This document shows, piece after piece, positions 1-25,821 of a DNA stretch of 25,821 nt. The stretch is from Pseudomonadota bacterium. GTDB lineage: Bacteria; Bdellovibrionota; Bdellovibrionia; Bdellovibrionales; SG-bin7. The notes under the pieces are model-generated. The model searched no databases. It had not been told where the DNA came from and saw only the letters and a list, made by a program, of their open reading frames with translations. The position numbers and the translations under genes were made by a program. The stretch's first letter is position 1. The number at the start of each line of letters is the position of its first letter. The DNA lies in NCBI GenBank assembly GCA_034439715.1, contig JAWXAY010000018.1:1-25821 (forward strand), read 5' to 3'.

Positions 1-1245
1 CAATTAAGCGTACCTCATCCACAGCATCCTGGTAAACTTAACTTCGCCTGGAAAATATTGTTTCCAAACGAACAAATTCCACAGGGGCCTTTTTCTTATG
101 ACACTAATTTTGATGTTCAATTAAGTGAATTGGGCGTCTATTCGATTGGACTTGTCGCTCAAGATTCTCGTGGAGTCTGTGCCCTGTCGGTGGTCGAAGT
201 GGGGGTCACGGACAATCCCCAGTTAGTGCGCAATGCCAATCCAAATCTTCTTCCGCTGTCAAAACTTGACGGGGACTTCGGACATGTACGGGCACTAAAT
301 GCCGAAAAAGCGTGGACGATTTCTCAAGGTAAAGGGCAAAAAATTGCCATTATCGACACGGGAGTCAATTATAACCACCCCTACCTTTCAAGTAACATTG
401 CTATTAATGACAAAGAATTGCCTGGCAACAACATCGACGACGATCGAAACGGCCTCATTGATGACGTATTTGGTTGGGATTTTGTTCAGGAAGACGCTCT
501 GCCCTACGATGACTCCGGTCATGGTAGTCACGTTGCAGGTCTTGCAGCAGGAAAAGTTTTCGGTATAGCTCAGGATGCCAAAATTCTTGCTATTAAGGGC
601 GTCATGGTCGATGGAATCACTGACCTCGGCTTAGTTATTAGCGGCATATATTATGCCGCTGATAATGGTGCCACTGTAATTAATCTTTCTCTCGGAGGCC
701 CCGCGAGTAAAGACCCTCAAAAAGATCTGATCCCACTAAGAAAGGCTTTTGCTTACGCCGAGTCTAAAGGTGCTGTCATAGTAACGGCCTCCGGGAACGG
801 TGCAAGATCGGCAAATGGCTCAACCGTCCCTATAAATATCGATATTAGTCTCCATTTACCAGCTGGGTTGGATATCTTAAATAACATTTCTGTGGCGGCA
901 ACAAACGCATTTGGACAACTAACTTCTTATTCTAATTTTGGAATAAAATCGGTTAAGGTTGCGGCACCTGGTGGAGATGATAGTAAACCAGTATTTAGCG
1001 CCAAACAGGATAACTCTAAAGGGAATCTTTTTTTTGGCGCCAGCGGCACCTCGATGGCGACTCCGATAGTTTCAGGCGCCATTGCTTTAGCTCGCGCGGC
1101 TAATTCTGAAATGTCCATGAAGGAGCTTAACGAAATACTCCAGAAAAGCGGCACGACCAATCCGTCTCTTCGTGGAAAAGTAAAATCGGAGAGAATTCTG
1201 GACGTTTTCGCCCTTGTGAACAACGCTCAAAACAGGCTATTTTAA
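1..1245 (+). CDS. Subtilisin-like S8 serine protease, 5'-partial, probably with a PKD/Ig-like domain before the catalytic domain
   Basis: Frame 1 is open from base 1 (QLSVPHPQHPGKLNFAWKILFP...), so the real start lies outside the window. Catalytic triad motifs: IIDTG (Asp), HGSHVAG (His), GTSMATP (Ser). Also NLSLGG, ASGN (oxyanion) and the N-x-I-D-D-D-x-N-G-x-I-D-D-x-x-G-W-D-F insert. Confidence 0.95.
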   Translation, partial: QLSVPHPQHPGKLNFAWKILFPNEQIPQGPFSYDTNFDVQLSELGVYSIGLVAQDSRGVCALSVVEVGVTDNPQLVRNANPNLLPLSKLDGDFGHVRALNAEKAWTISQGKGQKIAIIDTGVNYNHPYLSSNIAINDKELPGNNIDDDRNGLIDDVFGWDFVQEDALPYDDSGHGSHVAGLAAGKVFGIAQDAKILAIKGVMVDGITDLGLVISGIYYAADNGATVINLSLGGPASKDPQKDLIPLRKAFAYAESKGAVIVTASGNGARSANGSTVPINIDISLHLPAGLDILNNISVAATNAFGQLTSYSNFGIKSVKVAAPGGDDSKPVFSAKQDNSKGNLFFGASGTSMATPIVSGAIALARAANSEMSMKELNEILQKSGTTNPSLRGKVKSERILDVFALVNNAQNRLF

Positions 1246-1248
1246 CGC

Positions 1249-1276
1249 TTGACTTGTTGAGTCGCTAATTTATTCT
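1249..1276 (+). promoter_or_regulatory. Candidate sigma70 promoter, possibly giving a leaderless transcript
   Basis: TTGACT (1249-1254), N16, TATTCT (1271-1276). The ATG at 1283 follows 6 nt later and has no clear SD. Confidence 0.4.
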
Positions 1277-1282
1277 CATAGG

Positions 1283-2017
1283 ATGAGCTTTCGAAGATTT
1301 TATATTCATAACCAACTGTTTTATTTCATTCTTTGTTCACTTTCACTAGCTGCGCACGCAGAACTATTTAAAAGTTCGTACCTAAGCTTCGAACTTCCCT
1401 CTAAATGGCAATGTACGCTCGAGGGGACTGAGCATGTTTGCACAAGTACTACCCAATCAGGAAAAAAAGAAGCGGTTATCGTATTAACGGCCAAAGAGCG
1501 TGGTCCAAGCGATTCGCTGGCGGCCTATGAACAACACTTGAAAACTCCCAGGACCATTCCCGACGACAAAGGCAAGCCAGTCCAATCTAAAATAGTTCAA
1601 GTAAAACGATCCTCCGTTAACAATCATGAATGGGTGGACGGCTTTCATGAGGGTAGCGAAGTTGCCAACTACTTCACTCGATATATGGCTACTATAAAAG
1701 ATAACTTAGGAATTCTCGTGACATTTTCGGCTCACAAAAAGGTTTACTCTAAATTTAGTGGGGATTTTGCTAAGGCCATTCAAAGTTTAAGGGTGCTTTC
1801 GGTTCCCTCAATCAACTTTAATGCCACCAATATTACTACCACCAATAATCCCATAAACCCTCAACGCCAAGTGGTTGTCGATGACATCGATCCGTCGGAT
1901 CCAGAGCCCATTGCCGAATCGAGCGACAACTCGACAACCCTTCTGGGCCTTATTTTACTTATACTGGCCGTAGTCATTTATTTCTTATTTGGGAAAAAAA
2001 GTAAGCCTCGTCGCTGA
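1283..2017 (+). CDS. Hypothetical exported protein with C-terminal membrane anchor
   Basis: Signal-peptide-like N-terminus ending in AHA. Globular region with two Cys (WQC...HVC), a Thr/Asn/Pro/Asp-rich linker, then a TM helix (LLGLILLILAVVIYFLF) and a basic tail. Confidence 0.8.
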   Translation: MSFRRFYIHNQLFYFILCSLSLAAHAELFKSSYLSFELPSKWQCTLEGTEHVCTSTTQSGKKEAVIVLTAKERGPSDSLAAYEQHLKTPRTIPDDKGKPVQSKIVQVKRSSVNNHEWVDGFHEGSEVANYFTRYMATIKDNLGILVTFSAHKKVYSKFSGDFAKAIQSLRVLSVPSINFNATNITTTNNPINPQRQVVVDDIDPSDPEPIAESSDNSTTLLGLILLILAVVIYFLFGKKSKPRR

Positions 2018-2058
2018 TAGCATTGAACTTTAAACATATCTCTTGTAGTTATCCTCCT

Positions 2059-2358
2059 ATGCCCTTTTATTCGGAATGGTTTAAGCGTCTATCTGATTTC
2101 GAAGTTTCACCTAACCTTTTATGGATTGCTGGTATTTCTTTTTTAGTTGCCTTTTTATTTCTGATTCGCGAATTTTTTTCTTGGATGGTCAAACAAGGTG
2201 AACTCAAACGAGACCTAAAAGACATAAAGGCTGAACTTGAAAGTATAAGTGAACTCTTGAGAGATTATGAGAGAAATAAAGGTGCGGAATCGAACACTCC
2301 GCAACCTGCATTCCCTTTAGTTAGCAATCAAAACCACGATCAGTCGTTAGAAAACTAA
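2059..2358 (+). CDS. Small single-pass membrane protein with coiled coil (hypothetical)
   Basis: TM segment LLWIAGISFLVAFLFLI followed by REFFSW and a coiled-coil-like stretch. Start is uncertain: ATG 2059 or TTG 2023. Confidence 0.65.
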   Translation: MPFYSEWFKRLSDFEVSPNLLWIAGISFLVAFLFLIREFFSWMVKQGELKRDLKDIKAELESISELLRDYERNKGAESNTPQPAFPLVSNQNHDQSLEN

Positions 2359-2408
2359 CTTCATAACTCGAGCTTCGACATCACTGGACATGGGACCGGT
2401 TATGGCAA

Positions 2409-2441
2409 TACCCTCGTTGCTCAATCTCGAACGTCGTCCGA
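2409..2441. repeat. Left arm of long inverted repeat
   Basis: 2416-2441 gttgctcaatctcgaacgtcgtccga is the exact reverse complement of 2782-2807. It extends to 2409-2441 vs 2782-2814 with 2 mismatches. Confidence 0.97.
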
Positions 2442-2511
2442 ATGCAGCATCCGAAATCTGAAGTCTTCAAAATAAACCTATCTCCAGAGCGAACTTAAAA
2501 CTTGTAGAGTT

Positions 2512-2527
2512 TGGCCTGCCATTTGCT
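2512..2527 (+). promoter_or_regulatory. sigma54 (RpoN) -24/-12 promoter
   Basis: TGGCCTGCCATTTGCT: GG at 2513-2514, exactly 10 nt, then GC at 2525-2526, with the TTGC context. Predicted start ~2538, just before the ATG at 2540. Confidence 0.6.
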
Positions 2528-2539
2528 GACAGTGTAGTT

Positions 2540-2815
2540 ATGAGTCGACATAGGCTTTGGCATTTTGAACCTAAACTGGTGCGTGATACCCTTCACCACG
2601 TTTTTCAATGCGCCAAACAGATTCACGAAATTGAATTGGAATTAATAAGACAGCTTAGTCAAATCGATGAAAACCGCTACTTCGTAAGACTTGGGTACAA
2701 GTCCTTGCGAACATTCTGTGTTCACGACCTTAAATTCACGCGCACGCAAGCGCAAAGAATCGTAACAGAGGTTCGACGCCATCGGACGACGTTCGAGATT
2801 GAGCAACAGGGGTAA
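2540..2815 (+). CDS. 91-aa helical protein resembling the N-terminal (DUF222-like) region of Bdellovibrio-type HNH endonucleases, lacking the HNH domain
   Basis: ELELIRQLSQIDENRYFVRLGYKSLRTFCVHDLKFTRTQAQR matches the pattern I recall for that family (L..id..r.y..LGY.SL..yC...L.ys...A.r). No CxxC or HNH motif follows. Confidence 0.6.
   Translation: MSRHRLWHFEPKLVRDTLHHVFQCAKQIHEIELELIRQLSQIDENRYFVRLGYKSLRTFCVHDLKFTRTQAQRIVTEVRRHRTTFEIEQQG
2782..2814. repeat. Right arm of long inverted repeat, inside the 3' end of the 91-aa ORF
   Basis: tcggacgacgttcgagattgagcaacaggggta encodes RTTFEIEQQG and part of the stop codon. It is the reverse complement of 2409-2441. Confidence 0.97.
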
Positions 2816-3003
2816 GTGCTACTACCCAGTGTGCATTTCAATTCGCCAATTATTTTTAAACCAGTGCTAGGTGGTCAGAGTAAAGTGAAGCGCGGCGTCG
2901 CTTGGGGAATGTTTTTTACGAGAGCCGTTACAACTTCATTAGGGAGCTCTGTATAAAAGGGTTGTCGGCTATAGTAAAGGCGAATAGGACTTCGCAGTAG
3001 CGT
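2816..3003 (+). ncRNA. Candidate structured RNA (unassigned family)
   Basis: Nested pairings found by eye: 2816-2823/2996-3003, 2841-2847/2979-2985, 2880-2885/2914-2919, 2888-2892/2899-2903, and 2923-2936/2959-2970 (2-nt bulge). G-U pairs favour the + strand. Confidence 0.3.
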
Positions 3004-4391
3004 CAGCGCTTTGTTGAATAACTTCTGACTGTAACCTCACCCAACGCCGAGAGCTGAGATTTTACAGCGTTGGCATTTGAGAAAACCAATATTTTTAAAT
3101 TTTTTGGTTGATAGTATTTTCGAATGGCTTCGTTAATATCTTCGGCGGAGATTCCGCGTACGTTTTCTACAAAATCAGTTAAATAATAATCAGAAATTTT
3201 ATAAAGTCGTAACGTCAAAAGATTGAATGCGAGGCGCTCAGCCGTTTCAATGGACCTCGGAAAATTACCAATCAAAAGAGCTTTGGCGTCATTGACTTCT
3301 TGTTCGGTAACGCCCTCGTCGCGAAATTTTTCAACCTCTCCCAAGGTCTTTCGGATTAATTCGCCCACCTTATCGTTTCTTGTGCTCGCCGCTACTATAA
3401 AAGGACCAAAATCTTTACGGGCGTCAAACGCGGCGGATATGCCATAAGTCAACCCTGCCTTAACTCGCACACTCTGCATGAGCCGACTGGTAAATCCCGA
3501 ACCTAAAATCGTATTAGCAATTCGTAGTTTTAAAAAGTCGGGGTTATCTCTTTTTATGCCCACATGCCCAATTCTCACCTGTGTCTGCACAAGATCGGCC
3601 TTGTCTATAACTTCTAGCTTTATGCCCTGCCACGGATTGAGCGTGGGGTATTTAGTGTCGTCGATATTTCGTGGCTTCCATCGTGCAAAGCTTTTCTCTA
3701 ACACTTCAATAATATTTGAGTCATAGTTTCCGACAACTGCCAAAACTGCATTGTTAGGTCTAAAATATTGTAAGTAATGTTTTACCACGTGCTTTTGTTT
3801 AATTCCACCGATGCCAGAAACAGTGCCCATGACTGGGTGACCGTAAGGGTGATTGTTATAAAGAAGTTCGCCAAAACTCATGTCAGCAAAGGAATCAGGT
3901 TTCTCTGAGATTTTTTTTATACCATCGATGGTTTGTTTCTTTAGTCTTTGAATTTCGCTGTCAGCAAAATTGGCCTCTGTGATTAATTCGGCAAGAATAC
4001 TTAAGATCGTTTCTCGATGGAAAGATAATCCTGAAGCCGAGACTTCAGTATAATCATATCCCGTCGATATCTCTAGCGAGGCGCCCAATTGTTCTAAGCG
4101 ATCAACTATCTGCATCGCACTGCTCTTTTGTGTTCCCTTTTTAAACATGTCACCCACAAAATTTGTAAGTCCCGGAATTTGATTGGGGTCATGAGCTGCT
4201 CCGGTGCCAAACATCATCGAGAACGAGGTGTATGGCAACGACTTGTCTTCAACCAACAGTACTTTTAAACCATTAGAAAGTTCAGTTTCAGAATAGGGTT
4301 TGATGTTAAACGAAGACCCACTAAATGGATTAATTGAAGCACTGGAACAACCAATGAGCATCAATAGACCGCCAGCTAATAATCTTTTCAT
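3003..4391 (-). CDS. M16B peptidase, non-catalytic subunit, predicted lipoprotein
   Basis: LSNGLKV start of the M16 fold. HxxEH is replaced by NFVGD, while the SRL...VR...GLTY (R/Y) motif is present. ATG 4391 has a GAGG SD and is followed by lipobox-like MKRLLAGGLLMLIG-C. Confidence 0.9.
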   Translation of the reverse strand: MKRLLAGGLLMLIGCSSASINPFSGSSFNIKPYSETELSNGLKVLLVEDKSLPYTSFSMMFGTGAAHDPNQIPGLTNFVGDMFKKGTQKSSAMQIVDRLEQLGASLEISTGYDYTEVSASGLSFHRETILSILAELITEANFADSEIQRLKKQTIDGIKKISEKPDSFADMSFGELLYNNHPYGHPVMGTVSGIGGIKQKHVVKHYLQYFRPNNAVLAVVGNYDSNIIEVLEKSFARWKPRNIDDTKYPTLNPWQGIKLEVIDKADLVQTQVRIGHVGIKRDNPDFLKLRIANTILGSGFTSRLMQSVRVKAGLTYGISAAFDARKDFGPFIVAASTRNDKVGELIRKTLGEVEKFRDEGVTEQEVNDAKALLIGNFPRSIETAERLAFNLLTLRLYKISDYYLTDFVENVRGISAEDINEAIRKYYQPKNLKILVFSNANAVKSQLSALGEVTVRSYSTKR

Positions 4392-4398
4392 AAAAGCC

Positions 4399-5748
4399 TC
4401 ACTTGGGATATATCCTAACAATAGATCTTTGCTCTGGTTTTAAATATTGCTCGGCTACAGTCTGGATTTTTTCTCGGGTGACGGCATTGTACTTATCTAA
4501 ATCTTTAAAAAACATTTGATAGTCACCAAAGAGGGTTTCGTTCATGGCAATAATATTGCCTTTGCCGTGAATAGTTTTTAGCGAATTTACATAGTCAGTC
4601 ATCACTGAGTTTTTTGCCTTTTGTAACTCTTCTTCCGAAATAAGTATTTGCTTTACCCGCCATATTTCGCCAAATATTCCCTGCAATACAGGGTCTTCTT
4701 TTATTCCGGAGCGTAACGATGTGATAATTCCAAAAATTCCATCGTCCTGCAGTGTATAGTTAAAAGCCTGCATCGATAAAGCCTTTTGCTCTTTATAAAC
4801 AAGCCTTCGATGTAGCCGACTTGACTCGCCGGCGCCAAGAATATTTGACAATAGATCGAGCGCATAAGCATCATCAGTTCCCGCTTTAGAAGTTTTAAAG
4901 GTAACTCCTATTGTGGGTGTCTGAACCTCTTTGGAGATTTGCCGTGCTCGCTCCCCACGCTGGAGAGGCTCTACTTGATATTCAGATTTTTCAAGAGTTG
5001 TCGAGGCCGGTAAGGATCCGTAGAATTTTTCGACCAATGCCTTGGTTTTTGAAATACTAATATCGCCCGCAATAACTAATGTTGCATTGTTCGGAGCATA
5101 AAACTTTTTATAAAAGGCGATGCAATCGCTAACCTTCATTCGGTTGAGATCCTCCATCCATCCAACTACGGGCCATTTGTAGGGATGAACTTTAAAGACC
5201 GCACCAAATATTAATTCAAATAGAGTCCCCTGAATGGAGTTCTCAGTCCGCATCCTTCGCTCTTCTTTTACTACCTCTCTTTCGCTTTTGAGGTTGGCTT
5301 CTGTGACTTCCAAATGAGTCATTCGATCTGACTCTAGATCCATAAGCACCTCTAACTTATCGCTAGGGGCATCGATATAGTATCCCGTGTAGTCATTTGA
5401 AGTGAAGGCATTGTTGACAGCTCCATTTGCCTGCAAAATTTGATCAAATCTTTCTGCTGGATATTTGGCTGTGCCTTTAAACATCATATGCTCAAATAAA
5501 TGAGCCATACCCGTCAGTCCGGGTTTTTCGTTCTTAGAGCCAACACGAAACCATGTATGATAGCTGACAAGCGGTACCGAGTGGTCTTCGTAGAGAAGCA
5601 CATTCAAGCCATTATTTAATTTGAACTTTTCAACTGCTAGTTTCAGTTGAAGTTGATTTTCTGGCGGTTTTTCTGGCGCCGAAAAACAAAGGCCAGAAAA
5701 AAGCTCTAAAAAAACAAATGCTAGCGAAGCCACAATCCTTTGTGCCAT
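4399..5748 (-). CDS. M16B zinc peptidase (pitrilysin-like), catalytic subunit, exported
   Basis: Inverted zinc motif HLFEHMMFKG, NAFTS, downstream EREVVKEE, YAPNNA. Signal peptide and AGGAG SD. Confidence 0.95.
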   Translation of the reverse strand: MAQRIVASLAFVFLELFSGLCFSAPEKPPENQLQLKLAVEKFKLNNGLNVLLYEDHSVPLVSYHTWFRVGSKNEKPGLTGMAHLFEHMMFKGTAKYPAERFDQILQANGAVNNAFTSNDYTGYYIDAPSDKLEVLMDLESDRMTHLEVTEANLKSEREVVKEERRMRTENSIQGTLFELIFGAVFKVHPYKWPVVGWMEDLNRMKVSDCIAFYKKFYAPNNATLVIAGDISISKTKALVEKFYGSLPASTTLEKSEYQVEPLQRGERARQISKEVQTPTIGVTFKTSKAGTDDAYALDLLSNILGAGESSRLHRRLVYKEQKALSMQAFNYTLQDDGIFGIITSLRSGIKEDPVLQGIFGEIWRVKQILISEEELQKAKNSVMTDYVNSLKTIHGKGNIIAMNETLFGDYQMFFKDLDKYNAVTREKIQTVAEQYLKPEQRSIVRIYPK

Positions 5749-5777
5749 ATCCGCTCCTATTAAAAAACCTTATATCT

Positions 5778-5807
5778 ATTGTGATTATTGAAACTGATTT
5801 TAGTCAA
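5778..5807 (-). promoter_or_regulatory. Candidate sigma70 promoter for the M16 pair
   Basis: Minus strand TTGACT (5807-5802), N18, CACAAT (5783-5778). Confidence 0.35.
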
Positions 5808-5818
5808 GAAGGTAGATT

Positions 5819-6322
5819 TTATTGTACTACAAAATCAGTAAATAAGACGTCTTTGACGACACCTTCTTTAAGAAAGCCATTTAAGCTTGCGGCTATTTGA
5901 TCTTTTAGAAATAGCTTTCCTTGAATAGTCTCTATGTCCTGGAACCTTTTTGCATTGAGAATTTTAACAATTGAATCGCGAGCGACGGCCCCCACCTGGA
6001 CCACCTCTTCGAATCCCTTTTCGTCGAGCATTTCTAAGGCGATTTCAAAGCGAATTGCTCGACGCGGGTGCCCCGATAAGTTGAGAGTAAACTCGTCCAT
6101 TCGATAGAGTATAATATCTGATTCCATTTCATCTAGTTGGGATGCGAGAGTCACCACTTCGACCTCTTCAGTGATCTTAGGAGCTTCAAAGCCTATCGTA
6201 TTAGCAAATACAAAATAGGACCCAACTCCCAGTACCCCGAAGTTCACTACAATTGCTATCGGTAAAAGCAGCATTCCAATTCCGCCGGATTTGGTAGGTG
6301 TAGGATTCTCATTTTCAGCCAT
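5819..6322 (-). CDS. fliL: Flagellar basal body-associated protein FliL
   Basis: N-terminal TM helix, FTLNL, RDSIVKIL...GKLFLKDQI...LN...VKDVLFTDFVVQ C-terminal signature. ATG 6322 has a GGGAG SD. Confidence 0.93.
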   Translation of the reverse strand: MAENENPTPTKSGGIGMLLLPIAIVVNFGVLGVGSYFVFANTIGFEAPKITEEVEVVTLASQLDEMESDIILYRMDEFTLNLSGHPRRAIRFEIALEMLDEKGFEEVVQVGAVARDSIVKILNAKRFQDIETIQGKLFLKDQIAASLNGFLKEGVVKDVLFTDFVVQ

Positions 6323-6339
6323 AACACTCCCTAGACTTC

Positions 6340-6366
6340 TTATCGGCACCATGACAAAAGTCTTGA
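6340..6366 (-). promoter_or_regulatory. sigma28 (FliA) promoter of fliL
   Basis: Minus strand TCAAG (6366-6362), N14, GCCGATAA (6347-6340). The -10 box is a perfect consensus and lies upstream of a flagellar gene. Confidence 0.85.
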
Positions 6367-6466
6367 GATTTTATCTAGAGTTGGACTTCAATTTCTTGAC
6401 AAAAAAGCCGTTTAATCTTGTGATTAAGACTTGAAGATTTACTTGTATCTAAACGCGCCAAAAAAG

Positions 6467-7546
6467 ATGGGATTTTTGACTAAGTTTTTGACAACATTTT
6501 ATATACTATTACCCGCTGCGTTAGTGACCTCGGTTACAACTATGTTCCCCTGTTATACACGTGCTTTGGAAACAAAGGACCTGCCCGCCAGAAGTCTCGA
6601 GGAAGAGGTAAAGGACAACTCCGGCAGTCTTCAACAAAAGCTCGGCTCACAAGTCCCAGATGCAATACTCAATATAAGCACAAATCCCTTTTTTTCGAAT
6701 TATGTTTTTTTGATCGACAAGACCGACCGAAGTCTCACTATTTGGCAGAAATCGGCAGACAGCACGAAGGCTATCAGAAACTACCCCACCGACATTGGCA
6801 AAAATCAGGGCGATAAAACCTCATTAGGCGATCACAAAACCCCCGAAGGAATTTATACCTTTCAAGAGATGTTCGAAGGTCCCAATCTTGATTTCTCTCT
6901 TTATGGGAGTCGAGCTTATACCATTAGCTATCCAAATCTTTTTGACAATCTTTTGGGAAAAACAGGATCAGGCATTTGGCTTCATGCCGTGCCTGATACT
7001 GTGGCCTTAACTCGTGGGTCTAGAGGGTGTGTGGTTGTGAGAAATGGTGTCATTAAAGAACTCTCGCAATTTATTAACCTCAAGAAGACTCCAATCATAA
7101 TTCGCGATGCGGTTCAATATGTAGCGCCCGAATTGCAAAAGAAAAAATATCAGGACATAGCCGCAAAAATAGAAGACTGGCGTCTGGCCTGGGAACGAAA
7201 AGACGTCAATAAATATATCGATTACTATAGTGAAAGCTTTGCGGCTCTTGGCATGAACAAGAAGCAATGGCGAAAATATAAAGAAGAACTTAGCGTAAAG
7301 TATAAAGAAATAAAGATAAAATTTTCGGAGCCCAGCATCTTTGAACAAAAAAACCAAATTACCGTCAGAACTTTACAGTCATATGAGTCTAATGAACATT
7401 CCGACTTTGGTGAAAAAACAATTTATCTAACTTATGACGGCACGAATATTTCAATTGTAGGCGAAGAATGGACTGAAACAAAAGATCCAGGTGTGATTCA
7501 GGGGTTTAACAGTTCGCTGTTTTCTCTTAAGCCTAGTACAAATTAA
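6467..7546 (+). CDS. L,D-transpeptidase/L,D-carboxypeptidase with C-terminal NTF2-like domain (Csd6/Pgp2/Bd1075-like)
   Basis: GDK...GDHKTPEGIY, YPN, GSGIWLHA...SRGCVVV (YkuD catalytic His/Cys). NTF2-like region WRLAWERKDVNKYIDYYS...QSYES...SDFGEKTIYL...IVGEEW. Signal peptide from ATG 6467 (TTG 6431 is an alternative). Confidence 0.9.
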   Translation: MGFLTKFLTTFYILLPAALVTSVTTMFPCYTRALETKDLPARSLEEEVKDNSGSLQQKLGSQVPDAILNISTNPFFSNYVFLIDKTDRSLTIWQKSADSTKAIRNYPTDIGKNQGDKTSLGDHKTPEGIYTFQEMFEGPNLDFSLYGSRAYTISYPNLFDNLLGKTGSGIWLHAVPDTVALTRGSRGCVVVRNGVIKELSQFINLKKTPIIIRDAVQYVAPELQKKKYQDIAAKIEDWRLAWERKDVNKYIDYYSESFAALGMNKKQWRKYKEELSVKYKEIKIKFSEPSIFEQKNQITVRTLQSYESNEHSDFGEKTIYLTYDGTNISIVGEEWTETKDPGVIQGFNSSLFSLKPSTN

Positions 7547-7551
7547 TCAAT

Positions 7552-7740
7552 CTAATTAGCGTGGCCGTTGCCTTCATAATCAGATTCTTCAAGGTCGAAG
7601 GTAACGCTGTTATGTGCCTCGTCCGGAAGTTTATCTAGATGTTTTTGAATTTCTTCATTTGAAATATTTCCACGTCTAAGGTTCCAATCGAACATTCGCT
7701 TGTCAGTTTTTAACAAATCCAGTGCATCTTTTAAGTCCAA
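7552..7740 (-). CDS. Small hypothetical protein (62 aa)
   Basis: TTG start with GGAG SD 7 nt upstream, 11 nt after the rhomboid stop. DKRMFDWNLRRG...LDKLPDEA looks like a real small helical protein. Confidence 0.7.
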   Translation of the reverse strand: MDLKDALDLLKTDKRMFDWNLRRGNISNEEIQKHLDKLPDEAHNSVTFDLEESDYEGNGHAN

Positions 7741-7751
7741 TGTTTAACTCC

Positions 7752-8522
7752 TTAGTTCCAAAATTTGGGATCCTTCGGCTTCGAAGGTTCATTATTTACC
7801 ACGAGCTTTAAATTACGTCCACGCCATTTACCGGTGCCACCAGTACCTTGGCGCCCCATGTAAAATCGCGTATAAAAGAATAGAAAAATGTATCCCGAAA
7901 CTAGACCACCCAAATGGGCGAGATTGGCAACATTACTGTCAGAACCAACACCCGCATTTAGAACCGTCACTAACTCAATTCCCGCTAAAATCATCACGAA
8001 AAATTTAGCCTTCATCGGAAAAATCATCATAAAATGAATAATTCTTTCGCCAAAAATGATCCCGTAGGCCAAAAGTAGTCCAAATACTGCACCACTAGCG
8101 CCCACGACCGGAACACCCCAAGCAGAACTACCACCGACCACCAATTGATAGAAAGTCAAAAAAACGGTGTAAAGGAGGCCTGCTCCAACGCCGCAAACCA
8201 TATAATAGACCAAAAAAAATCGTGAGCCCCAGCGTTGCTCTAACTCCGAACCCAACCACCACAATAAAAGCATGTTAAATAAAATATGAGTAATACTTAG
8301 GGCGTGAATAAACATATAGCTAAGAAACTGCCAAATAAAAAATCTCTCGACGATCAAGGATGGAATCAGACCAAAATAGCGAGTAAAAAAAGGTGCCTGA
8401 AGAAAATAAGGTTCAATAATAACTGTGATAAAAAACCAAATAACGACATTAGCTATGATGAGATATTTCACCACGGGAGTTAGGGGAACCACTGCTTGAA
8501 TATTAAAGTTACCTTGTCGCAT
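7752..8522 (-). CDS. Rhomboid family intramembrane serine protease
   Basis: WQFLSYMFIH, HILFNM, GASG (catalytic Ser), AHLGG (His), multiple TM helices. Likely start ATG 8522. Confidence 0.95.
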   Translation of the reverse strand: MRQGNFNIQAVVPLTPVVKYLIIANVVIWFFITVIIEPYFLQAPFFTRYFGLIPSLIVERFFIWQFLSYMFIHALSITHILFNMLLLWWLGSELEQRWGSRFFLVYYMVCGVGAGLLYTVFLTFYQLVVGGSSAWGVPVVGASGAVFGLLLAYGIIFGERIIHFMMIFPMKAKFFVMILAGIELVTVLNAGVGSDSNVANLAHLGGLVSGYIFLFFYTRFYMGRQGTGGTGKWRGRNLKLVVNNEPSKPKDPKFWN

Positions 8523-8940
8523 GGGACTTACTATCTCCACGAGGTTCACTTAGTTCAATAAGCACTCCACCAGTAGACTTAGGGTGTATGAAGGCCACCC
8601 ACATGTCATGAGCACCTATTTTAGGCTCTTCGTTAATTAACTGTATACCTGCTTTTTTCAAACGCGCCAAGACTTCACGAATATTTTTTACGCGAAAACA
8701 AATATGGTGAATGCCAGGGCCTCTTTTTTCAATAAATTTGGCGACGGGACTCTCTTTATCGTTGGCCTCCAGCAACTCTAGAGTACAATCGTTAGTGAAA
8801 GGTAAAAAACTTGTTTTTACTTTTTCAGATTTGACTGTTTCCTCGTGAGTACTGACTAGTCCTAAAATCTCATAGACTTTTTTACCTTGAGCTATCGAAT
8901 CGACCGCAATGCCAATATGATCAAGCCTAACGTCAACCAT
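8509..8940 (-). CDS. mce: Methylmalonyl-CoA epimerase (VOC family)
   Basis: LDHIGIAV, LELLE, KFIEKRGPGIHHICF, AFIHPKSTGGVLIEL. Confidence 0.92.
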   Translation of the reverse strand: MVDVRLDHIGIAVDSIAQGKKVYEILGLVSTHEETVKSEKVKTSFLPFTNDCTLELLEANDKESPVAKFIEKRGPGIHHICFRVKNIREVLARLKKAGIQLINEEPKIGAHDMWVAFIHPKSTGGVLIELSEPRGDSKSHATR

Positions 8941-9517
8941 TGGCTAATTCCTCAAAACAAGGCTTGAGACGTTTATAGACCTCATCCAGAGTTTCAATCA
9001 TAACCTTGGAGCGAGTCACAAGTGGGAGAAAATTCATGTCTCCCACCCAGCGAGGAATCACATGCTGATGCAGATGATCTGGAATTCCCGCGCCGGCAGC
9101 GTAGCCTAAATTCATACCCACGTTTAGACCCGCACAATTAAAACTTTTTTTTAGTACTTTTATGGTTGTCAACGTGAGGCTTTGAAAGTCAGTAAATTCT
9201 GCCGAGCTCAATTCTTCAATGTGGGCGCAGTGTTTTTTGGGAACCACCAATAGGTGGCCCGTGTTGTAGGGATACTTATTCATTACGACAAAAGAGTGCT
9301 TTGAATCATAAACCACTAAGCTCTCTTTGCTACTTCCCGACTTTTCCGCAAGACAAAAAACGCAGCCTTTGGGAGGATTTAATTTTAAAATGTATTCTCG
9401 CCGCTCGGGGCGATAGAGGATTTGTGGGACCAGCCACGACCCAAAATCGAGTGACATAACCTCCGACGCTATTGTACTTTTTTTAGTATTTTTCTTAGTA
9501 TTTTTTTTTCGCTTCAA
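8933..9517 (-). CDS. HIT family protein (FHIT/Ap4A phosphorylase-like)
   Basis: CVFC, NKYPYNTGHLLVVP, N.GMNLG..AGAGIPDHLHQHVIPRW.GD.NF. Confidence 0.93.
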   Translation of the reverse strand: MKRKKNTKKNTKKSTIASEVMSLDFGSWLVPQILYRPERREYILKLNPPKGCVFCLAEKSGSSKESLVVYDSKHSFVVMNKYPYNTGHLLVVPKKHCAHIEELSSAEFTDFQSLTLTTIKVLKKSFNCAGLNVGMNLGYAAGAGIPDHLHQHVIPRWVGDMNFLPLVTRSKVMIETLDEVYKRLKPCFEELANG

Positions 9518-10452
9518 TCACGCCCGCCCTCTAATACAGAGGGCATAAGGAAAAGGGGCATTCCCACTAAATCGACACGCAAAAGCTTTCCAATGACCTT
9601 AGTTGCCTCTGAGTATTCATCATCGTCACCATCTTTAAACATTTTAAAAAACATAGGCTCTCGCCAAGAAGATGGCTCAAAAATTACTGGCTTCCCTTTA
9701 ATTCCCCCGCGAGAGGCAGCCTCTTTAAACGCATCCTCTAAATTGCCAATCTTGTCGGCGAAGCCCAAGCTGACTGCTGACTCCCCTGTAAAAACTCGCC
9801 CATCTGCATATGGTTCCACTTTTTCAAGCGCGATATTTCTGGATTCACTCACAGCTGTTTTGAACTGCATATGAACACTATTAATCATGTTCTGAAACAA
9901 CGCTTTTTCGTCTTCGCGCATAGGGCGGTACTCCGCGCCTGAATCTTTAAAAGGTCCGGTCTGAATCGTATATCGTTTAATTTTTGCCCAATCATATAGA
10001 CCTGCAAGGTTGGCAAATTCCATTATGACCCCAATAGAACCCATAAGTGTGCCAGCGTTTGCAAAAATCACGTCCCCAGCAACGGCAGTGTAATAAGCAC
10101 CACTAGCTGCCACATTTTGACAAGAAATTATCACTGGTTTTTTGGTTTCGTTACGAAAGCGTTTAACTTCGGTATACAGTTCTTGACTGGCCCCAACCGC
10201 TCCCCCCGGAGAGTCGATTCTCACAACAACGGCTTTAATCTTATCATCACGACCGTATTTATTAAGCTGCTTAATAAATTTCTCGCTCGATAAAATAATG
10301 CCATTAAGCTTTAACAGTAGAATGCTATTGGCCTCGACCTTTTTATCCGGCGGCTGCAATACCGAAAAAAAGGCACCCGTGACCGCTAGGTAAACTCCCC
10401 CCACAAACATGAGGAGAACAAGGATCATCATGAACTGGAAAAGTCGCTTCAT
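9514..10452 (-). CDS. sppA: Signal peptide peptidase SppA (S49, short form)
   Basis: RIDSPGG, AASGAYY, GSIGVI, GPFKD, DGRVFTG, plus an N-terminal TM. Confidence 0.95.
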   Translation of the reverse strand: MKRLFQFMMILVLLMFVGGVYLAVTGAFFSVLQPPDKKVEANSILLLKLNGIILSSEKFIKQLNKYGRDDKIKAVVVRIDSPGGAVGASQELYTEVKRFRNETKKPVIISCQNVAASGAYYTAVAGDVIFANAGTLMGSIGVIMEFANLAGLYDWAKIKRYTIQTGPFKDSGAEYRPMREDEKALFQNMINSVHMQFKTAVSESRNIALEKVEPYADGRVFTGESAVSLGFADKIGNLEDAFKEAASRGGIKGKPVIFEPSSWREPMFFKMFKDGDDDEYSEATKVIGKLLRVDLVGMPLFLMPSVLEGGRD

Positions 10453-12278
10453 TCGTTAGAATCGCCGGTCTCTGCCTGAGCTTTACCGAGGTTTTTAAGC
10501 GCATCACCAAATACATCACCGAGACTAGTTTTGGCTGTAGACGCTGCCTTTTTAACATAATCAGCAACATCAGCTTTAGTTTCTCGAAGCTTTACTAGTT
10601 TTGCACTTAAGCCAATTTTTCGCGAATCTCTGTCGACCGTAATGATCTCAGCTCGAATTGTGTCACCAACATTAGCCACTTCACTGGGATGCTTAATACG
10701 ATTTACCGAAATTTCGCTCACGTGAATAAGACCTTCAACGTCAGCTGCCAGCTCTACAAACACGCCGAAATCGGCAATTTTGTTGATCTTGACGTCGTGC
10801 TGAGAACCAATTGGGAACTTAGCTTCAACCTGACTCCAAGGATCGGACTCAAGCTGTTTTACGCCGAGACTGAAACGCTCGTTTTCGGAGTCGACACCAA
10901 GGACCACTGCGCGCACCTTATCACCTTTTTTATAAAGTTCTGAAGGATGATTAATACGTTTGCTCCAAGAGAAATCAGAAATATGCACAAGTCCATCAAT
11001 TCCGTCTTCGACACCAATAAATACGCCAAAGTCAGTAACAGATTTAACTTCACCTTCAATGATTGTTCCTGGTGGGTAGCTGTTTTTTAGTTCATCCCAA
11101 GGATTGGTCTGAAGTTGCTTCATACCCAAACTAATGCGACGGTTAGGCACATCTATTTCTAGAACCACAACATCTACTTCATCACCCTCTTTTACAATTT
11201 GAGAGGGATGTTTCACGCGCTTAGTCCAGCTCATTTCACTAATGTGAATTAAGCCTTCAATGCCGTCGCCAAGCTCTACAAAAGCGCCGTAGTCTGCCAA
11301 GCTTACTATTTTGCCGTGGAGTTTAGTCCCTGACGGGTATTTTTCCTTAACCGCTTCCCACGGATCAATCATCAACTGTTTTAAACCAAGGCTGACACGG
11401 TTTTTCTCTTGATCATACTTAAGAACTTTCACTTTAATCTCATCACCCATTTTCAAGATTTCAGAGGGGTGTTTTACACGGCCCCAGCTCATATCTGTGA
11501 TGTGAAGTAGACCATCGACGCCGCCGAGATCGATAAAGGCGCCGTAGTCAGTGATGTTTTTTACATTACCGACGACTTCCGAGCCTTCTCTCATAGCATC
11601 TATTGTCTGAGTTCTTAGCTTTTCGCGTTCTTCTTCTAATAAAGCCCGACGAGAAAGCACGATATTGCCGCGCTTTTTATTAAATTTTATAACTTTAAAT
11701 TTATATTTTTTACCAATGTAAATATCCATGTTCCGAACGGGACGGATATCAATTTGGCTTCCTGGTAGAAAGGCTTTAACTCCGATATCAACACTTAATC
11801 CGCCTTTAACCTTGGCAATGACCACACCCTCGATCAGCTCTGAATTTTCAGCCGCACGAGAAATATCGGTCCACGCTTTTAACATATCCGCTTTATCTTT
11901 AGATAAAACTAGCATGCCATTTTCGTTTTCTATTTTATCGATAAAAACTTCGACCTCTTCACCGACGATGATATCCTTTTGTCCTTCAACAGTCCTGAAT
12001 TCACCGATAGGAATCATACCCTCTGATTTATAATTGATGTCCACCAAAACGTAGTCTGGGGTGACCTCAACAATTCTGCCTTTAACAACATCGCCAACAC
12101 CAAAATCACGATCCTTTAGTGAAGTCTCAAACAGAGAGGCAAATTCGGCGCTCCCGTTTTTATAGCCTGTAGCTTTTTCTGTTGCTGCTTTAATTTCTTT
12201 GTCACTCTGATCTAAGAGAGACATAATTTCGAGTTTACTTTTTTGTGCACGTGTAAGATTCTTGTTTTCATTTGTCAT
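10449..12278 (-). CDS. rpsA: 30S ribosomal protein S1
   Basis: Six S1 repeats (e.g. NITDYGAFIDLGGVDGLLHITDMSW), AFLPGSQID. ATG 12278 has an AGGAGGAG SD. Confidence 0.98.
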   Translation of the reverse strand: MTNENKNLTRAQKSKLEIMSLLDQSDKEIKAATEKATGYKNGSAEFASLFETSLKDRDFGVGDVVKGRIVEVTPDYVLVDINYKSEGMIPIGEFRTVEGQKDIIVGEEVEVFIDKIENENGMLVLSKDKADMLKAWTDISRAAENSELIEGVVIAKVKGGLSVDIGVKAFLPGSQIDIRPVRNMDIYIGKKYKFKVIKFNKKRGNIVLSRRALLEEEREKLRTQTIDAMREGSEVVGNVKNITDYGAFIDLGGVDGLLHITDMSWGRVKHPSEILKMGDEIKVKVLKYDQEKNRVSLGLKQLMIDPWEAVKEKYPSGTKLHGKIVSLADYGAFVELGDGIEGLIHISEMSWTKRVKHPSQIVKEGDEVDVVVLEIDVPNRRISLGMKQLQTNPWDELKNSYPPGTIIEGEVKSVTDFGVFIGVEDGIDGLVHISDFSWSKRINHPSELYKKGDKVRAVVLGVDSENERFSLGVKQLESDPWSQVEAKFPIGSQHDVKINKIADFGVFVELAADVEGLIHVSEISVNRIKHPSEVANVGDTIRAEIITVDRDSRKIGLSAKLVKLRETKADVADYVKKAASTAKTSLGDVFGDALKNLGKAQAETGDSNE

Positions 12279-12300
12279 ATTTATTGTGGCTCCTCCTTCT

Positions 12301-12398
12301 GGTAGGTTTTCCAAAACCGACCTTCATGACTTTATTTTCTGTCATGAGTTTTTTTGTATGGAAATATCGTTATAGGGGGTAAATAGCAGAAAAGTCCA
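12301..12398 (-). promoter_or_regulatory. rpsA promoter and structured 5' leader
   Basis: TGGACT (12398-12393), N18, TATAAC (12374-12369). Hairpins tcatgac/gtcatga (12324-12347) and ggt-a-ggttt/aaacc-g-acc (12301-12322) lie just upstream of the SD. Confidence 0.5.
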
Positions 12399-12405
12399 AA
12401 CAAAA

Positions 12406-13098
12406 TTAAAGAAATCTTTTCTGAGCAAGACCAAGCACTTGGACTATTACAGACTCGAGCGGCATGCTGGTGGTATCAACGACTGTAGAACCTGGAGGCA
12501 CTTGCAAAGGTGCGGCTTCTCTCCCCTGATCAGACCTGTCACGAGACGAAACGTAAGCCTTTGTTTCTTTTATTGTTTTGCCTTCTTCTTTAGCTCGTCG
12601 ACGTGCCCTATCTGTCGTTTTTGCGGTTAGATAAATCTTGAGAGAGGCTTGCGGAAATACCACTGTTCCGCAGTCTCTGCCCTCTGCTACGAGTCCTTGA
12701 GGGGATCTGATAAAGCAATCTTGTTGGGCCGAAAGGAGCGCCTGCCGTACTGAAGAAATGGTGCTCACTTGGCTAGCAACAGCACCGATTTCTTCCTGTC
12801 TTAATTTTGGCGTGACGTCACCTTTCATGTAGCGAAAAATAGTCTGTTCAGTGGCCATTTCTACTGACCAATCTTTGGTGTTTAGTATTTTCAATAGACC
12901 AGGCTCATCGTCGGCACTGACTCCCAAAGTTAGCGCCACATAGGCAATGCCGCGATAAAAAACGCCGGTAGAAACCCAACTCCACCCTAAACGTTTTGCC
13001 ACCTCACGACTCACTGACGACTTACCCGAAGCCGAAGGCCCATCGATGGTTATTAGCTTCAATACTTTAGAAAAAGAAGAAGGAGAAGAAGAGTTCAT
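12406..13098 (-). CDS. cmk: Cytidylate kinase
   Basis: ITIDGPSASGKSS, STGVFYR, VAEGRDCGTVVFP, RDRSD..R.AAPL. Sits upstream of rpsA. Confidence 0.97.
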   Translation of the reverse strand: MNSSSPSSFSKVLKLITIDGPSASGKSSVSREVAKRLGWSWVSTGVFYRGIAYVALTLGVSADDEPGLLKILNTKDWSVEMATEQTIFRYMKGDVTPKLRQEEIGAVASQVSTISSVRQALLSAQQDCFIRSPQGLVAEGRDCGTVVFPQASLKIYLTAKTTDRARRRAKEEGKTIKETKAYVSSRDRSDQGREAAPLQVPPGSTVVDTTSMPLESVIVQVLGLAQKRFL

Positions 13099-14210
13099 CC
13101 TTTAGCCAAAACTTTCTTGATCGCACTAATGGCAAATTTATTATTTTTCATGGTTCCAACACTTAAACGAATCAAATTATTCAAACCATAATTCTTAAGT
13201 GGGCGAAGGATAAGGCCCCTTTTAAGTAAGGACTCGAAGATGCCACTTACATCGCGGCCGCAATCAAACAATACAAAGTTACCTTGCGAGGGGTAGACCT
13301 TTAAACCCATTTTTTTGAGTTCACTGTTATAATATTCGATTCCGGCCCAAGCTAATTTGACGGATTTTTTGACATGATTAGGATCGCTCAGCGCCGCTAC
13401 GCCAGCAACCTGAGCTAAACCGTTGACGCTAAATGGCGTTCGAACTTTGGCAACGGGCTCTATCACCTGGGGATTCCCTATGAGAATTCCGACTCTTAAA
13501 CCCGCTAGCCCGTAGGCTTTACTCATGGTTCTGAGTAATACAAGATTGGGGCAGGTTTTTAAAAACTTTTCGGCATAACCATAATCGTTGGCACGAACAA
13601 ACTCTAAGTAAGCCTCGTCAATAACTAAAATCAAATCTCGCCTAAGCAACACGGCGTCGACTAGGGCTTTCATTTGCTCACGAGTAATGTAAGCACCCGT
13701 GGGATTATTGGGATTCGCCAAATAAATAAATTTATGTTTTGGCGTCCAGTCGTTTTTAATGAATAAAATTAATGCCTCAACGTCATACTGAAGGTCACCC
13801 TTAATTTTTATTTCGAAAGTATTTAAACAGTGAGCCTGAGCACTAATCTTAAACGCCACAAATGAGTTTTGAAAAGTGACGACGCTATCGCCTGGCTGAC
13901 AATAGGCTTGTAGCAAAAGCCCCATGAGTTCATCGGAGCCATTCCCAAACACTAACTCTTCAGTTTTAAAACCAAAAATTTTTGAATAGGATTTTTTGAG
14001 CTCAAAACAGGCGCCGTCAGGATAAAGATGCAATTTTTGCTTCAGCGCCTTTTTTAGTGCGCTATAAACCTTAGGACTTGCTCCCAGAGGATTTTCGTTG
14101 CTCGCAAGCTTTATAACTTTTTTAATACCGTATTCCCGCTGAGTTTCCTCAATCGGTTTACCGGTCACGTAAGGGACAAGGGTTTTGATTTTTGGGGCTA
14201 CTTCTAACAC
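13095..14210 (-). CDS. hisC: Histidinol-phosphate/aromatic aminotransferase
   Basis: KLASNENPLG, YPD, GNGSDE, NPNNPTG, DEAY, RTMSKAYGLAGLRVG (PLP lysine). Confidence 0.93.
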   Translation of the reverse strand: MLEVAPKIKTLVPYVTGKPIEETQREYGIKKVIKLASNENPLGASPKVYSALKKALKQKLHLYPDGACFELKKSYSKIFGFKTEELVFGNGSDELMGLLLQAYCQPGDSVVTFQNSFVAFKISAQAHCLNTFEIKIKGDLQYDVEALILFIKNDWTPKHKFIYLANPNNPTGAYITREQMKALVDAVLLRRDLILVIDEAYLEFVRANDYGYAEKFLKTCPNLVLLRTMSKAYGLAGLRVGILIGNPQVIEPVAKVRTPFSVNGLAQVAGVAALSDPNHVKKSVKLAWAGIEYYNSELKKMGLKVYPSQGNFVLFDCGRDVSGIFESLLKRGLILRPLKNYGLNNLIRLSVGTMKNNKFAISAIKKVLAKG

Positions 14211-14286
14211 AAGCTTTGATTGTTCAAATATTCGTAAGCGAGTTGCAAGAAATAAAGAACTGACTCAGCGTTTAAATCCCTGAGGA

Positions 14287-15036
14287 TTATCTTTTGCGAG
14301 TCTTTGCAAGTAAACGCAGGATTTCGAGGTACAACCAAATCAGGGTAACCAGCAAGCCGAACGAGGCATACCACTCCATGTACTTAGGCGCCCCGTGTTC
14401 TGCGCCTTTTTCGATAAAATCGAAATCGAGTACTAGGTTTAGGGCCGCTATGACCACGATCACTATTGAAACCATGATTCCCATGGGCCCACTGTCATTG
14501 ATGAACGGCATGTTGATGCCAAACATTCGCAGAACAATTTCCATCAAATAAACTAGAGCAATGCCACCGGTTGCAGCAACCACACCAAGTTTGAAATTTT
14601 CAGTCGCGCGAATTAGTTGAGACCGATAGGCCGTTAAAAGTGCAATAAAAGTGCCCATCGTGCCAAGAACCGCCTGCATCACTACGCCTGGATATTTGGC
14701 CTCAAATAAGGCTGAAACTGCGCCAAGAATTATCCCCTCAAGCGCAGCATAAATGGGAACTAAAATCGGCGAAGCGGTCGGTTTAAAAACGATTACTATA
14801 CCTAAAATAAATCCAATTATGGCTGATGGCAAATACCACACCGGAATTGTCGGTGTGACGCCGATTGACCAGCCACCAGGAAAGGCCTGTTGCCACGACC
14901 AAATTGCTGTTAAAAAAACGATGCCAATTAACAAAAAAGATTTGTTAACAGTACCAGAGATGGTCATCCTATCCGTGGCAGAAGTAGATCGAGCTTGAAA
15001 GACTTTGTCGTTAAGTGCCGGGTTTGATGTTCTCAT
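14287..15036 (-). CDS. Bax inhibitor-1/YccA family membrane protein
   Basis: MRTSNPAL, MTISGTVNK, YAALEG, LVLDFDFIE.G...GAPKYMEWY.SFGLLVTLIWLYLEILRLL, about 7 TM helices. Confidence 0.92.
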   Translation of the reverse strand: MRTSNPALNDKVFQARSTSATDRMTISGTVNKSFLLIGIVFLTAIWSWQQAFPGGWSIGVTPTIPVWYLPSAIIGFILGIVIVFKPTASPILVPIYAALEGIILGAVSALFEAKYPGVVMQAVLGTMGTFIALLTAYRSQLIRATENFKLGVVAATGGIALVYLMEIVLRMFGINMPFINDSGPMGIMVSIVIVVIAALNLVLDFDFIEKGAEHGAPKYMEWYASFGLLVTLIWLYLEILRLLAKTRKR

Positions 15037-15042
15037 ACCATG

Positions 15043-15072
15043 ATCATAGACATGACGTTTACAGGAAGTCTA
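15043..15072 (-). promoter_or_regulatory. Candidate sigma70 promoter, possibly leaderless, for the YccA gene
   Basis: TAGACT (15072-15067), N18, TATGAT (15048-15043). The ATG at 15036 follows 6 nt later, with no SD. Confidence 0.45.
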
Positions 15073-15079
15073 GTTCGCA

Positions 15080-15319
15080 TTATTCTGCGCAGCGAATTTC
15101 AACTTTTGAACAAAGAACTTGGATCACGTTGGGATTTCCAGCAAGAGGCGTTGCTCCTACCATTACCGTGTTGGCTGGGCACATATTAAGAAAAAAAGTC
15201 CGACCAGAGATCAATAATCGACATGATGGAGTTAAATTAAATTTTTCGCCCAAACCAAAATTTTCTTCTGCCAAACAGGTTGCGCCAACGATAAAAATCA
15301 ATAGACTAAGAAATCGCAT
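15080..15319 (-). CDS. Small secreted Cys-rich hypothetical protein
   Basis: MRFLSLLIFIVGATCLA signal peptide and four Cys in the mature part. G-rich SD-like run upstream; co-oriented with neighbours. Confidence 0.6.
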   Translation of the reverse strand: MRFLSLLIFIVGATCLAEENFGLGEKFNLTPSCRLLISGRTFFLNMCPANTVMVGATPLAGNPNVIQVLCSKVEIRCAE

Positions 15320-15427
15320 AAGTCCCCCCGATTTGCAGCCCATCCTATTTACGAAAGCAAAGGGGAGAAATCAATCAAATTTATGTTTCGTTAAGATTAT
15401 TTAATTGATCTCGAAGGAGGGAACATT

Positions 15428-16633
15428 TTACGAGATAACTCGTGCACCAATGTCATGCAGCGCCTTTTTTATTTTTTCAAGATGCTCGTGATTAAATGTT
15501 TCAATTTGAAATTCAATGCGCGCCTCACGGAGCGCAATATCGAGATCCATACGATTATGTACAACCTGCAAAATGTTCGCGCCTTCACGCGCCAAAACCT
15601 GCGTGAGGTGACTAAGGCTGCCTGGCGCATCGTGAAAGACTACGCTGATTTCGGCCTTACGACCTTTGCTAATTAGTCCCCGCTCAATCACTTTGGCCAC
15701 GCTATTCAAATCAATATTTCCTCCAGAAAGAACAGCCACTGACTTTTTTCCCAGCTTTAGTTTTCCCGATAATATCGCAGCGAGTGAGGCCGCACCCGAA
15801 CCTTCAACTACCGATTTGGAACGCTCTAGCAACAAAACTATGGCCTCCGCAATTTCGTTATCGCTCACCACTACTATGTCATCGACTAACTTAGAAATAT
15901 AATCTTCGTACATATTAGGTTCTGCTTTTTTGACGGCAATTCCATCAGCGAGCGCCGAATAACGAAGCGGAGTTTTAGACAATCTTTTATGAAACATGTC
16001 GGCCATGGCAGGAGTGGTATCGCTTTGTACGCCATAAACTTTACATTTGGGATTAAGGGCTTTAATAACTGTTGCAATGCCGCTGATGAGCCCTCCGCCG
16101 CCAATAGGAACTACAATTGATTCGAGGTCTGGCAAAAGATCTAAAACTTCAAGCGCAACTGTGCCTTGACCCGCAATTGTCATCGGGTCATTAAAGGGAT
16201 GTACAAATACGTAACCTTTTTCTTTCATAATTTCTTGCGCCTTCGCATAACAATCGTCATAGATATTGCCATAAAGGACAACTTCGGCCCCATAACTACG
16301 AGTTGCCTGAACTTTAACTAGGGGTGAACTCTCGGGCATCACAATGATCGCTTTAGCATTTAATGCTGTTGCCGATGACGCCATACCTTGCGCATGATTT
16401 CCGGCAGAACAGGCAATGAGACCCTGATTTCTCTGCCCGGCCGTTAAAGACCTAATATTATTATAAGCGCCGCGAATCTTAAAACTTCCAGTCTTTTGTT
16501 CATTTTCCATTTTGAGATAGACTTCACAACCTAACCGTCTTGAAACTTCTAACGAGTGTCGCAAAGTTGTGACTCGCGCCACTCCCTCTAAATGTTTTTT
16601 AGCTTCTAGAACATCTTTTATGTTAATGGGCAC
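15428..16633 (-). CDS. ilvA: Threonine ammonia-lyase (dehydratase) with single C-terminal ACT domain
   Basis: LKMENEQKTGSFKIRGA, SAGNHAQG, PIGGGGLISG, SGGNID, ACT motif DAPGSL. At ~400 aa this is the medium form and could be catabolic (TdcB-like). Confidence 0.93.
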   Translation of the reverse strand: MPINIKDVLEAKKHLEGVARVTTLRHSLEVSRRLGCEVYLKMENEQKTGSFKIRGAYNNIRSLTAGQRNQGLIACSAGNHAQGMASSATALNAKAIIVMPESSPLVKVQATRSYGAEVVLYGNIYDDCYAKAQEIMKEKGYVFVHPFNDPMTIAGQGTVALEVLDLLPDLESIVVPIGGGGLISGIATVIKALNPKCKVYGVQSDTTPAMADMFHKRLSKTPLRYSALADGIAVKKAEPNMYEDYISKLVDDIVVVSDNEIAEAIVLLLERSKSVVEGSGAASLAAILSGKLKLGKKSVAVLSGGNIDLNSVAKVIERGLISKGRKAEISVVFHDAPGSLSHLTQVLAREGANILQVVHNRMDLDIALREARIEFQIETFNHEHLEKIKKALHDIGARVIS

Positions 16634-16645
16634 TGAGGATCCCCT

Positions 16646-16864
16646 TCACCAATATGTCGATAACCCATAGAGCGGCTTAAACTGATGTCCAAAATACTCG
16701 GGCCGCATACCATTATCAGTTATAGCCTCGGCTTTTGCCTCATCAAAATAATAAAAGGGCGCCATGACCTTACCGCAGAACTTACACTTCTCCACGGGAA
16801 GCGTACGGTTTTCATTGACCTGGCCACAGATGTGACATCGACGAAAATGCAATGTTGATTCCAT
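16646..16864 (-). CDS. Small zinc-ribbon protein (hypothetical)
   Basis: CHIC...CKFC pair, GGAG SD, ends 12 nt before the ilvA start. Confidence 0.75.
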   Translation of the reverse strand: MESTLHFRRCHICGQVNENRTLPVEKCKFCGKVMAPFYYFDEAKAEAITDNGMRPEYFGHQFKPLYGLSTYW

Positions 16865-17144
16865 GAACTCGCTCCTAAACCTCTGACCACCACACCTATA
16901 ATCCTAGCATTTGGACTAAGGTCCAGCAATAGTCCAATTTGATAATTAGCTAATTTCTTTAAAGATTTATGGATAATGACTTTTCACGGCGATGGGATGC
17001 GCGCTGCGGGTGTCAAATGACTTTTCGCAACAGATTTGACTTCGGCTCATTTGGGTACGATTTACCAATTCCGTTAAGGACTTGCGTTTAAAAATGGATC
17101 TGGTACCACTCACTCCGTCTGCGGAACCAATGGGGAGACTGATC

Positions 17145-18230
17145 ATGAGAACTCAGGTATTCTTGATTCTAATTTTTTTACTAAATTTTAATGTCCAGGC
17201 CAGAGAGGATGCCCCGTTGGATCCCCCTTACCCTCATAAGATGGGCCTCAAAAGAGACTTAGGCTTTGAAAGCTTACGGCGCCTAAGGCCTGCCTCCAAC
17301 AGCGAGAAAGTTATTGGCATACAAACAAGTGTAAAGGCCCAAATATCACGTGGCACTTGTTCGATGTTTTCAGCAACGGCTATTTTGGAATCAAAGCTGA
17401 TCTCGATCAAAGGGCTCCCTATCACTTTGGATCTTTCTGAGGAATGGTTAGAGTATATAGCTGTTCGCGGAAAAACCAGCGATGGCGGTAACTCGCCGAC
17501 CAATTTTTCGCTCCTCAGAGAACACGGCATTCCTGACGAGATTGACATGCCCTATATCGGCGATGCTTGGAGCAGTCTTTCTTCTTCGGGTTTAATATTT
17601 GAGCGTTGTGGTCACCTTTCCTCGCATAAACTGACTTCCTGCTTACTGACACATTGGGATCCTGACTTTTTGTACATGAGCGAAAATGAATTGCAGCAAA
17701 AAAGTCCTGAGTTTTTTGCCGCTCGTGCGATGGCCAATGCATTTAGAGATTCTTCTATTCACACCAGTGACGAAAGCGTTTACGTGAGCAGTGAATCCGA
17801 AGCTAAAAAACACTTGGAGGATGGCACGCCTATTATTTTGGATATCGATTTTTATTATGGCGCATGGAACCACCGAATTGCTCCCACTATTGGTGTCAAA
17901 AGAAATATGGCGAGTTGGTATCGTGGAATTGTAGGTTACCCTGAAGTCGGATCCGTCGACCTAAAGAACTCAACTGATGAACCTGCAGGACATTCGTTTG
18001 TAGTGGTAGGATACGACGACAAAAAAGTGATTGAAACCGAAGTGCTTATGACTGATGGTTCTAAGAAAAAATTTAAACACGTTGGCGTTTATTACTTTAA
18101 AAATTCCTGGGGTACTGACGGCTTTGGCAAAAAATTTACTTTAAATGGTAAGTCCTACCCCGGTTACGGCCTCATTACGCAAGATTACGCGCATGAATAC
18201 GGGGCTTTTTTTAATTTGCCACTCAGATAG
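17145..18230 (+). CDS. Secreted papain-like (C1) cysteine protease
   Basis: VKAQISRGTCSMFS (Gln/Cys), DLSEE, GHSFVVVGYDD (His), FKNSWG (Asn). Signal peptide from ATG 17145 with GGGGAG SD. Confidence 0.92.
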   Translation: MRTQVFLILIFLLNFNVQAREDAPLDPPYPHKMGLKRDLGFESLRRLRPASNSEKVIGIQTSVKAQISRGTCSMFSATAILESKLISIKGLPITLDLSEEWLEYIAVRGKTSDGGNSPTNFSLLREHGIPDEIDMPYIGDAWSSLSSSGLIFERCGHLSSHKLTSCLLTHWDPDFLYMSENELQQKSPEFFAARAMANAFRDSSIHTSDESVYVSSESEAKKHLEDGTPIILDIDFYYGAWNHRIAPTIGVKRNMASWYRGIVGYPEVGSVDLKNSTDEPAGHSFVVVGYDDKKVIETEVLMTDGSKKKFKHVGVYYFKNSWGTDGFGKKFTLNGKSYPGYGLITQDYAHEYGAFFNLPLR

Positions 18231-18233
18231 TAC

Positions 18234-18983
18234 TTAACATGAACTCGCAATCGCTAGAAAAGATTTAACCTCAAGCGACGCGCCACCTACCAAAAAACCG
18301 TCGATATTTTCTTTCTCGATTAGGCTCTTCGCATTGTCGGACTTCACACTACCACCGTAAAGAATCGAAGTCTTTTCGGCAACGGGCCCCCCGGCAATGG
18401 ATTTTAATACTTCTCTTAAATATTTGTGAGCGTCTTCGGCCTGCTCAGGTGTTGCGACCTTACCCGTGCCGATAGCCCACACGGGCTCATAAGCAATTGT
18501 AAAAGTCTTAGTAAAATCAACTTTGGCCAAGCCCTTTTTTAGTTGCTCAGCAATTATTTGGTTTGTTTTAGCGCTCTCGCGCTCACTTAGGTCTTCACCC
18601 AAACAAAGCATTGGAATCAATTGAGCTTTCTGCGCACACATTACTTTTTTTGCCAGCAGCTCATCCCCCTCACCAAAAATCTTTCGGCGCTCGCTATGGC
18701 CAACAAGCACATACCTCGCGCCCATTTCGCTTAAAGCACTCGCTGAATTTTCGCCTGTGAAAGCGCCTAGGTTTTCAAAATAACAATTCTGCCCCCCCCA
18801 TTTTAGGGAGGAATCTTTTGTTACGAGTGCCAGCGCTTCGCAACTGAGAGCCTGCGGAAAAATCACGACCTCACATTTTATCAATTTCAACTGCGGCAAA
18901 AACTCTTGCATGTATTCACGAGTTTCTCGTGGGGATTTGTGAAGTTTCCAGTTGCCAGCACATATAACCTCTCGCTTACTCAC
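18234..18983 (-). CDS. tpiA: Triosephosphate isomerase
   Basis: AGNWK, GAFTGE, GHSERR, AYEPVWAIGTG, LYGGSV, DGFLVGGASL. Confidence 0.99.
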   Translation of the reverse strand: MSKREVICAGNWKLHKSPRETREYMQEFLPQLKLIKCEVVIFPQALSCEALALVTKDSSLKWGGQNCYFENLGAFTGENSASALSEMGARYVLVGHSERRKIFGEGDELLAKKVMCAQKAQLIPMLCLGEDLSERESAKTNQIIAEQLKKGLAKVDFTKTFTIAYEPVWAIGTGKVATPEQAEDAHKYLREVLKSIAGGPVAEKTSILYGGSVKSDNAKSLIEKENIDGFLVGGASLEVKSFLAIASSC

Positions 18984-20187
18984 CGCGCTTACCTTTTCTT
19001 AACGAGTCTATTCCCGGTAGCGGATCACCCTGGAGATATTCTAGGCTAGCGCCTCCGCCCGTCGAGATATGAGTCAACATATCGGCAAACCCAGAGGCTT
19101 TAGCCGCACTCGCAGTGTCGCCGCCACCCACAATTGTGTCAGCTTCAAGACCACTTAGAGCTTTTGCTATCGCAAATGTGCCCTGACACATTTTAGGGTT
19201 TTCAAAAACACCCATAGGCCCGTTCCAAAATACCGTTTTTGCCGAAAGCAGTTCTGTACAAAAAAGTTTTTCAGTTTGGGGTCCTATATCCAATCCTAAA
19301 AATCCGTCGGGTATCTTTTCGTTGGGAGTTGTGATCACTTCGGAACTTTTTATACTTTGAGAAACTCTGTGGTCTATAGGTAAAAGAATTTTTTTGCCAC
19401 GAGCCTTAACTCTTTTAATAAGTTCGCCAGTAAATTCTATTTTTTCACGCTCAACAAGAGAATGGCCTACCTCCACACCCATGGCTTTTAAAAAAGTATA
19501 TGCCATCGCGCCACCAATAATAAAGCCGTCTACTTTATCTATGAGCTTTTCAATAACTCCAATTTTATCGCTCACTTTAGCCCCACCCATTATTACCCAA
19601 TAAGGGAGCCGTGGACTTTCCAATAGCTTGTCTAGCATCGCTAATTCTTTTTGAATCAAAAAACCAGCACCTCTAATCGGCATCAGTCTTGGCAATTCAC
19701 TTACGCTAGCGTGAGCTCGGTGACTAGCCCCAAAGGCATCGTTAATATAAACATCGATGTAACTGGATAATTGCGCGGCGAACTCGTGGGAATTTTTTTC
19801 TTCACCAGCTGAAAATCGCAGGTTCTCAAGCATGATGATTTGATTTTTCTTAAGTCCTGCGATTAAGGCTTTCGGCGCATCGGATTCGGGATCATCCACT
19901 AAAATAATCTCATGACCATACTTGTCGCGAAGATATTCCGCCACGGGTTCCAGCGAAAACTTTTTGTGATCTTCGGATTTTTTAGGCCGGCCCAAATGGC
20001 TTCCTAAAATCACGTCTGCCCCCTGTTTAAGTGCATAGTCAATGGTGGGCCAGGTTGCCGTAATGCGAGTGTCATCAGTGATATTGCCGTTTTCCATTGG
20101 CACATTAAAATCACAACGAATAAAAACTCGCTTATTTTTTAAATCAAGATTTTCTATTCCGGTAACGCCTTGAAGTCCTTTACTCAC
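18976..20187 (-). CDS. pgk: Phosphoglycerate kinase
   Basis: RCDFNVP, SHLGRP, LENLRF, NDAFGASHRAH, GGAKVSDK, WNGPMGVFE, ISTGGGASLE. Confidence 0.99.
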   Translation of the reverse strand: MSKGLQGVTGIENLDLKNKRVFIRCDFNVPMENGNITDDTRITATWPTIDYALKQGADVILGSHLGRPKKSEDHKKFSLEPVAEYLRDKYGHEIILVDDPESDAPKALIAGLKKNQIIMLENLRFSAGEEKNSHEFAAQLSSYIDVYINDAFGASHRAHASVSELPRLMPIRGAGFLIQKELAMLDKLLESPRLPYWVIMGGAKVSDKIGVIEKLIDKVDGFIIGGAMAYTFLKAMGVEVGHSLVEREKIEFTGELIKRVKARGKKILLPIDHRVSQSIKSSEVITTPNEKIPDGFLGLDIGPQTEKLFCTELLSAKTVFWNGPMGVFENPKMCQGTFAIAKALSGLEADTIVGGGDTASAAKASGFADMLTHISTGGGASLEYLQGDPLPGIDSLRKGKRGE

Positions 20188-21192
20188 TCAAATCCCTTTC
20201 GCGTTCATATGCAGCGCCATATCCACCATTCGACTTGAAAAGCCAAACTCGTTGTCGTACCAAGAAAAAACTTTTGCCATACGGGTGCCAGACACCATCG
20301 TACTCTGTAAGTCGACGATGGAACTATAAGGACTGCCGTTAAAATCGCAGCTGACCAAGGGTTCTTTTTCAGTTGTCAGAATCCCCTTCATAGTAGTTTT
20401 ACTGGCCTCAATGAGTGCCGAGTTGATGGTTTCTTTTGTCACGTCCTTTTTAGTGGTAAAGTTAAAATCCACCAAACTCACGTTGGGCGTTGGCACTCTC
20501 ACCGAAAGACCGTCAATCCTACCTTTAAGTTCTGGCAATACTAATCCCACAGCCTTGGCGGCCCCAGTCGTAGTGGGAATCATCGAAAGCGCCGCTGCCC
20601 TGGCTCGTCTTAAATCTTTATGAGCACTGTCTAATATTTTTTGATCGAGAGTGTAAGAATGAATAGTAGTCATCAAACCGTACTCAATTCCAAAAATCTC
20701 GTGAAGAACTTTGGCCAAAGGTGCCAGGCAATTTGTGGTGCACGAAGCATTACTAATCACTAAGTGTGTTTTGCTATCATATTTGTCGTGATTAATGCCA
20801 TAGACGACGGTCATGTCGACGCCGTCGGCAGGCGCTGAAACCAATACTTTCTTGGCGCCTCCCGCAATGTGCTTCATAAAATCTTCTTTCCCTTTAAATG
20901 CACCTGTACATTCCAATACAATGTCGACTTCCCAATCTTTCCAGGGAATTTGGGCAGGGTCCTTAGTTTTAGAATAGTTAATGGTTTTACCGTTGACCAC
21001 GATGTTTTTGTCAGAGGCTTCAATGGTACCCGGAAACTTTCCATGGGTGGAATCGTATTTTAAAAGATGAGCTGATTCCTGGGGACTACCGAGATCATTA
21101 ATCCCAACAATATCTAATTTTTCAAATCCAGCTCGAAACAGAATTCGACCAATTCTCCCAAATCCGTTGATACCTACGCGCGGTTTTTTCAT
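20188..21192 (-). CDS. gap: Type I glyceraldehyde-3-phosphate dehydrogenase
   Basis: GINGFGRIGR, SNASCTTNCLAP, PTTTGAAKA, WYDNE. AGAGGAG SD. Confidence 0.99.
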   Translation of the reverse strand: MKKPRVGINGFGRIGRILFRAGFEKLDIVGINDLGSPQESAHLLKYDSTHGKFPGTIEASDKNIVVNGKTINYSKTKDPAQIPWKDWEVDIVLECTGAFKGKEDFMKHIAGGAKKVLVSAPADGVDMTVVYGINHDKYDSKTHLVISNASCTTNCLAPLAKVLHEIFGIEYGLMTTIHSYTLDQKILDSAHKDLRRARAAALSMIPTTTGAAKAVGLVLPELKGRIDGLSVRVPTPNVSLVDFNFTTKKDVTKETINSALIEASKTTMKGILTTEKEPLVSCDFNGSPYSSIVDLQSTMVSGTRMAKVFSWYDNEFGFSSRMVDMALHMNAKGI

Positions 21193-21246
21193 GGCAATCT
21201 CCTCTTTGAATTCAGCGCTCTATACAAGAATTATCTGCTAGTCTTG

Positions 21247-22020
21247 TCAAGACCATAATAGCTTAGAAAATAAGCGTTGCGCATTTTTCTTAAGCTGGGC
21301 GCTTAACACCTCTTGGCTCAAACCGAGTATCTCACAAACCTTTACTGCAGTTAGCACAACAAGTGCTGGCTCATTTTCTTTTCCCCGATGTGGTACAGGC
21401 GTCATGAATGGAGCATCAGTTTCGATATGAATCCGATCCAGTGGCAATGTCTTGATGGTTGAGCGCAAATTCTCGGCATTTTTAAAAGTACAAACACCGC
21501 TAATTGAAATATCAAAGCCCAATGCCAAGGCTTCGTTAGCTAACCACTGAGTTCCTGTAAAACAATGTAGGACTCCTTTTACCTTACCTTGAAACTCTCT
21601 TAAGATTGCCACGGTGTCAGCTTCAGCATCGCGAGTGTGAATTTCGACTGGCAATTTATGATACTCAGCGAGTCGTAACTGGCGACGAAAGACTTCTCGC
21701 TGCACGTCTTGCGGCGAGTGATTGTAATGAAAGTCGAGTCCAATTTCGCCGACACCTATAACCTCGCGCTCTCCTAATAACGAAGATAGATTTTTTTCGA
21801 CTTCATCGGAGTATTTACTCGCGTCGTGTGGATGTATACCGAGTGTACAAAATAATGTGGGGTAATGTTTTTTGGCGAGCGCTAAGACAGTCATTAAATC
21901 TGCAGGATCGGTTCCAATCAAAATCATTTTCTCGACGTCGTTCGCCAGCGCTCGACTTACGATAATGTCAGAGTCCTGCTTTATCATATTTATATGAGTG
22001 TGTAGATCTATCCAACCCAT
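21247..22020 (-). CDS. tatD: TatD family nuclease
   Basis: IDLHTH, GIHPH, GEIGLD, HTRDA, HCFTG, ETDAPF. Confidence 0.96.
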   Translation of the reverse strand: MGWIDLHTHINMIKQDSDIIVSRALANDVEKMILIGTDPADLMTVLALAKKHYPTLFCTLGIHPHDASKYSDEVEKNLSSLLGEREVIGVGEIGLDFHYNHSPQDVQREVFRRQLRLAEYHKLPVEIHTRDAEADTVAILREFQGKVKGVLHCFTGTQWLANEALALGFDISISGVCTFKNAENLRSTIKTLPLDRIHIETDAPFMTPVPHRGKENEPALVVLTAVKVCEILGLSQEVLSAQLKKNAQRLFSKLLWS

Positions 22021-22931
22021 GAGCTATTCTCTAGAACCTTTTTGCCGCCCCAATAAAACTTTTCAAGCGTTAGCTTGCTGTCGACATTTCGCTCTAAATC
22101 ACGCTCACATTCAAAACTGAGATTCCAAAGATCTAAAATGCAGAGCGAATTTCGCCCTCGCAGCTGTTCAGCAATGCTGGCAAACCCTTGTCCGAGCGTC
22201 GCCGATCTTCCTAGTCTTAAGTTCAAAACGTCCCGCAAAGCTCTCTGGCAATAATTAAATACATCGCACAGATTTTCTCGGGTACTTTCTTTAGCACATT
22301 TTTCGACCTCGAGATTCAAATAATTTCCCGAGACAACAGCTGTAAGCAGATCCACAGTTTTTTGGCGAGCTTCCTCAACTTTTTCAGGATGGGTGCCTCT
22401 ACTTGCACTCCATTCTTTTTCTGAAAGTGGCCTAAATCTTAAAATCTGGGATCGCGAACGAAGAGTCGGCAGCACTGCTGAAAGATTTGAAGAAATAAGA
22501 AAAATAAAGTTATTGGCCGGGGGTTCTTCAAGTGATTTTAGTAAAGTGTTAGCTGCCTGGGTGGTAAGATTTTCGACGCCGTCAATTATGACGACCTGAG
22601 AATGTCCCAAAGATTTCAGCGATAGAAAACGAATGACCTCATGGGCGTCTTCGACCTTAATGCTTTCGCCAGTGGGCTCTATTAACAACAGACTTTCGCT
22701 CTGCCGATTATAAATCCTCAAGCAGGGCCCACACTCGCCACAGCCGGTTTTCTTTTCACAAACAAAAGCTTGGGCCAATCCTAGCGCTAGGTGCTTTTTT
22801 CCGACGCCTTCGGGCCCAAAAAAAAGCCAAACCGGGTGTAGACGATTTTCTTGATGAAGAGTGAGCAGCTGGGTTTTATGGGACACGTGCCCTACAAATT
22901 TTTTTAATAGTGATTTCAATGTGTTGTCCAA
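22008..22931 (-). CDS. holB: DNA polymerase III subunit delta'
   Basis: GPEGVGK, zinc module C...CGECGPC, AANTLLKSLEEPP, LPTLRSR. Sits in the tmk-holB-tatD context. Confidence 0.93.
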   Translation of the reverse strand: MDNTLKSLLKKFVGHVSHKTQLLTLHQENRLHPVWLFFGPEGVGKKHLALGLAQAFVCEKKTGCGECGPCLRIYNRQSESLLLIEPTGESIKVEDAHEVIRFLSLKSLGHSQVVIIDGVENLTTQAANTLLKSLEEPPANNFIFLISSNLSAVLPTLRSRSQILRFRPLSEKEWSASRGTHPEKVEEARQKTVDLLTAVVSGNYLNLEVEKCAKESTRENLCDVFNYCQRALRDVLNLRLGRSATLGQGFASIAEQLRGRNSLCILDLWNLSFECERDLERNVDSKLTLEKFYWGGKKVLENSSWVG

Positions 22932-23551
22932 TTTCTATGTATAAGGTCATCAATTATTTGCTGGTGAATTTGCGATACCGAAGTAGTTCCGTCAATCACT
23001 ATCCAGCCCTTGGAATCTTCTTCAGCCTGAGCCAAGTAACTTAGCCTGACTTTTTCATGAAATTCTTGCTCTTCTTGTTCAAATCTATCGTGCCCAGTCG
23101 AAAGATTTCTTTGGCTCAGTCTCTTTTGGCACTCTGAAACCGATATATCTATTAAGATCGTTAATTCAGGTTTAATGCCGTCAGTCGCGTAAGCGTTAAG
23201 CCACTTTATGTCATTTAATTTTAAATTTCGGCCAGCTGACTGGAAGGCAGTGGTAGAGGCAGAAAAACGATCGCTAATCACCCACTTCTTTTGATTCATC
23301 GCGGGCTTTATGACTACTTCTACATGCTGAGCCCTAATGGCTTCATATAGTAGGAGTTCAGCGCGAGGGTGTGGGACATCTTCGCCGTTGGTTCTAAGGA
23401 GCAATTTACGGACTTCCTCGCCTAGAGGTGTTCCGCCCGGCTCACGCGTTAATATAAAACCAATGTTTTTGGATTTCAGAAAATCGGCAAGGAGCTTGAT
23501 TTGCGTACTTTTTCCACAACCATCAATGCCTTCAAAGACAATAAAAGCCAT
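22916..23551 (-). CDS. tmk: Thymidylate kinase
   Basis: FIVFEGIDGCGKSTQ, TREPGG, SDRF, DRFE. Likely start ATG 23551. Confidence 0.97.
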   Translation of the reverse strand: MAFIVFEGIDGCGKSTQIKLLADFLKSKNIGFILTREPGGTPLGEEVRKLLLRTNGEDVPHPRAELLLYEAIRAQHVEVVIKPAMNQKKWVISDRFSASTTAFQSAGRNLKLNDIKWLNAYATDGIKPELTILIDISVSECQKRLSQRNLSTGHDRFEQEEQEFHEKVRLSYLAQAEEDSKGWIVIDGTTSVSQIHQQIIDDLIHRNWTTH

Positions 23552-23589
23552 GACCTTTCTTGTACCAGATTGGGTGGCCTGTAAAGCAA

Positions 23590-23618
23590 TTGACTTCAAA
23601 ATGCCAGGTTCATATACT
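23590..23618 (+). promoter_or_regulatory. sigma70 promoter for secG
   Basis: TTGACT (23590-23595), N17, TATACT (23613-23618). AAGGAG SD at 23632-23637. Confidence 0.75.
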
Positions 23619-23642
23619 GCGTCAAACTTTTAAGGAGTATTC

Positions 23643-23999
23643 ATGATCTCTTTCATAACCACAGTACATGTCGTTGCGTGTGTTCTGCTCATTTTTTTCG
23701 TATTGATCCAAGATGCTAAGGGTGGCTCTCTAGGTACATTTGGTGGCCAAGCCTCAACATCAATTTTAGGCGCAGCTGGTGCTCCCACATTTTTTGCAAA
23801 ACTAACGACAGGTGCAGCCATTATTTTTGCTGGTACAAGTATTTGGCTAACGATGTTGACAGCAAGTCCCAGCAAAAGTGCTACGGATAAATACGTTCCA
23901 GCTCCTGCGACTAAACAAACTGAGCCCATCAAAGTTGACGGTTCTGCTCCTCCTGCTGATTCCACAAAAAAAGAAGAAAGTATTCCCCCTAAAAAATAA
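23643..23999 (+). CDS. secG: Preprotein translocase subunit SecG
   Basis: Two TM helices around VLIQDAKGGSLGTFGG...LG..GA..FFAKLT, strong SD. Confidence 0.93.
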   Translation: MISFITTVHVVACVLLIFFVLIQDAKGGSLGTFGGQASTSILGAAGAPTFFAKLTTGAAIIFAGTSIWLTMLTASPSKSATDKYVPAPATKQTEPIKVDGSAPPADSTKKEESIPPKK

Positions 24000-24790
24000 T
24001 GAGACAAAAGAGTCTAGTCATTTTATCGTTTGTATTTGCGATACTGGCTCTCTGGCTCATATGGTTCTTATTGAGTAAATCTATTTCTGGTCCTAGTGCC
24101 AAATCGATTGCCTCAGCTGATCTAGTCAGTGGTGAAGTAGTCATCAAACACAGCGAAACATTCCAAGAAAATCCTTTAACTCAGGGCGATTTGATTTACT
24201 CTTTTGACCGAATTTCCACAGGCGTAGGTGCTAGTGTTATTGTTACCACAAATCAGGGTGATCAGGTAAGGCTCGGCGAAAACACTATTGTCACTCTTGA
24301 GGAATCGGGCAGAAATGAGTCTTATCTACTTACCTTGTTGGCAGGCTCGCAGCAAACACTCAAAAACAACGGACATATTTTAGTAAATAACATCAAAGAA
24401 AAATGGAAGAGTCTTTATTTCAGCACGACCTCAATTAAAAAAGCTCCGGTAGTCCCGGTCCCCTCATCTGCTAAAATTGGCAATGACGCTGTTGTGGTTA
24501 GTAAGGATGTGGTTGATGGCCGCGGCATTAAAGAAAATCTCGATGGGCAAAAAGGCTTTCTGAATCGTTGTTATGCTAAATTTTTAGCGACCAACCCTGA
24601 CGGCAAAGGCAAAGTGGTGGTCGGGTTTATTTTAGAGCCTTCAGGAAAATCAAGCCAAATTAAAATTTTAACTTCGAGTTTTAATGAAAATGATATCGAG
24701 TCTTGTGTGGTGTCGGTCATAGAGCGAACGCCGTTTAAAAAATTTAACGGCGATTCGATCTATGTGACCTATCCAGTCGATTTTGAATAA
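23999..24790 (+). CDS. Membrane-anchored protein with FecR-like region and AgmX/PglI-type (TonB_C-like) C-terminal domain
   Basis: N-terminal TM, FecR-like L..GD.I...DRISTG..ASV......G.QVRLGENT, Pro-rich linker, then LNRCY...L..NP..KGKVVVGFILEPSG...IESCVVSVI....F......YVTYPVDF. Confidence 0.75.
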   Translation: MRQKSLVILSFVFAILALWLIWFLLSKSISGPSAKSIASADLVSGEVVIKHSETFQENPLTQGDLIYSFDRISTGVGASVIVTTNQGDQVRLGENTIVTLEESGRNESYLLTLLAGSQQTLKNNGHILVNNIKEKWKSLYFSTTSIKKAPVVPVPSSAKIGNDAVVVSKDVVDGRGIKENLDGQKGFLNRCYAKFLATNPDGKGKVVVGFILEPSGKSSQIKILTSSFNENDIESCVVSVIERTPFKKFNGDSIYVTYPVDFE

Positions 24791-25821
24791 TTAATTAAGA
24801 ACCTGAGAACCACTTGCCAACGGTGAACCTGACGAAACATCGAGGGTAAAACTACCGCTCGAAGCTTTCATATACACACGGTCCGAATATGTCGAGGCGT
24901 TAGGAATAGTGGCATTCAAAGTACTAACAGCCGTAGTAGTGCAACTGCTATCACTATAAAGATAGCTTCCTGAGGTCGTAGTAAATGTAATTGCGATATT
25001 TGAATTTGCATAGATTTGGCTACCACTGGAATTTTCTGCCTTAGCCTGTACTTCGTAACATTGATCCGGCGTATAGGCGCTGATTATGCCAGGATTAAAA
25101 TAGAAAGAGTAGACTGAAATCACATTGGTTTGCACATCAATTGGCGAGGATGTTACCGGTGTCAGAGCGGCTACACTGTCCGTTAAGGTAATAGTGCCTG
25201 TGTTGCTTACGGCAGTAGCCTTAAAGTAAGCATAGGTATCAGGGCTGCCACTGGAAATAACTGCACTCGTAGTCGTGGCAGAACAACCATAATCAGAATA
25301 GAAGGCTGCGCCTGGAACACTTTTAGTCAAATTGACAGTTGTCGCACTCGACACAACTGCGGGTTCATTCGAACTATTTTCGGCGCGTATGAACATTCTA
25401 TAACAGACGTCTTTTATCGCTGGGTTTGGCAGGCCCTGTGACAGTTTTGTAGCTGGCCCAGCCCCTAACACTGATAGGTTGAACATGGATTCCGAATATC
25501 CACTTGCGCCGGCCCTGAGGTAGGCATAGCCAGAATTTACGCTCTTAAAATAAAAAACAGGAGATACAGAAGTGCCCGAATTAATAGTGACCGACGAAAT
25601 TGTCGGCGTACTCGATATGCAGTTAGGACTAGAACTATAAAAATAAGCTCCGCTAACTCCCGTAACGAGCGGGAAATTAACCGACAGGTTTGAAGTTGCA
25701 TTCTCTGGGCTGCCATTGTTTGTAATAGCGATTCTCATTGCCATGCAAACATTGGAATCTACAAAACTGTCAGCGGAATTTGCGTCGGTACTTTTGATAA
25801 ACGAAAACATTGGCCCTCCAC
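24791..25821 (-). CDS. Ser/Thr-rich surface protein with ~115-aa Ig-like repeats, probably 5'-partial
   Basis: The frame stays open to the window edge. Three repeats C..(x~35)..[FL]YS.x.C..(x~20)..Y.K, with the first Cys at aa 22, 136 and 251 of the given ORF. Confidence 0.75.
   Translation of the reverse strand, partial: GGPMFSFIKSTDANSADSFVDSNVCMAMRIAITNNGSPENATSNLSVNFPLVTGVSGAYFYSSSPNCISSTPTISSVTINSGTSVSPVFYFKSVNSGYAYLRAGASGYSESMFNLSVLGAGPATKLSQGLPNPAIKDVCYRMFIRAENSSNEPAVVSSATTVNLTKSVPGAAFYSDYGCSATTTSAVISSGSPDTYAYFKATAVSNTGTITLTDSVAALTPVTSSPIDVQTNVISVYSFYFNPGIISAYTPDQCYEVQAKAENSSGSQIYANSNIAITFTTTSGSYLYSDSSCTTTAVSTLNATIPNASTYSDRVYMKASSGSFTLDVSSGSPLASGSQVLN

What the first reader, a model, noticed from the sequence alone, without database searches (positions are those of the whole stretch)
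2409..2814. Promoter and small ORF enclosed by a perfect 26-bp inverted repeat whose right arm encodes the ORF's C-terminus
Seen in sequence: 2416-2441 and 2782-2807 are exact reverse complements. They extend to 33 bp with 2 mismatches (2409-2441/2782-2814), and possibly with indels to ~2385/2835. The arms are 340 bp apart and enclose a sigma54-like promoter and almost all of the 91-aa ORF. A match this long is not expected by chance and is far too widely spaced for a terminator. Both outer ends read TA (2409-2410, 2813-2814). No recombinase or transposase is present in the window. Inference, three options: (a) an invertible switch that flips promoter plus ORF and swaps the C-terminus from RTTFEIEQQG* to RTTFEIEQRGYCHNRSHVQ*; (b) a non-autonomous mobile element with terminal repeats and a TA target, mobilised in trans; (c) a long-range RNA or ssDNA stem, or a cis antisense/guide segment matching the gene's own 3' end. 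I know of no described system with this layout.
Basis: partly seen in the sequence, partly recalled or inferred. Interest (0 to 1): 0.85.

Follow-up and report, generated by a model that had tools for sequence, protein, structure and literature searches.

The report
Repeat-flanked mini-gene of predatory bacteria
The inverted repeat is two copies of an apparently undescribed repeat family scattered through genomes of Bdellovibrio-like predatory bacteria; the tiny gene between them probably makes the protein that recognises the repeat, and similar pairs enclose swapped or flipped passenger genes.

Summary
The inverted repeat is real and is not a one-off. The 91-aa ORF is a conserved gene: a stand-alone helix-turn-helix domain, predicted to dimerise, related to the N-terminus of Bdellovibrionales DUF222-like/HNH proteins. 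It was found in 43 of 384 genomes of the order, mostly single-copy, in 36 different neighbourhoods. In 35 of 47 distinct loci it is enclosed by two inverted copies of a ~30-bp repeat whose sequence co-varies with the locus. The repeat is also dispersed (10 copies here, up to ~60 in relatives) as singlets, hairpin doublets and pairs enclosing unrelated passenger genes, and it tracks the gene across genomes. Three relatives have an empty site at this locus; two other sites show the enclosed gene flipped between lineages. Best reading: a REPtron/TIRtron/Ssn-like 'home cassette' of a repeat family, but with a small DNA-binding protein lacking any recognisable catalytic domain. Binding and the mobilising enzyme are not shown. 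No inversion was seen in shallow contigs from four runs; an RNA stem is disfavoured. My literature searches and look-ups in this scan's earlier findings found no description.

The parts
2409..2441 (+). Left arm: copy of the dispersed ~30-bp repeat (exact part 2416-2441; the family model extends to about 2453)
2442..2470 (+). Weakly conserved inner flank of left arms (GCAGCAT-like, then CCGAA-like words)
   Evidence: seen in aligned homologous loci; function unknown
2512..2526 (+). Sigma54-type -24/-12 element; predicted start near 2538, so a nearly leaderless mRNA that excludes the left arm (inference)
   Evidence: GG-N8-TTG[CA] within 45 nt of the start in 21 of 46 loci, TTGC alone in 23 more; 0 of 138 control windows
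2540..2815 (+). 91-aa gene: long helix plus helix-turn-helix-like module; stand-alone form of the N-terminal domain of Bdellovibrionales DUF222-like/HNH proteins; predicted homodimer
   Evidence: third-position excess in 6 of 6 pairs
2770..2814 (-). Right arm: second repeat copy, inverted; overlaps the VRR codons and supplies the variable C-terminal tail (matched arm 2782-2814)
2359..3002 (.). Whole 644-bp insert between two convergent genes; 0 bp in 3 relatives
   Evidence: G002, G003, G030
2023..2358 (+). Host 111-aa ORF, left flank, not part of the unit
3003..4421 (-).

Best explanation
The locus is the 'home cassette' of a dispersed repeat family of Bdellovibrionales: arm - sigma54 promoter - small gene - inverted arm, inserted between two convergent host genes. 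SHOWN: the cassette architecture, the repeat family, its forms (singlets, hairpin doublets, pairs around passenger genes), empty sites, flips and passenger differences at orthologous sites, and co-distribution and sequence concordance of gene and repeat. INFERRED: the protein is a homodimeric helix-turn-helix that binds its cognate repeat, brings two arms together (also looping or repressing its own promoter), and thereby makes arm-bounded DNA a substrate for copying, replacement and inversion. The strand breakage is most likely supplied in trans by host recombination/repair or an unlinked transposase or recombinase, since no catalytic domain is recognisable in 91 aa. It works like a REPtron/TIRtron or the NTS-ssnA-NTS unit, with a binding protein in place of the nuclease.
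For: Own upstream vs own post-VRR arm scores >=30 in 22 of 45 loci, vs 0 of 2250 shuffles and 4.8% of 1980 cross-locus pairs; the own arm is best or tied in 19 of those 22. 35 of 47 loci enclosed by the motif model. The arm pair persists when the right arm is displaced from the coding core or lies beyond the stop (L009, L044, L052, L073, L081, L082). Three or more copies beyond the gene's own arms in 23 of 43 gene-bearing genomes vs 5 of 71 chosen gene-less genomes; in genus g12, 15 of 20 vs 4 of 32. Dispersed copies match their own genome's gene arms best or tied in 53 of 121, top-3 in 79 of 121, among 39 genomes. 36 neighbourhoods for 47 loci. Empty site in 3 of 5 relatives checked. One site in g12 holds nothing (G191, G181, G212, G221 and others), a hairpin doublet (G219), or arm pairs around unrelated 145-aa (G190) and 352-aa (G194) genes. 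Flips: L083 vs L010/L085, one clade at 100/98; a glyoxalase gene in G181 vs G212, with breakpoints in the arms. G067 doublets have sharp symmetric ends in unique flanks. Homodimer model 0.76 vs best control 0.00; mark reached by 20 of 30 solved pairs and 1 of 23 single chains; 100% run agreement, partner pLDDT >=79.
Against: No binding or mobility was measured. No catalytic partner was found: 0 of 20 Y1-transposase loci carry the motif, Y1 genes occur in 36 of 40 genomes regardless of the repeat and none was found in G275, which has 11 copies; no full-length HNH relative was found in G023, G172 or G187. Five genomes have 6-13 copies but no short gene found (three are 95-99% complete). No target duplication. 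In G187 the own-arm match is weak (7 of 45) and its identical copies ride inside a different miniature element. The co-distribution test is biased: the model was trained on gene-bearing loci, 147 vs 89 candidates were scored per genome, negatives were hand-picked and kin are not independent. The empty-site relatives are distant (41-55% protein identity), so insertion ends cannot be mapped.
Confidence: 0.55

Rival explanations
1. Passenger model: the repeat is the end of a miniature element moved by an unrelated, unfound transposase; the small gene is an early-captured passenger that does not act on the repeat.
For: Arm pairs enclose many unrelated genes (GNAT, TPR, glyoxalase, LysR). Repeats persist in 5 genomes without the gene. 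The protein has no catalytic motif.
Against: The gene stays enclosed in 35 of 47 loci across several families while other passengers are lineage-specific. Repeat abundance tracks the gene. Its last codons overlap the repeat. Some long relatives are also bracketed by their own repeats: 7 of 21 in one set, though 1 of 19 in another.
Confidence: 0.17
2. Transcription-factor model: the arms are operators of a small dimeric regulator that loops its own sigma54 promoter; dispersed copies are its regulon and nothing moves as a unit.
For: Helix-turn-helix-like fold and dimer. The left arm usually sits 70-170 nt upstream of the start, near where sigma54 enhancers lie (spacing from recall). Two paralogues in G000 come with two repeat subtypes.
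Against: Copy number ranges 0-61 among relatives. Many doublets have a fixed length and sharp ends. The gene occupies 36 neighbourhoods, 25 of 41 between convergent genes. Empty sites, flips and passenger changes are not expected of operators.
Confidence: 0.13
3. Active invertible switch (inverton) flipped by a site-specific recombinase, swapping the C-terminus or redirecting read-through.
For: Two sites are flipped between lineages, one with breakpoints in the arms. G000 encodes 6 resolvase-family and 14 phage-integrase-family matches.
Against: Promoter and ORF flip together, so there is no on/off effect. The tail is unconserved. Only 2 of 27 arm pairs are perfect. Four loci have both arms on one side of the gene. 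The flipped glyoxalase gene is only 76% identical against 87-95% flanks, i.e. old or replaced rather than switching.
Confidence: 0.08
4. RNA-level function: read-through transcripts form a long-range stem around the gene, and doublets act as mRNA-stabilising or terminating hairpins.
For: The stem is stable in silico (z -5.55). 31 of 41 loci have a co-oriented upstream gene that could read through. Doublets form hairpins.
Against: The conserved promoter starts downstream of the left arm. Arm mismatches: 10 G-U-compatible on the mRNA strand, 27 on the opposite strand, 43 transversions. The dyad inside one unit shows no covariation (500 of 500 shuffles at least as high). No Rfam match.
Confidence: 0.07

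Closest known systems
REPtron / REPIN-RAYT system (10.1101/2021.07.10.451892, part 1 of 5 read; PMC3733652, passages and section 16 read)
   Same: Mostly single-copy gene flanked by inverted copies of a short extragenic repeat; about 65-130-bp inverted doublets dispersed in the genome; lineage-specific repeat sequence.
   Different: No HUH/tyrosine transposase; no GTAG or CGTC tag at a hairpin foot; the unit is not a conserved hairpin; the gene changes neighbourhood often, whereas RAYTs stay put within species; pairs enclose passenger genes.
TIRtron (TIR-flanked tyrosine transposase genes; PMC3733652 section 16)
   Same: Gene flanked by long inverted repeats that can overlap its 3' end and form moderately abundant families, often as dimers. 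This is the closest architectural match.
   Different: TIRYT proteins keep the HUH motif and catalytic tyrosine; this is a 91-aa helical protein with no Pfam match.
Ssn nucleases with NTS/SRM repeats (PMC11893778, passages read)
   Same: Small single-domain gene in a repeat-gene-repeat layout; about 30-nt repeats co-evolving with each homologue; repeats near variable genes.
   Different: Ssn is a GIY-YIG nuclease acting on single-stranded hairpins; here the fold is helical and the repeat unit lacks a supported hairpin.
DUF222-like/HNH multi-copy proteins of Bdellovibrionota, Myxococcota and Actinomycetota (REP13E12 link recalled, only search listings seen)
   Same: Homologous N-terminal domain (hhalign probability 96.7%, E 4e-10; Atlas); some long genes are bracketed by their own repeats.
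   Different: Lacks the middle region and HNH domain; has its own N-terminal extension and repeat family, not found at the long genes.
MITEs and composite non-autonomous transposons; invertons (recalled)
   Same: Terminal inverted repeats, passenger genes, empty sites, orientation changes.
   Different: No target duplication, no cognate transposase or recombinase found, imperfect arms.

Membership tests
REPIN-RAYT / REPtron | Flanked gene encodes an HUH tyrosine transposase | tested here: not met
   91-aa all-helical protein; no Pfam family for the query and no Y1_Tnp among the 25 of 28 families listed for 82 members; model
REPIN-RAYT / REPtron | Repeat unit is a short palindrome with a GTAG (or CGTC) foot | tested here: not met
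   Internal dyad pairs in 71.8% of cells with no covariation; consensus has no GTAG; a GCGTC word occurs but not at a hairpin foot
REPIN-RAYT / REPtron | Inverted doublets of about 100 bp dispersed in extragenic space | tested here: met
REPIN-RAYT / REPtron | Dedicated gene mostly single-copy and co-distributed with the repeat | tested here: met
   40 of 43 genomes have one copy; 23 of 43 vs 5 of 71, with the biases stated
REPIN-RAYT / REPtron | Gene stays in one extragenic space within a species | not testable with these tools
   One genome per species is held; across species, 36 neighbourhoods for 47 loci
TIRtron | Long inverted repeats flank or overlap the gene and form a dispersed family | tested here: met
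TIRtron | Enclosed gene is a tyrosine transposase | tested here: not met
   motif absent at 20 of 20 Y1 loci examined
Ssn-NTS | GIY-YIG nuclease domain | tested here: not met
   No Pfam match and an all-helical model
Ssn-NTS | Protein recognises its own flanking repeat | not testable with these tools
   Only indirect sequence concordance
MITE / IS-type element | Terminal inverted repeats and empty sites | tested here: met
MITE / IS-type element | Target-site duplication | tested here: not met
   20 G067 doublets: none at the sharp boundary, only chance-level 2-4-mers further out
MITE / IS-type element | Cognate transposase with the same ends | tested here: inconclusive
   None among the arm-bounded ORFs viewed (output partly cut); not all copies were inspected
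Inverton | Both orientations within one population | tested here: inconclusive
   No joints in 4 runs, but contigs only, depth about 4-10
Inverton | Near-identical arms acted on by a linked recombinase | tested here: not met
   2 of 27 pairs perfect; no recombinase in the window; unlinked ones exist
DUF222-like/HNH proteins | Homologous N-terminal helical domain | tested here: met
   Pfam DUF222 itself is not hit
DUF222-like/HNH proteins | C-terminal HNH nuclease | tested here: not met
   Present in the long relatives, absent from the 91-aa ORF

The most novel reading that the evidence does not exclude
A fourth kind of repeat-gene-repeat system beside RAYT, TIRYT and Ssn: a roughly 90-residue helix-turn-helix dimer, cut down from a selfish HNH family, that by itself or as an adaptor for host enzymes directs duplication of its hairpin doublets and the exchange and inversion of gene cassettes between paired arms. 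This would be an integron-like cassette-swapping device for predatory bacteria that needs no dedicated recombinase.
Probability: 0.25. Interest if true: 0.87.

Novelty: new variant of a known kind. Interest (0 to 1): 0.72.

Why it matters
The repeat-gene-repeat systems I compared (RAYT/REP, TIRYT/TIR, Ssn/NTS) all centre on a nuclease or transposase. Here the same genome-level pattern centres on a tiny protein with no recognisable catalytic domain. That makes a standing question testable: how short bacterial repeats are made and kept when no dedicated transposase is evident (PMC3733652 raises it for CGTC repeats). It also gives a first concrete handle on the uncharacterised DUF222-like domain, with dozens of natural protein-repeat pairs for specificity tests, and points to hot spots of gene exchange in predatory bacteria.

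Tried and rejected
Viral origin: no relative in viral contigs; in a 401-genome phylum sample all 7 hits were within the order. Known RNA family: none at gathering score in 3 sources. Solved fold: best Z 5.6 (rmsd 4.0, 75 aligned) in the wide search, several helix-turn-helix/sigma4 domains at Z about 5 (rmsd 2.2-2.5, 48-52 aligned), no Foldseek match at E<=0.001; these show a common arrangement only. Expression: no RNA holder listed. Inversion in reads: no joints, but contigs drop rare variants. RAYT-like Y1 partner: not linked, not co-distributed. Long HNH partner: the motif was at none of the long loci; only L162 had one hit, about 1 kb from the gene's start; no full-length relative was found in 3 of 5 genomes. 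Hairpin inside one repeat unit: no covariation. My notebook idea (entry 4) that the G187 128-bp doublet is a deletion derivative of the gene cassette is withdrawn: the shared word is part of the repeat even in gene-less genomes, and that doublet lies inside another miniature element. TA target site: not family-wide. Sigma70 promoter/terminator scan: chance level. Literature: DUF222+HNH+inverted repeat, 0 papers; Bdellovibrio+HNH endonuclease+palindrom, 2 listings (48); DUF222, 27 listings (60); Bdellovibrio+repetitive extragenic palindromic, 2 (81); REP13E12, 19 (84); Pseudobdellovibrio+repeat+inverted, 3 (109). None looked relevant by title and abstract start; they were not opened, no supplements were read, and subscription journals are not covered. 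Earlier findings of this scan: nothing by sequence, words or relatives; two unrelated notes by place.

Full report
OBSERVATION. The arms are as described: 26 bp exact (2416-2441/2782-2807), 33 bp with two mismatches, 340 nt apart. The longer gapped extension is not supported. The locus is identical over 1000 nt in three metagenome contigs (L087-L089) and is spanned by single contigs in 2 of 4 runs laid, with no joints, though at depth about 4-10 and as contigs only. Titled records of relatives name Bdellovibrionales.

THE GENE. The 91-aa ORF has no Pfam family but is a real gene. A profile finds 122 representatives at E<=1e-10 and 366 at 0.001. Six of 6 pairs compared show most differences at third codon positions, although two have more non-synonymous than synonymous codons. 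It is homologous to the N-terminus of ~300-aa HNH proteins that are multi-copy in the order (hhalign 96.7%, E 4e-10; HNH confirmed in two; Atlas look-alikes named DUF222/HNH at 0.94-0.96). AlphaFold2 gives a long helix plus two helices (pLDDT 93.8); structural matches are weak helix-turn-helix-type hits (Z<=5.6). A homodimer through the long helix scores 0.76 against a best control of 0.00; that mark was reached by 20 of 30 solved pairs and 1 of 23 single chains, runs agreed in 100% of contacts, partner pLDDT >=79. This supports but does not show dimerisation. The short form was found in 43 of 384 genomes of the order (50 hits less 7 with long forms only), as one copy in 40 (only 12 candidates per genome were scored), and not outside the order in 401 phylum genomes or in viral contigs. 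A sigma54-type element sits at a near-fixed distance from the start codon (21 of 46 full, 23 more TTGC only; 0 of 138 controls), implying a nearly leaderless transcript that excludes the left arm (inference).

THE ARMS CO-VARY. A paralogue in the same genome (C2:15504, 37% identical) has its own 24-of-27 inverted repeat with a different sequence. Among 47 distinct loci (61 hits deduplicated; 45 with enough upstream DNA), the upstream region matches the reverse complement of the locus's own post-VRR segment at score >=30 in 22 of 45, against 0 of 2250 shuffles and 4.8% of cross-locus pairs. More loci have the pair with the right arm displaced, even past the stop codon, so the arm is a DNA element that the ORF reads into. 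A motif model (built from these loci, so not independent) of 47 enclosed, 3 with both copies downstream, 1 with both upstream, 5 one-sided (2 truncated by contig ends) and 3 without; several of the latter have their own inverted repeat by direct alignment.

THE ARM IS A DISPERSED REPEAT. G000 holds 10 copies: two pairs around the two genes, one gene-less hairpin doublet (C88) and four singlets, in two subtypes resembling the two paralogues' arms; the 10th scores 13.4 bits, below the best reversed-genome control hit of 15.9. With model R1, 40 of 43 gene-bearing genomes have a match (up to 61) versus 13 of 71 chosen gene-less genomes. Counting three or more copies beyond the gene's arms gives 23 of 43 versus 5 of 71, and 15 of 20 versus 4 of 32 in genus g12 (biases listed in the Against line). 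The five exceptions gave no short gene on a second search. Dispersed copies resemble their own genome's gene arms (best or tied 53 of 121, top three 79 of 121 among 39 genomes; strong in G067, weak in G187). In G067, 20 doublets of about 82 bp between their conserved ends lie in unrelated flanks, with sharp symmetric ends and no target duplication.

MOVEMENT, PASSENGERS, FLIPS. The 47 loci fall in 36 neighbourhoods, 25 of 41 between convergent genes. At the window's site, 3 of 5 relatives checked have the two host genes abutting with no gap; one has other genes there and one is not syntenic. Arm pairs enclose GNAT, TPR, glyoxalase, LysR and unknown genes. At one site in g12, of 30 loci fetched (39 matches), 27 lack the motif, G219 has a doublet, and G190 and G194 have arm pairs around unrelated 145- and 352-aa genes; G191, 97% identical in the flanking protein, is empty. 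The insert there extends beyond the arms, and G190 shows a further duplication, so junctions are not simple. The small gene is flipped between the same two flanking genes in L083 relative to L010 and L085, which form one clade. A glyoxalase gene is flipped between G181 and G212 with breakpoints inside the arms, the inside being 76% identical against 87-95% flanks. These are differences between lineages, not evidence of switching.

NO CATALYTIC PARTNER FOUND. Y1 transposases are common (5 of 5 and 36 of 40 genomes) but 0 of 20 loci examined carry the motif, and G275 has copies without a Y1 hit. Long HNH relatives lack the motif at their ends and no full-length one was found in G023, G172 or G187. 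Some long genes are bracketed by their own repeats, upstream and just before the HNH domain or at the gene end: 7 of 21 in one set (cross-control 1.4%) but 1 of 19 in a second. This suggests, weakly, that repeat association predates the short form.

MECHANISM AND RIVALS. Best reading (0.55): a home cassette whose dimeric product binds the repeat and promotes copying, exchange and inversion of arm-bounded DNA, with breakage supplied in trans. Rivals: passenger of an element with an unfound transposase (0.17), pure operator/regulon (0.13), active inverton (0.08), RNA stem (0.07). Arm mismatches (10 G-U-compatible on the mRNA strand, 27 on the other, 43 transversions; 2 of 27 pairs perfect) and the lack of covariation inside the unit weigh against the last two.

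COMPARISON. It works like REPtrons/TIRtrons (PMC3733652, passages and section 16), REPIN-RAYT (10.1101/2021.07.10.451892, part 1 of 5) and NTS-ssnA-NTS (PMC11893778, passages) but fails the defining enzyme test for each. Searches (listings only) showed no description of this repeat or gene; subscription journals and supplements were not seen. Verdict: real, conserved, a new variant of the repeat-gene-repeat kind; interest 0.72.

Noticed in passing
G187 loci L151, L186, L189 (right end), L192, L193 (left end): A separate miniature element of about 280 bp with ~22-bp terminal inverted repeats carries the 128-bp doublet inside it and occurs in several near-identical copies, some beside toxin-antitoxin-like small genes (labels by eye).
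   Followed up: partly
L019, L021, L023, L026, L032, L037, L040: Long DUF222-like/HNH genes carry a locus-specific repeat, often palindromic, upstream and again just before the HNH domain or at the gene end; an inversion between arms would detach the nuclease from its promoter. Seen in 7 of 21, but 1 of 19 in a second set.
   Followed up: partly
G000:C16:39440-39638, C110:11041-11235, C29:59901-60098: Another inverted-repeat family in this genome: arms of 16-27 bp sharing one sequence, 145-166 bp apart.
   Followed up: no
G000:C7:5304-5413, C48:3129-3200, C111:9006-10260: Further long exact inverted repeats (35, 30 and 21 bp; the last encloses 1.2 kb).
   Followed up: no
L003:325-1686 (G000:C59): A 453-aa reverse-transcriptase-like ORF (group II intron type by eye) lies next to a long HNH relative.
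   Followed up: no
L068, L069: Arms are doubled on both sides of the small gene, about 65 bp apart.
   Followed up: no
L140, L159, L226, L228 (G190, G194): In this gene-less clade the arms extend outward to about 75 bp and include a terminator-like hairpin; G190 also has a ~21-bp direct repeat of the upstream gene's end after the insert.
   Followed up: partly
window 24791-25810: Serine/threonine-rich ORF at the contig end with internal repeats, probably a truncated large surface protein.
   Followed up: no
Bdellovibrionales genomes: Y1_Tnp-like genes are numerous (up to 29 per genome) with weak scores; their own flanking repeats were not examined.
   Followed up: no
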